Of a DNA stretch of 64,000 bases, positions 1 through 64,000 are shown piece by piece. This DNA is from Escherichia coli O157:H7. Lineage in GTDB: Bacteria > Pseudomonadota > Gammaproteobacteria > Enterobacterales > Enterobacteriaceae. Made by a program: the position numbers and the translations under genes. The stretch lies in assembly GCF_013167455.1 (NCBI RefSeq), contig NZ_CP038328.1; one strand, written 5' to 3'. The notes under the pieces are model-generated. The model saw nothing but the letters and a program-made list of their open reading frames with translations. It had not been told where the DNA came from and ran no database searches. Positions within the stretch are counted from its first letter, which is position 1. The number at the start of each line of letters is the position of its first letter.

Positions 1-9569: not shown

Positions 9570-10331
9570 ATGATTTTAAGTGCATTTTCTCTCGAAGGTA
9601 AAGTTGCGGTCGTCACTGGTTGTGATACTGGGCTGGGCCAGGGGATGGCGTTGGGGCTGGCGCAAGCGGGCTGTGACATTGTTGGCATTAACATCGTTGA
9701 ACCGACTGAAACCATCAAGCAGGTCACGGCGCTGGGGCGTCGTTTTTTAAGCCTGACCGCCGATCTGCGAAAGATTGATGGTATTCCTGGACTGCTGGAT
9801 CGCGCGGTAGCTGAGTTTGGTCATATTGATATCCTGGTGAATAACGCCGGATTGATTCGCCGCGAAGATGCTCTCGAGTTCAGCGAAAAGGACTGGGACG
9901 ATGTCATGAACCTGAATATCAAGAGCGTATTCTTCATGTCTCAGGCAGCGGCGAAACACTTCATCGCGCAAGGCAATGGCGGCAAGATTATCAATATCGC
10001 GTCAATGCTCTCCTTCCAGGGCGGGATCCGTGTGCCTTCTTATACCGCATCAAAAAGCGGCGTGATGGGCGTGACGCGATTGATGGCGAATGAATGGGCT
10101 AAACACAACATTAATGTTAATGCGATAGCTCCGGGTTACATGGCGACCAACAATACCCAACAACTGCGGGCAGATGAACAACGTAGCGCGGAAATTCTCG
10201 ACCGCATTCCAGCTGGCCGTTGGGGACTGCCGAGTGACCTGATGGGGCCGGTAGTGTTTCTTGCCTCCAGCGCTTCAGATTATGTAAATGGTTATACCAT
10301 TGCTGTGGATGGCGGTTGGCTGGCGCGTTAA
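9570..10331 (+). CDS. kduD: 2-dehydro-3-deoxy-D-gluconate 5-dehydrogenase (short-chain dehydrogenase)
   Basis: 253-aa SDR ORF (GxxxGxG NAD motif, YxxxK) immediately downstream of kduI. Confidence 0.93.
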   Translation: MILSAFSLEGKVAVVTGCDTGLGQGMALGLAQAGCDIVGINIVEPTETIKQVTALGRRFLSLTADLRKIDGIPGLLDRAVAEFGHIDILVNNAGLIRREDALEFSEKDWDDVMNLNIKSVFFMSQAAAKHFIAQGNGGKIINIASMLSFQGGIRVPSYTASKSGVMGVTRLMANEWAKHNINVNAIAPGYMATNNTQQLRADEQRSAEILDRIPAGRWGLPSDLMGPVVFLASSASDYVNGYTIAVDGGWLAR

Positions 10332-10354
10332 TTCATTCCTCTTACTTTTATGAC

Positions 10355-10378
10355 CCTGCCGCATGGCAGGGTTTTTTA
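10355..10378 (+). terminator. rho-independent terminator after kduD
   Basis: Hairpin CCCTGCC-GCATG-GCAGGG followed by TTTTTT. Confidence 0.7.
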
Positions 10379-10645
10379 TATCTCTAGATCATCATAATCC
10401 ATATCATGGTTATGAAATAATCCATATCAATTATCAATTAATGAACTTTATGAATTTTATCTGCTTTAAAATTAGGTGGTTAATAATAATCTCAATAATT
10501 CAACTTAATTTTAAAATTGGAATATCCATCACATAACGGCATGTCGCAGCAATTTAATCCATATTTATGCTGTTTCCGACCTGACACCTGTGTGAATTGT
10601 TCACGTATTTTTTCACTATGTCTTACTCTCTGCTGGCAGGAAAAA

Positions 10646-12064
10646 ATGGTTACTATCAATACGGAATCTGCTTTAACGCCACGTTCTTTGCGTGATACGC
10701 GGCGTATGAATATGTTTGTTTCGGTAGCTGCTGCGGTCGCAGGATTGTTATTTGGTCTTGATATCGGCGTAATCGCCGGAGCGTTGCCGTTCATTACCGA
10801 TCACTTTGTGCTGACCAGTCGTTTGCAGGAATGGGTGGTTAGTAGCATGATGCTCGGCGCAGCAATTGGTGCGCTGTTTAATGGTTGGCTGTCGTTCCGC
10901 CTGGGGCGTAAATACAGCCTGATGGCGGGGGCCATCCTGTTTGTACTCGGTTCTATAGGGTCCGCTTTTGCGACCAGCGTAGAGATGTTAATCGCCGCTC
11001 GTGTGGTGCTGGGCATTGCTGTCGGGATCGCGTCTTACACCGCTCCTCTGTATCTTTCTGAAATGGCAAGTGAAAACGTTCGCGGTAAGATGATCAGTAT
11101 GTACCAGTTGATGGTCACACTCGGCATCGTGCTGGCGTTTTTATCCGATACAGCGTTCAGTTATAGCGGTAACTGGCGCGCAATGTTGGGGGTTCTTGCT
11201 TTACCAGCAGTCCTGCTGATTATTCTGGTGGTCTTCCTGCCAAATAGCCCGCGCTGGCTGGCGGAAAAGGGGCGTCATATTGAGGCGGAAGAAGTGTTGC
11301 GTATGCTGCGCGATACGTCGGAAAAAGCGCGAGAAGAACTCAACGAAATTCGTGAAAGCCTGAAGTTAAAACAAGGCGGTTGGGCACTGTTTAAGATCAA
11401 CCGTAACGTCCGTCGTGCTGTGTTTCTCGGTATGTTGTTGCAGGCGATGCAGCAGTTTACCGGTATGAACATCATCATGTACTATGCGCCGCGTATCTTC
11501 AAAATGGCGGGCTTTACGACCACAGAACAACAGATGATTGCGACTCTGGTCGTGGGACTGACCTTTATGTTCGCGACCTTCATTGCGGTCTTTACGGTAG
11601 ATAAAGCAGGTCGTAAACCGGCTCTGAAAATTGGTTTCAGCGTGATGGCGTTAGGCACTCTGGTGCTGGGCTATTGCCTGATGCAGTTTGATAACGGTAC
11701 GGCTTCCAGTGGCTTGTCCTGGCTCTCTGTTGGCATGACGATGATGTGTATTGCCGGTTATGCGATGAGCGCCGCGCCAGTGGTGTGGATCCTGTGCTCT
11801 GAAATTCAGCCGCTGAAATGCCGCGATTTCGGTATTACCTGTTCGACGACGACAAACTGGGTGTCGAATATGATTATCGGCGCGACCTTCCTGACACTGC
11901 TTGATAGCATTGGCGCTGCCGGTACGTTCTGGCTCTACACTGCGCTGAACATTGCGTTTGTGGGCATCACTTTCTGGCTCATTCCGGAAACCAAAAATGT
12001 CACGCTGGAACATATCGAACGCAAACTGATGGCAGGCGAGAAGTTGAGAAATATCGGCGTCTGA
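10646..12064 (+). CDS. araE: arabinose:H+ symporter (MFS)
   Basis: ORF-track ORF starts at 10517, but the AraE N-terminus [30 protein letters not shown] begins at ATG 10646 (472 aa). Confidence 0.93.
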
Positions 12065-12070
12065 TTTCAC

Positions 12071-12104
12071 GGGCCGGATGTGCTGTACATCCGGCCCTTT
12101 TTTC
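12071..12104 (+). terminator. rho-independent terminator after araE
   Basis: Hairpin GGGCCGGATGT-GCTGTAC-ATCCGGCCC followed by TTTTTT. Confidence 0.75.
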
Positions 12105-12192
12105 GTTAATAGAGATCGGGCACCTGGCCGTTGAGGCGTTTGTCTCGTTCCTTATTCAGCCTTGTTGCGGTAACACACATCAGGAGAGAGGA

Positions 12193-12885
12193 ATGAAAAC
12201 AATTGGTTTGCTGGGAGGAATGAGCTGGGAATCCACCATTCCTTACTATCGTCTGATAAATGAAGGCATTAAACAGCGGCTTGGTGGGCTTCACTCTGCG
12301 CAAGTGCTGCTACATAGCGTCGATTTTCATGAAATAGAAGAGTGCCAGCGTCGCGGGGAATGGGATAAAACCGGGGACATTCTGGCTGAGGCGGCGCTTG
12401 GCTTACAGCGGGCGGGCGCAGAAGGTATTGTGTTATGTACCAATACGATGCATAAAGTGGCGGATGCCATTGAGTCACGTTGCACTCTGCCTTTCTTACA
12501 CATTGCGGATGCCACCGGACGTGCAATTACCGGGGCCGGAATGACTCGTGTGGCGCTGCTGGGTACGCGTTACACCATGGAACAGGATTTTTATCGCGGG
12601 CGGCTGACGGAACAATTTTCCATCAATTGTCTTATTCCTGAAGCGGATGAACGGGCGAAAATTAATCAGATTATTTTTGAAGAACTGTGTCTGGGGCAAT
12701 TTACCGAAGCGTCACGCGCTTATTATGCGCAAGTGATTGCTCGCCTTGCAGAACAGGGCGCACAGGGCGTCATTTTTGGCTGCACAGAAATTGGTTTACT
12801 GGTGCCAGAAGAGCGCAGTGTTTTGCCTGTGTTTGATACTGCGGCGATCCATGCCGAGGATGCTGTCGCTTTTATGCTGTCGTAG
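12193..12885 (+). CDS. ygeA: Asp/Glu-racemase-family amino-acid racemase
   Basis: 230-aa ORF; recognised sequence; 3' end overlaps the convergent lysR by 14 nt. Confidence 0.9.
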
Positions 12886-13807
12886 CTGACGACAAAATAG
12901 CGTCAAGAGAAGTGACCAGTTTCGGTAACCCCGCTTGTAAATGCTCACTAAACGCCTGCACCAGCGCTGATGACGGGCGGTGCAGGGGGCGGATCAGGCT
13001 GACGGTGAACGGAACCGCAATACTGAACCGCCGCACCACTAAACCGCTTGCCGCATAATCCAGTGCGGTGAGCGGGTTAACCACCGAAACACCTACCCCC
13101 GCCCGTACCATTGCGCAGACTGACGCGGCGCTGTGGGTTTCTACGATCATGCGTCGTTTAACCTGATGTTCAGTAAATAGCTGATCCAGCAACTGGCGAT
13201 AGCTGTCAGTACGGGAAAGGCTGATGTAGTTCTCACCCTGAAAATCATCCGGCGTTAATACCTTTTTTACCGCCAGCGGATGACCCGGAGGTAACACACA
13301 CAATTCATCTAAAGAGAGTAATTCGGTACGTTCTGTTCCCGCAGGCGTATGGAGTGTCTCAGTGAGTCCTAAATCATGACGCTGGGCCGAGAGCCACTCT
13401 TCAAGTAGCGGTGATTCCTGGGGCACGATATTTAAGCTGACATCGGGATAACGTACCAGAAAGGGTTGCAGGAGCTGCGGTAAAAAAGATTGCGAAAAGA
13501 CCGGCAGGCAGGCAATAGACAGTTCTCCCTGGCGAAACTCGCGCAGACTTTCTGCGGCGCTGACAATGCGATCCAGTCCGTACCAGGATCGTTGCACTTC
13601 TTCAAACAGACGCAGTCCTTGCACGGTAGGATGTAATCGTCCACGTACGCGCTCAAACAATTTCAGCCCGATCACCTTCTCAAAGCGCGCCAGTTCGCGG
13701 CTGACGGTTGGCTGTGAGGTGTGTAGCAGGTGTGCTGCCTCAGTCAGGCTTCCGGCGGTCATTACCGCATGAAAAATTTCAATATGACGTAAGTTAACGG
13801 CGGCCAT
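12872..13807 (-). CDS. lysR: LysR-type transcriptional activator of lysA
   Basis: 311-aa ORF with N-terminal HTH; divergent from lysA. Confidence 0.93.
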
Positions 13808-13928
13808 TAGCGCTCTCTCGCAATCCGGTAATCCATATCATTTTTGCATAGACTCGACATAAATCGATATTTTTTATTCTTTTTATGATGTGGCGTAATC
13901 ATAAAAAAGCACTCATCTGGAGTTTGTT
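13808..13928. promoter_or_regulatory. lysR-lysA divergent promoter/operator region
   Basis: 121-bp AT-rich gap between divergent lysR and lysA; binding sites not individually mapped. Confidence 0.5.
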
Positions 13929-15191
13929 ATGCCACATTCACTGTTCAGCACCGATACCGATCTCACCGCCGAAAATCTGCTGCGTTTGCCCGCTGAATTT
14001 GGCTGCCCGGTGTGGGTCTACGATGCGCAAATTATTCGTCGGCAGATTGCAGCGCTGAAACAGTTTGATGTGGTGCGCTTTGCACAGAAAGCCTGTTCCA
14101 ATATTCATATTTTGCGCTTAATGCGTGAGCAGGGCGTGAAAGTGGATTCCGTCTCGTTAGGCGAAATAGAGCGTGCGTTGGCGGCGGGTTACAATCCGCA
14201 AACGCACCCCGATGATATTGTTTTTACGGCAGATGTTATCGATCAGGCGACGCTTGAACGCGTCAGTGAATTGCAAATTCCGGTGAATGCGGGTTCTGTT
14301 GATATGTTCGACCAACTGGGCCAGGTTTCGCCAGGGCATCGGGTATGGCTGCGCGTTAATCCGGGGTTTGGTCACGGACATAGCCAAAAAACCAATACCG
14401 GTGGCGAAAACAGCAAGCACGGTATCTGGTACACCGATCTGCCCGCCGCACTGGACGTGATACAACGTCATCATCTGCAGCTGGTCGGCATTCACATGCA
14501 CATTGGTTCTGGCGTTGATTATGCCCATCTGGAACAGGTGTGTGGTGCTATGGTGCGTCAGGTCATCGAATTCGGTCAGGATTTACAGGCTATTTCTGCG
14601 GGCGGTGGGCTTTCTATTCCTTATCAACAGGGTGAAGAGGCGGTTGATACCGAACATTATTATGGTCTGTGGAATGCCGCGCGTGAGCAAATCGCCCGCC
14701 ATTTGGGCCACCCTGTGAAACTGGAAATTGAACCGGGTCGCTTCCTGGTAGCGCAGTCTGGCGTGTTAATTACTCAGGTGCGGAGCGTCAAACAAATGGG
14801 TAGCCGCCACTTTGTGCTGGTTGATGCCGGGTTTAACGATCTGATGCGCCCGGCAATGTACGGTAGTTACCACCATATCAGTGCCCTGGCAGCTGATGGT
14901 CGTTCTCTGGAACACGCACCAACGGTGGAAACCGTCGTCGCCGGACCGTTATGTGAATCGGGCGATGTCTTTACCCAGCAGGAAGGGGGAAATGTTGAAC
15001 CCCGCGCCTTGCCGGAAGTGAAGGCAGGTGATTATCTGGTACTGCATGATACAGGGGCATATGGCGCATCAATGTCATCCAACTACAATAGCCGTCCGCT
15101 GTTACCAGAAGTTCTGTTTGATAATGGTCAGGCGCGGTTGATTCGCCGTCGCCAGACCATCGAAGAATTACTGGCGCTGGAATTGCTTTAA
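13929..15191 (+). CDS. lysA: diaminopimelate decarboxylase
   Basis: 420-aa ORF; PLP-dependent decarboxylase fold; recognised. Confidence 0.95.
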   Translation: MPHSLFSTDTDLTAENLLRLPAEFGCPVWVYDAQIIRRQIAALKQFDVVRFAQKACSNIHILRLMREQGVKVDSVSLGEIERALAAGYNPQTHPDDIVFTADVIDQATLERVSELQIPVNAGSVDMFDQLGQVSPGHRVWLRVNPGFGHGHSQKTNTGGENSKHGIWYTDLPAALDVIQRHHLQLVGIHMHIGSGVDYAHLEQVCGAMVRQVIEFGQDLQAISAGGGLSIPYQQGEEAVDTEHYYGLWNAAREQIARHLGHPVKLEIEPGRFLVAQSGVLITQVRSVKQMGSRHFVLVDAGFNDLMRPAMYGSYHHISALAADGRSLEHAPTVETVVAGPLCESGDVFTQQEGGNVEPRALPEVKAGDYLVLHDTGAYGASMSSNYNSRPLLPEVLFDNGQARLIRRRQTIEELLALELL

Positions 15192-15197
15192 CTGCGG

Positions 15198-16229
15198 TTA
15201 GTCGCTGGTTGCATGATGACTTGCCTCCAGCGACGGAGTTGACACTGAATGACGACGTACCAGCGTCGGACTAAAGACATTAGTGATTTCCGGGAGAGGG
15301 CGATTATCCGCCAGCGCCAAAGCCAGTTCGGCAGCCTGGGTCGCCATCGTCACGATTGGGTAACGCACGGTGGTCAGGCGCGGACGCACATAGCGTGACA
15401 CCAGCACATCATCAAAGCCAATTAACGAAATCTCACCCGGTACATCAATACCATTATCATTGAGAACGCCCATCGCACCCGCCGCCATTGAATCGTTATA
15501 ACAGGCTACCGCAGTGAAATTTCTTCCTCGTCCCAAAAGCTCGGTCATTGCCTGTTCGCCGCCGCTTTCGTCTGGTTCGCCAAATGTCACCAGCCGGTCA
15601 TTGGCCGCAATACCACTTTCAGCAAGGGCATCGTAATACCCTTGCAGACGATCTTCGGCGTCAGAAATAGAGTGGTTAGAGCACAGATAACCAATGCGGG
15701 TATGACCTTGCTGAATTAAATGACGCGTAGCCAGCCAGGCACCGTAACGATCGTCCAGAGCAATACAACGGTTTTCAAAGCCAGGCAGGATACGGTTGAT
15801 CAGCACCATACCGGGCATTTGTTTCAATAATGAGGCTAAATCGGCATCCGGGATCATTTTGGCATGGACGACCAACGCAGCACAGCGATGGCGGATCAGT
15901 TGCTCAATGGCCTGACGCTCTTTTTGTTCGTTGTGGTAACCATTGCCAATCAATAAGAAATTACCGGTGTGATAAGCCACCTGTTCGACCGCTTTCACCA
16001 TTGCACCGAAAAACGGATCGGAAACATCACCAACGACCAGACCGACCGTTTCAGTGGTCTGCTGCGCCAGCGCACGGGCGTTGGCGTTCGGGTGATAGCT
16101 AAGAGACTCCATTGCACTATGCACAGCCAGCCGGGAAGCTTCGCTGGCTTTGGGTGAATTATTAATGACGCGGGAAACGGTGGCGACTGAAACGCCTGCC
16201 AGTCGGGCTACATCCTTTATGGTCGCCAT
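15198..16229 (-). CDS. galR: galactose repressor (LacI family)
   Basis: 343-aa ORF starting MATIKDVARLAGVSVATVSRVIN (LacI-type HTH). Confidence 0.95.
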   Translation of the reverse strand: MATIKDVARLAGVSVATVSRVINNSPKASEASRLAVHSAMESLSYHPNANARALAQQTTETVGLVVGDVSDPFFGAMVKAVEQVAYHTGNFLLIGNGYHNEQKERQAIEQLIRHRCAALVVHAKMIPDADLASLLKQMPGMVLINRILPGFENRCIALDDRYGAWLATRHLIQQGHTRIGYLCSNHSISDAEDRLQGYYDALAESGIAANDRLVTFGEPDESGGEQAMTELLGRGRNFTAVACYNDSMAAGAMGVLNDNGIDVPGEISLIGFDDVLVSRYVRPRLTTVRYPIVTMATQAAELALALADNRPLPEITNVFSPTLVRRHSVSTPSLEASHHATSD

Positions 16230-16442
16230 GAAAATACCTTAGTGGGTAAACGCTTACATTGTTTCAGTGTTACGGAAAACGCCCGTTGGTTCAAGGGGCG
16301 GCGTGTTTTCATCGTGGGAATGTGAGCCAAACGCAAATAAGTAAGACAAAAAAAGAGATTGCAAACCTTTGGTTACACTTTGCGAAACGCTGTTGCGATT
16401 GACCGCTGGTGGCGTTTGGCTTCAGGTTGCTAAAGTGGTGAT

Positions 16443-16525
16443 CCCAGAGGTATTGATAGGTGAAGTCAACTTCGGGTTGAGCACATGAATTACACCAGCC
16501 TGCGCAGATGCGCAGGTTTTTTTTT
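16443..16525 (+). ncRNA. omrB: OmrB small regulatory RNA (Hfq-dependent, OmpR-regulated)
   Basis: Sequence CCCAGAGGTATTGATAGGTGAAGTCAACTTCGGGTTGAGCACATGAATTACACCAGCCTGCGCAGATGCGCAGG followed by a T-run; recognised as OmrB. Confidence 0.85.
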
Positions 16526-16639
16526 GCCGGTCATCAATCTGTAACAGTAACCGACAATTTACACACCTCGTTGCATTTCCCTTCATTCCTTTGCGTTTTC
16601 TCGCTGGCGAAGAGTCGTCGTGCAGACCACAATCAAGAT

Positions 16640-16727
16640 CCCAGAGGTATTGATTGGTGAGATTATTCGGTACGCTCTTCGTACCCTGTCTCTTGCACCA
16701 ACCTGCGCGGATGCGCAGGTTTTTTTT
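16640..16727 (+). ncRNA. omrA: OmrA small regulatory RNA (paralogue of OmrB)
   Basis: Sequence CCCAGAGGTATTGATTGGTGAGATTATTCGGTACGCTCTTCGTACCCTGTCTCTTGCACCAACCTGCGCGGATGCGCAGG followed by a T-run; shares 5' and 3' ends with OmrB. Confidence 0.85.
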
Positions 16728-16793
16728 CGCACCTAATTTACTGTCGCTCGCGTTCTTTATCTCGTGTAATCTCCCTCCATTCGCTTTTACTGA

Positions 16794-20211
<3,418 letters not shown>

Positions 20212-21267
20212 TTTTCAGCTGATCCATCGTGGTTGCGCCCAGCAGAGTGCTGGCAACAAACGGTTGACGGCGTACAAACGCGAGCGCCATCTGAGCAGGG
20301 GCCAGGCCATGACGTCTGGCGATATCAACATACGCCGCGACGGCTTTTTGCGTTTGCTCACCGCTATAGCGGGTGAACCGACTAAAGAGCGTATTACGTG
20401 CGCCAGCGGGTTTTGCACCATTGAGATATTTCCCGGTCAGCGTGCCGAAACCCAGGCACGAATAGGCCAGCAGTTCGACCCCTTCATACTGGCTGACTTC
20501 TGCCAGACCTACTTCAAAACTGCGGTTTAACAGACTGTAAGGGTTCTGAATGGTGACAATACGCGGCAGATCGTGTTTGTCCGCCAGATGCAGGTAGCGC
20601 ATTACGCCAAATGCAGTTTCGTTCGACACGCCGATATAACGAATTTTTCCCGCTCGTTGGTACTCTGCCAGTGCGTCCAGCGTATCCAGCAGCGAAACCG
20701 CAGGCGCAGAATCTGTCCAGCTATAACCGAGTTTGCCGAAGCAGTTGGTTGGGCGCTGCGGCCAGTGCACCTGATAAAGATCGAGGTAATCAGTCTGCAG
20801 ACGCTTGAGGCTGTCATGCAGCGCTTCGCGGATATTCTTCCGATCCAGCGCCTGATCCGGGCGGATGCCCTTGTCATTATTGCGCGACGGTCCGCTCACT
20901 TTGGAGGCGATAATTAACTTTTCGCGGCTGCCATGTTTCGCCAGCCAGTTGCCGACGTAGGTTTCGGTTAACCCTTGCGTTTCGGGGCGCGGAGGTACTG
21001 GGTACATTTCGGCAACGTCGATAAGGTTAATGCCCTGAGCGACGGCATAGTCGAGTTGTGCGTGGGCGTCGGCTTCGCTGTTCTGTTCACCAAACGTCAT
21101 CGTGCCAAGCCCCAGCGTGCTGACTTCCAGCGAACTGTGGGGTATACGGTGATATTGCATAGCCGTTTCCTTTTTATAATCACGACATAAGGAATATAAA
21201 AATGGCAGAGGGAAGGGAAAAGGGAAAGAGAAAAATCTTAAGGCCAGCCGGATGCTGACCTTATTTG

Positions 21268-21486
21268 TTAACGTTCAATTATTTGCGAAACATCATCACG
21301 GTTAATTTGCATCGCGTTACCTTGCTGATCGTGATAACTCACCAGCCCGGTATCATCATCAATTTCAGGTTTTCCATCGGTCAAAATCATACGGCCATCT
21401 TTGGTCGCCATGACGTAATCACTGGAACACCCGGAAACAGCAAACGCCAGTCCGACTGCAGAAATTATTACTGCCCATTTTTTCAT
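21268..21486 (-). CDS. ygdR: small lipoprotein (DUF903)
   Basis: 72-aa ORF with signal peptide and lipobox (VSGC); paralogue of ygdI. Confidence 0.85.
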
Positions 21487-21623
21487 CCGGTTATCCTCAT
21501 TTGGCCCACCTATGATAATAGTCTGTTTATAAACTGACGTTATATATCTTGAAAGCAGGAAAATCTTAAACTGTGAGGGTAACAGAAGTGAGTACGCCCT
21601 CCCGCAGGAGAGCGTACGGAGTA

Positions 21624-22337
21624 TCAGAGCGGGTTCTTTTTGTTGCGAATCAGGTTGAGGCTTTCAACCGCAATAGAGAAGAACATCGCGAAGTAGATGT
21701 AACCTTTCGGTACGTGGATGTCGAAACTTTCCAGAATCAGGGTAAAGCCCACCAGAATCAGGAAAGAGAGCGCCAGCATTTTTACCGAAGGATGGCGCTC
21801 GACAAAATCACCAATCGAGCGCGCGGCGAACATCATCACGCCTACGGCAATCACCACGGCGGCCATCATAATAAACAGGTGATCTGACAGACCCACAGCG
21901 GTAATCACCGAGTCGAGGCTGAAGATAATATCCAGCAGCATAATCTGCACGATAGCGCCGAGGAATGATGAAACGCGTGTTTTCAGCCCTTCTTCTTCAC
22001 CTTCAATGGATTCGTGGATTTCCTTGCTGGCTTTCCAGATAAGGAACAAGCCACCCAGAAGCAGAATCAAGTCACGGGCAGAAATTTCCTGACTGAATAT
22101 TGTAAAAAGCGGATTCGTCAGGCGCGTAACCCAGGCGATTGATGCCAGCAGCGCCAGACGCATAACCATGGCTCCCGCCAACCCCAGACGGCGCGCATGA
22201 GCACGTTGTGCTGTGGGGAGCTTTGCCACCACCAGAGAAAGGAAAATAATATTGTCGATCCCAAGAACGATCTCCAGCAGCGTCAGCGTACCGAGCGCAA
22301 GCCAGGCGTTAGGATCGGTTATCCATGCAAATAACAT
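21624..22337 (-). CDS. ygdQ: TerC-family inner-membrane protein
   Basis: 237-aa polytopic membrane ORF; recognised. Confidence 0.88.
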
Positions 22338-22405
22338 CTAAAAAGCCCTGCCAAAAAAATGAAGCGGTAATTATATGCCCGGAAAGCGGCAGGTCAAAGC
22401 GATGG

Positions 22406-23095
22406 CTACTGGATCAGAAAATGACGGGCCAGTAGTGCACTGGTGAAATTCTTCTTCAAATAAAAGCCGCGCGGCAGCGTCAGAATCCGTTCGCCCCGTG
22501 CACCAATGGCTTCGGTAAGCGCTTTCGCATTCGCTGCTTTCGGTCGTATCTGTAAATACTCCCCGTGACGAGCGGTAATCCGCTCAACCTGACCGAGAAC
22601 AATCATATCCATTAATTCTTCCCAGTCTTCGCGTAGCTGCCGGTCTTCCTCTTCATTCGGGCTCCACAGCAACGGTGATCCAACGCGACGCTGCGCCAGC
22701 GGGATGCTGCGCTCGCCTTCAACCGGTATCCACAGTACGCGTTTGAGTTTGTGGCGCACGTGGCTGGTTTCCCAGGTCACTCCGCTATTGCCCGTTAACG
22801 GGGCAACACAAACGAATGTTGTTTCCAGCGGACGACCAAGACTATCCACAGGGATAGTTTTAAGTTCCACGCCCAGAGCAGCAAAATCTTGTTCAGGTTT
22901 ACTCCCTGCGCTGGCACCTAGCCAGATCTCCAGTAACACGCCAATCCAGCCCTTATCGCGTTTTAAATTCTCTGGCGTAACCAGCCCGGCAAGTGCCGCC
23001 AGTTCTCCCAATGTATAACCAGAAAGTTGCTGTGCTTGCGCTAACAACTGTTCTTCAGTTTCGGGAGGAGAGAGCAGTGGGCGAGGTTGGGACAT
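22406..23095 (-). CDS. mutH: DNA mismatch repair endonuclease MutH
   Basis: 229-aa ORF starting [37 protein letters not shown]. Confidence 0.95.
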
Positions 23096-23279
23096 GTCAT
23101 GATACCTTGGTTAAAAAACAAACAGCAATTATGTGCCGAATATTCGCAGTGTAACTTTTTCCACATGCGTTGTTCAATTATCTGATTTATATTGCTTTTT
23201 AGGTTGCCGGTAATCGAGTTGCGCAACACTGCAACGGGTTTTCCAAATCTGGTCACTGAAAATAAACAGGATCTTACAC

Positions 23280-23640
23280 CATGTTATCCACAGAAAGCTG
23301 GGATAACTGTGAAAAACCTCCACTACTGTTTCCATTTACAGCCTTGACGTGCGACGAAACTCCAGTTTTTAGTGGTTCAGTGCTTAACTTAGTGGCACAT
23401 TCTGTGGATAAATACGGCATTGGTTGATCTTTCGCCAACCCGTAAATGAGAGGTGTGACCTGGGTCACGAATTACTCTTTTTCATTACTTAAATTACATG
23501 TAATGCATTGACTAATAATGAATATTTTAAAATGTCTATATCGGGCTTATTCAGAATGCTCCGGGTTTTCCCGTAGTAATTCCGTAGTTCTTCACAACTC
23601 TATCCACAGAAAAGGTGAATAAAAACGGCTATCCACCCCT
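23280..23640. promoter_or_regulatory. DARS2-like DnaA-box cluster (DnaA-reactivating sequence) in the mutH-rppH intergenic region
   Basis: Perfect DnaA boxes TTATCCACA at 23284-23292 and TGTGGATAA (opposite orientation) at 23403-23411; near-consensus boxes cTATCCACA at 23600-23608 and cTATCCACc at 23629-23637; DARS2 is reported in the mutH-ygdP(rppH) gap. Confidence 0.55.
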
Positions 23641-23779
23641 TCCTCTGTTTATAACTCTGCACATAACTGTGAGTTATTCAATTGTTGTTAGTGTGTAATG
23701 CCCTGCAGAGAGTGGTTTACCGTCTTCCTGGAGTATGAAACAATCATTCGTATATAAAGCTTTATTTTGAGGTAGTCCG

Positions 23780-24310
23780 GTGATTGATGACGATGGCTAC
23801 CGCCCAAACGTAGGTATCGTGATTTGTAATCGCCAGGGGCAGGTAATGTGGGCCCGGCGATTTGGTCAGCACTCCTGGCAATTTCCGCAAGGCGGAATCA
23901 ACCCCGGAGAATCCGCAGAGCAGGCGATGTACCGTGAATTGTTTGAAGAAGTAGGATTAAGCCGCAAAGACGTTCGAATCCTTGCTTCAACGCGTAACTG
24001 GTTGCGCTACAAATTACCGAAACGTTTGGTGCGTTGGGACACGAAGCCGGTTTGTATCGGCCAAAAACAAAAATGGTTTCTCTTGCAGCTGGTGAGCGGC
24101 GATGCAGAAATCAATATGCAAACCAGCAGTACACCAGAGTTTGACGGCTGGCGATGGGTAAGTTACTGGTATCCGGTCAGACAGGTGGTGTCATTTAAAC
24201 GTGATGTCTACCGTAGGGTAATGAAAGAGTTCGCGAGTGTGGTGATGTCACTGCAGGAAAATACGCCAAAACCACAAAACGCATCTGCTTATCGACGTAA
24301 AAGAGGTTAA
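23780..24310 (+). CDS. rppH: RNA pyrophosphohydrolase (Nudix)
   Basis: 176-aa ORF with Nudix box (…[22 protein letters not shown]…). Confidence 0.93.
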
Positions 24311-24322
24311 GTCACGCCAATT

Positions 24323-26569
24323 ATGCTCACTCGCCTGCGCGAAATAGTCGAAAAGGTAGCCAGCGCACCACGCCTGAATGAGGCGTTAAATATTCTGGTT
24401 ACCGACATCTGTCTTGCGATGGATACCGAGGTCTGTTCGGTCTACCTGGCCGATCATGATCGACGTTGTTACTACCTGATGGCGACCCGGGGGCTGAAAA
24501 AACCACGCGGTCGCACTGTAACGCTCGCCTTTGATGAAGGGATCGTCGGCCTGGTTGGCAGGCTGGCGGAACCGATAAACCTTGCAGATGCGCAAAAGCA
24601 CCCCAGCTTCAAATACATCCCCTCCGTAAAAGAAGAACGTTTCCGCGCGTTTTTAGGCGTACCAATTATTCAACGTCGCCAGTTGCTTGGTGTACTGGTG
24701 GTACAGCAACGAGAGTTGCGCCAGTATGACGAAAGTGAAGAATCCTTCCTGGTGACGCTTGCCACCCAGATGGCAGCGATTCTTTCTCAGTCGCAGTTGA
24801 CTGCCTTGTTTGGGCAATATCGCCAGACGCGAATCCGCGCATTACCGGCAGCACCTGGTGTAGCGATTGCCGAAGGCTGGCAGGATGCCACGTTACCTTT
24901 AATGGAACAGGTGTATCAGGCATCAACGCTGGATCCGGCTCTGGAACGCGAACGACTGACCGGGGCGCTGGAAGAAGCGGCAAACGAGTTTCGCCGCTAC
25001 AGCAAACGCTTTGCCGCCGGTGCACAAAAAGAAACGGCGGCTATTTTCGATCTTTACTCGCACCTGCTTTCGGACACCCGGCTGCGTCGCGAATTGTTTG
25101 CCGAGGTTGATAAAGGCTCGGTGGCAGAATGGGCGGTAAAAACGGTCATTGAAAAATTTGCCGAACAGTTTGCCGCGCTAAGCGATAACTATCTCAAAGA
25201 GCGGGCTGGCGATTTACGTGCGCTGGGTCAGCGATTGCTGTTTCATCTTGATGACGCTAATCAAGGGCCGAACGCCTGGCCGGAACGTTTCATTCTGGTG
25301 GCAGATGAACTGTCAGCGACAACTCTTGCTGAGCTGCCCCAGGATCGCTTAGTCGGTGTTGTCGTGCGAGATGGCGCAGCCAACTCCCATGCTGCGATCA
25401 TGGTACGTGCGCTGGGGATCCCTACCGTGATGGGCGCGGATATTCAGCCTTCGGTGCTGCATCGTCGGACGCTGATCGTCGATGGCTATCGCGGTGAATT
25501 GCTGGTCGATCCGGAGCCGGTACTGCTGCAAGAATATCAGCGGCTAATTAGTGAAGAGATTGAGCTTAGCCGTCTGGCGGAAGATGACGTCAATTTACCC
25601 GCGCAGTTAAAAAGCGGTGAGCGTATAAAAGTCATGCTCAATGCTGGTTTAAGCCCGGAACATGAAGAAAAACTGGGCAGCCGTATTGATGGCATCGGTC
25701 TTTATCGCACTGAAATCCCATTCATGCTGCAAAGTGGTTTTCCGTCGGAAGAAGAACAGGTGGCGCAGTATCAGGGGATGCTGCAAATGTTCAATGATAA
25801 ACCCGTCACCTTGCGTACGCTGGATGTCGGAGCAGATAAGCAGCTGCCTTACATGCCGATTAGCGAAGAGAATCCATGCCTGGGTTGGCGTGGGATTCGC
25901 ATTACGCTCGATCAGCCGGAGATCTTCTTGATCCAGGTGCGGGCGATGCTGCGTGCTAATGCCGCTACGGGCAACCTGAATATTCTGTTGCCGATGGTCA
26001 CAAGCCTCGATGAAGTTGACGAAGCACGCCGCCTGATTGAACGTGCCGGACGTGAAGTCGAGGAGATGATCGGTTACGAAATTCCCAAACCACGTATCGG
26101 CATCATGCTGGAAGTGCCGTCAATGGTATTTATGCTGCCGCATCTGGCAAAGCGGGTCGATTTCATCTCTGTTGGCACCAACGATCTGACTCAATACATT
26201 CTGGCCGTTGATCGCAACAATACCCGGGTGGCGAACATTTATGACAGTCTTCATCCTGCAATGTTACGAGCTCTGGCGATGATCGCCCGGGAAGCGGAAA
26301 TACATGGAATCGATCTCCGTTTGTGCGGTGAAATGGCGGGCGATCCCATGTGCGTGGCAATCCTCATTGGGCTTGGGTATCGCCATCTGTCTATGAACGG
26401 ACGTTCTGTAGCGCGGGTAAAATACCTGCTGCGGCGCATTGATTATGCCGAAGCAGAAAATCTTGCGCAGCGTAGTCTGGAAGCGCAACTGGCGACCGAA
26501 GTTCGCCATCAGGTTGCAGCCTTTATGGAGCGTCGCGGCATGGGCGGGCTGATTCGCGGAGGGTTATAG
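24323..26569 (+). CDS. ptsP: phosphoenolpyruvate-protein phosphotransferase, nitrogen PTS (EI-Ntr) with N-terminal GAF domain
   Basis: 748-aa ORF; recognised. Confidence 0.95.
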   Translation: MLTRLREIVEKVASAPRLNEALNILVTDICLAMDTEVCSVYLADHDRRCYYLMATRGLKKPRGRTVTLAFDEGIVGLVGRLAEPINLADAQKHPSFKYIPSVKEERFRAFLGVPIIQRRQLLGVLVVQQRELRQYDESEESFLVTLATQMAAILSQSQLTALFGQYRQTRIRALPAAPGVAIAEGWQDATLPLMEQVYQASTLDPALERERLTGALEEAANEFRRYSKRFAAGAQKETAAIFDLYSHLLSDTRLRRELFAEVDKGSVAEWAVKTVIEKFAEQFAALSDNYLKERAGDLRALGQRLLFHLDDANQGPNAWPERFILVADELSATTLAELPQDRLVGVVVRDGAANSHAAIMVRALGIPTVMGADIQPSVLHRRTLIVDGYRGELLVDPEPVLLQEYQRLISEEIELSRLAEDDVNLPAQLKSGERIKVMLNAGLSPEHEEKLGSRIDGIGLYRTEIPFMLQSGFPSEEEQVAQYQGMLQMFNDKPVTLRTLDVGADKQLPYMPISEENPCLGWRGIRITLDQPEIFLIQVRAMLRANAATGNLNILLPMVTSLDEVDEARRLIERAGREVEEMIGYEIPKPRIGIMLEVPSMVFMLPHLAKRVDFISVGTNDLTQYILAVDRNNTRVANIYDSLHPAMLRALAMIAREAEIHGIDLRLCGEMAGDPMCVAILIGLGYRHLSMNGRSVARVKYLLRRIDYAEAENLAQRSLEAQLATEVRHQVAAFMERRGMGGLIRGGL

Positions 26570-26719
26570 CGCGGATCATATACATATCTTTTAACGGTAT
26601 CCGGCAACCAGCCAGGTCCCCTTGTGCTATTATTCGCACCTTTGGAGCGCCTGAAACCTGCGGCGCGCATTTCAATCGCTGTTCTCTTTCAGCGAAATAA
26701 CAAGAACTTGTGGTGACAG

Positions 26720-27595
26720 ATGACCAGTAGCTATCTGCATTTTCCGGAGTTTGATCCGGTCATTTTCTCAATAGGACCCGTGGCGCTTCACTGGTACGGC
26801 CTGATGTATCTGGTGGGTTTCATTTTTGCAATGTGGCTGGCAACACGACGGGCGAATCGTCCGGGCAGCGGCTGGACCAAAAATGAAGTTGAAAACTTAC
26901 TCTATGCGGGCTTCCTCGGCGTCTTCCTCGGGGGACGTATTGGTTATGTTCTGTTCTACAATTTCCCGCAGTTTATGGCCGATCCGCTGTATCTGTTCCG
27001 TGTCTGGGACGGCGGCATGTCTTTCCACGGCGGCCTGATTGGCGTTATCGTGGTGATGATTATCTTTGCCCGCCGTACTAAACGTTCCTTCTTCCAGGTT
27101 TCTGATTTTATCGCACCACTCATTCCGTTTGGTCTTGGTGCCGGGCGTTTGGGCAACTTTATTAACGGTGAATTGTGGGGCCGCGTTGACCCGAACTTCC
27201 CGTTTGCCATGCTGTTCCCAGGCTCCCGTACAGAAGATATTTTGCTGCTGCAAACCAACCCGCAGTGGCAATCCATTTTCGACACTTACGGTGTGCTGCC
27301 GCGCCACCCATCACAGCTTTACGAGCTGCTGCTGGAAGGTGTGGTGCTGTTTATTATCCTCAACCTGTATATTCGTAAACCGCGCCCGATGGGAGCCGTG
27401 TCTGGCTTGTTCCTGATTGGCTACGGCGCGTTTCGCATCATTGTTGAGTTTTTCCGCCAGCCCGACGCGCAGTTTACCGGTGCCTGGGTGCAGTACATCA
27501 GCATGGGGCAAATTCTTTCCATCCCGATGATTGTCGCGGGTGTGATCATGATGGTCTGGGCATATCGTCGCAGCCCACAGCAACACGTTTCCTGA
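26720..27595 (+). CDS. lgt: prolipoprotein diacylglyceryl transferase
   Basis: 291-aa membrane ORF; recognised. Confidence 0.95.
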
Positions 27596-27601
27596 GGAAC
27601 C

Positions 27602-28396
27602 ATGAAACAGTATTTAGAACTGATGCAAAAAGTGCTCGACGAAGGCACACAGAAAAACGACCGTACCGGAACCGGAACGCTTTCCATTTTTGGTCATCAG
27701 ATGCGTTTTAACCTGCAGGATGGATTCCCGCTGGTGACAACTAAACGTTGCCACCTGCGTTCCATCATCCATGAACTGCTGTGGTTTCTGCAGGGCGACA
27801 CTAACATTGCTTATCTACACGAAAACAATGTCACCATCTGGGACGAATGGGCCGATGAAAACGGCGACCTCGGACCAGTGTATGGTAAACAGTGGCGCGC
27901 CTGGCCAACGCCAGATGGTCGTCATATTGACCAGATCACTACGGTACTGAACCAGCTGAAAAACGACCCGGATTCCCGCCGCATTATTGTTTCAGCGTGG
28001 AACGTAGGCGAACTGGATAAAATGGCGCTGGCACCGTGCCATGCATTCTTCCAGTTCTATGTGGCAGACGGCAAACTCTCTTGCCAGCTTTATCAGCGCT
28101 CCTGTGACGTCTTCCTCGGCCTGCCGTTCAACATTGCCAGCTACGCGTTACTGGTGCATATGATGGCGCAGCAGTGCGATCTGGAAGTGGGTGATTTTGT
28201 CTGGACCGGTGGCGATACGCACCTGTACAGTAATCATATGGATCAAACTCATCTGCAATTAAGCCGTGAACCGCGTCCGCTGCCGAAGTTGATTATCAAA
28301 CGTAAACCCGAATCCATCTTCGACTACCGTTTCGAAGACTTTGAGATTGAAGGCTACGATCCACATCCGGGCATTAAAGCGCCGGTGGCTATCTAA
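27602..28396 (+). CDS. thyA: thymidylate synthase
   Basis: 264-aa ORF starting [49 protein letters not shown]. Confidence 0.97.
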
Positions 28397-28579
28397 TTAC
28401 GAAACATCCTGCCAGAGCCGACGCCAGTGTGCGTCGGTTTTTTTACCCTCCGTTAAATTCTTCGAGACGCCTTCCCGAAATTTTGCAACGTCCTGCAACG
28501 GCGTAAATAGTCCGGAAGATGCGCCGAAGAAATAGAAACTGGCCCTCGTCTTTTTTTCTCCTCGCTCCATACTGCCGGC

Positions 28580-29050
28580 ATGAAAACACAACGTGGTTAT
28601 ACGCTGATTGAAACGCTGGTCGCGATGCTGATTTTGGTCATGCTAAGCGCAAGTGGACTCTATGGCTGGCAATACTGGCAGCAGTCGCAACGGCTTTGGC
28701 AAACCGCCAGCCAGGCGCGGGACTATTTGCTCTATTTACGTGAAGATGCCAACTGGCATAACCGCGACCACAGTATCAGTTTTATCAGGGAGGGGACGTT
28801 ATGGTGCCTTGTGAGTTCCGTTGCTGGGGCGAATACCTGTCATGGCAGTTCACCATTGGTCTTTGTGCCACGCTGGCCCGAAGTCGAAATGAGCGACCTG
28901 ACACCTTCGCTTGCTTTCTTTGGCCTGCGCAATACCGCATGGGCCGGGCATATTGGCTTCAAAAACTCAACGGGCGAGTGGTGGCTGGTGGTTTCGCCGT
29001 GGGGAAGACTCCGGCTTTGTCAGCAAGGAGAAACAGAAGGATGCCTGTAA
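28580..29050 (+). CDS. ppdA: prepilin-type minor pseudopilin (prepilin peptidase-dependent protein A)
   Basis: 156-aa ORF with type IV prepilin-like N-terminus [20 protein letters not shown]. Confidence 0.88.
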
Positions 29051-29604
29051 AAGAGCAAGGTTTTTCTCTGCTGGAAGTGTTGATTGCTATGGCGATCAGT
29101 AGCGTATTGTTGTTGGGGGCTGCACGCTTTCTGCCTGCGTTACAGCGTGAAAGTTTAACGAGCACCCGTAAGCTGGCACTGGAAGATGAAATCTGGCTGC
29201 GGGTATTTACCGTCGCGAAGCATCTCCAGAGGGCGGGTTATTGTCATGGCATCTGTACCGGCGAAGGGCTGGAAATTGTCGGACAGGGTGACTGTATCAT
29301 TGTGCAGTGGGATGCGAACAGTAACGGTATCTGGGATCGCGAACCGGTAAAAGAGTCCGACCAGATTGGATTTCGTCTGAAGGAGCAAGTGTTGGAAACG
29401 CTACGCGGTGCGACATCCTGTGAAGGTAAGGGCTGGGATAAAGTCACTAATCCGGATGCCATCATTATCGACACTTTTCAGGTCGTACGTCAGGATGTCA
29501 GCGGCTTCTCGCCGGTGTTGACGGTTAATATGCGTGCTGCCAGTAAGTCTGAACCGCAAACCGTGGTGGATGCCAGCTATAGCGTGACAGGATTCAACCT
29601 GTGA
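29041..29604 (+). CDS. ppdB: prepilin-type minor pseudopilin (prepilin peptidase-dependent protein B)
   Basis: ORF-track ORF starts at 28801, but the prepilin N-terminus [25 protein letters not shown] begins at ATG 29041 (187 aa). Confidence 0.85.
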
Positions 29605-30008
29605 ACCGCGAAAAGGGTGTTTCGTCACTGGCTCTGGTCCTGATGCTGCTGGTTTTGGGTAGCTTGCTATTACAAGGAATGAGCCAGCAGGATCGCAGTT
29701 TTGCCTCTCGCGTGAGCATGGAAAGTCAGTCACTGCGCCGCCAGGCCATCGTTCAGTCGGCGTTGGCGTGGGGGAAAATGCACTCCTGGCAGACGCAGCC
29801 CGCAGTTCAGTGCTTACTGTACGCTGCCACTGGTGCCCGGGTTTGTTTGCGTTTACTGGAAGATAATGAAGCCTTATTAATTGCCGGTTATGAAGGCGTT
29901 TCGTTGTGGCGAACAGGCGAAGTCATTGATGGAAAAATTGTTTTTTCGCCACGCGGCTGGAGCGATTTTTGTCCGCTGAAAGAGGGGGCGTTATGTCAGC
30001 TTCCCTGA
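29601..30008 (+). CDS. ygdB: small membrane-anchored protein in the ppd operon
   Basis: 135-aa ORF with N-terminal hydrophobic segment; start overlaps ppdB stop. Confidence 0.8.
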
Positions 30009-30316
30009 AGAATCAACAAGGCTTTAGCCTGCCGGAGGTAATGTTGGCGATGGTGTTGATGGTGATGATTGTCACTGCGTTATCGGGTTTCCAGCGAACA
30101 TTAATGAACAGTCTTACCAGCAGAAACCAGTACCAACAGCTCTGGCGGCATGGTTGGCAGCAAACGCAATTGCGCGCGATTTCGCCACCTGCCAACTGGC
30201 AGGTCAACCGAATGCAGACATCGCAGGCGGGATGTGTCAGCATCAGCGTTACGCTAGTTTCACCCGGGGGCAGAGCAGGCGAGATGACCCGCCTGCATTG
30301 CCCGAATCGTCAGTAG
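29993..30316 (+). CDS. ppdC: prepilin-type minor pseudopilin (prepilin peptidase-dependent protein C)
   Basis: Prepilin-like N-terminus [27 protein letters not shown] from ATG 29993 (107 aa); the ORF-track entry begins 8 codons earlier at a TTG. Confidence 0.8.
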
Positions 30317-30328
30317 TCAGGAGCCGCT

Positions 30329-33300
30329 ATGTTAAGGGTCTACCATTCCAATCGTCTGGACGTGCTGGAAGCGTTGATGGAGTTTATTGTCGAACGCGAA
30401 CGGCTGGACGATCCTTTCGAACCAGAGATGATTCTGGTGCAAAGTACCGGTATGGCACAGTGGCTGCAAATGACCCTGTCGCAAAAGTTTGGTATTGCGG
30501 CAAACATTGATTTTCCGCTGCCTGCGAGCTTTATCTGGGATATGTTCGTCCGGGTGTTACCGGAGATCCCCAAAGAGAGCGCCTTTAACAAACAGAGCAT
30601 GAGCTGGAAACTGATGACTCTGCTGCCGCAATTGCTGGAGCGCGAAGACTTTACCCTGTTGCGGCATTATCTGACTGACGATAGCGACAAGCGAAAGCTG
30701 TTCCAGCTTTCCTCAAAAGCGGCGGACCTGTTTGACCAGTATCTGGTCTATCGTCCGGACTGGCTGGCACAGTGGGAAACAGGACATTTGGTTGAAGGGC
30801 TGGGAGAGGCACAGGCCTGGCAAGCGCCGTTGTGGAAGGCGCTGGTGGAATATACCCATGAACTCGGACAACCGCGCTGGCACCGCGCCAATCTCTATCA
30901 GCGCTTTATCGAAACGCTGGAGTCCGCGACGACCTGCCCGCCGGGGTTACCTTCGCGCGTCTTTATATGCGGTATTTCCGCGTTACCGCCTGTTTATCTC
31001 CAGGCGCTCCAGGCGCTGGGTAAACATATTGAAATCCATCTCCTGTTTACCAACCCCTGCCGTTATTACTGGGGCGACATTAAAGATCCTGCTTATCTGG
31101 CGAAACTACTGACTCGCCAGCGCCGACACAGTTTTGAAGATCACGAATTACCGCTATTTCGCGACAGCGAAAATGCCGGGCAGCTCTTTAACAGCGATGG
31201 TGAACAGGATGTCGGCAACCCGCTGCTGGCCTCATGGGGCAAGCTTGGGCGCGACTACATTTATCTCCTTTCTGACCTGGAGAGCAGCCAGGAGCTGGAC
31301 GCCTTTGTCGATGTGACGCCAGATAACCTGCTGCATAACATTCAGTCTGACATTCTGGAACTGGAAAACCGCGCCGTTGCTGGTGTGAACATCGAAGAGT
31401 TTTCCCGTAGCGATAACAAACGTCCGCTTGATCCACTGGATAGCAGTATCACCTTCCACGTTTGCCATAGCCCGCAGCGTGAAGTTGAAGTTTTACACGA
31501 TCGCCTGCTGGCGATGCTGGAAGAAGACCCGACACTTACTCCGCGCGACATCATCGTGATGGTGGCTGATATCGACAGCTACAGTCCGTTTATTCAGGCT
31601 GTGTTTGGTAGCGCACCTGCGGATCGTTACCTGCCTTACGCCATTTCCGACCGTCGGGCGCGGCAGTCGCATCCTGTACTTGAAGCGTTTATCAGCCTGT
31701 TATCGTTGCCAGACAGCCGCTTTGTGTCGGAAGACGTGCTGGCATTACTGGATGTGCCGGTGCTGGCGGCGCGGTTTGACATCACCGAAGAAGGGCTGCG
31801 TTATTTACGTCAGTGGGTCAACGAATCCGGCATTCGTTGGGGGATAGATGACGACAACGTTCGCGAGCTGGAACTCCCCGCCACCGGACAACACACCTGG
31901 CGATTTGGCCTGACGCGTATGTTGTTGGGCTACGCGATGGAGAGCGCGCAGGGCGAGTGGCAATCGGTTCTACCTTATGATGAATCGAGCGGCTTAATTG
32001 CAGAACTGGTGGGGCATCTGGCTTCACTGCTAATGCAGCTAAACATCTGGCGTCGCGGGCTGGCACAGGAGCGTCCGCTGGAAGAGTGGTTGCCGGTTTG
32101 TCGCGATATGCTCAACGCCCTCTTCCTGCCGGATGCGGAAACCGAAGCGGCGATGACGCTGATCGAACAACAATGGCAGGCGATTATCGCCGAAGGTTTA
32201 GGTGCGCAGTATGGCGATGCGGTGCCGCTGTCACTATTGCGTGATGAACTGGCACAGCGCCTGGATCAAGAACGTATCAGCCAGCGTTTTCTCGCCGGGC
32301 CGGTTAACATTTGTACTCTGATGCCAATGCGTTCAATTCCGTTCAAAGTGGTTTGCCTGCTGGGAATGAACGACGGCGTTTATCCACGTCAGCTTGCGCC
32401 ATTGGGCTTTGACCTGATGAGCCAGAAACCGAAGCGTGGCGACCGTAGCCGTCGCGATGACGACCGCTACCTGTTCCTGGAAGCGTTAATTTCCGCGCAG
32501 CAAAAACTCTATATCAGCTATATCGGGCGTTCCATTCAGGATAACAGTGAACGTTTCCCGTCGGTACTGGTGCAGGAACTGATCGACTACATCGGGCAAA
32601 GTCATTATCTACCGGGCGATGAAGCGCTCAACTGTGATGAAAGCGAGGCAAGGGTAAAAGCGCATCTTACTTGCCTCCATACCCGGATGCCGTTTGATCC
32701 GCAAAACTACCAGCCAGGCGAACGACAAAGCTATGCTCGTGAATGGCTACCTGCGGCCAGCCAGGCTGGTAAAGCACATTCTGAATTTGTTCAGCCGCTG
32801 CCGTTTACCTTACCGGAAACCGTGCCGCTGGAAACGCTACAACGATTCTGGGCACATCCGGTGCGGGCGTTCTTCCAGATGCGTTTGCAGGTGAACTTCC
32901 GTACTGAAGACAGCGAAATCCCCGACACCGAGCCATTTATTCTGGAAGGACTTAGCCGTTATCAAATCAATCAGCAGTTATTGAATGCACTGGTTGAGCA
33001 GGATGATGCCGAACGCTTGTTCCGCCGCTTCCGGGCGGCAGGGGATTTACCGTATGGCGCTTTTGGTGAAATTTTCTGGGAAACACAGTGCCAGGAGATG
33101 CAGCAGCTTGCCGACAGAGTCATTGCCTGTCGCCAGCCGGGGCAGAGTATGGAAATTGATCTCGCTTGCAACGGTGTGCAGATAACTGGCTGGTTGCCGC
33201 AGGTGCAGCCGGATGGCTTGTTGCGCTGGCGTCCCTCTTTATTAAGTGTGGCGCAGGGAATGCAACTTTGGCTGGAACACCTTGTCTACTGTGCCAGCGG

Positions 33301-33697
33301 TGGTAATGGTGAAAGTCGCCTTTTTCTACGCAAAGACGGCGAGTGGCGTTTTCCGCCGCTTGCAGCCGAACAGGCTTTGCATTACCTCTCACAACTGATT
33401 GAGGGGTATCGTGAAGGGATGTCCGCGCCATTGCTGGTGTTACCTGAAAGTGGCGGCGCGTGGCTAAAAACCTGTTATGACGCGCAAAACGATGCCATGC
33501 TGGATGACGATTCCACGTTGCAAAAAGCCCGTACGAAATTCCTTCAGGCTTACGAAGGCAACATGATGGTGAGTGGCGAAGGTGATGATATCTGGTATCA
33601 AAGGCTCTGGCGGCAATTAACACCAGAGACAATGGAGGCAATCGTTGAACAGTCGCAACGTTTCCTGTTACCGCTGTTTCGCTTTAATCAGTCATGA
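30329..33697 (+). CDS. recC: exodeoxyribonuclease V (RecBCD) gamma subunit
   Basis: 1122-aa ORF starting MLRVYHSNRLDVLEALMEFIVERERLDDPFEPEMILVQSTGMAQWLQMTL. Confidence 0.97.
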   Translation: MLRVYHSNRLDVLEALMEFIVERERLDDPFEPEMILVQSTGMAQWLQMTLSQKFGIAANIDFPLPASFIWDMFVRVLPEIPKESAFNKQSMSWKLMTLLPQLLEREDFTLLRHYLTDDSDKRKLFQLSSKAADLFDQYLVYRPDWLAQWETGHLVEGLGEAQAWQAPLWKALVEYTHELGQPRWHRANLYQRFIETLESATTCPPGLPSRVFICGISALPPVYLQALQALGKHIEIHLLFTNPCRYYWGDIKDPAYLAKLLTRQRRHSFEDHELPLFRDSENAGQLFNSDGEQDVGNPLLASWGKLGRDYIYLLSDLESSQELDAFVDVTPDNLLHNIQSDILELENRAVAGVNIEEFSRSDNKRPLDPLDSSITFHVCHSPQREVEVLHDRLLAMLEEDPTLTPRDIIVMVADIDSYSPFIQAVFGSAPADRYLPYAISDRRARQSHPVLEAFISLLSLPDSRFVSEDVLALLDVPVLAARFDITEEGLRYLRQWVNESGIRWGIDDDNVRELELPATGQHTWRFGLTRMLLGYAMESAQGEWQSVLPYDESSGLIAELVGHLASLLMQLNIWRRGLAQERPLEEWLPVCRDMLNALFLPDAETEAAMTLIEQQWQAIIAEGLGAQYGDAVPLSLLRDELAQRLDQERISQRFLAGPVNICTLMPMRSIPFKVVCLLGMNDGVYPRQLAPLGFDLMSQKPKRGDRSRRDDDRYLFLEALISAQQKLYISYIGRSIQDNSERFPSVLVQELIDYIGQSHYLPGDEALNCDESEARVKAHLTCLHTRMPFDPQNYQPGERQSYAREWLPAASQAGKAHSEFVQPLPFTLPETVPLETLQRFWAHPVRAFFQMRLQVNFRTEDSEIPDTEPFILEGLSRYQINQQLLNALVEQDDAERLFRRFRAAGDLPYGAFGEIFWETQCQEMQQLADRVIACRQPGQSMEIDLACNGVQITGWLPQVQPDGLLRWRPSLLSVAQGMQLWLEHLVYCASGGNGESRLFLRKDGEWRFPPLAAEQALHYLSQLIEGYREGMSAPLLVLPESGGAWLKTCYDAQNDAMLDDDSTLQKARTKFLQAYEGNMMVSGEGDDIWYQRLWRQLTPETMEAIVEQSQRFLLPLFRFNQS

Positions 33698-33872
33698 GCG
33701 CTGTATAAAAATTGCGCAATCTATCCGCTTACTTTATGATGCGCACCAGTCACGGACTGATGGTTATATAAACATAGGCTGACTCGTGCAGCACAAGATT
33801 AAATTCTGGCAGATGATTTGCGTTAACCTGTTGAATCTGGCCAGAAAATAAAGTTGATTATGAGGTCCGTGA

Positions 33873-36761
33873 ATGCCCCGCAGCACCTGGTTCAAAGCAT
33901 TATTGTTGTTAGTTGCCCTTTGGGCACCCTTAAGTCAGGCAGAAACGGGATGGCAGCCGATTCAGGAAACCATCCGTAAAAGTGATAAAGATAACCGCCA
34001 GTATCAGGCTATACGTCTGGATAACGGTATGGTGGTCTTGCTGGTTTCTGATCCGCAGGCAGTTAAATCGCTATCGGCGCTGGTGGTGCCCGTTGGGTCG
34101 CTGGAAGATCCCGAGGCGTACCAGGGGCTGGCACATTACCTTGAACATATGAGTCTGATGGGGTCGAAAAAGTACCCGCAGGCTGACAGTCTGGCCGAAT
34201 ATCTCAAAATGCACGGCGGTAGTCACAATGCCAGCACTGCGCCGTATCGCACGGCTTTCTATCTGGAAGTTGAGAACGACGCCTTGCCCGGTGCGGTAGA
34301 CCGCCTGGCCGATGCTATTGCAGAACCCTTGCTCGACAAGAAATACGCCGAACGTGAGCGTAATGCAGTGAACGCTGAATTAACCATGGCGCGTACACGT
34401 GACGGGATGCGCATGGCACAGGTCAGCGCAGAAACCATTAACCCGGCACACCCCGGTTCAAAGTTTTCTGGTGGTAACCTCGAAACTTTAAGCGACAAAC
34501 CTGGTAATCCGGTGCAGCAGGCGCTGAAAGATTTCCACGAGAAGTACTATTCCGCCAATTTGATGAAGGCGGTTATTTACAGTAATAAACCGCTGCCGGA
34601 GTTGGCAAAAATGGCGGCGGACACTTTTGGTCGCGTGCCGAACAAAGAGAGCAAAAAACCGGAAATCACCGTGCCGGTAGTCACCGACGCGCAAAAGGGC
34701 ATTATCATTCATTACGTCCCAGCGCTGCCGCGTAAAGTTCTGCGCGTTGAGTTTCGCATCGATAACAACTCAGCGAAGTTCCGCAGTAAAACGGATGAAT
34801 TGATTACCTATCTGATTGGTAATCGCAGCCCAGGTACACTGTCTGACTGGCTGCAAAAGCAGGGGTTAGTTGAGGGCATTAGCGCCAACTCCGATCCTAT
34901 CGTCAACGGCAACAGCGGCGTATTAGCGATCTCTGCGTCTTTAACCGATAAAGGTCTGGCGAATCGCGATCAGGTTGTGGCGGCTATTTTTAGCTACCTC
35001 AATTTGTTACGTGAAAAAGGGATCGATAAACAATACTTCGATGAACTGGCGAATGTGCTGGATATCGACTTCCGTTATCCGTCAATCACCCGTGATATGG
35101 ATTACGTCGAATGGCTGGCAGATACCATGATTCGCGTTCCTGTTGAGCATACGCTGGATGCAGTCAATATTGCCGATCGGTACGATGCTAAAGCAGTAAA
35201 AGAACGTCTGGCGATGATGACGCCGCAGAATGCGCGTATCTGGTATATCAGCCCGAAAGAGCCGCACAATAAAACGGCTTATTTTGTCGATGCGCCGTAT
35301 CAGGTCGATAAAATCAGCGAACAAACTTTCGCTGACTGGCAGCAAAAAGCTGCCAATATTGCGCTCTCCTTACCGGAGCTTAACCCCTATATTCCTGACG
35401 ATTTCTCGCTGATTAAGTCAGAGAAGAAATATGACCATCCAGAGCTGATTGTTGATGAGTCGAATCTGCGCGTGGTGTATGCGCCAAGCCGTTATTTTTC
35501 CAGCGAACCCAAAGCTGATGTCAGCCTGATTTTGCGTAATCCGAAAGCCATGGACAGCGCCCGCAATCAGGTGATGTTTGCGCTCAATGATTATCTCGCA
35601 GGGCTGGCGCTTGATCAGTTAAGCAACCAGGCGTCGGTTGGTGGCATAAGTTTTTCCACCAACGCTAACAACGGCCTTATGGTTAATGCTAATGGTTACA
35701 CCCAGCGTCTGCCGCAGCTGTTCCAGGCATTGCTCGAGGGATACTTTAGCTATACCGCTACGGAAGATCAGCTTGAGCAGGCGAAGTCCTGGTATAACCA
35801 GATGATGGATTCCGCAGAAAAGGGTAAAGCGTTTGAGCAGGCGATTATGCCCGCGCAGATGCTCTCGCAAGTGCCGTACTTCTCGCGAGATGAACGGCGT
35901 AAAATTTTGCCCTCCATTACGTTGAAAGAGGTGCTGGCTTATCGTGACGCCTTAAAATCAGGGGCTCGACCAGAGTTTATGGTTATCGGCAACATGACCG
36001 AGGCCCAGGCAACAACGCTGGCACGCGATGTGCAAAAACAGTTGGGCGCTGATGGTTCAGAGTGGTGTCGAAACAAAGATGTAGTGGTCGATAAAAAACA
36101 ATCCGTCATCTTTGAAAAAGCCGGTAACAGCACCGACTCCGCACTGGCAGCGGTATTTGTACCGACTGGCTACGATGAATACACAAGCTCAGCCTATAGC
36201 TCTCTGTTGGGGCAGATCGTACAGCCGTGGTTCTACAATCAGTTGCGTACCGAAGAACAATTGGGCTATGCCGTGTTTGCGTTTCCAATGAGCGTGGGGC
36301 GTCAGTGGGGCATGGGCTTCCTTTTGCAAAGCAATGATAAACAGCCTTCATTCTTGTGGGAGCGTTACAAGGCGTTTTTCCCAACCGCAGAGGCAAAATT
36401 GCGAGCGATGAAGCCAGATGAGTTTGCGCAAATCCAGCAGGCGGTAATTACCCAGATGCTGCAGGCACCGCAAACGCTCGGCGAAGAAGCATTGAAGTTA
36501 AGTAAAGATTTCGATCGCGGCAATATGCGCTTCGATTCGCGTGATAAAATCGTGGCCCAGATAAAACTGCTGACGCCGCAAAAACTTGCTGATTTCTTCC
36601 ATCAGGCGGTGGTCGAGCCGCAAGGCATGGCTATTCTGTCGCAGATTTCCGGCAGCCAGAACGGGAAAGCCGAATATGTGCATCCTGAAGGCTGGAAAGT
36701 GTGGGAGAACGTCAGCGCGTTGCAGCAAACAATGCCCCTGATGAGTGAAAAGAATGAGTGA
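33873..36761 (+). CDS. ptrA: protease III (pitrilysin), periplasmic M16 zinc metalloprotease
   Basis: 962-aa ORF with signal peptide and HxxEH motif (HYLEH). Confidence 0.96.
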   Translation: MPRSTWFKALLLLVALWAPLSQAETGWQPIQETIRKSDKDNRQYQAIRLDNGMVVLLVSDPQAVKSLSALVVPVGSLEDPEAYQGLAHYLEHMSLMGSKKYPQADSLAEYLKMHGGSHNASTAPYRTAFYLEVENDALPGAVDRLADAIAEPLLDKKYAERERNAVNAELTMARTRDGMRMAQVSAETINPAHPGSKFSGGNLETLSDKPGNPVQQALKDFHEKYYSANLMKAVIYSNKPLPELAKMAADTFGRVPNKESKKPEITVPVVTDAQKGIIIHYVPALPRKVLRVEFRIDNNSAKFRSKTDELITYLIGNRSPGTLSDWLQKQGLVEGISANSDPIVNGNSGVLAISASLTDKGLANRDQVVAAIFSYLNLLREKGIDKQYFDELANVLDIDFRYPSITRDMDYVEWLADTMIRVPVEHTLDAVNIADRYDAKAVKERLAMMTPQNARIWYISPKEPHNKTAYFVDAPYQVDKISEQTFADWQQKAANIALSLPELNPYIPDDFSLIKSEKKYDHPELIVDESNLRVVYAPSRYFSSEPKADVSLILRNPKAMDSARNQVMFALNDYLAGLALDQLSNQASVGGISFSTNANNGLMVNANGYTQRLPQLFQALLEGYFSYTATEDQLEQAKSWYNQMMDSAEKGKAFEQAIMPAQMLSQVPYFSRDERRKILPSITLKEVLAYRDALKSGARPEFMVIGNMTEAQATTLARDVQKQLGADGSEWCRNKDVVVDKKQSVIFEKAGNSTDSALAAVFVPTGYDEYTSSAYSSLLGQIVQPWFYNQLRTEEQLGYAVFAFPMSVGRQWGMGFLLQSNDKQPSFLWERYKAFFPTAEAKLRAMKPDEFAQIQQAVITQMLQAPQTLGEEALKLSKDFDRGNMRFDSRDKIVAQIKLLTPQKLADFFHQAVVEPQGMAILSQISGSQNGKAEYVHPEGWKVWENVSALQQTMPLMSEKNE

Positions 36762-39700
36762 TGTCGCCGAGACACTAGATCCTTTGCGCTTGCCCTTTCA
36801 GGGCGAGCGCCTGATTGAAGCCTCTGCCGGCACAGGCAAAACCTTTACGATTGCGGCGCTCTATTTGCGCCTGTTACTTGGACTAGGCGGTTCCGCCGCC
36901 TTTCCCCGCCCGCTGACCGTTGAAGAACTGCTGGTGGTCACCTTTACCGAGGCTGCCACGGCAGAATTGCGTGGTCGTATCCGTAGCAATATCCATGAGT
37001 TGCGCATCGCCTGTCTGCGTGAAACCACCGACAATCCACTGTACGAACGTCTGCTGGAAGAGATCGACGATAAAGCGCAAGCCGCGAAGTGGTTGTTGTT
37101 AGCCGAACGGCAGATGGATGAAGCGGCAGTCTTTACTATTCACGGTTTTTGCCAGCGCATGCTCAACCTGAATGCCTTTGAATCCGGCATGCTGTTTGAG
37201 CAGCAGCTGATTGAAGATGAGTCTCTGCTACGTTACCAGGCCTGCGCCGATTTCTGGCGTCGCCACTGCTACCCGCTGCCGCGTGAAATAGCCCAGGTCG
37301 TCTTTGAAACCTGGAAAGGGCCGCAGGCGTTGCTGCGCGATATTAATCGTTATCTGCAAGGTGAAGCGCCGGTTATCAAAGCACCGCCGCCCGATGATGA
37401 AACGCTGGCTTCCCGTCACGCGCAAATTGTGGCGCGTATTGATACGGTAAAACAGCAGTGGCGCGACGCAGTGGGTGAACTGGATGCGCTGATCGAATCT
37501 TCTGGTATTGATCGACGCAAGTTTAACCGTAGCAATCAGGCTAAATGGATCGACAAGATCAGCGCCTGGGCAGAAGAAGAGAGAAACAGTTATCAGTTGC
37601 CGGAGTCGCTGGAAAAATTCTCCCAGCGTTTCTTAGAAGATCGCACGAAGGCCGGGGGGGAAACCCCGCGACATCCACTGTTTGAGGCGATCGATCAACT
37701 GCTTGCAGAACCATTGTCGATCCGCGATCTGGTGATCACCCGCGCATTGGCTGAGATCCGCGAAACAGTAGCGCGTGAAAAACGCCGCCGTGGCGAATTG
37801 GGTTTTGATGACATGTTAAGTCGGCTCGATTCCGCGCTGCGTAGCGAAAGCGGTGAGGTGTTGGCAGCGGCGATCCGTACGCGATTCCCGGTGGCAATGA
37901 TCGATGAATTTCAGGATACCGACCCCCAGCAGTACCGAATTTTTCGCCGTATCTGGCACCATCAGCCGGAAACCGCATTGTTGCTGATTGGCGACCCGAA
38001 GCAGGCCATATATGCATTCCGGGGTGCGGATATCTTCACTTATATGAAGGCGCGTAGTGAAGTTCACGCCCACTACACTTTAGACACCAACTGGCGCTCC
38101 GCACCTGGAATGGTGAACAGTGTGAACAAGCTTTTCAGCCAGACTGATGACGCGTTCATGTTTCGCGAAATACCGTTTATTCCAGTGAAATCAGCCGGGA
38201 AAAATCAGGCGTTACGTTTTGTCTTTAAAGGTGAAACGCAGCCTGCGATGAAAATGTGGCTGATGGAAGGCGAAAGTTGCGGCGTTGGCGACTATCAAAG
38301 TACCATGGCGCAGGTAAGTGCTGCGCAAATTCGCGACTGGCTACAAGCCGGACAGCGGGGCGAAGCGTTGCTGATGAACGGCGACGACGCGCGTCCGGTG
38401 CGTGCTTCGGACATCAGTGTGCTGGTGCGCAGCCGCCAGGAGGCCGCCCAGGTGCGCGATGCCTTAACGTTGCTGGAAATCCCTTCCGTTTACCTTTCGA
38501 ACCGCGACAGTGTTTTTGAAACTCTGGAAGCGCAGGAAATGCTTTGGTTGTTGCAGGCGGTGATGACGCCCGAACGTGAGAACACCCTGCGTAGTGCGCT
38601 GGCAACGTCAATGATGGGGCTGAACGCGCTGGATATCGAAACGCTGAATAATGACGAACATGCGTGGGACGCGGTGGTCGAAGAGTTCGATGGTTATCGG
38701 CAAATCTGGCGCAAACGTGGCGTTATGCCGATGATGCGGGCGCTGATGTCGGCGCGTAACATTGCAGAAAACTTGCTGGCAACGGCAGGCGGTGAGCGGC
38801 GTCTTACCGATATCTTGCATATCAGCGAACTGCTACAAGAAGCCGGAACGCAGCTGGAAAGTGAACATGCGCTGGTACGCTGGTTATCGCAACATATCCT
38901 CGAGCCAGACAGTAATGCCTCCAGCCAACAAATGCGCCTCGAAAGTGATAAACATCTGGTACAGATTGTCACGATCCATAAATCAAAAGGGCTGGAATAT
39001 CCGCTGGTCTGGTTGCCATTTATTACCAATTTCCGCGTCCAGGATCAGGCGTTTTATCACGATCGCCACTCGTTTGAGGCTGTTCTGGATCTTAACGCTG
39101 CGCCAGAAAGCGTCGATCTTGCGGAGGTCGAACGTCTGGCGGAAGATCTGCGTTTGCTTTACGTGGCGCTGACGCGTTCGGTTTGGCATTGCAGTCTCGG
39201 CGTTGCACCGCTGGTGCGCCGTCGTGGCGATAAAAAAGGTGACACCGACGTCCACCAAAGTGCCCTCGGGCGTTTGCTGCAAAAAGGGGAACCGCAAGAT
39301 GCGGCAGGGCTTCGCACCTGTATTGAAGCGTTATGCGATGATGATATTGCCTGGCAAACGGCACAAACTGGTGATAACCAGCCCTGGCAGGTTAATGATG
39401 CTTTAACTGCAGAACTGAATGCGAGGACGCTACAACGATTGCCCGGCGATAACTGGCGTGTCACCAGCTACTCCGGCTTGCAGCAGCGTGGTCACGGTAT
39501 CGCTCAGGATCTGATGCCACGGCTGGATGTTGATGCCGCAGGCGTGGTCAGCGTCGTTGAAGAACCGACGTTAACACCGCATCAGTTCCCGCGCGGTGCG
39601 TCACCGGGGACATTCTTGCACAGTTTGTTTGAAGACCTCAATTTTACCCAGCCGGTTGACCCGAACTGGGTACAGGAAAAACTGGAACTCGGCGGCTTTG

Positions 39701-40296
39701 AATCGCAGTGGGAACCGGTGTTGACCGAGTGGATCACGGCTGTCCTCCAGGCACCTCTCAATGAAACGGGTGTTAGCCTGAGTCAGCTTTCCGACCGCGA
39801 TAAACAGGTGGAGATGGAGTTTTACCTGCCGATTAGCGAACCGCTCATCGCCAGCCAGCTTGATGCACTAATTCGCCAGTTTGACCCGCTATCCGCTGGC
39901 TGCCCGCCGCTGGAGTTCATGCAGGCACGTGGCATGTTAAAAGGCTTTATCGACCTGGTGTTCCGCCACGAAGGGCGTTATTACCTGCTCGACTATAAAT
40001 CCAACTGGTTGGGTGAAGATAGTTCGGCTTACACCCAACAGGCTATGGCAGCGGCAATGCAGGCACACCGCTATGATCTGCAATATCAGCTTTATACCCT
40101 GGCGCTGCACCGTTATCTGCGCCATCGCATTGCTGATTACGACTATGAGCGCCACTTTGGCGGCGTTATTTATCTGTTCCTGCGTGGTGTTGATAAAGAA
40201 CATCCGCAACAAGGGATTTACACAACCCGCCCCAACGCCGGGTTGATTGACCTGATGGATGAGATGTTTGCCGGTATGACTCTGGAGGAGGCGTAA
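36754..40296 (+). CDS. recB: exodeoxyribonuclease V (RecBCD) beta subunit, helicase-nuclease
   Basis: N-terminus [31 protein letters not shown] from ATG 36754 (1180 aa); the ORF-track entry starts 3 codons earlier; overlaps ptrA stop by 8 nt. Confidence 0.96.
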
Positions 40297-42122
40297 TGAA
40301 ATTGCAAAAGCAATTACTGGAAGCTGTGGAGCACAAACAGCTACGCCCGCTGGACGTGCAGTTTGCCCTGACCGTGGCGGGAGATGAACATCCTGCCGTC
40401 ACCCTCGCGGCGGCACTGTTAAGTCATGATGCCGGAGAGGGGCACGTTTGTTTGCCGCTTTCACGACTGGAAAATAATGAGGAGTCGCATCCGCTGTTGG
40501 CGACCTGTGTCAGTGAAATCGGTGAGCTACAAAATTGGGAAGAATGCTTGCTGGCTTCACAAGCGGTCAGCCGGGGAGATGAACCCACGCCGATGATCCT
40601 CTGTGGCGATCGTCTTTATTTGAATCGCATGTGGTGTAACGAGCGGACGGTAGCGCGCTTCTTCAATGAGGTGAATCATGCCATCGAGGTGGATGAAGCC
40701 TTGTTGGCGCAAACCCTGGATAAACTCTTTCCGACTGGTGATGAAATTAACTGGCAAAAAGTGGCGGCAGCAGTGGCGCTGACGCGGCGGATCTCGGTGA
40801 TTTCCGGCGGCCCTGGCACCGGTAAAACGACCACCGTAGCGAAGTTGCTGGCAGCGTTAATTCAAATGGCCGACGGCGAACGCTGCCGTATCCGTCTGGC
40901 TGCACCAACGGGTAAAGCTGCCGCGCGCTTAACCGAATCTCTCGGCAAGGCTTTGCGACAGTTACCGCTGACCGATGAACAAAAGAAACGTATTCCGGAA
41001 GATGCCAGTACTTTGCACCGATTGCTGGGTGCGCAGCCGGGTAGCCAGCGTTTACGTCATCATGCCGGTAACCCGCTGCATCTTGATGTGCTGGTGGTAG
41101 ATGAAGCGTCAATGATCGATCTGCCTATGATGTCGAGACTGATCGACGCCTTGCCCGATCATGCGCGAGTGATCTTTCTCGGCGATCGTGATCAACTGGC
41201 CTCGGTTGAGGCTGGGGCTGTGCTGGGCGATATCTGCGCTTATGCCAATGCCGGCTTTACCGCCGAGCGTGCCGGGCAGCTAAGCCGCCTGACGGGAACT
41301 CACGTTCCGGCAGGAACTGGCACAGAAGCGGCATCTTTGCGCGACAGTCTCTGCCTGCTGCAAAAAAGCTATCGTTTCGGCAGCGATTCTGGCATTGGTC
41401 AGTTAGCTGCGGCGATCAACCGTGGTGATAAAACGGCAGTGAAAACCGTTTTTCAGCAGGATTTTACTGATATTGAAAAACGGCTTTTACAGAGCGGCGA
41501 AGATTATATTGCGATGCTTGAGGAAGCTCTTGCGGGTTATGGACGTTATCTGGATCTGCTGCAAGCGCGTGCCGAGCCGGATTTAATCATTCAGGCGTTC
41601 AATGAGTACCAACTTTTGTGCGCCCTGCGGGAAGGGCCATTTGGCGTGGCTGGACTGAATGAGCGAATTGAGCAGTTTATGCAACAGAAGCGCAAAATTC
41701 ATCGTAATCCGCACTCTCGTTGGTACGAAGGCCGACCGGTGATGATTGCCCGTAATGACAGCGCGCTTGGGTTGTTTAATGGCGATATCGGTATTGCGCT
41801 GGATCGCGGGCAGGGGACGCGCGTCTGGTTTGCGATGCCGGACGGCAATATTAAGTCTGTGCAACCGAGTCGCTTGCCAGAGCACGAAACTACGTGGGCG
41901 ATGACGGTACATAAATCGCAGGGATCGGAGTTCGACCATGCGGCGTTGATTTTACCGAGCCAACGCACGCCGGTAGTAACGCGAGAGCTGGTTTATACCG
42001 CGGTGACCCGCGCGCGTCGCCGTCTGTCGCTGTATGCCGATGAGCGCATATTAAGTGCGGCAATCGCCACTCGTACTGAGCGGCGCAGTGGTCTGGCGGC
42101 GTTGTTTAGTTCACGGGAATAA
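40296..42122 (+). CDS. recD: exodeoxyribonuclease V (RecBCD) alpha subunit, helicase
   Basis: 608-aa ORF with Walker A (GGPGTGKTT); start overlaps recB stop. Confidence 0.96.
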
Positions 42123-42132
42123 ACGTAATTGC

Positions 42133-42169
42133 CGGATGCGACGTACGAGTGTTACGCATGTCGCATCCG
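42133..42169. repeat. REP-like palindrome between convergent recD and argA
   Basis: Perfect 10-bp inverted repeat CGGATGCGAC ... GTCGCATCCG (42133-42142 / 42160-42169). Confidence 0.6.
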
Positions 42170-42183
42170 ACGATTTTCATCGC

Positions 42184-43515
42184 TTACCCTAAATCCGCCA
42201 TCAACACTTTGGATTTACGCTGGTAGTTGTACAACTGCTTTTTGCTTTCGGGCAATAAATCAATATCCACCGGGGTAAATCCACGTTCCTGGAACCAGTG
42301 AATACTGCGCGTGGTCAGCACAAACAATTTGCTTAAGCCGCTCTGCTTCGCCTGAGCGGCAATGCGTTCCAGCAGAACCTCGCCCCGTGATGAGCTGCGG
42401 TAATCCGGGTGAACTGCCACACAGGCCATTTCCCCAATCTTCTCTTCCGGGAACGGATAGAGCGCGGCGCAGGCAATAGTCGTGTTATCGCGCTGAATAA
42501 TGGTGAATTTGTCGATTTCCATCTCCAGCTGCTCGCGAGAACGGCGTACCAGAATACCTTGCTGCTCCAGCGGGCGAATCAACTCCAGAATACCGCCGAT
42601 ATCGTTGATTGTTGCGCGACGAATCTGCTCGGCGCTTTCCATCACAATCTGCGTACCGATACCGTCGCGTGAGAACAACTCTTGCAACAGCGCGCCATCT
42701 TCCTGATAACTGATTAAATGACAGCGACGCACGCCGCTGCGGCAGGCTTTCACTGCGCCACGCAAAAAGCGCACCGTACCGGAGTTGTAATCGCCTTTCT
42801 CTTCCTGGGCTTCTACCCGCGCTTGCGCTTCGTTAGGGAAAAGTTCGGAGACAATATCACCGTCGTCATTAGTGACGCCCTGGGAAGAGCAAAAACCAAT
42901 CATCTTCTCAGCTTTCAGTTTGATGGCCAGTTGAGTGGCAATCTCTTCCGAGGTCAGATTAAAGCTCTCGCCAGTGACTGAAACAGCGACCGGCCCCATT
43001 AGCACTATTGCACCGCTGTCCAGTTGACGATGGATCGCGTCTTCATCAATCCGCCGGATACGCCCGCTATGGCAGTAATCCACGCCGTCATCGACGCCCA
43101 GCGGCTGGGCAATAATAAAATTGCCACTGACGACGTTGATATGCGCGCCCTGTAGCGGCGTGTTATTGAGACTCATCGACAGGCGAGCAGTAATATCCAG
43201 TTGCAATGTTCCCGCAGCCTGCTTCACCAGTTCCAGTGTTTTGGCGTCGGTCACACGTATATTCTTGTGATACAGCGGTTCGTGGTGATGCGCAGCCAGA
43301 TTTGCGTCGATCTGCGGACGTGCGCCATAGACCACCACCAGACGGATGCCGAGGCTGTGCAACAACCCGATATCATTAACGATACTGGAGAAATTCTCAT
43401 GCTCAATGGCTTCACCGCCGAGCATGATGACAAACGTTTTTCCCCGGTGGGTATTGATATAGGGAACCGAATGGCGGAATCCCTCGACCAGCTCGGTTTT
43501 ACGTTCCTTTACCAC
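42184..43515 (-). CDS. argA: amino-acid N-acetyltransferase (N-acetylglutamate synthase)
   Basis: ORF-track ORF is 465 aa, but ArgA begins (M)[35 protein letters not shown] at the GTG at 43515-43513 (443 aa). Confidence 0.92.
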
Positions 43516-43519
43516 GGCA

Positions 43520-43600
43520 CACCTCTTTGCATTATTATTCGAATTTATTGTATTTTTATTCTGTTTTTTCGCAGGGTGCAAGTGTAAATTTTATGCGAGA
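43520..43600 (-). promoter_or_regulatory. argA promoter region with putative ArgR operator (ARG boxes)
   Basis: AT-rich sequence CATTATTATTCGAATTTATTGTATTTTTATTC just upstream of the argA start resembles tandem ARG boxes; not rigorously scored. Confidence 0.4.
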
Positions 43601-43746
43601 GCGACTTTTTTATCAGTAATGGCGTGAATATAAAAAGAATGTTTACCGTTTATTAGATGACAGATTATGCGTCTTTCGCTAAAGTTTCCGGTCAAATTAG
43701 TCGTTTACTTGTTACACAGCTTAGATTTCTTTTGCTCGGGAGAGGC

Positions 43747-45000
43747 ATGTCAGGATCCAACACTGCAATCAGCCGTCGTCGTTTACTGCAAGGCGCGGGT
43801 GCCATGTGGCTATTGAGCGTAAGTCAGGTCAGTCTGGCTGCGGTCAGCCAGGTCGTGGCGGTGCGCGTCTGGCCTGCGTCCAGCTACACCCGCGTGACGG
43901 TAGAATCAAATCGTCAGCTGAAATATAAGCAGTTCGCGTTGAGTAACCCGGAACGCGTGGTGGTGGATATCGAAGATGTAAACCTGAACTCGGTACTCAA
44001 GGGGATGGCGGCACAAATTCGTGCAGACGACCCGTTCATCAAGTCGGCGCGCGTCGGGCAATTTGACCCGCAAACCGTACGGATGGTTTTTGAATTAAAG
44101 CAAAACGTAAAACCGCAGCTGTTTGCCCTTGCGCCGGTCGCCGGGTTTAAAGAGCGTCTGGTGATGGACCTCTATCCGGCCAATGCACAGGATATGCAGG
44201 ACCCGCTGCTGGCGCTGCTGGAGGATTACAACAAAGGCGACCTCGAAAAGCAGGTGCCGCCAGCGCAAAGTGGTCCACAACCAGGTAAAGCAGGGCGCGA
44301 TCGTCCGATTGTCATTATGCTTGACCCTGGCCACGGTGGCGAAGACTCCGGTGCGGTGGGGAAATACAAAACGCGCGAAAAAGATGTGGTATTGCAAATA
44401 GCTCGCCGTTTGCGCTCTCTGATCGAGAAAGAGGGCAATATGAAGGTGTACATGACGCGCAATGAAGACATCTTCATTCCGTTGCAAGTGCGCGTAGCAA
44501 AAGCTCAGAAACAGCGTGCTGACCTGTTTGTCTCTATCCATGCCGACGCCTTTACCAGTCGCCAGCCGAGCGGTTCCTCGGTGTTTGCGCTCTCAACCAA
44601 AGGTGCAACCAGTACTGCGGCAAAATATCTGGCACAAACCCAGAACGCCTCCGACTTGATTGGTGGCGTGAGCAAAAGCGGTGACCGCTATGTCGACCAC
44701 ACCATGTTCGATATGGTGCAGTCGCTGACCATTGCTGACAGCCTTAAGTTTGGTAAAGCGGTGCTGAATAAGCTCGGTAAAATCAACAAGCTGCATAAAA
44801 ATCAAGTTGAACAGGCCGGGTTTGCCGTACTAAAGGCACCAGATATTCCCTCCATTCTGGTCGAAACGGCGTTTATCAGTAACGTTGAGGAAGAGCGTAA
44901 ACTGAAAACGGCGACCTTCCAGCAGGAAGTTGCGGAGTCTATTCTTGCGGGAATTAAAGCGTATTTTGCCGATGGGGCGACCCTGGCGAGAAGGGGATGA
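43747..45000 (+). CDS. amiC: N-acetylmuramoyl-L-alanine amidase AmiC (Tat-exported)
   Basis: ORF-track ORF starts at 43657; AmiC begins [23 protein letters not shown] (twin-arginine signal) at ATG 43747 (417 aa). Confidence 0.9.
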
Positions 45001-45001
45001 T

Positions 45002-45027
45002 AAAAAGGCGCTGAATGGCGCTTTTTT
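45002..45027 (+). terminator. possible terminator after amiC
   Basis: Short GCGC-TGAATG-GCGC hairpin flanked by an A-run and a T-run; weak stem. Confidence 0.4.
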
Positions 45028-45041
45028 ATAGGAGACCAGAA

Positions 45042-45066
45042 ACAAAAAAACACCCGTTAGGGTGTT
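45042..45066 (-). terminator. rho-independent terminator of the tRNA-fMet cluster
   Basis: Minus-strand hairpin AACACCC-TAAC-GGGTGTT followed by TTTTTTT (plus strand 45044-45050 are A). Confidence 0.7.
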
Positions 45067-45073
45067 CAATAAT

Positions 45074-45150
<77 letters not shown>

Positions 45151-45183
45151 TCACCGTACTGCTTTTACTTCATCAAATTTGAT

Positions 45184-45260
<77 letters not shown>

Positions 45261-45293
45261 TCACCGTACTGCTTTACTTCATCAAATTTTAAT

Positions 45294-45370
<77 letters not shown>

Positions 45371-45578
45371 TCCGTGGATGCGCACTATACTCCGCTCGCG
45401 TTTTCATGCAACCTTTTTTTTACCCCGATCACGGATCTGGCATGATTTTGAACAAAAACAAATCACTAAAGCCTATTTTTTGTGCAAAATTTGCGTCAGG
45501 GAGAGGCTGCTCATTTCATTAAACGCGGTGGTTTGTTATCTTCGTTGCGCCTTATTTTTTAACCTGAAGAAGAGAACA

Positions 45579-46676
45579 ATGAAAGGACGTTGGGTAAAGT
45601 ACCTTCTTATGGGCACGGTTGTGGCAATGCTTGCCGCCTGCTCTTCCAAACCAACCGATCGCGGACAGCAATATAAAGACGGGAAATTTACCCAGCCTTT
45701 CTCTCTGGTGAACCAGCCAGATGCCGTTGGCGCGCCGATTAACGCCGGTGATTTTGCCGAGCAAATTAACCATATCCGTAATTCGTCACCGCGTCTGTAT
45801 GGCAACCAGAGTAATGTTTATAACGCGGTGCAAGAGTGGCTGCGCGCAGGCGGTGATACCCGCAATATGCGCCAGTTCGGCATTGATGCCTGGCAGATGG
45901 AAGGTGCCGACAACTATGGTAACGTGCAGTTTACAGGCTATTACACGCCGGTAATTCAGGCGCGCCATACCCGCCAGGGCGAGTTCCAGTATCCTATTTA
46001 CCGTATGCCGCCAAAACGTGGTCGTCTGCCGTCTCGTGCGGAGATCTACGCGGGTGCATTGAGCGATAAGTACATCCTCGCTTACAGCAACTCTCTGATG
46101 GATAATTTCATTATGGATGTGCAGGGTAGTGGGTATATCGACTTTGGTGATGGCAGTCCGCTTAACTTTTTCAGCTATGCAGGGAAAAACGGTCATGCCT
46201 ATCGCAGCATTGGTAAGGTGCTGATCGACCGTGGCGAAGTGAAAAAAGAAGATATGTCGATGCAGGCGATTCGTCATTGGGGCGAAACACACAGTGAAGC
46301 CGAGGTTCGCGAGCTGCTGGAACAGAACCCGTCTTTCGTTTTCTTTAAACCGCAATCTTTTGCACCGGTGAAAGGGGCAAGTGCGGTGCCGCTGGTTGGC
46401 CGTGCTTCTGTTGCCTCTGATCGTTCCATTATCCCACCAGGTACAACCTTGCTGGCAGAAGTGCCGCTGCTGGATAATAACGGCAAATTTAACGGTCAGT
46501 ACGAATTGCGTCTGATGGTGGCGTTGGATGTCGGTGGCGCAATCAAAGGCCAACACTTCGATATTTATCAAGGGATCGGGCCGGAAGCCGGACACCGCGC
46601 AGGTTGGTACAACCACTATGGACGTGTCTGGGTGCTGAAAACCGCCCCGGGCGCAGGTAACGTCTTTAGCGGCTGA
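45579..46676 (+). CDS. mltA: membrane-bound lytic murein transglycosylase A (lipoprotein)
   Basis: ORF-track ORF starts at 45297 inside the tRNA cluster; MltA begins MKGRWVKYLLMGTVVAMLAACSS (lipobox) at ATG 45579 (365 aa). Confidence 0.93.
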   Translation: MKGRWVKYLLMGTVVAMLAACSSKPTDRGQQYKDGKFTQPFSLVNQPDAVGAPINAGDFAEQINHIRNSSPRLYGNQSNVYNAVQEWLRAGGDTRNMRQFGIDAWQMEGADNYGNVQFTGYYTPVIQARHTRQGEFQYPIYRMPPKRGRLPSRAEIYAGALSDKYILAYSNSLMDNFIMDVQGSGYIDFGDGSPLNFFSYAGKNGHAYRSIGKVLIDRGEVKKEDMSMQAIRHWGETHSEAEVRELLEQNPSFVFFKPQSFAPVKGASAVPLVGRASVASDRSIIPPGTTLLAEVPLLDNNGKFNGQYELRLMVALDVGGAIKGQHFDIYQGIGPEAGHRAGWYNHYGRVWVLKTAPGAGNVFSG

Positions 46677-46764
46677 TGTGATATTCTGTATGCCGTTTTT
46701 ACGGATATGACAGGGTGAGGGGTAACCTCACATCCTGATTATTGACTAAGTGCGCGTTGTTCAT

Positions 46765-46862
46765 GCCGGATGCGGCGTGAACGCCTTATCCGGCCTACAA
46801 ATCATGCAAATCCAAAATATTGCAGGAGTTATGTAGGCCTGATAAGCGTAGCGCATCAGGCA
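46765..46862. repeat. REP / BIME-like extragenic palindromes between mltA and tcdA
   Basis: GCCGGATGCGGCGTGAACGCCTTATCCGGCCTAC (46765-46798) and GTAGGCCTGATAAGCGTAGCGCATCAGGC (46834-46862) are typical REP sequences in opposite orientation. Confidence 0.65.
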
Positions 46863-46914
46863 TTTATGCGTTTAGGGTGAGGGATAACCTCGCCCTTTTT
46901 AATTCTGAGGTGCT

Positions 46915-47721
46915 ATGTCTGTGGTAATTAGTGATGCATGGCGTCAGCGTTTTGGTGGCACAGCGCGTCTGTATGGTGAAAAAGCGTTGCAACTGTTTGC
47001 TGACGCGCATATTTGTGTGGTCGGTATTGGCGGTGTCGGTTCCTGGGCGGCGGAAGCGCTGGCGCGCACGGGGATTGGCGCAATCACGCTTATCGATATG
47101 GATGATGTGTGCGTCACCAATACCAATCGGCAAATTCATGCCCTGCGCGATAACGTTGGGCTGGCAAAAGCGGAAGTCATGGCGGAACGTATTCGCCAGA
47201 TTAACTCGGAGTGCTGTGTAACGGTGGTGGATGATTTCGTGACGCCGGATAACGTAGCGCAGCATATGAGCGTGGGTTATTCGTACGTGATTGATGCCAT
47301 TGATAGTGTACGGCCCAAAGCGGCGCTGATTGCTTATTGTCGGCGCAATAAAATCCCGCTGGTCACGACCGGTGGCGCGGGTGGGCAGATTGACCCAACG
47401 CAGATTCAGGTTACCGATCTGGCGAAAACGATTCAGGACCCGCTGGCGGCGAAGTTGCGTGAGCGCCTGAAAAGCGATTTTGGCGTAGTGAAAAACAGTA
47501 AAGGTAAGCTCGGTGTGGATTGCGTGTTCTCTACCGAAGCATTGGTGTATCCGCAGTCAGACGGTACGGTGTGTGCGATGAAAGCCACGGCGGAAGGACC
47601 AAAGCGGATGGATTGTGCATCTGGATTTGGCGCGGCAACGATGGTGACCGCCACCTTTGGTTTTGTTGCGGTTTCTCATGCGCTGAAGAAGATGATGGCG
47701 AAAGCGGCGCGTCAGGGGTAA
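46915..47721 (+). CDS. tcdA: tRNA threonylcarbamoyladenosine dehydratase (ThiF/MoeB-like E1 fold)
   Basis: 268-aa ORF with nucleotide-binding motif VVGIGGVGSWAAEALARTG; recognised (csdL). Confidence 0.93.
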   Translation: MSVVISDAWRQRFGGTARLYGEKALQLFADAHICVVGIGGVGSWAAEALARTGIGAITLIDMDDVCVTNTNRQIHALRDNVGLAKAEVMAERIRQINSECCVTVVDDFVTPDNVAQHMSVGYSYVIDAIDSVRPKAALIAYCRRNKIPLVTTGGAGGQIDPTQIQVTDLAKTIQDPLAAKLRERLKSDFGVVKNSKGKLGVDCVFSTEALVYPQSDGTVCAMKATAEGPKRMDCASGFGAATMVTATFGFVAVSHALKKMMAKAARQG

Positions 47722-47728
47722 ACAATCA

Positions 47729-47762
47729 GGTCGGATGCGACGCAAACGTCTTATCCGACCCG
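47729..47762. repeat. REP-like palindrome between convergent tcdA and csdE
   Basis: GGTCGGATGCGACGCAAACGTCTTATCCGACC with inverted-repeat arms. Confidence 0.6.
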
Positions 47763-47771
47763 GTTCTGTGC

Positions 47772-48215
47772 TTAAACCTGCTTCGTCGCAGCGATAATCG
47801 CCTCGCTTAACGCATTTAACCCCTGGCTGCGTGAGGCGCTAAGTTGCGCACGCAATCCCAGCTCATCAAACAATGCCAGCGGCGACTGTGCCTGCAATTC
47901 GGCGGCGGTTTTCCCCTCAACGGCAGTCAACAGCACCGCCAGGAGGCCGCGCACTATACGTCCTTCGCTGTCGCCAAAGAAGTGCATTTTACCGTTTTCA
48001 GCCACGGTATATCCCAGCCAGACGCGGTTTTCGCATCCGGCAATCTCTTTAGCCTGCGCTTTTAACTCGTCTGGCAAAGCCGGAAGCTGTTTCCCCAGCA
48101 TGATCAACTGGCGATATTTATCTTCCCATTGCGTCAACGGTGCGAAGGTATTGCGTAACGTTTCTGCGGTTACGGTTGTGCCGAACGGATGTCCGGCGAA
48201 TTGCGGGTTCGTCAT
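47772..48215 (-). CDS. csdE: sulfur acceptor protein (SufE-like)
   Basis: 147-aa ORF; recognised; follows csdA with a 1-nt overlap. Confidence 0.92.
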
Positions 48216-49420
48216 TAATCCACCAATAATTCCAGCGCGCGGTCAACGGCATTCACCAGCGCATCCACATCACTCTTTGTATTATATGGCGCAAAAGAGG
48301 CGCGCAGTGTGCCGGTCACGCCTAATTCTGCCAGTAGCGGCTGAGCGCAATGTTGCCCGGCCCGCAAGGCAATACCGTACTCCGCCAGCAGCGTCACCAT
48401 ATCGCTGTGATGAACGCCAGCAAAATCAAAGGCCAGCAGGCTGGAATCCTGGCAGCGGAATGAACGAAAGCCTGGACGTTTCGCCAGCGCATCTTCCGCC
48501 AGCGTTGCTAAGCTACGGCTCCAGTTTTCGGCCTGGTTGATATCGTAATCTGCCAGCCATTCCAGCGCCGCGCTTAATCCTATGACACCAGCCACATTTG
48601 GCGTTCCTGCTTCCAGTTTCCACGGCGCAGATTGAGTCGTGAAGCCGTCAAAACTCACTTCGTGAACCATTTTGCCGCCGCCCAGCCAGGGCGACATCGC
48701 TTCCAGCAGTTCTGATTTGCCATACAGCACGCCGATACCCGTCGGGCCATACAGTTTGTGACCAGAGAAAGCATAGAAATCGATATCCAGTTGCTGAACA
48801 TCCGCGGGGAAATGCACCGCCCCCTGAGCACCATCAACTATCACCACTATCCCGGCTGAATGAGCAAAGGTAATCGCTCGCGCCAGATCCGGGCAACCGC
48901 CAGTTACGTTCGACATCTGACCCAACGCCAGAATCCGACTACGGGGAGTAATCAGTTCCGGCAGCAAATCGACATCTGGCAGTCGCTGCGCATTAAGCGG
49001 CAATTTGACCACTTTGGCTCCAGTTTGTTGGGCGACCATCAGCCAGGGGACGAGGTTGGCGTGGTGTTCTGCCACGCTGACAATAATCTCATCGCCCGGT
49101 TGTAGACGCGGACGCGCATAGCATTGTGCCACCATGTTGATGGATTCAGTGGTGCCGCGCGTCCAGACGATAGTTTTATCATCCGGTGCATTCAGTAATT
49201 GCGCCACTTTCTCTCGTGCAGCTTCATAACGCGCGGTCAGGCGTTGGGCTTCGGCAAACTGGCTGCGATGGACGTTTCCGGCGCTCAGACTGTAAAACTG
49301 TCGGGTGGCTTCAACCACGGCTTCAGGTTTAAGCGCGGTCGCGGCGCTGTCGAGATAGACGCCCGCATCCTGTAGAGCGGGAAACTGGGCGCGAAACTGC
49401 GCGGGATTAAAAACGTTCAT
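48215..49420 (-). CDS. csdA: cysteine desulfurase (cysteine sulfinate desulfinase)
   Basis: ORF-track ORF is 413 aa; CsdA begins [35 protein letters not shown] at ATG 49420 (401 aa). Confidence 0.92.
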
Positions 49421-49611
49421 GGTACTCCTCGGCTTGATGCACCGATCGTGACGCAAAATTCACTTTGATACAAGGAGAGTGCTAACCATCAGAATTATCT
49501 GGATATCCTGGCGAAGCCGCGTCAGTAACATATGCTGAATAGTGTTAGGCGTTAATTTTAGCCTGTTAATCAATACTATTAAGATTTATTAATCGCTTTA
49601 AGGAGAAGATG

Positions 49612-49839
49612 ATGAAAAAGACTGCCGCAATTATTTCTGCCTGTATGCTGACTTTTGCCCTGAGCGCCTGTTCCGGTTCGAACTATGTGATGCACACCAA
49701 TGACGGACGTACCATCGTCTCTGACGGCAAACCACAGACTGATAACGATACCGGTATGATTTCGTATAAAGACGCTAATGGCAACAAACAGCAGATCAAC
49801 CGTACCGACGTGAAAGAGATGGTCGAACTGGATCAGTAA
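49612..49839 (+). CDS. ygdI: small lipoprotein (DUF903)
   Basis: Signal peptide plus lipobox LSAC; 75 aa from second Met; paralogue of ygdR. Confidence 0.85.
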
Positions 49840-49855
49840 TTCGCGATCGCAAGGT

Positions 49856-50061
49856 AAAAAAAAGCACCGCAATTAGGCGGTGCTACATTAATCACTATGG
49901 ACAGACAGGGTAAATGTACAGGAAGTGAAAAAAGGTAGCTTTGCTACCATGGTCTGAATCGCAGACCAATTGCAAACACAACAACACAACATCACAACCG
50001 TAAGCCAAAAGTTCACCAGAACACGCATTCCGATAAAACTTTTCGTTCCGGCTCAGGAAGT
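49856..50061 (-). ncRNA. gcvB: GcvB small regulatory RNA (Hfq-dependent)
   Basis: Plus strand 49856-50061 is the reverse complement of the GcvB sequence (5' ACTTCCTGAGCCGGAACGAAAAGTTTTATCGGAATGCGTGTTCTGGTGAACTTTTGGCTTACGGTTGTGATGTTGTGTTGTTGTGTTTGCAATTGG..., terminator hairpin GCACCGCCTAATTGCGGTGC plus T-run); divergent from gcvA. Confidence 0.9.
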
Positions 50062-50189
50062 GCCGCCACTATAGGTATTTGCTGGTAGAAGCTCAACGGA
50101 CAATTTATAATGGCTCAGATTAAAAAAACTAATAGGTTACACAGTGTGATCTAATTGTTAAATTCATTTAACATCAAAGTTTAAAAGCC
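50062..50189. promoter_or_regulatory. gcvA-gcvB divergent control region
   Basis: 128-bp gap between the gcvB 5' end and the gcvA start; individual GcvA sites not mapped. Confidence 0.5.
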
Positions 50190-51107
50190 ATGTCTAAACG
50201 ATTACCACCGCTAAATGCCTTACGAGTTTTTGATGCCGCAGCACGCCATTTAAGTTTCACTCGCGCAGCAGAAGAGCTTTTTGTGACCCAGGCCGCAGTA
50301 AGTCATCAAATCAAGTCTCTTGAGGATTTTTTGGGGCTAAAACTGTTCCGCCGCCGTAATCGTTCACTCCTGCTGACCGAGGAAGGGCAAAGCTATTTCC
50401 TCGATATCAAAGAGATATTTTCGCAATTAACCGAAGCGACGCGTAAACTCCAGGCCCGTAGCGCCAAGGGGGCGTTGACGGTCAGTTTACTCCCCAGTTT
50501 CGCCATTCATTGGTTGGTTCCGCGACTTTCCAGCTTTAATTCAGCTTATCCGGGAATTGACGTTCGAATCCAGGCGGTTGATCGTCAGGAAGATAAGCTG
50601 GCGGATGATGTTGATGTGGCGATATTTTATGGTCGGGGCAACTGGCCGGGGCTACGGGTGGAAAAACTGTACGCCGAATATTTATTGCCGGTGTGTTCGC
50701 CGCTACTGCTGACTGGCGAAAAACCCTTGAAGACCCCGGAAGATCTGGCTAAACATACGTTATTACATGATGCGTCACGCCGTGACTGGCAGACATATAC
50801 TCGTCAATTGGGGTTAAATCATATCAACGTTCAGCAAGGGCCAATTTTTAGCCATAGCGCCATGGTGCTGCAAGCGGCTATTCACGGGCAGGGAGTGGCG
50901 CTGGCAAATAACGTGATGGCGCAATCTGAAATTGAAGCCGGACGTCTTGTTTGCCCGTTTAATGATGTTCTGGTCAGTAAAAACGCTTTTTATCTGGTTT
51001 GTCATGACAGCCAGGCAGAACTGGGTAAAATAGCCGCCTTTCGCCAATGGATCCTGGCGAAAGCCGCTGCTGAACAAGAAAAATTCCGCTTTCGTTATGA
51101 ACAATAA
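50190..51107 (+). CDS. gcvA: LysR-type regulator of the glycine cleavage system
   Basis: 305-aa ORF starting MSKRLPPLNALRVFDAAARHLSFTRAAEELFVTQAAVSHQIK. Confidence 0.95.
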   Translation: MSKRLPPLNALRVFDAAARHLSFTRAAEELFVTQAAVSHQIKSLEDFLGLKLFRRRNRSLLLTEEGQSYFLDIKEIFSQLTEATRKLQARSAKGALTVSLLPSFAIHWLVPRLSSFNSAYPGIDVRIQAVDRQEDKLADDVDVAIFYGRGNWPGLRVEKLYAEYLLPVCSPLLLTGEKPLKTPEDLAKHTLLHDASRRDWQTYTRQLGLNHINVQQGPIFSHSAMVLQAAIHGQGVALANNVMAQSEIEAGRLVCPFNDVLVSKNAFYLVCHDSQAELGKIAAFRQWILAKAAAEQEKFRFRYEQ

Positions 51108-51125
51108 TTTACGTAGGGTACGACC

Positions 51126-51521
51126 ATGACCAGCCGTTTTATGCTGATTTTCGCCGCCATTAGCGGCTTCATTTTTGTGGCACTGGGCGCTTTTGGCGCG
51201 CATGTGTTAAGTAAAACCATGGGGGCCGTTGAGATGGGCTGGATCCAGACCGGCCTCGAATACCAGGCGTTTCATACGCTGGCGATCTTAGGTCTGGCGG
51301 TGGCAATGCAGCGTCGCATCAGTATCTGGTTTTACTGGAGTAGCGTTTTCCTCGCGTTAGGCACGGTGCTGTTCAGCGGCAGCCTTTATTGCCTGGCACT
51401 GTCCCATCTGCGTTTGTGGGCGTTTGTCACTCCGGTTGGCGGCGTGAGCTTCCTTGCGGGCTGGGCGTTAATGTTAGTTGGTGCTATCCGTTTAAAGCGC
51501 AAGGGCGTAAGTCATGAATAA
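51126..51521 (+). CDS. ygdD: DUF423 inner-membrane protein
   Basis: 131-aa hydrophobic ORF; overlaps rlmM start by 8 nt. Confidence 0.88.
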
Positions 51522-52614
51522 GGTTGTATTGCTGTGCCGTCCGGGCTTTGAAAAAGAGTGCGCCGCAGAAATTACCGATAAAGCCGGCCAGCGGGAGATT
51601 TTCGGTTTTGCCCGCGTGAAAGAGAATGCGGGTTATGTCATTTATGAATGTTATCAACCTGATGATGGCGATAAGTTAATCCGTGAGCTGCCGTTCAGTT
51701 CATTAATTTTTGCCCGCCAGTGGTTTGTGGTGGGGGAACTCTTGCAGCATTTGCCGCCAGAAGATCGTATTACCCCCATTGTCGGCATGTTGCAGGGCGT
51801 AGTAGAGAAGGGCGGTGAACTGCGTGTTGAAGTTGCCGATACCAACGAAAGCAAAGAGTTGCTGAAATTCTGCCGTAAATTCACCGTGCCGCTACGCGCT
51901 GCCTTGCGCGATGCCGGGGTGCTGGCGAACTATGAAACGCCGAAGCGTCCGGTTGTGCATGTATTCTTTATTGCACCAGGCTGCTGCTATACCGGTTACT
52001 CATACAGCAACAATAATTCGCCGTTCTATATGGGCATTCCGCGCCTGAAATTTCCGGCAGATGCGCCGAGTCGTTCCACGCTCAAACTGGAAGAGGCATT
52101 TCATGTGTTTATTCCTGCGGATGAGTGGGATGAACGCCTGGCGAACGGGATGTGGGCGGTGGATTTAGGCGCTTGCCCTGGCGGCTGGACCTACCAACTG
52201 GTGAAGCGCAACATGTGGGTTTATTCCGTCGACAACGGCCCGATGGCGCAAAGTCTGATGGATACCGGACAGGTGACGTGGCTGCGGGAAGACGGTTTCA
52301 AATTCCGTCCGACGCGCAGCAATATCTCCTGGATGGTATGCGATATGGTTGAAAAACCGGCGAAAGTTGCGGCATTGATGGCGCAGTGGCTGGTTAATGG
52401 CTGGTGTCGTGAAACCATTTTCAACCTCAAACTGCCGATGAAAAAACGCTACGAAGAAGTGTCACACAATCTGGCGTATATTCAGGCACAGCTTGATGAA
52501 CATGGCATAAATGCTCAGATTCAGGCGCGGCAGTTGTATCACGATCGCGAAGAAGTGACGGTGCACGTCCGCCGTATCTGGGCTGCGGTGGGTGGTCGTC
52601 GCGACGAGCGATAA
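51514..52614 (+). CDS. rlmM: 23S rRNA 2'-O-ribose C2498 methyltransferase
   Basis: 366-aa ORF; recognised (ygdE). Confidence 0.92.
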
Positions 52615-52657
52615 CAGGCAAGGCCGGGGCGTCGTCTCCGGCCTGCTACCCTTTCCG

Positions 52658-53389
52658 TCAGCCTGTTACCAAAGAAGTTGCAACCTGGCGTTCATCAGAA
52701 ATAATGTGCGTTACCTCATCCAGATGCCCGATGCGGGCTTCCCCTGAACGATTAAATTTACTTTTATCAATCAATAACAACGATTGCGCGGCGCGTTTTA
52801 ATAGCATTGATTTGTAATCAGCGTTGATAGCATTGGAGTCCCACAGTGCGCCGCTGCTATCGATCCCTTCACAAGAAAAAATAAACAGATCGATTTCCAG
52901 CGATTTAAGTTGGGAAATCAGCGAGGGATTGACGTAACAGCCATATTTGCGCTCAAGTGTGCCGCCGGAACTGATCAGTTGAATGCGTTCGCGTTTACCG
53001 AGTTCATGGCAAATCGGATGGCTATTGGTGAAGACCTGAATGTTGATGTCAGGCAACTGGCGTGCCAGATACCAGCAAGTTGAACTGGCGTCTAAGGCTA
53101 TCACCATCCCTTCTTCAATCCACGCGAGCGCCTCGCGCGCGATATCTGCTTTATGCGCATAATGGCTTTTCAGCCTGATGTGAAAGGGATCGCCACTGTC
53201 TTGATTTTGACGGTGGATATATTTAGCGCGTCCATGATTGCGCAGAATTTTACCCTGCGTCTGTAATTCATTGAGATCGCGACGAATGGTTTCTTTACTG
53301 ACCTTTAGCTGTTCAGAGAGAGCTTCCGTGGTCAGGCTGGTATGGTTCAGCAGCAGGTCGACTATCGCTTGCTGGCGTGCCGCTTTCAT
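52658..53389 (-). CDS. fucR: DeoR-family activator of the L-fucose regulon
   Basis: FucR begins MKAARQQAIVDLLLNHTSLTTEALSEQLKVSKETIRRDL at ATG 53389 (243 aa) with a GGTG Shine-Dalgarno-like sequence upstream; the ORF-track entry starts 3 codons earlier at a GTG. Confidence 0.92.
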   Translation of the reverse strand: MKAARQQAIVDLLLNHTSLTTEALSEQLKVSKETIRRDLNELQTQGKILRNHGRAKYIHRQNQDSGDPFHIRLKSHYAHKADIAREALAWIEEGMVIALDASSTCWYLARQLPDINIQVFTNSHPICHELGKRERIQLISSGGTLERKYGCYVNPSLISQLKSLEIDLFIFSCEGIDSSGALWDSNAINADYKSMLLKRAAQSLLLIDKSKFNRSGEARIGHLDEVTHIISDERQVATSLVTG

Positions 53390-53446
53390 ATTTTTCACCC
53401 CATCATTCGATAACCGCCCGCGTCATGCGGGCGTACCGGTATGAGA

Positions 53447-53869
53447 TTACGGTGTTACCCCTTTTTTTAAAAGAATATTCCCGTACTTCGCTCGTTCGCC
53501 TGTGATAACGATCGCAAAGGCTTTTTGCGCCCGTTCATAAAACGCAAAACGATTGATGCGGATGATGTCAGGACACGGGGCTTGTAGTGAAAGCGCATTA
53601 CGGTAACGTCGTTCTACTTCAGGATCGAGAGTGTCACCTTCTACCGCTGCCATCATCACCAGCGGCGGTGCATAACTGTCCAGCTCAAATAACGGGATAA
53701 TCGCCTGGAGCAAGTCGCTCACCAACAGGCCATCAGCGCGGATCACCTGCGGTCCCATCGAATGGGCGGGAAAGTGAGCATCGGAAAAAATAATTTCATC
53801 TCCATGTCCCATCTCTGCCAGCACTTTCAATAGTTCGGGAGAAATTAACGGCGAAATTGTTTTCAGCAT
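53447..53869 (-). CDS. fucU: L-fucose mutarotase
   Basis: 140-aa ORF; recognised. Confidence 0.92.
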
Positions 53870-53870
53870 T

Positions 53871-55289
53871 TCACACTTCCTCTATAAATTCAGGTTCAGT
53901 TTGCGGGTAGAAATAACGGAACTGATAATGAATCTGTGCACGGGCTTCTTCCGGGCTGTTAAATTCCCCTACGCCATACCAACCGAACAGCGCAGCTCCT
54001 GCGACGGTCGTTTCGGCGTCGTCGAGAACTTTTAACGGAATATCAAGCATATTGGCTTTAATCTGATTCCACAATGTGTTGCGACTTCCTCCACCGACTA
54101 ACAATAATTCAGAGGCCTTAAAGTGCCCGATTTTTTCCAGCATCTGTAGATTGCGCTGTAATTGCGCAGTTAACCCTTCCAGCGCCGCGCGATAGAAATG
54201 CCCCCGCGTGGTATTAAGCGTCACTCCTTGCCAGCCAGCGTTCTGACACGACAATAAATCACACTGCATTTTCACGCCATCCGCGCCAGGCGCGATCAGA
54301 CGAGCCTCTTCAATCAACATTTGCCAGGGTGTTTCAGCCGTCCAGAACAGTTTTCTCACCCATTCCAGCACACCGGATGCCAGCCATTGCATACCTGGGT
54401 TATACAACCCTGCCTGGCTATCCAGTTCGCAGGTGGAACCGGCGTACTGACTTAACAGCGAAGTATCAACCTGGGCGCTGCGAACCATTAAAATTTCCCA
54501 TGTACCGGAAGAGAGCACGGGTTCATTTTGTTCAGCACCAGCGCCAAAAAGGGCGAACTGGGTATCGTGACCTGCGGAAATCACCGGTATGCCAACGGGT
54601 AAGCCGAGCATTGCTGCGGCGCTGTTCTGTAGCGTACCAATCTGTTCACCCGCTTCCACCAGACGAGGGAAGAGTCGGCGTGGAATACCGGTGGCTTGTA
54701 AAATTTGCGGACTGAAATCGCGTTGCTGGATATCCAGCATCTGGCTGGTTCCGGCCATCGTGATATCAGTAGTGAATTCGCCGGTTAAACGGTGGTTAAT
54801 CAGCGACGAAATAAAGAGCCAGGCGTGCGCGCGTTCCAGCAGTTGTGGATGATTTTCTTTCAACCACACCAACTTATATAACGTATTGAAACTAAAGGCT
54901 CCGACGCCAGAAATAGCCTGCAACCGCTGTGCGGAGATTAACCGTTCAATATTGTCCATAACCGCTGCTGTTCGCGGACATTTCCAGCTAATGATCGGAT
55001 AGAGCAGATTGCCTTGCTTATCTACCAGAGCGCCATCCACACCAAAGGTGGTGACGGCGATACCGCGGATGTGGCATTCAGTCAGTTCACTATTGATTTG
55101 CCGACAGCAATCAGCAAAGCGTTGCAAAATGGCGTCTAAAGACCACTGGTGCCAGGTGTTGTTTTCCATCGCGATATCGCTGGCATTAGGCGTTGAGGCG
55201 CGGGCAACAATTTTTCCCTGCCGATTAACCGCGATGGCCCTGACATTGGTCGCGCCACAGTCGAGTACCAGGATCACTTCTTGTTTCAT
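53871..55289 (-). CDS. fucK: L-fuculokinase
   Basis: FGGY kinase; ATG at 55289 is preceded by a strong AGGAG Shine-Dalgarno (472 aa); the longest ORF extends to 55319 (482 aa). Confidence 0.92.
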
Positions 55290-55397
55290 GATCGCTCCTG
55301 CAATATAGCCGGATAACATTGCTTATCCGGCTAACCACTCTTGCTTGTTCAGGCCCGGCAGCCGGAGCGACCGGGCATCACATCAGGGAGTAATGTA

Positions 55398-57173
55398 TTA
55401 ACGCTTGTACAACGGACCGTAGTTCTGGCAAGCGCGGTAATCCTGGCCTTCAATATCCATGCCGTGCGCAGCCCAGGCAGAAGGACGATACACTTTGGTC
55501 TCTTCAACGTTGTGCATACATACCGGGATACGCAGCATGGAGGCGAGAGTGATAAAGTCTGCGCCAACGTGGCCGATGGTCAGAACCCCATGGTTAGCGC
55601 CCCAGTTCGCCATTACCGAGTACACATCCGTAAACGGCCCTTTACCGGTGAGGCGCGGTGCAAACCAGGTGGTTGGCCAGGTTGAGTTGGTGCGTTTGTT
55701 GAGGATGTCATGCACATCCTTCGGCAATTCCACGCTCCAGCCTTCCGCGATTTGCAGTACCGGTCCCAGGCCTTTGATGATGTTGACACGAGTCATGGTG
55801 AACGGGACGCCGCCTTCGGTAAGGAAGCGGGAAGAGTAACCGCCGCCACGGAAGTATTCGTGGATCGCCGGGCACCATTCGGTAGCGGCGAGGCAAGCGT
55901 CAGCCTCTTGCTGAGAGATTTCCCAGTGCGGCTTCATCGTCGGGTTACCTTCGCTGTCGCGTTGTTTACAGGAACCGTCCAGCGCAGCAGAACCGGAGTT
56001 GATCAAATGGATGATGCCGTGTTCTGCCAGTCCATCCAGTTTATGCCCCGTTACACGCTCAATTGCTTCTGGTGACCAGTAGGTACGCACATCGGCAAAT
56101 ACCTGAGCGGTGCCGGTGAGCTGGTGACCCATTAGCATTGCCACGCCGTTAAGACTGTCGTTTTCGGTCGCCACGACAAAGGGTTCGCGCACGCCATTCC
56201 AGTCAAATGAACTGTTGAGGATCGCTTCGGCGGTGTCACCATTGGGATATTGATCGGTCCAGTGACGTTGCCCCTGGAAGCCCGCAGCGATGGCGTTGTA
56301 GCCAAGTGATTCTTCCACGCGACCAATATCGGCCAGTTTGCTGTTGCCTTGCATCATGTCGCGGATACACATCGCCATCAGTAAACTTTCGCGCAGAACT
56401 GCGCGGCTTTGCTCGGCATTGCGTTGATACTGTTTGTTATTTTCATCTTCGCCATAGCGGAAGTTTTTATCAGCCCAGGCCAGTGCCATTTCCAGTTCGG
56501 CTTCGTCGTAAATCTTCTGATCGATACGGCGACGCAGTTCGGTCATATCCACCGCCTGGACTTTCATTCCCAGCCAGGATTCAAAGAAGTTGTGATCAAC
56601 AATAGAACCGGCGATACCCATCGAAACGCCGCCCAGCGACAGATAGCTTTTACCTTTCATGCTGGCGACGGCCAAACCGGCGCGGGCAAAGCGCAGCAGT
56701 TTTTCTTCAACATCGGCAGGAATCGATGTGTCATCGGCATCCTGAACGTCATGACCGTAAATGGAGAATGCCGGGATGCCTTTCTGGCTGTGAGCTGCCA
56801 GAGCCGCTGCCAGGTAAACAGCGCCGGGACGTTCAGTGCCGTTAAAGCCCCAAATGGCTTTCGGGCGGGTTGGATCCATGTCGATGGTTTCACTGCCATA
56901 GCACCAGCAAGGCGTTACCGTAATGGTGAGGCCTACATTCTGGCTGCTGAATTTTTCTTCGCAAGCAGCGGCTTCAGCCATACCCGCGATACAGGTATCG
57001 GAAATGACACACTCGACGGCAGCTCCGCAGGCATGGCGCAGTTTCTCGGTCAGCAGTGCGGCCGTAGCTTTCGCCATATTCATTGTTTGTTCTTCAAGCG
57101 ACTCACGAACACCCATGCGACGACCGTCAATAACCGGGCGGATACCAATTTTCGGTAAGCTGATTTTGTTCAT
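55398..57173 (-). CDS. fucI: L-fucose isomerase
   Basis: 591-aa ORF starting [36 protein letters not shown]. Confidence 0.96.
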
Positions 57174-57205
57174 TACAGATTCCTCACTTTATTCGGAAAA
57201 TATGT

Positions 57206-58522
57206 TCAGTTAGTTGCCGTTTGAGAACGGAAACGGGCAAAGATAAAGATGACCGCGAAGCAGAGTGCGGGGATCAGTTCAGCAGTGGGGATGTTGCCCG
57301 CCGCGTCACTGACAAAACCCATGACCGGAGTGACAATACCGCCGCCAATGATGGTCATAACGATGAAGGACGAACCGTATTTGGTGTCCTGGCCGAGATT
57401 CTTAATGCCCAGCGAGAAGATTGTTGGGTACTGAATCGACATAAAGGCGCTGCATAAAGTCAGGGCTATTAAGCCCACATGACTGCCAGCGAAGGCTGAG
57501 ATCAGGCACAGTGCCATAGCGATTAATGCGTAGGCGGCCAGGACTTTGTGTGGTGCGAAGCGACTGATGAGCCAGGTACCGGTGAAACGACCAATAAAGA
57601 AGCACACCATGGTTCCGGTTAAATAGTTAGCGGCAAAGCCTGCAGTCATGCCTGGAATTTCTTCTACAGCGTAGCGAATCAAATAGCTCCAGCAGGCCGT
57701 TTGTGCGCCAACGTAGCAGAATTGCGCTAATACTGCCCAGCGCCAGTGGCGAATACGCGCCAGGCGAGAAAGCGATGCGGAGAACGATCCTTGTTTGGCG
57801 TCACTGTGATTATCACTCTGCAATGCCGGGAATTTCGTCAGCATGATCAGCAGGGCGACCAGTAACACGATAGCCACGATGATCATATAAGGTGTCTGTA
57901 CCGATAATACCAGGCTGTGTTTATACGCACTCAATTGCTCTGGAGACATTTTATCGAGAACGTCTTGCGATTGATGTGGCACGTTAGACAAAATAAGACT
58001 TTGCCCAAAGACAACCGCGATAATTGCGCCAAATGAGTTAAATGTTTGCGCAAGATTTAAGCGGAAGTGACCACTGCTTTCCGGCCCTAATACCGTAACA
58101 AAAGGGTTTGCGGCAGTTTCCAGACAACCTAATCCGGCTGCAATAATAAATAGGCCAACTAAAAATAAGGTGTAGTTCATTATTTCTGCGGCGGGCCAGA
58201 ATAATGCAGCACCCAAGGCATATAAAAATAATCCGGTAATAATTCCTGCTTTATAACTGAGTTTTTTCATCAATATCCCAGCAGGAATTGGGATAATGAA
58301 ATAACCAAAGTAAAAGGCCGATTGGATCAGGCCAGCCTGGAAATTTGTCAGTGTAAAAGCCTGCTGGAATTGAGGTAATAAAATGTCGTTAAGGTTATTG
58401 GCTACCGCCCAAAGAAAAAACAGTGAGCACAGCAGCGCGAATGGAATAATGTAACTTCTGCTTTGCCCTGCATCTTTATCTACCGCACGGTAACTCTGCG
58501 TTTGTATTGATGTGTTTCCCAT
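57206..58522 (-). CDS. fucP: L-fucose:H+ symporter (MFS)
   Basis: 438-aa membrane ORF; first gene of the minus-strand fucPIKUR operon. Confidence 0.95.
   Translation of the reverse strand: MGNTSIQTQSYRAVDKDAGQSRSYIIPFALLCSLFFLWAVANNLNDILLPQFQQAFTLTNFQAGLIQSAFYFGYFIIPIPAGILMKKLSYKAGIITGLFLYALGAALFWPAAEIMNYTLFLVGLFIIAAGLGCLETAANPFVTVLGPESSGHFRLNLAQTFNSFGAIIAVVFGQSLILSNVPHQSQDVLDKMSPEQLSAYKHSLVLSVQTPYMIIVAIVLLVALLIMLTKFPALQSDNHSDAKQGSFSASLSRLARIRHWRWAVLAQFCYVGAQTACWSYLIRYAVEEIPGMTAGFAANYLTGTMVCFFIGRFTGTWLISRFAPHKVLAAYALIAMALCLISAFAGSHVGLIALTLCSAFMSIQYPTIFSLGIKNLGQDTKYGSSFIVMTIIGGGIVTPVMGFVSDAAGNIPTAELIPALCFAVIFIFARFRSQTATN

Positions 58523-64000: not shown

Follow-up and report, generated by a model that had tools for sequence, protein, structure and literature searches.

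The two small RNA genes between galR and aas in Escherichia coli O157:H7 are almost certainly the known pair OmrB and OmrA, Hfq-dependent paralogous sRNAs that form separate transcription units, each with a promoter and an intrinsic terminator of its own. We analyzed a 64-kb stretch of DNA (in the following, the window) and compared the whole of it with Rfam 15. The search returned two full-length matches to the OmrA-B family (RF00079; gathering score 40 bits), both of which span model positions 1–87 of 87. An earlier note on this DNA had named the RNAs OmrB and OmrA, in that order, and had proposed an Rfam/Infernal scan as a check. RF00079 matches both copies with exactly the boundaries given in that note, and each copy is 100% identical to its K-12 gene. 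Copy 1, on the galR side, is omrB and copy 2, on the aas side, is omrA; this assignment follows from the central domain, from the length (88 nt for omrA versus 82 nt for omrB) and from the −10 element (−12C versus −12T). All sequence-level defining features of the RF00079 family were tested and found to be present. The locus is the OmrA/OmrB system itself, not a relative of one, and is already known; work on OmrA and OmrB goes back to 2006. What is stated below about control by OmpR, sigma-S and RstA, about the need for Hfq and RNase E and about the list of targets derives from published experiments on identical sequences.

Genomic setting of omrB and omrA

The pair lies in the galR–aas intergenic region on the strand of aas. 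The earlier note had placed it between these two genes, and the flanking ORFs, their domains and the arrangement in K-12 all agree with this (Table 1). galR is divergent from omrB, while aas has the same direction as the sRNAs and starts 88 bp beyond omrA, giving the order lysA-galR-omrB-omrA-aas-lplT. In K-12 MG1655 the order is aas (−), omrA (b4444), omrB (b4445), galR (+), an arrangement that the window shows in reverse complement. Taken whole, the window is collinear with K-12 positions 2,992,588 to 2,928,757, reversed, and most of it is ≈ 98.7% identical. Collinearity breaks only at window 2108–2334 and at 20119/20120. The first of these is a stretch of ≈ 227 bp, near the ygeF/yqeK end, without a megablast match in the compared K-12 interval; at the second, ≈ 70 bp of K-12 (2,972,639–2,972,708, between tas and lplT) are absent.

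The 585-bp galR–aas intergenic region (window 16231–16815) is 100% identical to that of many O157:H7 genomes and was found in 5,423 of the 5,426 complete E. coli genomes; the remaining 3 of the 5,426 gave no match at all. One match came from a record assigned to a plasmid, and the region was present at two places in a few E. coli genomes. Relative to K-12, the region carries two SNPs (16262, G instead of C; 16300, C instead of T), which are proximal to galR and outside the omr promoters, and one extra T. The latter belongs to the T-run of the omrB terminator (window 16517–16525), which has 9 T versus 8 T in K-12 and thus runs on to 16525 in the window strain. Apart from the extra omrB T and the two SNPs, there is essentially no difference from OmrA (RygA) and OmrB (RygB) of K-12, the RNAs of RF00079: the RNAs (82 and 88 nt), their order and spacing, the flanking genes and the promoter sequences are the same.

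The O157:H7 record NZ_AP018488.1, which was annotated by PGAP and matches window 16231–16815 at 100%, has no feature between galR and aas. Since annotations of the two genes exist only for K-12, this blank is an annotation gap and not a biological difference. It means that the two genes are easily missed in automated annotation, and the practical value of the present result lies there; as a discovery the pair matters little, its sequences being identical to those of the reference genes.

Other RNAs were also recognized in the window (Table 1). The GcvB sRNA lies where synteny with K-12 would place it, by gcvA. Three identical tRNA genes in tandem, 110 bp apart, correspond to the metZ-metW-metV genes for initiator tRNA-Met of K-12. 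A match to the sRNA ES036 (CssrF), located by K-12 collinearity in the tcdA–mltA intergenic region, covers little sequence and may represent hardly more than a terminator.

Table 1. Features of the galR–aas region and other RNA genes, in window coordinates
Feature	Position	Strand	Description and basis
galR	15198–16229	−	343-aa ORF; LacI HTH and periplasmic-binding-like domains; annotated galR in matching records
OmpR/RstA-type box, omrB promoter	16362–16383	+	CAAACCTTTGGTTACACTTTGC; −81 to −60; PWM, conservation, published mutants
Second conserved block, omrB promoter	16390–16400	+	CTGTTGCGATT; −53 to −43; nearly invariant in 34 species (among the matches listed)
omrB extended −10	16428–16436	+	TGcTAAAGT; −15 to −7, −12T; read relative to +1 = 16443
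omrB small RNA	16443–16524	+	82 nt; RF00079, 86.1 bits, E 2.3e-15; = K-12 omrB b4445, 100%
OmrB seed (5′ target-pairing)	16443–16463	+	CCCAGAGGTATTGATAGGTGA; conservation, predicted ompR pairing, published compensatory mutagenesis (PMC2588501)
OmrB intrinsic terminator	16497–16525	+	9-bp stem, 4-nt loop, 9-T run; terminator scan
omrA promoter conserved blocks	16539–16599	+	Phylogenetic footprint, 36 sequences (among the matches listed)
omrA −10	16627–16633	+	cCACAAT; −12C; read relative to +1 = 16640
omrA small RNA	16640–16727	+	88 nt; RF00079, 96.6 bits, E 6.4e-18; = K-12 omrA b4444, 100%
OmrA seed (5′ target-pairing)	16640–16660	+	CCCAGAGGTATTGATTGGTGA; basis as for OmrB; differs only at nt 16
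OmrA central hairpin	16669–16685	+	GGTACG-CTCTT-CGTACC; MFE fold, Rfam consensus structure, covariation
OmrA intrinsic terminator	16700–16727	+	9-bp stem, 4-nt loop, 8-T run; terminator scan, covariation
aas	16815–18974	+	719-aa ORF; Acyltransferase and AMP-binding domains; annotated aas in matching records
Three tandem identical tRNA genes	45077–45370	−	= K-12 metZ-metW-metV
ES036 (CssrF) sRNA match	46798–46840	+	Rfam, 46.5 bits; gathering score 37.6
GcvB sRNA	49856–50061	−	RF00022, full-length, 199 bits

Tandem duplication of the promoter and the RNA

The 15-mer CCCAGAGGTATTGAT occurs at exactly two places in the 64-kb window, 16443 and 16640, both on the + strand. No further site was found even with up to two mismatches, where ≈ 0.1 would be expected by chance in the 64-kb window. 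A repeat finder returned two direct repeats that join the copies, one of 24 nt (16440–16463 and 16637–16660), which is 96% identical with one mismatch and has a start-to-start distance of 197 bp, and one of 38 nt (16490–16527 and 16693–16730), which is 89% identical. When the two copies were aligned with each other, 59 of the 88 columns were identical and the centres differed, with a 6-nt indel. This agrees with the published identity of 68% between OmrA and OmrB (PMC13425233).

The earlier note had described two RNAs about 200 bp apart with near-identical 5′ seeds, matching 3′ terminator hairpins and different centres, and each part of this description holds. The distance is right from start to start, the gap between the RNAs being 115 bp; the seeds fall in the 24-nt block with its single mismatch, the hairpins in the 38-nt block, with T-runs of 9 and 8, and the centres differ and carry the indel. 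The note's further claim, that of a tandem duplication, gained support that reaches into the promoters. When the 100-nt segments preceding the two starts were aligned, they shared the blocks GTT(A/G)CA(C/T)TT, TTGCG(A/T)TT and CGCTGG. As the promoters are homologous, the duplicated unit is ≈ 197 bp long and comprises both promoter and RNA. The pair arose by tandem duplication of this unit; the ends were retained and the centres diverged.

Structure and conservation of the RNAs

In the predicted folds, each RNA has a GGUG...CACC stem around a central hairpin, followed by the terminator, and both folds are better than those of dinucleotide shuffles (z = −2.9 and −2.7). The 5′ end CCCAGAGGUAUUGAU is present without change in both copies at the start of the transcript, and the Rfam consensus structure leaves nt 1–15 unpaired. 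In OmrA the 5′ 15 nt were all unpaired in the predicted fold; in OmrB nt 1–6 were unpaired and nt 7–15 were weakly paired, in the MFE structure only. The terminator hairpins are both G+C-rich and read CCTGCGC(A/G)GATGCGCAGG followed by the T-run. Thus, each RNA ends in CCUGCGC-NGAU-GCGCAGG and a U-tail, located after the enclosing GGUG...CACC stem. The U-tail of the OmrB terminator is presumed to be the Hfq site.

It could be argued that the repeats are terminators (such as bidirectional ones serving galR and aas) or REP-like elements that resemble each other by chance or through the spread of a mobile repeat, and that they are not RNA genes. Both copies do end in strong hairpins that look like intrinsic terminators, and the two hairpins also score as an inverted-repeat pair, as they must, since each of them is palindromic. 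However, transcription of galR leads out of the region and aas begins only beyond it; a + strand terminator at this place would serve neither gene. Moreover, the seed 15-mer is confined to two places in 64 kb, the strongest conservation is found in the 5′ 15 nt and not in the hairpin, the full-length covariance-model scores are 86–97 bits, and the sequences are those of transcripts that were mapped experimentally in K-12. Bare terminators are therefore an extremely improbable explanation, one that is effectively refuted already, and we treat both copies as RNA genes.

To survey other species, one genome per species was scanned for CCCAGAGGTATTGATNGGTG, which yielded at least 120 loci. Among the matches listed, all were from Enterobacterales and most lay between homologues of galR and aas. 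In 136 enterobacterial homologues from the matches listed, nt 1–15 and the GGTG/CACC stem were invariant; being invariant, the stem is uninformative for covariation. The 8-bp core of the terminator was paired in 100% of cells in 135 distinct sequences among the matches listed, and four of its pairs showed compensatory changes (CCTGCGC, CCTACGC, CCCACGC and CCTGCGT, with matching 3′ arms). As a control, registers slid by 1–3 columns were paired in only 19–52% of cells. The central hairpin of OmrA had three pairs with compensatory changes in 28 OmrA-type sequences (matches listed). When all 136 homologues were aligned together with MAFFT, the central hairpins were out of register, because the A-type and B-type centres are not alignable. 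After splitting by type, covariation was not recovered for the OmrB-type hairpin, the alignment of which was out of register; the hairpin itself is visible by eye.

The pattern of conservation also bears on whether the conserved segments might encode small proteins. ORFs do overlap the two copies (16369–16488, +, 39 aa, starting with TTG; 16620–16736, +, 38 aa, starting with GTG). But these starts are not ATG, and by eye no obvious Shine–Dalgarno sequence of the GGAGG type is seen just upstream of them. Furthermore, the central indels are not multiples of three in the matches listed, where homologues range from 72 to 110 nt, and conservation is concentrated at the ends of the RNA with compensatory changes in the stems, which is a constraint of the RNA type. 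We give a coding function hardly any credence and retain the reading as two sRNAs.

Promoters of omrB and omrA

The −10 hexamer of omrB, TAAAGT, is located at 16431–16436, and the TG at −15/−14 upstream of it makes this an extended −10 element. The TG, the TA and the final T (TGnTAnnnT) are kept in 34 species among the matches listed. The −12T has been reported as the sigma-70 determinant (PMC12692685); omrB depends on sigma-70 and is responsive to RstA supplied in multicopy (PMC12692685, PMC13425233).

A position weight matrix (PWM) for OmpR was built from six sites, F1–F3 of ompF and C1–C3 of ompC. Each of these six classical sites was found verbatim and contiguous upstream of K-12 ompF or ompC. 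The top match of the PWM in the intergenic region was CAAACCTTTGGTTACACTTT at 16362–16381 (−81 to −62 of omrB). Its score of 11.0 ranked 25th of ≈ 128,000 positions in the window and was near the leave-one-out scores of F1 and C1. The overlapping sequence AAnCnTTTGnTTACAnTTTGC (16364–16383) is conserved across species, and the box is the most conserved block of the omrB promoter. It contains T-75 (16368) and A-68 (16375), the mutation of which abolished activation by multicopy RstAB and reduced activation by multicopy OmpR from 81-fold to 3.3-fold (PMC13425233). The omrB promoter has been reported to carry two conserved boxes (PMC13425233). The box at 16362–16383 is likely to be the published box B2, and we infer that the second conserved block, CTGTTGCGATT, is possibly box B1.

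In the omrA promoter, CACAAT (16628–16633) was conserved in 36 sequences among the matches listed. Its −12C has been reported as the determinant of sigma-S specificity, and omrA is sigma-S dependent (PMC12692685). The conserved blocks further upstream are CTGTAACAG at 16539–16547, ACACACCTCGTTGCATTT at 16563–16578 (in the footprint, ACACnCCTnGTTGCAnTT) and TCATTCCTTTGCGTTTT at 16583–16599; GCTGG is also conserved, and GTTGCATTT aligns with GTTACACTTT of the omrB promoter. The blocks of both promoters agree with the published picture, in which the conserved boxes of PomrA and PomrB differ (PMC13425233). With OmpR-P in vitro, an omrA template from −114 to +50 was activated and one from −60 to +50 was not (PMC5175337), which places the OmpR-responsive interval between −114 and −60, that is, at 16526–16580.

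The PWM gave background only in the omrA promoter, with a best score of −1.1. The matrix is weak: in the leave-one-out procedure, three genuine sites score below zero, so a missing match in the omrA promoter is not evidence of absence. The search for OmpR boxes that the earlier note had proposed was successful in part, with a box-like site in the omrB promoter (−81 to −62) and none that was clear in the omrA promoter. Both promoters have the sequences of their K-12 counterparts, which are activated by OmpR-P in vitro (PMC5175337). That the RNAs are OmpR-activated and repress mRNAs for outer-membrane proteins, as the note had it, is published for these exact sequences (PMC5175337, PMC2588501). 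A refinement is that omrA and omrB are not regulated identically, omrA depending on sigma-S and omrB on sigma-70, with a response of omrB to multicopy RstA (PMC12692685, PMC13425233). Scanning of 16200–16850 with a generic sigma-70 consensus gave no promoter; promoters that need an activator and have poor −35 elements would not be expected to give a match.

Target pairing and proposed mode of action

On the ompT, cirA and ompR mRNAs, the 5′ end of the RNAs base-pairs close to the translation start; control requires Hfq and RNase E, and compensatory mutations restore regulation (PMC2588501). By this mechanism, control in the window strain would begin with EnvZ–OmpR, OmpR activating both promoters, that of omrB via sigma-70 and that of omrA via sigma-S. 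The single-stranded, invariant 5′ end would then base-pair near the start of the targets (ompT, cirA, fecA, fepA, ompR-envZ, csgD, flhDC and others), and pairing would block translation and lead to RNase E-dependent decay of the target mRNA. Since the two RNAs repress ompR-envZ and are themselves activated by OmpR, they would form a negative feedback loop on their own activator (PMC5175337).

For ompR, RNAduplex predicted pairing of nt 1–9 of both RNAs with CCUUUGGG, which is −19 to −11 of the K-12 ompR leader and adjoins the Shine–Dalgarno sequence. The energy of the duplex was −19.0 kcal/mol for OmrB, and 0.3% of shuffled seeds did at least as well; for OmrA, the energy was −16.9 kcal/mol and the corresponding fraction 4.8%.

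Other sRNAs share parts of this design. MicF and MicC, which are OmpR-activated envelope sRNAs, likewise are Hfq-dependent, pair near the translation start and have an intrinsic terminator, and the tandem siblings PrrF1/PrrF2 of Pseudomonas and Qrr of Vibrio likewise have common seeds and diverge elsewhere. OmrA and OmrB are not known to have a sequence relationship to any of these RNAs. They differ from them in using the extreme 5′ end as the seed and in the feedback on their own activator ompR.

Single-copy and chimeric loci

With an nhmmer profile, two copies were found in 52 and one copy in 68 of the 120 loci listed, some loci being incomplete. In Pantoea and Erwinia, Omr copies are ≈ 2.03–2.10 kb apart and not ≈ 200 bp (L011, L056, L062, L070, L088, L091 and L102). 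In the one of these loci that was inspected, that of Pantoea stewartii (L011, 2747–4879), a gene for a 579-aa FtsI-like penicillin-binding protein (Pfam Transpeptidase and PBP_dimer domains) lies between the copies.

Within E. coli, a query for a PomrB::OmrA junction (omrB promoter and seed fused to the OmrA body) was found in 7 of the 5,426 complete genomes, and the match was uninterrupted (128/128) in all seven. The strains are EC21Z-137, Rb-23, TUM14697, ET358, ET650, 1002W03 and WWCOL-256; in place of the pair they have one chimera, formed by a precise 197-bp deletion between the 5′ repeats. The galR–aas region of EC21Z-137 is without exactly 197 bp, which correspond to window 16440–16636, and has a single match to RF00079. 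For the reciprocal PomrA::OmrB junction, expected of a three-copy allele produced by unequal crossing-over, no single-piece match was present among the best 8 matches, where one of 100% would be expected to rank first. Over 6.1 kb of flanking sequence, the seven strains fall into at least three haplotype groups, with 0–5 SNPs within groups and 32–113 between them; by the same yardstick, the window and K-12 differ by 41 SNPs. The presence of at least three divergent haplotypes suggests independent events rather than one clone. The deletion may have recurred at the 18 identical nucleotides, or the allele may have been transferred.

Loci with one copy raise the question of whether, in the pair as well, one RNA is functional and the other a decaying duplicate. 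The 68 single-copy loci among the 120 listed, some of them incomplete, would fit this, as would the loss of the OmrB body in the seven E. coli genomes and the reported absence of OmrB from Shigella boydii (PMC12692685). In the window, however, both copies are intact and are the same as two K-12 genes for which expression and activity have been shown in either case (PMC2588501, PMC5175337). Both copies have conserved promoter blocks of their own, the two types of central domain are each maintained from genus to genus with the hairpins preserved, and distinct regulation and some copy-specific effects have been published (PMC13425233, PMC12692685). A pseudo-sRNA in the window is therefore very improbable, and we regard OmrB and OmrA as two functional RNAs.

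Chimeras at the species level have been reported before (PMC13425233), as has the loss of OmrB in S. boydii (PMC12692685), so that the chimeras within E. coli are a small extension of what was known. The single-copy loci and PomrB::OmrA chimeras of other Enterobacterales (PMC13425233) belong to the same family and have the galR–aas neighbourhood, the seed and the terminator in common with the window, which, unlike them, keeps the full two-copy arrangement.

A possible route to the chimeras is offered by GATCCCAGAGGTATTGAT, the 18 nt that are identical at both transcription starts. We consider the chances evenly balanced that this stretch recurrently mediates a precise deletion of 197 bp and that selection maintains the two-copy state. 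If it does, the deletion would fuse the omrB promoter to the OmrA body, with loss of OmrB and of the sigma-S-dependent omrA promoter, and selection against frequent collapse would actively keep both copies in place. The rare PomrB::OmrA chimeras offer a natural test, on a small scale, of whether E. coli can do without the second copy and without sigma-S control of omrA.

Follow-up and report, generated by a model that had tools for sequence, protein, structure and literature searches.

The DnaA-box cluster between mutH and rppH in an Escherichia coli O157:H7-type genome: very probable identity with DARS2 and a conserved mutH-side half

The mutH-rppH gap

The 684-bp gap at positions 23096-23779 of the window (the whole 64-kb stretch of DNA analysed here) lies between two divergent genes, mutH on the minus strand (22406-23095; 229 aa; b2831 in MG1655) and rppH, also named ygdP, on the plus strand (23780-24310; 176 aa; b2830 in MG1655), the flanking open reading frames agreeing with the placement given in an earlier note on this DNA. 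Its match to E. coli O157:H7 genomes is 100%, and the mutH-rppH gap is found in 5424 of the 5426 complete E. coli genomes. In MG1655 it corresponds to the reverse complement of NC_000913.3 2968978-2969661, with five base differences at positions 23110, 23180, 23490, 23514 and 23687. Its G+C content of 39%, versus 49.9% across the window, bears out its earlier description as AT-rich. RefSeq annotates here only a small ORF, ygdT (48 aa), and leaves DARS2 unmarked. A permissive-threshold Rfam scan of 22300-24500 returned zero RNA families.

Four 9-mers had been proposed as DnaA boxes, and all four stand where the earlier note placed them: a perfect box, TTATCCACA, at 23284-23292 on the plus strand; a second perfect box, TGTGGATAA, at 23403-23411, which reads TTATCCACA on the minus strand and thus has the opposite orientation; and CTATCCACA at 23600-23608 and CTATCCACC at 23629-23637, whose starts are 29 bp apart. 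Apart from the two perfect boxes, the window contains no exact match to TTATCCACA. With the looser pattern TTWTNCACA and at most one mismatch allowed, the gap holds 10 boxes, 4 of them perfect, as compared to a mean of 1.18 for 684-bp windows over the 64 kb and to 2.48 +/- 1.59 in composition-matched Markov simulations, where neither 10 boxes (0/2000) nor 4 perfect matches (0/2000) were ever reached. The box cluster is not a product of chance.

The annotated ygdT frame (23281-23427) spans the stretch from DnaA box VI to box V and the Fis sites FBS2-3, all described below. As a conserved gene it was rejected: of 78 species, 30 have its start codon and 9 a start followed by at least 40 open codons, and no codon periodicity is seen. 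Judged from the sequence, ygdT is probably not a real conserved gene. A scan for promoters and terminators gave one promoter-like and two terminator-like sites, no more than in shuffled sequences and not conserved. A likely rppH promoter can be read at 23711-23747, where a -35 element TTTACC (23716-23721) and a -10 element AACAAT (23739-23744) are separated by a 17-nt spacer ending in an extended-minus-10 TGn motif (TGa, 23736-23738), with the -35 and -10 blocks about 0.9 conserved across species. Further from rppH, at 23645-23682 and just outside the 455-bp fragment introduced below, stands TGTTTATAAC (on the minus strand TTATAAACA, one mismatch from a DnaA box), which is 0.99 conserved and is followed after about 20 bp by CTGTGAGTTATTC (GTTATCCCA in distant species); in E. 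coli the same stretch contains the inverted repeat ATAACTgtgAGTTAT.

Assignment to DARS2 and its published elements

To place the cluster relative to characterized DNA, the primers and oligonucleotides of Kasho 2014 (PMC4245941, Table S1) and Miyoshi 2021 (PMC8682772, Table S2) were mapped onto the window. The primer pair MutH-2/MutH-4 (PMC4245941, Table S1) maps exactly and delimits full-length DARS2, 455 bp, at 23191-23645, its published orientation (core to FBS6) running along the minus strand of the window. The fragment is identical to K-12 at 453 of 455 positions, and this alignment upholds the earlier proposal that the gap is the location of DARS2. The two differences from K-12 fall at 23514, in the 3-bp spacer between IBS1 and IBS2, and at 23490, between FBS1 and the IBS. 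The published mutagenesis oligonucleotides (DeltaCore, Delta21, subDnaAbox IV/V/VI, FBS1, FBS2-5, FBS6 and IBS1-2) all map in the gap with 0-1 mismatch, and the minimal DARS2 (DeltaRight), a construct that keeps 23413 onward (PMC4245941), corresponds to 23413-23645.

The literature likewise puts DARS2 upstream of mutH, and DnaA ChIP-seq in K-12 gave three strong peaks at 2969124, 2969306 and 2969501, equivalent to window positions 23633, 23451 and 23256 (PMC11317965); it is important to note that the paper states NC_000913.2 numbering and that its peak coordinates fit the locus only in NC_000913.3. None of the sequence evidence contradicts the assignment, and we put at roughly 96% the probability that this DnaA-box cluster is DARS2, the non-coding site that turns inactive ADP-DnaA back to ATP-DnaA ahead of every round of initiation and one of the few chromosomal sites setting the timing of replication initiation in E. 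coli. DARS2 at mutH-rppH is already known in E. coli, so that the identification itself is not new, and finding it in an O157:H7-type genome brings nothing biologically new; the label is nevertheless a correct annotation, because RefSeq marks only ygdT there.

The 35-bp core occupies 23588-23622 (minus strand in the published orientation). It is precisely what the published DeltaCore deletion removes, with primer MutH-15 ending at 23587 and MutH-14 starting at 23623, and although the Frimodt-Moller 2015 deletion primers are both given on one strand, their arms enclose these same 35 bp. On the plus strand the core reads TTCTTCACA act CTATCCACA gaaaa GGTGAATAA, a 9+3+9+5+9 layout of box III (+), 3 bp, box II (+), 5 bp and box I (-), in which each box carries one mismatch: box III is TTCTTCACA at 23588-23596, box II is CTATCCACA at 23600-23608, and box I is TTATTCACC on the minus strand at 23614-23622, facing box II. 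Boxes I and II are thus opposed across a 5-bp spacer, the arrangement described for DARS boxes I and II in PMC6868365, with box III oriented as box II and 3 bp away from it.

This layout revises how the four originally noted boxes are to be read. The two perfect ones are regulatory boxes VI (23284-23292) and V (23403-23411) rather than the core, and of the two near-consensus boxes only the one at 23600-23608 belongs to the core, as box II. The other, at 23629-23637 on the plus strand, has two mismatches, falls within primers MutH-4 and MutH-14 but beyond the DeltaCore deletion, bears no published box number and is not conserved (see below). Boxes I, III and IV were absent from the earlier list.

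The same 35-bp I-5-II-3-III layout, with box I facing box II, is found at DARS1 in the bioD-uvrB intergenic region (MG1655 locus L002, 2108-2142), whose core is identical to that of DARS2 at 24 of 35 positions (computed). The two differ in strength, in that DARS1 box II is a perfect consensus and the DARS1 boxes bind DnaA more strongly, whereas the DARS2 core boxes are imperfect; DARS1 needs neither IHF nor Fis, unlike DARS2 (PMC11724364). We also considered that the core might act as a folded single strand and dropped the idea: single-stranded folding gave no structure beyond that of shuffled sequences (z = -0.68), from which we take it that the elements act as duplex binding sites.

The protein-binding sites around the core map equally well. 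IBS1-2, two opposed 13-mers 3 bp apart, lies at 23501-23529 (published IBS oligonucleotide, one mismatch), and the IHF consensus TAANNNNTTGATW, with at most one mismatch, occurs in the gap only at 23501-23513 (+) and 23517-23529 (-). The site sits about midway, with 89 bp to box II and 93 bp to FBS2-3, and a 2025 DARS2 paper describes the IHF site as about equidistant from the core and the Fis site. The essential 21-mer with FBS2-3 is at 23412-23432, flanked by the Delta21 primers MutH-24 and MutH-25 (PMC4245941); next to it, box V, a perfect TTATCCACA on the minus strand at 23403-23411, is flanked by the subDnaAboxV primers. The FBS2-5 oligonucleotide (PMC8682772, Table S2) maps with zero mismatches to 23390-23441, and a perfect box V thus lies inside the FBS2-5 cluster; box V is the reported nucleation site of Fis-displacing ATP-DnaA oligomers (PMC8682772). 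Among the elements reported as expendable, box IV is TTATTCAGA on the plus strand at 23547-23555 (one mismatch; dispensable; primers Ksh-30 and Ksh-31 flank 23547-23556), and the non-essential Fis sites FBS1 and FBS6 are within 23455-23485 (oligonucleotide FIS-1U, zero mismatches) and at 23221-23235 (published 15-mer, zero mismatches). IBS1-2 and FBS2-3 stand at their published positions. As a side observation, GATC (Dam/SeqA) sites occur in the gap only at 23270, in the flank of a distal triad described below, and at 23426, in FBS2-3, both of them conserved across species.

Compared with DARS2 of K-12 MG1655 (Fujimitsu 2009, Kasho 2014, Miyoshi 2021, Kasho 2025), the window locus occupies the same genomic position, and boxes I-VI, IBS1-2, FBS1 and FBS2-6 are identical in sequence and spacing; what sets the window allele apart is two single-base changes (23490 and 23514) and an O157:H7-type host. 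The mechanism, described for the K-12 sequence in PMC4245941, PMC6868365, PMC8682772 and PMC11724364, is here carried over from that near-identical DNA, its biochemistry being inferred from the literature; the present analysis itself establishes the sequence identity, where each element lies, how the boxes are arranged and how deeply they are conserved. With the K-12 sequence, ADP is released from DnaA in a manner that depends on IHF and Fis, and ATP-DnaA rises in vivo (PMC4245941, PMC11724364). By analogy with the published K-12 work, ADP-DnaA would bind the three imperfect core boxes at 23588-23622, where the AAA+ domains of the molecules on boxes I and II would meet head-to-head across the 5 bp (Gln208) and ADP would be released, with box III supplying a head-to-tail DnaA partner (PMC6868365). 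Since the DARS2 core boxes are weak, activity is expected to need IHF at IBS1-2 and Fis at FBS2-3 (PMC4245941): an IHF bend at 23501-23529, its binding stabilised by negative supercoiling, would bring FBS2-3-bound Fis (Gln68) onto the DnaA dimer through the resulting bend or loop (PMC11724364). Apo-DnaA would then depart and rebind ATP, and as ATP-DnaA accumulates it would nucleate at box V, spread over weak neighbours and eject Fis, switching DARS2 off (PMC8682772). The datA locus is likewise a non-coding DnaA-box cluster where timed IHF binding controls the nucleotide state of DnaA (PMC4245941, PMC11724364); there, in contrast, ATP is hydrolysed on head-to-tail ATP-DnaA oligomers, an opposed I/II pair is lacking and Fis is not needed.

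Conservation across Enterobacterales

To follow the locus through related species without bias toward DARS2, one genome per species was scanned with a degenerate pattern for the RppH N terminus, which gave 120 loci. In 80 of these mutH and rppH diverge, nearly all of them with 673-713 bp between the two genes, and the core triad is present in all 80, nearly always 187-206 bp upstream of the rppH start (Dickeya, at 263 bp, and one Serratia, at 375 bp, are the exceptions). These loci cover Enterobacteriaceae, Erwiniaceae, Pectobacteriaceae, Yersiniaceae, Hafniaceae, Budviciaceae and one member of the Vibrionaceae. Morganellaceae differ: in the 1 kb upstream of their rppH genes, Photorhabdus, Xenorhabdus, Providencia, Proteus and Moellerella (loci L004, L007, L011, L037, L055, L060, L063 and others) show no DARS-type triad and no mutH; Photorhabdus luminescens is among the species compared for DARS2 homology in Kasho 2014 (PMC4245941).

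Conservation of each element was expressed as its mean identity in the 50 most distant species, in which the gap overall scores 0.53, and parallels the essentiality reported in PMC4245941. The essential core boxes stand at 0.90-0.93 (box I 0.90, box II 0.93, box III 0.92), FBS2-3, likewise essential, at 0.68-0.75, and box V, with its regulatory role in Fis feedback, at 0.99; low values are found for the dispensable box IV (0.31) and the non-essential FBS1 and FBS6 (0.27). IBS1-2, published as essential, scores 0.52, and box VI, published as dispensable in the plasmid assay, reaches 1.00. The 9-mer at 23629-23637 has a mean identity of 0.28 versus the 0.90-0.93 of the core boxes and is, on this comparison, probably not a functional box. 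Two further perfect TTWTNCACA matches, TTTTCCACA on the plus strand at 23157-23165 and TTTTTCACA on the minus strand at 23308-23316, have conservation of 0.25 and 0.34 and are probably non-functional as well.

Within the core, it is the departures from consensus that are retained. Box III is TTCTNCACA in most species, its position 3 being C; the first base of box II is C or A in all but two loci (T in the Erwinia-type L071 and L120), which makes a perfect consensus rare for this box; and the last base of box I is almost never A. That the mismatches are largely kept as mismatches across Enterobacterales suggests selection for weak DnaA binding. Such conserved imperfect bases fit the finding that putting the stronger DARS1 boxes I-II into DARS2 leads to untimely initiation (PMC11724364, 2025).

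The mutH-side half and competing readings of the locus

The half of the locus nearer mutH, reported to be dispensable, is unexpectedly deeply conserved. Box VI (23284-23292), the first of the boxes in the earlier note, is the centre of a second core-like triad on the plus strand at 23272-23306, consisting of TCTTACACC, atg, TTATCCACA (box VI), gaaag and CTGGGATAA in the same 9+3+9+5+9 register as the core, that is, III'-3-VI-5-I'. By hand count it agrees with the DARS1 core at 25 of 35 positions, next to the computed 24 of 35 between the DARS2 and DARS1 cores, and flanks like these would arise around a perfect box with a chance probability of 0.0009. The triad can be made out in most of the 80 loci, and in some lineages its third element comes nearer to the DnaA consensus (e.g., TTTGGATAA). 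Among the 78 scored loci the triad starts exactly 316 bp (roughly 30 helical turns) from the core in 67, 315 bp in 7 and 317 bp in 2, and the outer flanks are more variable than this spacing (standard deviations 6 and 21 bp). In K-12, the ChIP-seq peak at 2969501, or window position 23256, falls close to the triad (PMC11317965). We did not find this second triad around box VI in the searchable literature, nor a paper discussing "DnaA box VI" in its main text. DeltaCore has been reported inactive even when the right half is left intact, and boxes IV-VI proved dispensable in plasmid assays (PMC4245941), so the mutH-side module is not a second exchange site under those conditions.

Between this triad and box V lies a putative SOS (LexA)-like 20-mer, TACTGTTTCCATTTACAGCC, at 23324-23343, which does not figure among the published DARS2 elements. 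The 64-kb window has no other CTGT-N8-ACAG match; the 20-mer begins a block (23324-23349) with 0.88 identity in distant species and stands exactly 228 bp from the mutH start codon. Scored with an SOS-box matrix that we built, it reaches 11.5 bits and is the second-best 20-mer in the window, but falls below known E. coli operators, the weakest of the boxes behind the matrix scoring 13.1. The best, TACCGGTTACTCATACAGCA at 51990-52009 (13.4 bits), is located within a 366-aa ORF and was set aside as a likely chance match. The invariant TTGACG at 23344-23349 directly follows the SOS-like box; a sigma-70 promoter built on it was considered and rejected, as no conserved -10 follows on either strand. 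LexA of Vibrio parahaemolyticus shifts its own mutH promoter in EMSA. Salmonella mutH, in turn, has been assigned an SOS box at the same distance, 228 bp, with a heterology index of 12.99, which is borderline, together with a 3.58-fold induction by nalidixic acid (PMC8072944). Our literature search found no paper tying LexA to DARS2 and no data on LexA or damage induction for E. coli mutH.

These features bear on whether the boxes might be ordinary promoter operators, through which DnaA regulates just mutH and rppH, as at nrdA or dnaA, and no nucleotide exchange takes place. The cluster does lie between two divergent genes; the box VI triad and the SOS-like box stand 177-248 bp upstream of mutH and are conserved, although reported dispensable for DARS2 activity (PMC4245941); conserved DnaA-box-like sequences stand beside the likely rppH promoter; and Wurihan 2018 describes DARS1 as lying in the uvrB promoter region, with DnaA and LexA regulating transcription. 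As an account of the whole locus this is very improbable, however, given that neither DeltaCore nor IBS/FBS mutants of the same sequence retain ADP release in vitro or the ability to stimulate initiation in vivo (PMC4245941), that opposed boxes I and II with a 5-bp spacer are a DARS signature unusual for operators (PMC6868365), and that very low transcription is reported at the locus (PMC5010248). An operator role may hold additionally for the mutH-side half.

Less probable still, to the point of being hardly credible, is that the locus serves mainly as a DnaA sink like datA, with boxes V and VI titrating the protein rather than reactivating it. The near invariance of the two perfect boxes (0.99-1.00) would suit such a role, as would their top ChIP-seq coverage at the locus (199 and 213 for boxes V and VI vs. 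78 at the core; PMC11317965) and a 2025 study arguing for chromosomal DnaA titration (PMC12371093). Extra copies of DARS2, however, cause over-initiation, contrary to what is expected of a sink, and do so via the core and not boxes IV-VI (PMC4245941), while mutation of box V increases initiation through lost Fis feedback (PMC8682772).

For the mutH-side half the most economical reading is that it most likely provides mutH with a control region to which DnaA and LexA would bind, comparable to that of uvrB at DARS1. We further put forward, tentatively and as a proposal rather less likely to be right than wrong, that it forms a conserved module of its own through which the two proteins would govern mutH jointly. 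Both DARS loci would then sit on such repair-gene promoters, and the reactivation of DnaA after damage could be tuned by how far LexA occupies its box or by the loading of DnaA at the distal triad. DARS1 too is found upstream of a DNA-repair gene with a LexA box (uvrB; L002 2433-2452). The distal triad and SOS-like box together are a modest lead; standing at fixed distances from the core, they connect DNA-damage signalling, the control of mutH and DnaA reactivation in a way that can be tested.

Two observations on spacing may be added. At DARS1 the centre of the uvrB LexA box is 316.5 bp from the centre of core box II (L002 2122-2130), on the box III side, a distance close to the 316.0 bp between boxes II and VI at DARS2; the resemblance may be a coincidence. 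Within DARS2, a direct repeat, TGCAACGGGTTTTCC at 23230-23244 and TGCTCCGGGTTTTCC at 23557-23571, precedes the distal and the true triad by 42 and 31 bp, respectively, and its GGGTTTTCC part is fairly well conserved in both copies among closer relatives and degenerate in distant species.

Follow-up and report, generated by a model that had tools for sequence, protein, structure and literature searches.

The ppdA-ppdB-ygdB-ppdC cluster

Four short genes occupy one strand of the window (the whole stretch of DNA analysed here, 64,000 nucleotides) between positions 28580 and 30316, with start codons that agree with the RefSeq annotation. They are listed here with the gene that follows them, the slash in each motif standing after Gly(-1):

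28580-29050, + strand: ppdA, ATG start, 156 aa, cleavage motif QRG/YTLIE, GspH/FimU-like type IV minor pilin
29041-29604, + strand: ppdB, ATG start, 187 aa, motif EQG/FSLLE, putative GspJ/PilW-position minor pilin
29601-30008, + strand: ygdB, GTG start, 135 aa, EKG/VSSLA, DUF2509, non-canonical minor pilin without Glu+5
29993-30316, + strand: ppdC, ATG start, 107 aa, motif QQG/FSLPE, GspI/PilV-like minor pilin
30317..30328, + strand: ppdC-recC spacer, 12 nt, with the recC Shine-Dalgarno AGGAG at 30319-30323
30329..33697, + strand: annotated recC (exodeoxyribonuclease V gamma subunit), ATG start, ORF of 1122 aa

The gene names given in the original prediction are right according to both the NCBIfam equivalogs and the RefSeq annotation, which places the same genes at identical coordinates. 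PpdA, PpdB, YgdB and PpdC match PRK10506, PRK10557, PRK11521 and PRK10332 end-to-end (E 1e-64 to 1e-98, with 1.3e-73 for PpdA, 7.8e-98 for PpdB and 1.8e-64 for PpdC), at 246, 325, 252 and 215 bits against cut-offs of 158, 120, 159 and 86, and Pfam adds DUF2509 in YgdB (7.5e-39) and T2SSppdC in PpdC (4.4e-30). Of 5426 complete E. coli genomes, 5425 carry the ppdA-ppdC block, and the genes are 95–100% identical to those of other E. coli; ygdB has diverged furthest (versus strain XJW9B263, 95.6% identity in nucleotides and 94.1% in amino acids). Given the equivalog scores, the Pfam matches and this presence across E. coli, the four reading frames are not a product of chance. Minus-strand reading frames within the ppd genes are unsupported and were discounted. 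The 'prepilin peptidase-dependent' naming of these genes stems from annotation alone.

The overlapping stops and starts that had been described can be read directly from the sequence: ppdA and ppdB share 10 nt (ATGCCTGTAA), ppdB and ygdB share 4 nt (GTGA), and ygdB and ppdC share 16 nt. No Shine-Dalgarno sequence was found upstream of the ppdA start. There is strong reason to regard the region as the chromosomal ppdA-ppdB-ygdB-ppdC operon of an O157:H7-type genome, in all likelihood encoding the core set of four minor pilins for the E. coli type IVa (competence) pilus. The observation holds but is unremarkable, having been published before; the genes, their role as minor pilins, Sxy/CRP-S regulation, scattered machinery and position beside recC have been in the literature since 2006–2012 and in standard annotation.

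The claim that no major pilin, secretin or ATPase lies nearby holds for the whole 64 kb window, in which no such gene and no other pilus-machinery gene is annotated; the window is colinear, at 99.96–99.99%, with an annotated O157:H7 chromosome from ygeH through sdaC. Genes of the gsp operon (secretin, ATPase, platform protein, GspG) are likewise absent from it. An orphan set with its machinery elsewhere, as had been proposed, is also what the K-12 map indicates, where ppdD-hofB-hofC lie at 114.5–117.5 kb, hofMNOPQ at 3.519–3.523 Mb and gspO at 3.466 Mb, and where the gsp operon forms a separate locus with its own gspH-I-J-K. [quoted passage not shown]

Prepilin motifs, folds and selection

The class III signal peptide pattern (a basic leader, Gly(-1), a hydrophobic residue at +1, Glu+5 and ~20 hydrophobic residues) fits PpdA, PpdB and PpdC. 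The Gly(-1)/Glu(+5) prepilin motif is present in all three, with Pfam N_methyl matches of 3e-7 to 6e-9, and Glu+5 is kept in 38/38 PpdA, 9/9 PpdB and 7/9 PpdC family members. In the YgdB family, Gly-1 occurs in 53 of 55 members and Glu+5 in none of the 55, with the hydrophobic helix present. Of the four prepilin-like N-termini originally reported, those of PpdA, PpdB and PpdC therefore stand, and that of YgdB has no canonical motif. The model of YgdB (pLDDT 95, helix H6-60 and five strands) predicts a minor-pilin fold, in which a long N-terminal helix is packed against an antiparallel beta-sheet, as does the AlphaFold model of PpdA (pLDDT 87.2, helix H9-60 and eight strands).

The seven best PDB matches to the PpdA model are all EpsH, XcpH or FimU (probability 1.00, TM 0.50–0.63), so that the significant matches comprise GspH-type proteins only, and a distant PpdA homologue has a weak Pfam GspH match. 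A Foldseek search of the YgdB model against the PDB gave no significant match, and PDB sequence searches with the four products returned no solved relatives, the single match being a weak one between PpdB and the Thermus pilin TTHA1219 (E 0.044). PpdB homologues carry Pfam PF27121 (PpdB), and weak hits, among them 20 bits to the gspJ model TIGR01711 (cut-off 64.85), suggest that PpdB may take the 'J position'.

Given this kinship, it might be expected that the ppd genes are GspH/I/J/K minor pseudopilins that serve the Gsp type II secretion (T2SS) machinery and not a type IV pilus. The Pfam title of the PpdC family is 'Type II secretion prepilin peptidase dependent protein C', the closest solved fold to PpdA is the T2SS pseudopilin EpsH, and the PpdC family aligns with K-12 GspI over 96 columns, near full length (hhalign probability 95.1%, E 3e-8). 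The ppd set can also substitute for PulHIJK: with pulHIJK mutated, PulG assembly is primed by PpdAB-YgdB-PpdC (Cisneros 2012, cited in PMC5131608). However, the curated GspH, GspI, GspJ and GspK models (TIGR01708, TIGR01707, TIGR01711 and NF037980) were widely missed, at 18.3, 16.4, 20 and 13.5 bits against cut-offs of 80, 44.35, 64.85 and 130, and these sub-threshold matches are limited to the N-terminal helix. With the N-terminal 32 residues removed, no hhalign comparison of the ppd globular domains with K-12 GspG/H/I/J/K was significant, the best being PpdC with GspI (E 0.0015, probability 16%). In the domain search against the GspH/I/J/K families, put forward with the original prediction, all four products thus fall below the family cut-offs, and the likeness that remains is at the N-terminal helix and at the fold or profile level (PpdA with GspH/FimU, PpdC with GspI). 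The type IV pilus minor pilin FimU, moreover, fits PpdA as well as EpsH does (TM 0.56–0.63, probability 1.00), the K-12 gsp operon already has gspH-I-J-K, YgdB (135 aa) has no counterpart of the large additional domain in GspK (327 aa), and the literature places the ppd genes in the PpdD/Hof pilus and the Sxy competence regulon (PMC12616744; bioRxiv 10.1101/856302). A role in type II secretion is therefore extremely improbable, and the assignment of the ppd products as type IVa pilus minor pilins is supported.

A second expectation might be that the cluster is a functionless, decaying remnant, retained only through lying in the transcription unit or promoter region of recC, a gene essential to repair. 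The genes are unexpressed in ordinary culture (PMC3330819), ppdA is without a Shine-Dalgarno sequence, promoter-region variants with IS1203 occur in nature, and a PpdA::PpdC fusion exists (P0062), which implies deletion of ppdB-ygdB. The ppd proteins also evolve 4–10 times faster than those of the flanking genes, for which dN/dS is at most 0.05. Yet dN/dS for the ppd genes, at 0.22–0.29 within E. coli and 0.12–0.21 versus Salmonella, is far under 1, none of the four frames is broken here or in the annotation of 10 further E. coli genomes inspected, and homologues at 25–30% identity still keep the motif residues and Cys pairs. The order of the four genes is kept in distant genomes with other upstream neighbours, the genes support pilus assembly once expressed (bioRxiv 10.1101/856302; PMC5131608), and the H. 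influenzae orthologues are needed for DNA uptake (PMC12616744). Decay is accordingly very unlikely, and the substitution rates indicate genes that are under selection.

The ppdA promoter region and the junction with recC

Three elements lie between thyA and ppdA:

28414..28444, + strand: thyA intrinsic terminator, stem CCGACGC/GCGTCGG, 6-nt loop, run of seven T at 28438-28444
28458..28479, + strand: candidate CRP-S (Sxy-dependent CRP) site, core TTCGA-GACGCC-TTCCC at 28461-28476
28483..28498, + strand: conserved block of the ppdA promoter region, TTGCA-N6-TGCAA, which doubles as a 10-bp direct repeat of TGCAAC

The terminator folds as RNA at -16.6 kcal/mol (z -3.6; equalled by 0 of 200 shuffles), and its stem is preserved via compensatory changes in Salmonella, Klebsiella, Yokenella and Cronobacter. 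It was found by folding; a terminator scan did not report it, probably because the T-run was consumed by stem extension. This strong terminator therefore insulates the ppd operon from thyA transcription.

The candidate CRP-S site is the sole match of at least 8/10 between thyA and ppdA to the E. coli-type motif TGCGA-N6-TTCCA (as quoted in PMC6728893). A gapless 60-nt alignment with the K-12 ppdD promoter places it opposite TTCGT-AACGCC-TCGCA; the two promoters match at 35 of 60 positions, which none of 300 shuffles attained, and CTGCAACG stands in both, equally far from the candidate site. Neither the sxy nor the hofM promoter showed gapless similarity to that of ppdA beyond the level of shuffles; ppdD alone aligned. 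The TTCC of the site is invariant across five genera, and its left half is poorly conserved in two of them, Klebsiella and Yokenella. A palindromic CRP-S (TGCGA-N6-TCGCA, at most 2 mismatches) was not found between thyA and ppdA, and window-wide such matches are at or below chance (35 observed versus 43 expected). PMC12616744, citing earlier work, describes the operon as induced by Sxy with cAMP-CRP, ppdA being the most strongly induced gene.

Within the adjacent block, GCAA (28485-28488) and TGCAA (28494-28498) are invariant in the five genera, and the flanking intergenic sequence varies. By eye, the block does not match a sigma-54 promoter, because the GG of the -24 element is missing, and it matches neither a PurR box nor another CRP site. 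The thyA-ppdA spacer is identical at 183/183 positions between two E. coli strains, and the adjacent ppd and thyA genes differ by 1.3–4.4%. Natural variants carry IS1203 in the ppdA promoter region; in O157:H7 FRIK2455 it sits at 28469-28472. A sigma-70 promoter scan of 28200-30600 gave a single minus-strand match, at chance level, and TTGACA-N17-TATAAT with at most 3 mismatches was not found in 28397-30329, so that neither a core promoter for ppdA nor a recC-specific promoter is identifiable from these scans. Rfam gave no match (E at most 1) on either strand of 27500-31000.

Downstream, the 12-nt gap to recC that had been described is exact, with the recC ATG at 30329. The junction has no terminator-like fold (z +0.40), no stable hairpin and no Rfam match, and the sole strong terminator in the ppd-recC region is the one after thyA. 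Five genera share, without variation, the sequence TAGTCAGGAG, which comprises the ppdC stop codon and the Shine-Dalgarno; the spacer keeps its 12 nt in Klebsiella, Yokenella and Cronobacter, and Salmonella has 15 nt. The ppd order followed by recC is seen in these four genera and in three distant loci; recC is next after the ppd cluster in 8 of the 8 informative loci of other Enterobacterales-like genomes, meaning those with downstream sequence visible (two distant YgdB loci, one with the contig ending right after ppdC and one with 1.4 kb only, were left out). Synteny of the minor-pilin operon with recC has been described in Pasteurellaceae and Enterobacteriaceae (PMC12616744).

As a transcription unit, ppdAB-ygdB-ppdC-recC has one strand, short gaps and no internal intrinsic terminator, an arrangement that fits co-transcription of ppdA-ppdC with recC. 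It has been handled as one polycistronic operon with similar mRNA half-lives (PMC3936743). Transcripts from the ppdA promoter could enter recC, since nothing halts them at the 12-nt junction.

What such read-through would contribute is a different matter. It is quite possible, if doubtful, that the adjacency is inherited gene order, with recC served by its own promoter, located in or downstream of the ppd genes, and with ppdA-promoter transcription adding nothing meaningful to RecC. RecBCD is required constitutively, recC has a strong Shine-Dalgarno sequence of its own, and in distant relatives the ppdC-recC gap grows to 75 and 137 nt, which leaves space for a promoter. The ppd promoter is, in addition, silent without Sxy (PMC3330819), and no report of recC as Sxy-induced was found among the secondary sources examined. 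However, no sigma-70 consensus was seen within ppdA-ppdC, and the terminator-free junction, the 12-nt gap shared with three other genera, the invariant stop-plus-Shine-Dalgarno, the constant adjacency despite changing upstream neighbours and the similar mRNA half-lives of the five genes (PMC3936743) all run against it.

At the other extreme, the adjacency may have been selected for function, with Sxy-driven read-through raising RecC, and perhaps ptrA-recB-recD, while the DNA-uptake pilus is built. The persistence of recC where upstream neighbours differ, together with the invariant junction, would be consistent with this, and Sxy read-through would then link the uptake of DNA with its processing by RecBCD. 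The idea is speculative and probably incorrect.

Proposed pilus priming and comparison with known systems

The assignment of the ppd products as minor pilins may be set in a priming scheme, for which Sxy induction, the pilus-assembly role and interchangeability with PulHIJK are taken from the literature. The operon is silent in ordinary culture and would be turned on by cAMP-CRP with Sxy (TfoX), most likely via the asymmetric CRP-S site at ~28458-28479. The prepilin peptidase (GspO/PppA) would cut each ppd protein after Gly(-1), and the four proteins would then assemble in the inner membrane as a tip or priming complex, with PpdA in the position of GspH/FimU, PpdC in that of GspI/PilV, PpdB in that of GspJ/PilW and YgdB, without Glu+5, in that of GspK/PilX. 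This complex would nucleate polymerisation of the major pilin PpdD, which, like the ATPase HofB, the platform protein HofC, the HofMNOP alignment proteins and the HofQ secretin, would be supplied from elsewhere in the genome. Transcripts from the ppdA promoter may run on into recC, which would also be expressed independently of Sxy from another promoter. A more speculative possibility, following an in silico proposal for the Pasteurellaceae orthologue, is that PpdA acts as the DNA-binding tip subunit of the E. coli pilus.

The nearest known system is the E. coli K-12 cluster itself (b2826-b2823), which has the same genes, order, overlaps and thyA and recC neighbours, with differences that are only allelic and typical of the O157:H7 lineage. 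The T2SS set GspH-GspI-GspJ-GspK has the N-terminal helix architecture in common with the ppd products; the PpdA model has a GspH-like fold, and Glu+5 is missing in both YgdB and GspK. In contrast to the T2SS set, there is no gsp operon context here, YgdB and GspK differ in length (135 versus 327 aa), and the globular domains are without significant profile similarity, with curated thresholds unmet.

The fimU-pilV-pilW-pilX genes of P. aeruginosa likewise encode a four-protein priming set of a type IVa pilus. Sequence identity between the two sets is just 12–19%, and their order differs, being H-J-K-I-like in the ppd set and H-I-J-K-like in P. aeruginosa. No pilY1 or pilE partner adjoins the E. 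coli genes, unlike the P. aeruginosa set.

The comNOPQ operon of H. influenzae (HI0938-HI0941) also consists of four prepilin-type genes of similar size, co-oriented with and directly upstream of recC. Sequence similarity between comNOPQ and the ppd sets is undetected by BLAST (PMC1635313). DNA uptake in H. influenzae has been proven to need comNOPQ; in laboratory E. coli, natural transformation has yet to be demonstrated, even under Sxy induction (PMC3330819). The ppd genes beside recC are considered orthologues of H. influenzae pulG-HI0941/comNOPQ, regulated through CRP-S and Sxy (PMC1635313, PMC12616744).

Gene order and linkage to recC

The four genes are consecutive and overlapping, and they stop 12 nt ahead of recC, as the original prediction described; the overlaps are 10 nt (ppdA/ppdB), 4 nt (ppdB/ygdB) and 16 nt (ygdB/ppdC):

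28580-29050, plus strand: ppdA, 156 aa
29041-29604, plus strand: ppdB, 187 aa
29601-30008, plus strand: ygdB, GTG start, 135 aa
29993-30316, plus strand: ppdC, 107 aa
30329 (start), plus strand: recC, 12-nt gap after ppdC, with AGGAG inside the gap at 30319-30323

The ppdB and ppdC starts follow the RefSeq annotation, and with them the family models match end to end; a mechanical ORF list has longer frames for both. The window is an O157:H7-type E. coli chromosome, colinear from ygeH to sdaC with the O157:H7 reference strain FRIK2455 (NZ_CP015843.2, locus L002) at 99.96-99.99% identity, and the colinearity is broken only by a ~70-bp indel between lplT and tas (window about 20119-20120, L002 11652-11723) and at an IS1203 site in the thyA-ppdA spacer. 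At the left end of the window, about 1-9200, lie yqeH, yqeI, yqeJ, yqeK, ygeG and the first part of ygeH; this belongs to the degenerate type III secretion island ETT2, at its regulator end. ygeH, a HilA-family regulator, is annotated as frameshifted in FRIK2455. Three tandem tRNA-Met genes in the amiC-mltA interval (about 45074-45370, minus strand, from the colinear reference annotation) are ordinary.

Of 5426 complete E. coli genomes, 5425 carry the 1.9-kb ppd block, which was annotated as ppdA, ppdB, ygdB, ppdC, recC in all ten other E. coli genomes inspected. Among contigs encoding PpdA or YgdB homologues, recC follows the ppd cluster in 8/8 informative loci, window included; two further loci, uninformative on recC, stand outside this count. 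The order lgt-thyA-ppdA-ppdB-ygdB-ppdC-recC is found in Cronobacter, Salmonella, Klebsiella and Yokenella (ppdC-recC gaps of 12, 15, 12 and 12 nt, respectively), and the stop codon and Shine-Dalgarno sequence before recC, TAGTCAGGAG, are invariant across five enterobacterial genera. Three distant loci, with YgdB at 29-34% identity, have recC downstream at gaps of 137, 75 and 18 nt and quite different upstream genes: TerC, a metallophosphatase and DAO in one, a bacteriorhodopsin and a carotenoid oxygenase in another; the third begins at a contig edge. In the locus with the bacteriorhodopsin-family gene (L012 2184-3706, GCA_018494105.1), that gene and one for a beta-carotene dioxygenase (BCD) lie directly upstream of the ppdA-like cluster, and recB directly follows recC with no intervening ptrA.

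The thyA 3' end is a strong intrinsic terminator (28414-28444, -16.6 kcal/mol, z -3.6); in four other genera, compensatory changes preserve the pairing of its stem. The ppdC-recC junction carries no stable structure (RNA fold z +0.40), and Rfam gave no match on either strand. Judged from this arrangement, co-transcription of the ppd genes with recC, which is the accepted annotation, is plausible, and a transcript-stability study treats ppdAB-ygdB-ppdC-recC as one polycistronic operon (PMC3936743). Without Sxy the ppd genes are not expressed in E. coli (PMC3330819). recC must also have an Sxy-independent promoter, which sigma-70 consensus scans of 28200-30600 and 28397-30329 did not locate.

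The ppdA promoter region

Two E. coli strains that diverge by 1.3-4.4% in the adjacent ppd and thyA genes have an identical 183-nt thyA-ppdA spacer. Its conserved blocks in five genera are the terminator, TTCC (28472-28475), GCAA (28485-28488), TGCAA (28494-28498) and a further block immediately ahead of the ppdA start codon. No palindromic CRP-S site (an Sxy-dependent CRP site; TGCGA-N6-TCGCA, at most 2 mismatches) occurs between thyA and ppdA; the E. coli CRP-S motif given in the literature, TGCGA-N6-TTCCA (PMC6728893), is asymmetric, and TTCGA-GACGCC-TTCCC at 28461-28476 is the sole match of at least 8/10 to it in this interval. The upstream regions of ppdA and K-12 ppdD align without gaps at 35/60 matches, a score reached by 0/300 shuffles, with the candidate in register with the ppdD sequence TTCGT-AACGCC-TCGCA. 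CTGCAACG is common to both promoters at equal offset from the candidate, and the sxy promoter carries a 9/10 match to the motif, TGCGAGGCTCTTTCCG. From these comparisons 28458-28479 is likely a CRP-S site.

Downstream, 28483-28498 reads as TTGCA-N6-TGCAA or, alternatively, as a TGCAAC repeat at 10-bp spacing. Unlike the intergenic sequence on either side, TTGCA-N6-TGCAA is conserved across five enterobacterial genera, and the element fits none of the CRP-S, sigma-54 or sigma-70 consensuses.

In FRIK2455 the IS3-family element IS1203 (L002 20077-21385; absent from the window sequence) lies within the core of the candidate CRP-S site, at a point corresponding to window 28469-28472. Its expected effect there is either loss of Sxy/CRP control over the operon or transcription of the operon from an outward IS promoter.

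Divergence of the four genes

Against another E. coli strain the ppd genes have dN/dS of 0.22-0.29, compared with at most 0.03 for rppH, ptsP, lgt, thyA and recC; against Salmonella the values are 0.12-0.21 and, for flanking genes, 0.02-0.05. The ppd genes are therefore constrained, with protein evolution four to ten times faster than that of their neighbours, a pattern that is not that of pseudogenes. Surface-exposed pilus subunits usually show such fast but constrained evolution.

Within E. coli, ygdB is clearly the most divergent of the four (95.6% nucleotide identity and dS 0.106 against strain XJW9B263, its partners about 98.7% and about 0.03), which points to a patch of recombination or a separate class of allele in the O157 lineage. 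A 218-aa protein on 6 E. coli contigs (P0062) matches PpdA at 99% identity in its first part and has the Pfam domains N_methyl and T2SSppdC; it is apparently a PpdA::PpdC fusion, implying that ppdB-ygdB has been deleted naturally in some E. coli.

Minor pilins and the GspH/I/J/K set

All four proteins exceed the cut-offs of their NCBIfam equivalogs: PpdA (PRK10506, 246 bits, cut-off 158), PpdB (PRK10557, 325, cut-off 120), YgdB (PRK11521, 252, cut-off 159) and PpdC (PRK10332, 215, cut-off 86). Pfam places the N-terminal methylation motif in PpdA, PpdB and PpdC, DUF2509 in YgdB and T2SSppdC in PpdC. Gly(-1) occurs throughout the four family alignments (YgdB 53/55), and Glu(+5) in 38/38 PpdA, 9/9 PpdB, 7/9 PpdC and 0/55 YgdB sequences. 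Of the four prepilin-like N-termini predicted, three are thus canonical and that of YgdB is not; it resembles that of K-12 GspK (MNNEQRGVALLIVLMLLAL), a T2SS subunit likewise lacking Glu+5. The YgdB family is small (113 clusters at 50% identity among 1.84 billion proteins).

A match to the GspH/I/J/K families was absent by curated HMM, mostly absent by profile comparison and partial by fold. HMM scores were 18 bits for GspH (TIGR01708, cut-off 80), 16 for GspI (TIGR01707, 44), 20 for GspJ (TIGR01711, 65) and 13.5 for GspK (NF037980, 130), the sub-cut-off matches being restricted to the N-terminal helix. When the four family alignments were compared with K-12 GspG-K sequences, PpdC-GspI was the sole near-full-length alignment (96 columns, probability 95%, E 3e-8), and removal of 32 N-terminal residues left no significant match for any family. 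PDB sequence searches returned no solved structure for PpdA, PpdB, YgdB or PpdC. Seven PDB entries match the PpdA model (pLDDT 87) at probability 1.00, all of them GspH-type proteins: EpsH of V. cholerae, XcpH of P. aeruginosa and FimU, a minor pilin of type IV pili; the YgdB model had no significant Foldseek match in the PDB. Taken together, these results make the four proteins distant homologues of the GspH/I/J/K set, outside those families.

The prediction also held that no major pilin, secretin or ATPase is nearby and that the assembly machinery lies elsewhere. The 64-kb window has no gene for a pilin, ATPase, platform protein or secretin, and in K-12 the partners occupy separate loci:

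114.5-117.5 kb: ppdD-hofB-hofC
3.519-3.523 Mb: hofMNOPQ
cryptic gsp operon (with a gspH-I-J-K set of its own), at its end: gspO

The observation is confirmed and its interpretation essentially right, and all of substance on the operon was already known. Published work regards the E. coli genes as orthologous to H. influenzae pulG-HI0941, now comNOPQ (PMC1635313). The recC synteny is described again in a 2025 paper, which proposes PpdA/ComN as DNA receptor and cites Sinha 2009 and Jaskolska and Gerdes 2015 for Sxy regulation of the E. coli operon, with ppdA most strongly induced (PMC12616744); E. coli was not transformable even under Sxy induction (PMC3330819). An engineered E. coli pilus chassis took ppdA, ppdB, ygdB and ppdC as minor pilins and cloned them with hofBC, hofMNOPQ and gspO (bioRxiv 10.1101/856302), and PpdAB-YgdB-PpdC primed PulG assembly in a pulHIJK mutant (Cisneros et al. 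2012, cited in PMC5131608). The precise label is not pseudopilins but core minor pilins of a type IVa pilus, homologous to T2SS GspH/I/J/K in both fold and function.

Follow-up and report, generated by a model that had tools for sequence, protein, structure and literature searches.

Does the segment of the Escherichia coli O157:H7 chromosome in which ptrA, an unrelated protease gene, lies between recC and recB differ, in its gene junctions or in its Chi octamers, from the RecBCD locus as it is already known? The window, i.e., the whole 64,000-nt stretch of contig NZ_CP038328.1 that was analysed, carries the four genes recC, ptrA, recB and recD. With a probability of about 96%, the locus represents the canonical E. 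coli RecBCD helicase-nuclease genes, with ptrA as a passenger between them and ordinary leading-strand Chi sites. Published work already covers the gene order recC-ptrA-recB-recD, its two overlaps, the division into two operons, the point of control by Hfq and the placement of Chi on the leading strand, and the locus adds nothing to knowledge. Its value lies mainly in calibrating what can be read from sequence only: the original prediction had the genes and the junctions right, was one base off in one coordinate and reported two of the eight Chi sites.

Gene content of the locus

Positions 30329–42122 are 100% identical, over 11,794 bases, to the annotated recC-ptrA-recB-recD genes of many E. 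coli O157 genomes, as anticipated by the original prediction, which had placed ptrA, as a periplasmic protease gene, between recC and recB. At least 80% of the block is carried by 5,422 of 5,426 complete E. coli genomes. According to the annotation, the block is flanked by thyA-ppdABC upstream and by argA-amiC downstream, and the window is, judging by these matches, the thyA-argA region of an O157:H7-type chromosome. All four genes are intact and co-directional with replication.

28580–30316, + strand: ppdA-ppdB-ygdB-ppdC, a tightly packed co-directional array directly upstream of recC (annotation)
30329–33697, + strand: recC, exodeoxyribonuclease V gamma subunit, 1122 aa (annotation, Pfam)
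33698–33872, + strand: recC-ptrA spacer, 175 nt, with the ptrA-recB-recD promoter region and 5'UTR in the two-operon organization of PMC12342828
33823–33858, + strand: counterpart of the Hfq-binding stretch, located with the pattern from PMC12342828 (36 nt, ptrA 5'UTR, K-12), 3 mismatches
33873–36761, + strand: ptrA, pitrilysin/protease III, 962 aa (annotation, Pfam, PDB)
36754–36761, + strand: ptrA/recB junction, ATGAGTGA, recB start and ptrA stop overlapping by 8 nt
36754–40296, + strand: recB, exodeoxyribonuclease V beta subunit, 1180 aa, ATG at 36754
40294–40298, + strand: recB/recD junction, TAATG, one base shared at 40296
40296–42122, + strand: recD, exodeoxyribonuclease V alpha subunit, 608 aa (annotation, Pfam)

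Junctions within the ppdA-ppdB-ygdB-ppdC array measure −10, −4 and −16 nt, and a gap of 12 nt follows before recC. The block of overlapping junctions therefore begins upstream of recC, where the original prediction had set its start.

The corresponding genes of E. coli K-12 MG1655 (b2822-b2819) have the same order and lengths, both overlapping junctions and the 175-nt spacer. Nucleotide differences from K-12 number 56 in recC, 48 in ptrA, 96 in recB and 45 in recD; at the protein level, RecC differs at 4, PtrA at 5, RecB at 20 and RecD at 5 residues. The spacer features 4 SNPs, 3 of which fall within the 36-nt Hfq-binding stretch. The variation relative to K-12 MG1655 is allelic only.

Domain searches assigned each product to the expected family. 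RecC, the subunit in which the Chi-recognition tunnel is located, matches Exonuc_V_gamma (PF04257, E=8e-118) and RecC_C (PF17946, E=8e-65). RecB matches PF00580, PF13361 and PF12705 (an SF1 UvrD-type helicase plus a C-terminal PD-(D/E)XK nuclease) and aligns over its full length with chain B of PDB 1W36 (2646 bits); by its domains it is an SF1 3'-5' helicase, and its Walker A motif GTGKT is intact at residues 26–30. RecD, which matches PF21185 (RecD_N), PF13245, PF13604 and PF13538, is by its domains an SF1 5'-3' helicase with a Walker A GTGKT at residues 174–178. From the ~98–99.6% protein identity to the characterised K-12 enzyme, we infer that the three subunits probably form an ATP-dependent dsDNA exonuclease/helicase regulated by Chi.

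PtrA is a periplasmic M16 zinc metalloprotease. Four M16 domains (PF00675, PF05193, PF16187 and PF22456), the inverted zinc motif HxxEH (HYLEH, residues 88–92) and an N-terminal signal peptide (MPRSTWFKALLLLVALWAPLSQA, followed by ET) are all present, an architecture shared with the pitrilysin/insulin-degrading-enzyme family (MEROPS M16A). The protein is essentially identical to PDB 1Q2L, the match to chain A of which covers residues 24–962, and is homologous to human IDE (E about 1e-109).

Overlapping junctions and expression control

The ptrA stop codon (TGA, 36759–36761) lies within the 8-nt overlap ATGAGTGA, which opens with the recB ATG at 36754–36756, and the ribosome-binding region of recB falls within ptrA, as described (PMC12342828). 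One base is common to the recB TAA (40294–40296) and the recD ATG (40296–40298), an overlap also on record (PMC2586629), and a strong Shine-Dalgarno sequence, GGAGGAGG, is found just upstream of the recD start, inside recB. The two overlaps are those that the original prediction had described. Both junctions display the start/stop overlap used as the criterion for translationally coupled cistrons. The literature mentions 'potential translational coupling' only (PMC12342828); from the sequence taken together with the literature, we infer that coupling probably operates at both ptrA/recB and recB/recD. The overlaps would let a ribosome that ends the upstream cistron re-initiate on the next one, and RecB and RecD synthesis would thereby be tied to upstream translation.

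The published operon map separates recC from a joint ptrA-recB-recD unit (PMC12342828). A consensus promoter scan yielded nothing above chance in the recC-ptrA spacer. Over the interval 28300–43700, promoter-like sites were fewer than in shuffled sequences and terminator-like sites were at chance level, and the scan returned nothing usable for a ptrA promoter or a recD terminator. An Rfam scan found no RNA family within the block. The literature points to separate expression of recC, with ptrA-recB-recD as a single constitutive operon that would be expressed very weakly. Hfq control of RecB translation has been located in the ptrA 5'UTR (PMC12342828), and Hfq binding there would limit RecB output further.

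Origin of ptrA

Every one of the 80 Enterobacteriaceae species sampled has the order recC-ptrA-recB-recD. In 79 of these loci ptrA and recB overlap, and the overlap measures 8 nt (ATGAnTGA) or 4 nt (ATGA), and about 20 nt in three of them; the one exception is Intestinirhabdus alba, in which a 413-nt spacer separates ptrA from recB, indicating that the overlap is not obligatory. All 79 scorable recB/recD junctions overlap, by 4 nt (ATGA) in 71 loci and by 1 nt in 8.

Outgroups were reached by a representative search combined with contig look-ups, and the comparison covers the genera named here. Among the matches listed in the RecB homologue search, the only relatives are those with at least 85% identity (Escherichia, Citrobacter). 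In Tatumella, the order is ptsP-lgt-thyA-ppd-recC-recB-recD-argA-amiC; ptrA is absent, the three rec genes keep the same order and the recB/recD junction reads ATGACTGA. In Aeromonas (e.g., Aeromonas caviae), recC-recB-recD are joined by TAATG at recC/recB and by ATGA at recB/recD. In both genera the junctions overlap or nearly do so, and recB either is coupled to recC or simply comes after it; in E. coli O157:H7 its partner for coupling would be ptrA. Endosymbiont loci (Steffania, Arsenophonus and Serratia symbiotica) and two loci of similar context carry recB, in most cases with recD after it; recC is not adjacent. These loci say nothing about ptrA and were set aside.

Given the Tatumella locus, where the flanking genes are the same but ptrA is lacking, and the overlapping recC-recB-recD junctions of Aeromonas, ptrA is probably best read as a lineage-specific passenger inserted into an ancestral recC-recB-recD operon. 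A horizontal insertion of ptrA has been proposed before (PMC12342828), an idea for which that paper is the source used here and Cromie 2009 the primary one. Tatumella might, alternatively, have lost ptrA secondarily and so not show the ancestral arrangement.

The invariance of gene order in 80 of 80 species, and of the overlap in 79 of 80, might also be taken to mean that ptrA is no passenger, and that there is functional integration of RecBCD with the PtrA protein or with ptrA translation, which would account for the fixed arrangement. The Hfq control point in the ptrA 5'UTR (PMC12342828) favours such integration, since RecB output would therefore be set through the ptrA translation initiation region. 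We regard this explanation as improbable. PtrA is a secreted periplasmic protease with a signal peptide, of which the 1Q2L structure begins at residue 24, and no part in DNA repair is known for it (PMC12342828); moreover, the Tatumella synteny is whole without ptrA, and Aeromonas has recC-recB-recD alone. Any integration would therefore concern expression in cis, and not protein function. For specialists in RecBCD expression, two comparative points may be of modest interest: the overlap at the recB start (8 or 4 nt) is kept across Enterobacteriaceae though the partner changed from recC to ptrA, and Tatumella retains full synteny without ptrA.

Chi sites

An exhaustive search of both strands of the window for the exact Chi sequence 5'-GCTGGTGG-3' returned 8 copies on the + strand and 0 on the − strand. 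The original prediction, based on a scan by eye declared to be non-exhaustive, had reported two of them: the recB site was exact, and the ppdA site, given as 28983–28990, is present one base further on. Four of the eight copies are inside the block, one in each of recC, ptrA, recB and recD.

16405–16412, + strand: Chi between galR and aas (intergenic), 31 nt upstream of the first OmrA/B sRNA gene
19287–19294, + strand: Chi in lplT, codons T-L-V-G
19629–19636, + strand: Chi in lplT, codons S-L-V-G
28984–28991, + strand: Chi in ppdA, TGG-CTG-GTG-GTT (W-L-V-V), conserved in K-12
30841–30848, + strand: Chi in recC, A-L-V-E, aa 171–174, same position in K-12
34079–34086, + strand: Chi in ptrA, A-L-V-V, aa 69–72
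36930–36937, + strand: Chi in recB, L-L-V-V, aa 59–62, within the conserved ELLVVTFT segment
41090–41097, + strand: Chi in recD, V-L-V-V, aa 265–268

The five positions from ppdA to recD are in identical register in K-12 MG1655. GC skew is positive over almost the whole window, and in K-12 the locus maps to the minus strand (2.95–2.96 Mb; oriC, 3.926 Mb); taken together, these data identify the + strand of the window as the leading strand. All 8 Chi are on this G-rich strand, the canonical active polarity, which is the outcome expected when Chi orientation is compared with the direction of replication. A RecBCD enzyme that loads at a break toward the terminus (high window coordinates) and travels in the direction of oriC would meet every Chi of the window from its 3' side, and would there switch from degradation to RecA loading.

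Chi is known to be polarised, over-represented in the core genome and conserved across Enterobacteriaceae (PMC8022716). The copies described here do not differ from Chi of that family: the exact octamer, the leading-strand polarity, the over-representation and the location in core genes are the same. They are, as far as these features tell, ordinary members of the genome-wide leading-strand-polarised population, and hotspot activity is predicted for them.

The seven genic Chi all share one codon phase, nnG-CTG-GTG-Gnn (Leu-Val), which shows that they ride on the Leu and Val codons favoured in genes whose transcription runs with replication. Chi in the block might accordingly be purely a by-product of codon usage (preferred CTG for Leu, GTG for Val), with no selection on Chi itself. 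Two observations in related loci are in line with this: on the sense strand of the block in 77 relatives, GCTGGCGG (426) and GCTGCTGG (370) are more abundant than Chi (273), and orthologous Chi sites are gained and lost through synonymous changes. Of the Enterobacteriaceae loci that could be tested, 18 of 49 retain the recC Chi, 39 of 62 the recB Chi and 19 of 24 the recD Chi.

Several results nevertheless make a pure by-product unlikely, if far from negligible. Dinucleotide shuffles of the window gave 1.96 ± 1.39 Chi on both strands together, and 0 of 100 reached the observed 8. Shuffles of synonymous codons, which keep protein and codon usage, gave 3.71 Chi on the + and 1.43 on the − strand of the window (P(+≥8)=0.021), and 0.79 in the block versus 4 observed (P=0.002), although this null includes neither codon-pair nor junction dinucleotide bias, and the size of the Chi excess is accordingly approximate. 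Polarity is also at variance with codon usage alone. Against 8:0 for Chi, four control near-Chi octamers of similar codon make-up are unpolarised in the window, with +:− counts of 7:10 (GCTGGCGG), 9:8 (GCTGCTGG), 3:2 (GGTGGTGG) and 1:4 (GCTGGAGG). In the relatives, the block holds on average 3.55 sense versus 0.25 antisense Chi, a ratio of ~14:1 that compares with 4–7:1 for other abundant octamers; among the 25 octamers occurring more than once, only ACTGGTGG (55:3) exceeds the Chi ratio. Compared with octamers of the same phase in these genes, Chi positions rank at the 88th–99th percentile for retention, and Chi is over-represented genome-wide beyond oligonucleotide composition (PMC8022716).

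The presence of one Chi per gene could instead denote an adaptation specific to this locus, whereby the genes of the Chi-reading enzyme would be preferentially protected against degradation by RecBCD, or repaired with priority. The four Chi of the 11.8-kb block do exceed the 0.79 obtained from synonymous shuffles, the recB and recD sites are both at the 99th percentile of retention, and Chi is sparse in the flanks, in the window as well as in the 77 relatives (49 + 39 Chi in 803 kb, versus 273 + 19 in the 903 kb of the block). We consider such an adaptation highly improbable. E. coli Chi occur overall about once per 4.6 kb, with roughly three quarters of them on the leading strand. On this basis, a density of 1 per 2.9 kb is in the normal E. 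coli range (Poisson P(≥4 | 1.9) = 0.13). The block holds only 4 of the 7 genic Chi, and no mechanism demands Chi in these particular genes. Retention across relatives is to be read with caution, as the related loci are phylogenetically non-independent and the recB Chi is inside ELLVVTFT, which we take to be an SF1 helicase motif, so that the octamer may be conserved through protein constraint and codon preference. A special Chi enrichment of the rec block was thus not adopted as the main reading: its Chi density does not stand out from the genome-wide figures, the relatives are not independent samples, and much of the conservation is explained by constraint on the protein together with preferred codons.

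A minor observation concerns the region of lplT. The window carries a 72-bp lplT/tas deletion; among the matches listed, every E. coli genome spans the extra 72 bp in two pieces.

Gene content and conservation of the rec locus

A six-frame ORF listing identified four co-directional genes in the 30329-42122 block:

30329-33697, + strand, recC
33873-36761, + strand, ptrA
36745/36754-40296, + strand, recB
40296-42122, + strand, recD

Megablast comparison with 5,426 complete E. coli genomes revealed that many O157:H7 strains are 100% identical across all 11,794 bases of the block, at least 80% of which is present in 5,422 genomes; matching genomes are annotated throughout as recC, ptrA (pitrilysin), recB and recD. 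In the same set, the block is unmatched in one genome and covered by less than 80% in three, and one match belongs to a plasmid-labelled record. All four proteins have the expected Pfam architecture. RecB aligns over its whole length to PDB 1W36 chain B, and the PDB 1Q2L match to PtrA starts at residue 24, as would be expected after signal-peptide cleavage. Walker A motifs are found in RecB (residues 26-30) and RecD (174-178), and a HYLEH zinc motif in PtrA (88-92). The gene identities in the original prediction are thus borne out by the O157:H7 matches, Pfam and PDB, and the locus passed every membership test that can be run in silico. We conclude that the locus is a real feature, correctly interpreted and already known, as all its elements have been documented before for E. 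coli.

Projection of the NZ_CP022689.1 annotation placed the block within the order ygeH...yqeF-kduID-araE-ygeA-lysRA-galR-aas-lplT-tas-ygdRQ-mutH-rppH-ptsP-lgt-thyA-ppdA-ppdB-ygdB-ppdC-recC-ptrA-recB-recD-argA-amiC-metZWV-mltA-tcdA-csdEA-ygdI-gcvA-...-fuc-xni-sdaBC. Gene lengths and the ptrA/recB and recB/recD junctions are identical to those of K-12 MG1655, from which RecC differs at 4 residues, PtrA at 5, RecB at 20 and RecD at 5. Of the RecB differences, many map to residues 883-1166, in the C-terminal third. The divergence of RecB might result from recombination, from relaxed constraint or from pressure exerted by anti-RecBCD proteins of phages.

Gene junctions, ptrA insertion and expression

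The two predicted overlaps were confirmed by reading the junctions directly. The recB start (ATG, 36754-36756) and the ptrA stop (TGA, 36759-36761) lie within an 8-nt overlap, ATGAGTGA, and the recB TAA (40294-40296) and the recD ATG (40296-40298) have one base in common, forming TAATG. Dense packing starts upstream of the predicted block, in the ppd genes (28580-30328), where ppdA/ppdB, ppdB/ygdB and ygdB/ppdC overlap by 10, 4 and 16 nt, respectively, and ppdC is separated from recC by 12 nt. On sequence grounds alone, recC could be expressed by read-through from the ppd genes. A CAGGAG Shine-Dalgarno sequence is associated with recC.

Scanning one genome per species yielded 80 related loci, all from Enterobacteriaceae, with RecB identities of 68-97%. 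The order recC-ptrA-recB-recD is found in every sufficiently extended locus, usually flanked by thyA/ppdC and argA. The ptrA/recB overlap is ATGAnTGA (8 nt) in Escherichia, Citrobacter, Salmonella, Phytobacter and some Kosakonia, ATGA (4 nt) in Enterobacter, Klebsiella, Raoultella, Kluyvera and others, and about 20 nt long in 3 loci. The sole non-overlapping locus among the 80 is that of Intestinirhabdus alba, in which a 413-nt GC-rich spacer (L020 9588-10000) separates the two genes. The recB/recD overlap is 4 nt long in 71 loci and 1 nt long in 8.

Outgroups were reached through a library of 50%-identity representatives, contig neighbourhoods and cluster names. Tatumella (Erwiniaceae) shares the synteny, in the order ptsP-lgt-thyA-ppdA-ppdB-ygdB-recC-recB-recD-argA-amiC, but without ptrA and with a recC-recB gap of 45 nt in one Tatumella sp. 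(L086 7956-8000); this arrangement either predates the insertion or results from clean secondary loss. Aeromonas caviae carries recC-recB-recD with TAATG and ATGA overlaps, an arrangement also found in one metagenomic contig. The published proposal that an ancestral recC-recB-recD order was broken up by ptrA (Cromie 2009, cited in PMC12342828) is supported by the Tatumella and Aeromonas gene orders. A functional integration of PtrA with RecBCD was also considered, and left the classification of the locus unchanged.

The genes are expressed as two operons, recC alone and ptrA-recB-recD together, transcribed constitutively and outside SOS control, and fewer than 10 RecBCD molecules are present per cell (PMC12342828). 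RecB translation is lowered by Hfq bound near the ptrA ribosome-binding site, and in K-12 is raised by deletion of the 36-nt Hfq-binding stretch (PMC12342828). This stretch corresponds to 33823-33858 in the window, with 3 mismatches to K-12. Three of the four differences between O157 and K-12 in the 175-nt recC-ptrA spacer sit within it. Termination-reinitiation would couple RecB synthesis to translation of ptrA (at ATGAGTGA) and RecD synthesis to translation of recB (at TAATG). A strong GGAGGAGG precedes recD, whereas the purine stretch upstream of recB is weak, a difference that would fit RecB being limiting and tightly controlled. The gene upstream of recB overlaps it or ends close to it both in Aeromonas, where that gene is recC, and in Enterobacteriaceae, where it is ptrA, so the insertion of ptrA may have left coupling at the recB start intact.

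Distribution and polarity of Chi sites

An exhaustive search of both strands revealed eight copies of Chi (GCTGGTGG) in the window, all on the + strand (starting at 16405, 19287, 19629, 28984, 30841, 34079, 36930 and 41090) and none on the - strand. Of the two sites originally predicted, the one in recB (36930-36937) is exact, whereas the one in ppdA is off by one base (28984-28991, not 28983-28990). The block holds four Chi sites, one each in recC, ptrA, recB and recD. The sole intergenic site (16405-16412) lies between galR and aas; two tandem sRNA genes follow it, beginning 31 nt downstream:

16443-16524 and 16640-16727, + strand, OmrA/OmrB sRNA genes (Rfam RF00079)

GC skew is positive in nearly all 4-kb windows, identifying the + strand, rich in G, as the leading one. 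The K-12 counterpart maps to the minus strand at 2.95-2.96 Mb and oriC to 3,925,744-3,925,975, which places the locus in the replichore that is replicated toward lower coordinates. Relative to the window, oriC is thus on the left and the + strand is leading. As RecBCD moves along DNA, its RecB subunit is on the 3'-ended strand, where Chi is recognised (PMC7641324, PMC7644769). An enzyme heading to oriC from a terminus-side break thus meets all eight sites, which are on the leading strand, in active orientation, in line with textbook Chi polarity (PMC8022716).

Dinucleotide shuffles predict 1.96 +/- 1.39 sites on both strands, compared with the 8 observed. The 8:0 split has P=0.008 under an even-strand null. 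Genome-wide, about 75% of Chi sites are on the leading strand, and against this bias the split has P=0.10. All seven genic sites share the nnG-CTG-GTG-Gnn (Leu-Val) phase, and Chi here rides on preferred Leu/Val codons of genes transcribed with replication. Whether Chi is a pure by-product of codon usage was considered. Synonymous shuffles of the window predict 3.71 sites on the + strand and 1.43 on the - strand (P=0.021 for at least 8 on +), and near-Chi octamers are distributed between + and - strands as 7:10 (GCTGGCGG), 9:8 (GCTGCTGG), 3:2 (GGTGGTGG) and 1:4 (GCTGGAGG). As these control octamers reveal, Chi polarity exceeds what codon usage alone explains.

Locus-specific selection on Chi was weighed as well. 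Synonymous shuffles of the block predict 0.79 sites, compared with 4 observed (P=0.002). The block density, 1 per 2.9 kb, is not unusual relative to the E. coli average of about 1 per 4.6 kb (Poisson P about 0.13). In 77 complete related blocks, the mean number of Chi sites is 3.55 in sense and 0.25 in antisense orientation; GCTGGCGG and GCTGCTGG are more abundant than Chi on the sense strand, and the strand bias of Chi is the most pronounced of all abundant octamers. E. coli Chi positions are kept in 18/49 (recC), 25/73 (ptrA), 39/62 (recB) and 19/24 (recD) testable loci, corresponding to the 92nd, 88th, 99th and 99th retention percentiles among same-phase octamers of the same genes, values also favoured by preferred codons and conserved protein motifs. 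Neither explanation changed the classification.

Additional features of the window

Relative to O157 strain CDC#03-98, 72 bp are missing at the convergent lplT/tas junction (~20049-20211; breakpoint 20120/20121), comprising the last 12 lplT codons, the stop and a hairpin, AACGCCGGTTTTAACCGGCGTT. As a result of this loss, the lplT ORF (18967-20211) encodes 414 rather than 397 residues, and its last 92 nt overlap the 3' end of tas (20120-21160, - strand). The extra 72 bp are spanned in two pieces by 22/22 of the E. coli matches listed, which suggests that the deletion is rare, if not unique, or else arose as an artefact of assembly or editing.

The first ~8000 nt, carrying ygeH, ygeG, yqeK, yqeJ, yqeI and yqeH, have a GC content of 0.32-0.41, compared with about 0.52 elsewhere, and form one border of the remnant ETT2 type III secretion island; the exhaustive search found Chi absent from this low-GC segment. 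RNA genes map to the right of the rec locus:

45074-45370, - strand, three tandem identical tRNA-Met genes (metZ, metW and metV, initiator, in the K-12 annotation)
46798-46840, + strand, ES036 (CssrF) sRNA, upstream of tcdA (Rfam match)
49856-50061, - strand, GcvB sRNA, divergent from gcvA (Rfam match)

Follow-up and report, generated by a model that had tools for sequence, protein, structure and literature searches.

The argA upstream region of Escherichia coli O157:H7 carries a conserved promoter overlapped by a predicted tandem ARG-box operator

The two ARG boxes of arginine operators are separated by 3 bp, rarely by 2 bp, and carAB P2 is a footprinted ArgR-repressed promoter of this kind. 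In the canonical arrangement, two 18-bp boxes with a 3-bp spacer lie over the promoter, and at the promoters of strongly repressed genes both boxes are bound by the hexameric, arginine-bound ArgR (PMC6640053; PMC6245113; PMC4381063). Binding of ArgR and of RNA polymerase to carAB P2 is reported to be mutually exclusive (PMC6245113), and ArgA itself is stated to be under both feedback inhibition and ArgR-mediated transcriptional control (PMC1413537). Here we analyzed a 64,000-nt stretch of E. coli O157:H7 DNA (the window) that includes the upstream region of argA. Our analysis indicates with near certainty that the interval between positions 43516 and 43746 contains the argA promoter and the classical tandem ARG-box operator of E. 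coli, to which ArgR is predicted to bind. This operator, the promoter and the GTG start of the gene are textbook regulation, already known and not a discovery, and recovery of such a classical regulatory element from raw sequence has little significance beyond annotation quality. What the analysis adds is detail, that is, the exact box boundaries, the promoter hexamers, the transcription start, the leader, and the true start codon. In addition, the argA site is usable as a positive control in motif-based scans.

Comparison with the other ArgR operators of E. coli K-12 revealed both shared and distinctive features of argA. Like argA, carAB P2 has two boxes with a 3-bp spacer, with 10 nt between their end and a non-ATG start codon; the transcription start listed for P2 (29620) also falls within the box spacer (K-12 carA upstream region, 29602-29640). 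However, carAB is also transcribed from P1, a pyrimidine-controlled promoter further upstream, and is subject to many extra factors, whereas argA has one transcription start and no further conserved motifs. At argF, argI and argE/argCBH, the 18+3+18 layout likewise overlaps a promoter that serves arginine biosynthesis. The argA boxes depart further from the consensus (4 mismatches, ~13-14 bits per box) than the boxes of argF and argI (2 mismatches and 18.7-23.1 bits per box), and weaker binding is therefore predicted at argA. The argE/argCBH operator is shared by divergent genes, whereas the argA operator is located ~150 bp from the amiC start, clear of the amiC promoter.

Mapping of the EDL933 RefSeq annotation onto the window placed 43516..43746 exactly at the 231-bp divergent intergenic region between argA and amiC. 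On the minus strand, argA (42184..43515) encodes the 443-aa N-acetylglutamate synthase, as given by the list of open reading frames and by the RefSeq annotation of both EDL933 and K-12 (b2818). On the plus strand, amiC (43747..45000, EDL933 and K-12 annotation) encodes a Tat-exported amidase, with the twin-arginine motif SRRRLLQG close to its annotated N-terminus. The same mapping identified recD upstream, and three tRNA-Met genes and mltA downstream, a gene order that is conserved in K-12. Over 451 bp around the argA-amiC region, the sequence shows 100% identity to E. coli O157:H7 genomes, EDL933 among them, and this stretch was found in 5425 of the 5426 complete E. coli genomes. The argR gene, which is located outside the window, was likewise found in 5425 of the 5426. 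An Rfam scan of positions 42000-46000 at permissive E-values returned only three tRNA genes, with no match in the intergenic region, and a terminator scan of 43400-43850 yielded none.

To locate the boxes, we scanned both strands of the 64 kb with the published ARG-box consensus arranged in tandem as WNTGAATWWWWATTCANW-N3-WNTGAATWWWWATTCANW. The best match was the argA site, with 4 mismatches over the 32 specified positions, followed by a runner-up with 7; none of 200 shuffles of the entire window that preserved dinucleotide content yielded a match with fewer than 7 mismatches. In the argA site, a 3-bp spacer separates two imperfect palindromes of 18 bp; together they occupy 43526..43564 and end 10 nt before the GTG, so that the argA strand reads ACAGAATAAAAATACAAT-AAA-TTCGAATAATAATGCAAA-GAGGTGTGCC-GTG. 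The distal box 1 (43547..43564, minus strand; ~-18 to -1) and the start-codon-proximal box 2 (43526..43543, minus strand; ~+4 to +21) have 2 consensus mismatches each, and score 13.8 and 13.2 bits, respectively. The AAA spacer (43544..43546, minus strand) contains the transcription start at 43546. A sequence-only reading of this DNA had likened the AT-rich string CATTATTATTCGAATTTATTGTATTTTTATTC upstream of argA to tandem ArgR operators. This string occurs a single time in the window (43530..43561), inside the 39-bp site, and stops 4 nt short of the full site at one end and 3 nt short at the other. The proposed likeness is well founded, since the site is the top tandem match in the window and is conserved in 80 of 80 related loci.

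We further built a weight matrix from 12 symmetrised boxes of the K-12 carA, argF, argI, argG, argD and argE/C operators, excluding argA. The tandem boxes that we located in these six training operators agree with the sequences of the classical literature. On this independent matrix, the argA pair scored 27.0 bits, whereas the next site of the window reached 12.1 bits and the maximum over 300 window shuffles was 20.6 bits (mean 6.8, sd 3.8). The position-weight-matrix scan suggested by the sequence-only reading thus uncovered a significant ARG-box score in the interval, at the top of the window. Taken one by one, the argA boxes (~12-15 bits each) are at the low end of the range of the training boxes (12.3-23.1 bits). 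Two further ARG-like matches were evident in the window. One is a tandem at 2601-2639 with 7 mismatches, whose boxes score 15.6 and -3.5 bits, within the yqeK coding sequence in an AT-rich ETT2 region; the other is a single box of 14.4 bits at 34696-34713 within the ptrA coding sequence. Both lie in coding sequence and were discarded as operators, being probably chance matches.

Conservation of the site was then assessed in a set of 80 loci retrieved by scanning representative bacterial genomes with the ArgA protein (79 other Enterobacteriaceae and one E. coli; 89-99% identity). The best tandem site was sought in the 260 nt upstream of each gene, and the upstream alignments comprised 81 loci with 50 distinct operator sequences. 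The best tandem ARG site lies 10-14 nt before the start codon in each of the 80 related loci, with scores of 20.9-33.8 bits. The 18+3+18 geometry was constant in 81 of 81 loci, with a spacer that always measures 3 bp and varies in its A/T sequence. Among the 50 distinct operator sequences, both boxes keep G4, A6, T7, A12, T13, C15 and A16 without exception. Box 2 keeps C3 G4 A5 A6 T7 A8, A12 T13, C15 and A16, and varies at positions 1, 2, 10, 11, 14, 17 and 18, as well as at position 9 in one sequence only. Box 1 varies only at positions 1-3, 17 and 18, besides position 5, which differs in 1 of the 50 sequences; all other positions between 4 and 16 are invariant. The varying positions of the operator are those at which the consensus is degenerate, plus the spacer. 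Box 1 is conserved beyond the need of ArgR contacts, which fits a second role as the -10 region; part of its conservation signal is therefore due to the overlapping -10 element and not to the operator.

The sequence-only reading had also called for a comparison with the mapped argA promoter. SMRT-Cappable-seq in K-12 lists a single start for b2818 (argA), at 2949210 forward (PMC6131387, supplementary file 4). The alignment between K-12 and the window is gapless, and this start, measured in K-12 and not in O157:H7, maps to window position 43546, an A in the box spacer, with an uncertainty of ~1 nt to either side given that forward coordinates were taken as 0-based by reference to thrL. The thrL transcription start is at position 148. 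The same table lists it at 147 (PMC6131387), and its forward coordinates are therefore apparently 0-based. The supplements of further genome-wide transcription-start studies contain no argA entry. With the start in the spacer, the boxes extend from ~-18 to +21, over the -10 element, in agreement with the proposed operator. This layout over the -10 element and the start would be the usual arrangement for steric exclusion.

Counting from the mapped start, the putative -10 region is TAAAAAT (43552..43558, minus strand), which lies within box 1, is invariant in 81 of 81 loci, and stands 17 nt from the putative -35 hexamer TTGCAC (43576..43581, minus strand). The latter matches the consensus at 3 of 6 positions, which explains why this promoter was not called by a simple promoter scan, and it overlaps the CTTGC block (43582-43578) that is at least 95% conserved across the 81 loci. 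Further upstream, at ~-41 to -47, the A/T tract AAAATTT (43586..43592, minus strand) includes AAATT (43591-43587), conserved at 80-95%, and is possibly an UP-element-like sequence. Two other candidates were rejected. The minus-strand promoter called by the scan, CTGATA-17-TAAAAT (43616 to 43588), has an unconserved -35, and the sole listed K-12 argA start is ~35 nt further downstream; TACAAT (43552-43547), as a -10 element, would end at -1 relative to the mapped start.

These features suggest a simple regulatory scheme, for which ArgR binding, its arginine dependence and the exclusion mechanism are taken from established knowledge or inference. argA would be transcribed from a sigma-70 promoter, consisting of TTGCAC (43581-43576), a 17-nt spacer and TAAAAAT (43558-43552), with its start at ~43546 and a 31-nt leader carrying the GAGG Shine-Dalgarno sequence and the GTG at 43515. 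With the -10 element, the start site and the early leader all lying under the boxes, bound ArgR would keep RNA polymerase from forming a productive complex, and production of N-acetylglutamate synthase, which catalyzes the first step of the arginine pathway, would be switched off; upon arginine scarcity, ArgR would leave and argA would be transcribed. The box match, the spacer, the matrix score, the promoter overlap, the arginine gene downstream, the conservation of the site and the presence of argR all agree with an ArgR operator. A more elaborate version of this scheme is a composite operator, at which ArgR would act with or against an AT-preferring protein (e.g., Lrp, IHF or H-NS) beyond simple exclusion. 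ArgR and Lrp are reported to compete at artPIQM (PMC6640053), a ChIP-exo study with 62 loci argues for DNA bending and other transcription factors in ArgR regulation (PMC4381063), and the A/T tract upstream of the -35 hexamer is conserved. However, the 81-locus alignment revealed no second conserved motif between 43596 and 43637, and the conserved blocks are all accounted for by promoter elements or ARG boxes, which renders a composite operator improbable.

Even less credit is due to the notion that the AT-rich stretch is promoter DNA only, its resemblance to ARG boxes arising from AT richness in a region that ArgR does not bind. The argA upstream region is indeed 65-66% A+T, and box 1 holds the -10 element and is invariant even where ArgR takes A or T, so promoter constraint adds to the conservation of this box. 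Nonetheless, shuffles that preserve composition never came near the observed match, as none of 5000 derived from the 231-bp intergenic region and none of 5000 derived from the local 65 bp reached 4 mismatches. Box 2 is even more informative, because it lies downstream of the start, where no promoter element is expected, yet it has kept the high-information ARG positions, with conservation that correlates with the information of the independent matrix (Spearman rho 0.67, p = 0.002). The invariant 18+3+18 geometry in 81 loci and the ArgR control of argA described in the literature (PMC1413537) further argue against promoter DNA alone. We therefore retain a tandem ArgR operator superimposed on the argA promoter as the preferred reading.

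The start codon of argA had been proposed from the letters alone to be the GTG at 43513..43515 (minus strand), preceded by an in-frame extension that is probably untranslated, and both proposals proved sound. The codon appears as cac on the plus strand, is followed on the minus strand by GTA AAG GAA CGT (V K E R), and agrees with the RefSeq annotation. At the same position, the 81 loci have GTG (62) or ATG (19), an interchange that is expected solely of an initiation codon. The putative Shine-Dalgarno sequence GAGG (43522..43525, minus strand), assigned by position and complementarity to the 3' end of 16S rRNA, lies 6 nt before the GTG, and GAGG or AAGG directly follows box 2 in nearly all of the 80 related loci. 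The stretch upstream of the GTG is free of in-frame stops for 25 codons, and 22 of these, from a TTG, make up the extension (43516..43581, minus strand; 465 aa in the list of open reading frames versus 443 aa as annotated). Translation from this TTG, with a 22-residue N-terminal extension and the GTG as an internal valine codon, is hardly tenable, since it is favored by the uninterrupted frame in E. coli but the TTG (43581) is part of the -35 hexamer, with the sole listed K-12 argA start 35 nt further downstream, and is hence outside the mRNA, nothing Shine-Dalgarno-like precedes it, and an in-frame stop interrupts the frame 3-7 codons upstream of the annotated start in most relatives, so that the extension seen in E. 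coli is not conserved. The ribosome-binding site, the start-codon interchange, the upstream stops and the transcript boundary 31 nt upstream (leader 43516..43546, minus strand, from the K-12 transcription start to the GTG) together support the GTG as the real argA start and an untranslated extension, which would be an accident of an absent stop codon in E. coli.

The leader also contains an out-of-frame mini-ORF at 43509-43532, ATG CAA AGA GGT GTG CCG TGG TAA (MQRGVPW*), which begins 14 nt into the leader within box 2 and whose end overlaps argA codons 2-3. A functional role of this mini-ORF is unlikely, because its ATG is missing in species whose box 2 reads ATTCA.

We next compared the O157:H7 operator with those of other E. 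coli strains. The intergenic regions of O157 and K-12 differ at 4 positions, 3 of them within the 39-bp operator (Fisher p = 0.016), namely at 43533, 43544 and 43548 (~+14, +3 and -2), which are all degenerate or spacer positions. Both operators share the 39-bp geometry, the core positions, the 10-nt distance to the GTG, the Shine-Dalgarno sequence and the -35 hexamer. Where they differ, O157:H7 has A at box 1 position 17, at the third spacer base and at box 2 position 11, whereas K-12 has C, T and C, respectively. These substitutions alter the matrix score by under 1 bit (27.8 in O157:H7 versus 27.3 in K-12). Of 5426 complete E. coli genomes, 308 carry the exact 70-bp allele of the O157 type and 2091 that of the K-12 type. 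In seven further strains, variation affects these same degenerate positions and the flank of the Shine-Dalgarno sequence, but never the core positions. Variation of the operator within E. coli at degenerate positions only, with the O157:H7 allele in the minority, is a mildly new, descriptive observation. It is conceivable, although rather unlikely, that the O157 allele alters how strong the argA promoter is, or the arginine level at which repression sets in, within the lineage; if so, it would be a small natural regulatory polymorphism at the first step of arginine biosynthesis. As a separate observation, E. coli Z0117EC0098 has a net 8-bp insertion in the operator (equivalent to ~43530-43560) that would disrupt the 18+3+18 layout. 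The change resembles a duplicated TTCGAATAAT combined with the loss of two single bases, and could reflect either a genuine mutation of the operator or a faulty assembly.

On the amiC side of the region, the promoter scan identified a plus-strand promoter at 43657..43694, with ATGACA (43657-43662) as -35, TAAAGT (43680-43685) as -10 and a start at ~43694. Both hexamers are at least 95% conserved in the 81 loci, and the K-12 start listed for b2817 (amiC), 2949063 reverse, maps to window position ~43694 (SMRT-Cappable-seq, PMC6131387). An in-frame extension of amiC, 30 codons long, runs from an ATG at 43657 to the annotated ATG at 43747; the upstream ATG overlaps the -35 and precedes the mapped start, so the extension is spurious, as at argA. 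Just upstream of the amiC -35, the block TGTTTACC.TTT (43640-43651) is conserved to the same extent and contains GTAAA on the opposite strand. amiC is reported to be a direct CpxR target in Salmonella (PMC6361445), and TGTTTACC.TTT may be the CpxR site; no full GTAAA-N5-GTAAA match was seen at the amiC promoter (43638-43694).

Finally, the tRNA-Met genes beyond amiC are three tandem initiator copies on the minus strand at 45077-45370, scoring 61.4 bits each. In K-12 they are metZ, metW and metV. Their antisense strand gives rise to spurious open reading frames with the recurring peptide RGPDLNRRPSGYEPDELPGCSTPR.

Follow-up and report, generated by a model that had tools for sequence, protein, structure and literature searches.

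The closest described relative of the RNA treated here is GcvB of Escherichia coli K-12 MG1655, reportedly described by Urbanowski et al. in 2000, whose 206 nt and gene order (csdA, ygdI, gcvB, gcvA, ygdD, rlmM) are the same as those found in the window, by which we mean the whole 64,000-nucleotide stretch of E. coli O157:H7 DNA that was analysed. DapZ, a 3' UTR-derived sRNA of Salmonella, represses oppA and dppA via Hfq with a GcvB-like G/U-rich seed, but its locus and RNA body are unrelated and it is not under GcvA control, and hence it is a functional analogue of GcvB and not a member of the family. GcvB potentially regulates ~1% of E. coli and Salmonella mRNAs (PMC4474525), and its Hfq-dependent repression of targets is known for the identical K-12 sequence (PMC9299463, PMC4474525). 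Three pairing regions have been published; R1 is the main seed, which represses translation and whose deletion relieves repression, while R2 and R3 are additional or redundant seeds (PMC9299463). The Stauffer laboratory has described GcvB species of ~130 nt and 206 nt that arise from the terminators t1 and t2; ~90% of E. coli GcvB transcripts end at t1, and repression of oppA and dppA needs the 206-nt form (PMC1557403). GcvA activates gcvB when glycine is present and represses its own overlapping promoter, GcvR antagonises the activation, and the GcvA footprint extends over 48 bp of the gcvA-gcvB region (PMC5002191, PMC1557403), in which the element IR1 is centred at -65 with the motif ATTA-n7-TAAT / CTAAT, and IR2 lies at -43 (PMC5002191). 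GcvB is removed through RNase E by SroC, a gltI-derived sponge RNA (PMC4474525).

The GcvB RNAs of other Enterobacterales, such as Yersinia (PMC1557403), Serratia, Photorhabdus and Proteus, share SL1, R1, SL2, SL3/t1, R2, R3 and t2 with that of the window, and, as in the window, gcvA is divergent and the promoter and GcvA box are conserved. The top of SL1 varies freely among them, and R1 of the Yersinia, Serratia, Photorhabdus and Proteus RNAs is 8 nt shorter, lacking an extra UUGUGUUG unit. This unit (49982-49989, nt ~73-80) is an insertion relative to the Rfam consensus that the window shares with Citrobacter-, Enterobacter- and Kluyvera-type sequences, and it is absent from Pasteurellaceae too. 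The Pasteurellaceae GcvB (e.g., that of Pasteurella multocida, PMC5900567), represented by 17 loci with Rfam scores of 87-127 bits, keeps the R1 core GAUGUUGUGUUUGCA, the R2 block CACUUCCUGUA and a divergent gcvA homologue of 46-54% identity, but differs from the window in its 5' end and SL1, and has a short unrelated hairpin instead of the enterobacterial R3 ACCCUGUCUGUCCAUAGUGA.

Identity and genomic context of gcvB

An earlier note on this DNA had placed the 206-nt GcvB sRNA on the minus strand of 49856-50189, with a G/U-rich stretch and divergent transcription from gcvA. An Rfam cmscan of the whole window returned a GcvB (RF00022) match at 49856-50061 on the minus strand, covering model positions 1-204 of 204 with 199 bits (E = 1e-46); the family's gathering score is 42 bits, and the absence of such a match was what the earlier note had named as refuting its reading. 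The same match was reproduced by a permissive Rfam rescan of 49400-50500 on both strands, which besides GcvB gave nothing except a sub-threshold match to Hrs13 ('Hfq-regulated sRNA 13') over the R2-to-terminator part (49856-49927, minus strand; 28.1 bits versus a gathering score of 52). Hrs13 itself may represent a piece or a relative of GcvB. The minus strand of 49856-50061 is a 206-nt sequence, ACUUCCUGAGCCGG...GCACCGCCUAAUUGCGGUGCUUUUUUUU, which opens with ACUUCCUGAGCC and closes with a G+C-rich hairpin and U8. Alignment to GcvB, which had been proposed as a check besides the Rfam scan, gave 206 identities in 206 positions with gcvB of K-12 MG1655 (b4443, 2942696-2942901, 'small regulatory RNA GcvB'), and in 357 aligned columns there were just two SNPs relative to K-12, which fall in the gcvA leader and thus not within the RNA. 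The claimed G/U-rich stretch exists, GTTGTGATGTTGTGTTGTTGTGTTTG being the exact reverse complement of 49973-49998 (GcvB nt 64-89), and the divergence from gcvA is borne out by gcvA at 50190-51107 on the plus strand, confirmed by an NCBIfam GcvA match. As for the range, the sRNA gene occupies 49856-50061 only; the remaining 50062-50189 is the 128-bp gcvA-gcvB control region and lies outside the RNA gene.

It is as good as certain that the E. coli gcvB gene, encoding the GcvB sRNA, occupies 49856-50061 on the minus strand and is transcribed and regulated as published; no observation contradicts this. The gene is already known and well characterised, stands in its canonical context (tcdA, csdE, csdA, ygdI, gcvB, gcvA, ygdD, rlmM, fucR) and presents no novelty; since the sequence is identical to the experimentally characterised gcvB, nothing new follows from it. 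A 1.1-kb query around the locus was found in 5425 of 5426 complete E. coli genomes, with 100% identity to O157:H7 and other strains (the window, a piece of E. coli chromosome, agrees at 100% with O157:H7-type strains throughout), and the 206-nt RNA is present at an identity of at least 99% in 5389 complete E. coli genomes. RefSeq PGAP records (e.g., NZ_AP018488.1) have no feature at the gcvB position, and the curated K-12 record alone annotates the gene; automatic annotation would therefore miss it, while an Rfam scan detects it immediately.

Several observations concern the distribution of the locus and its surroundings. One of the 5426 E. coli genomes gave no match to the gcvB locus, one match fell on a plasmid-typed record, and a few genomes had the locus in two places. 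In E. coli OkiPb01677 (L128, NZ_AP042483.1, locus 2501-4060), an IS4-like ISVsa5 lies between gcvB and ygdI, and gcvB is broken after nt ~125, such that R1 is intact and R2, R3 and t2 are split off from it. Elsewhere in the window, tandem Rfam OmrA-B matches at 16443-16524 and 16640-16727, both on the plus strand (86.1 and 96.6 bits; gathering score 40), correspond to omrB and omrA, an sRNA pair that is already known, ~33 kb from gcvB. An Rfam ES036 (CssrF) sRNA match at 46798-46840 on the plus strand (46.5 bits versus a gathering score of 37.6) lies just upstream of tcdA. Three tandem tRNA-Met (CAT) genes at 45074-45370 on the minus strand, spaced by 110 bp, are presumably the metZWV initiator tRNA cluster.

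Architecture and conservation of the RNA

With GcvB nt n corresponding to window position 50062-n, the gene and its parts are as follows.

49856-50061, minus strand: gcvB, full-length GcvB sRNA (RF00022, 199 bits; 206/206 identical to b4443)
50003-50053, minus strand: stem-loop 1, SL1 (nt 9-59), from the Rfam consensus structure
49973-49998, minus strand: R1, G/U-rich single-stranded seed (nt 64-89), unpaired in the Rfam consensus
49950-49968, minus strand: stem-loop 2, SL2 (nt 94-112), helix 5
49928-49948, minus strand: stem-loop 3, SL3 (nt 114-128), with U6, the internal terminator t1 (terminator scan: GGTAGCAAAGCTACC + TTTTTT)
49915-49927, minus strand: R2, conserved CACUUCCUGUACA block (nt 135-147), upper-case and unpaired in the Rfam consensus
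49891-49908, minus strand: R3 pairing region (nt ~154-171), inside the SL4 loop
49885-49917, minus strand: stem-loop 4, SL4 (nt 145-177), enclosing R3 (Rfam consensus; arms nt 145-149 / 173-177)
49856-49884, minus strand: terminator t2, hairpin AGCACCGC/GCGGTGCT (nt 178-199) and U8 tail (terminator scan)

In this numbering, G156, G160 and C162 are the residues that were mutated (G156C, G160C, C162G) in PMC9299463, an agreement that confirms the 5' end of GcvB. The t2 site of the terminator scan is AGCACCGCCTAATTGCGGTGCT with a U-tail at 49884-49856, U8 occupying 49856-49863, and the predicted hairpin with this tail is the typical 3' module of an Hfq-binding sRNA. The minimum free energy of the single sequence is -62.1 kcal/mol (z = -3.6 versus shuffles); in its centroid fold only nt 67-70 of R1 are paired, in a long-range helix that is foreign to the family consensus.

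Homologues were collected by scanning species-representative genomes for the pattern TGTGTTTGCA-N30-60-CACTTCCTGT, which gave 120 loci, of which ~111 are real GcvB in Enterobacterales and Pasteurellaceae. The other 9, in unrelated phyla (their taxa include WOR-3, Bacteroidales, Paenibacillus, Treponema, Woesearchaeota, Borreliella and Chitinophaga), were taken as chance occurrences; none of them gave an nhmmer match or a gcvA hit, and L096, the sole one of them that was run against Rfam, was negative. The nhmmer search with the single E. coli GcvB sequence missed nearly all Pasteurellaceae GcvB, which the Rfam covariance model recovered. Divergent and adjacent gcvA accompanies the RNA in 96 of the 97 loci with a GcvA homologue in the examined DNA, the exception being a split hit. 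One homologue (L118:5575-5805) carries an insertion of ~30 nt in the SL1 loop, resulting in a 231-nt GcvB.

The Rfam structure was projected onto an alignment of the window with 56 dereplicated homologues (57 in total), in which the scan pattern itself makes its two 10-nt blocks invariant. A standard pair is formed by 85.8% of cells, versus 33-46% when the 3' partners are slid by 1-3 columns; compensatory change occurs in 24 of the 47 pairs across the 57 dereplicated homologues, and the observed covariation score was reached by none of 500 shuffles. SL1, which comprises helices 1-4, is 78-95% paired with compensatory change in 11 pairs. In SL2 (helix 5) 4 of the 8 pairs show such changes, among them a U-A pair that is C-G in 11 sequences and a G-C pair that is A-U in 9. 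In SL3 (helix 6), 5 of the 6 pairs are compensatory and 94% of cells are paired; the t2 hairpin (helix 8) is also 94% paired, with 4 compensatory pairs. In SL4, 71% of cells are paired across the 57 homologues and no pair is compensatory, its 5' arm lying in sequence that is invariant in Enterobacterales. On this comparison, four of the five predicted helices (SL1, SL2, SL3 and the terminator) are supported by compensatory change, and SL4 is without such support, which hints that R3 may be open constitutively.

The unpaired regions are conserved in sequence. All 57 homologues have the R1 core, an identity partly forced by the scan pattern, whereas the R1 positions T74, T76, G77 and T79-T81 lie 5' of the pattern and are invariant without being forced by it; the same holds for T133, T134, A145 and A147, which flank R2. 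R3 is invariant across Enterobacterales and missing in Pasteurellaceae.

Control region, flanking genes and rival readings

Upstream of gcvB, the following elements were recognised.

50190-51107, plus strand: gcvA, LysR-type activator of gcvB and gcvTHP (NCBIfam NF008352, 512.8 bits, cutoff 288; RefSeq)
50068-50096, minus strand: predicted gcvB sigma-70 promoter (promoter scan, 9/12 match)
50119-50133, no strand assigned: GcvA box IR1, ATTAAAAAAACTAAT, ATTA-n7-TAAT, containing CTAAT (from the sequence; 50124-50133 conserved)
50097-50111, no strand assigned: weaker GcvA half-site IR2, centre -43 (position from PMC5002191)
50134-50189, plus strand: variable gcvA leader, without conserved blocks and holding the two SNPs relative to K-12

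The gcvA start lies 128 bp from the 5' end of the divergent gcvB. The gcvB promoter consists of a -35 TTGAGC (50096-50091), a 17-bp spacer and a -10 TATAGT (50073-50068) that stops 7 bp short of the first base of the RNA. In an alignment of 33 Enterobacterales intergenic regions, both hexamers are kept, and conservation is restricted to the gcvB-proximal 72 bp (-1 to -72, 50062-50133), after which it ends. The far longer gcvA-gcvB spacers of Morganella (L021) and Serratia (L017, L051) still contain the -1 to -72 block. The centre of the IR1 element, 50126, is at -65 from the gcvB start, the exact position of IR1 in PMC5002191, and the GcvA box, the presumed cis element for glycine-induced control, is present and conserved there. 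The number of CTAAT copies in the window (60 observed versus 105 expected) was dropped as uninformative, and a second copy at 50151-50155 was discarded, as it sits in the non-conserved gcvA leader; the copy at 50129-50133 draws its weight solely from conservation and position. Conserved positions further include 50098-50103 and 50105-50112, and IR2 overlaps a conserved plus-strand TATAAT (50106-50111), which is suited to be, and may be, the -10 of gcvA.

On the other side, the convergent ygdI, with its stop at 49839 on the plus strand, ends 16 bp from the 3' end of gcvB. The terminator scan found no plus-strand terminator-like site for ygdI anywhere in 49840-50400, and within 49840-49890 the t2 hairpin, read on the plus strand, is preceded by A8 and not followed by a T-run. 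Thus either t2 would be bidirectional or ygdI read-through would run antisense to GcvB, a proposition that we regard as unlikely; it is likewise a minor possibility that the target range is altered by the 8-nt extension of R1, which is specific to Enterobacteriaceae. If true, ygdI read-through would be a cis-antisense layer on the control of a global regulator.

Two other readings of the conserved sequence were weighed against that of a trans-acting sRNA. The transcript might be a small mRNA or have a dual function, with the 46-aa ORF at 49888-50028 on the minus strand (MRVLVNFWLTVVMLCCCVCNW...) as its coding part. An ATG-initiated frame of 46 codons does exist on the sense strand inside GcvB, and 45 of 101 GcvB homologues contain ORFs of 40-49 codons, but an open frame is to be expected here because of the G/U-rich, A-poor composition. 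Of the 57 dereplicated homologues only 21 have the corresponding ATG, the C-terminus exists among close relatives in three versions that are out of frame with one another (lengths of 9 to 58 aa), and the variable columns are spread evenly over the codon positions (12/16/15); moreover, the ATG lies within the SL1 hairpin with no upstream Shine-Dalgarno sequence. A coding function of this ORF was rejected in view of the lack of conservation of start, frame and length and of any third-position bias, and we hold the reading to be highly improbable.

Alternatively, the sequence might be conserved mainly as a cis element, for example as the 3' UTR and terminator of ygdI or as the upstream regulatory region of gcvA, and not as an independent RNA gene. 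The 16-bp distance of the ygdI stop from gcvB, with t2 as the sole terminator-like structure downstream of ygdI, would suit this reading, as would the additional role of the GcvA box in the autoregulation of gcvA (PMC5002191). Nevertheless, the terminator scan calls t2 on the minus strand only, where U8 follows the hairpin, whereas ACATTAATC follows it on the plus strand; the covariation fits a minus-strand RNA across the whole 206 nt; and the constant partner across two orders is gcvA, not ygdI. The chance that the cis reading is correct is negligible, and the sequence is read in what follows as the gene of the GcvB sRNA.

Target pairing and mode of action

The earlier note had held that the G/U-rich stretch pairs with amino-acid transporter mRNAs. 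R1 (nt 60-95) was compared by ViennaRNA duplexfold with -90..+30 of four published targets from the K-12 record, and the start regions of 46 long ORFs of the window served as background (-20.2 +/- 3.7 kcal/mol).

gltI: -40.1 kcal/mol, site AACAACACAAACACUCACAAC; beats all 46 background regions, z = -5.3 versus shuffles
dppA: -29.9 kcal/mol, site AACAACAAACAUCACAA; top 2% of the background
oppA: -23.1 kcal/mol, contains CAACAUCACC; not separated from the background
sstT: -25.8 kcal/mol, contains GACAACACAA; not separated from the background

The duplex model predicts strong pairing of R1 with the leaders of gltI and dppA, two known targets, both leaders being C/A-rich. Duplex energy is a crude target test, as it ignores accessibility and Hfq, and it failed on oppA and sstT. 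No C/A-rich R1 site was found in any long-ORF start region of the window. The claim of transporter pairing stands, like the other elements of the note's reading; it was too narrow in that R1 is one of three published pairing regions, and in that amino-acid transporters are only part of the published targets, which also include biosynthetic enzymes and regulators.

The proposed course of events combines two sources. The control by GcvA and glycine, the Hfq dependence, the repression and the turnover by SroC and RNase E are taken from published work, which for the last three concerns the identical sequence, and this analysis contributes the identity and boundaries of the RNA, the conservation of its structure, the synteny, the conservation of the promoter and the box, and the complementarity of R1 to gltI and dppA. 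The gcvB gene would be transcribed from the sigma-70 promoter, with the GcvA box at its upstream edge; at abundant glycine GcvA would activate it, with GcvR counteracting, and from the same site the divergent gcvA promoter would be repressed. Transcription would stop internally at t1, giving ~130 nt, or at t2, giving 206 nt, and the full-length GcvB would bind Hfq. The unstructured R1, and secondarily R2 and R3, would base-pair with C/A-rich stretches that lie within or close to the ribosome-binding regions of many mRNAs whose products serve amino-acid and peptide uptake and biosynthesis; the pairing would block translation of these mRNAs and promote their decay, and GcvB itself would be removed by the SroC sponge RNA via RNase E.

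The importance of the locus in this genome is one of correct annotation only, and the RNA that is to be annotated there is one that ties the availability of glycine to amino-acid uptake and biosynthesis.
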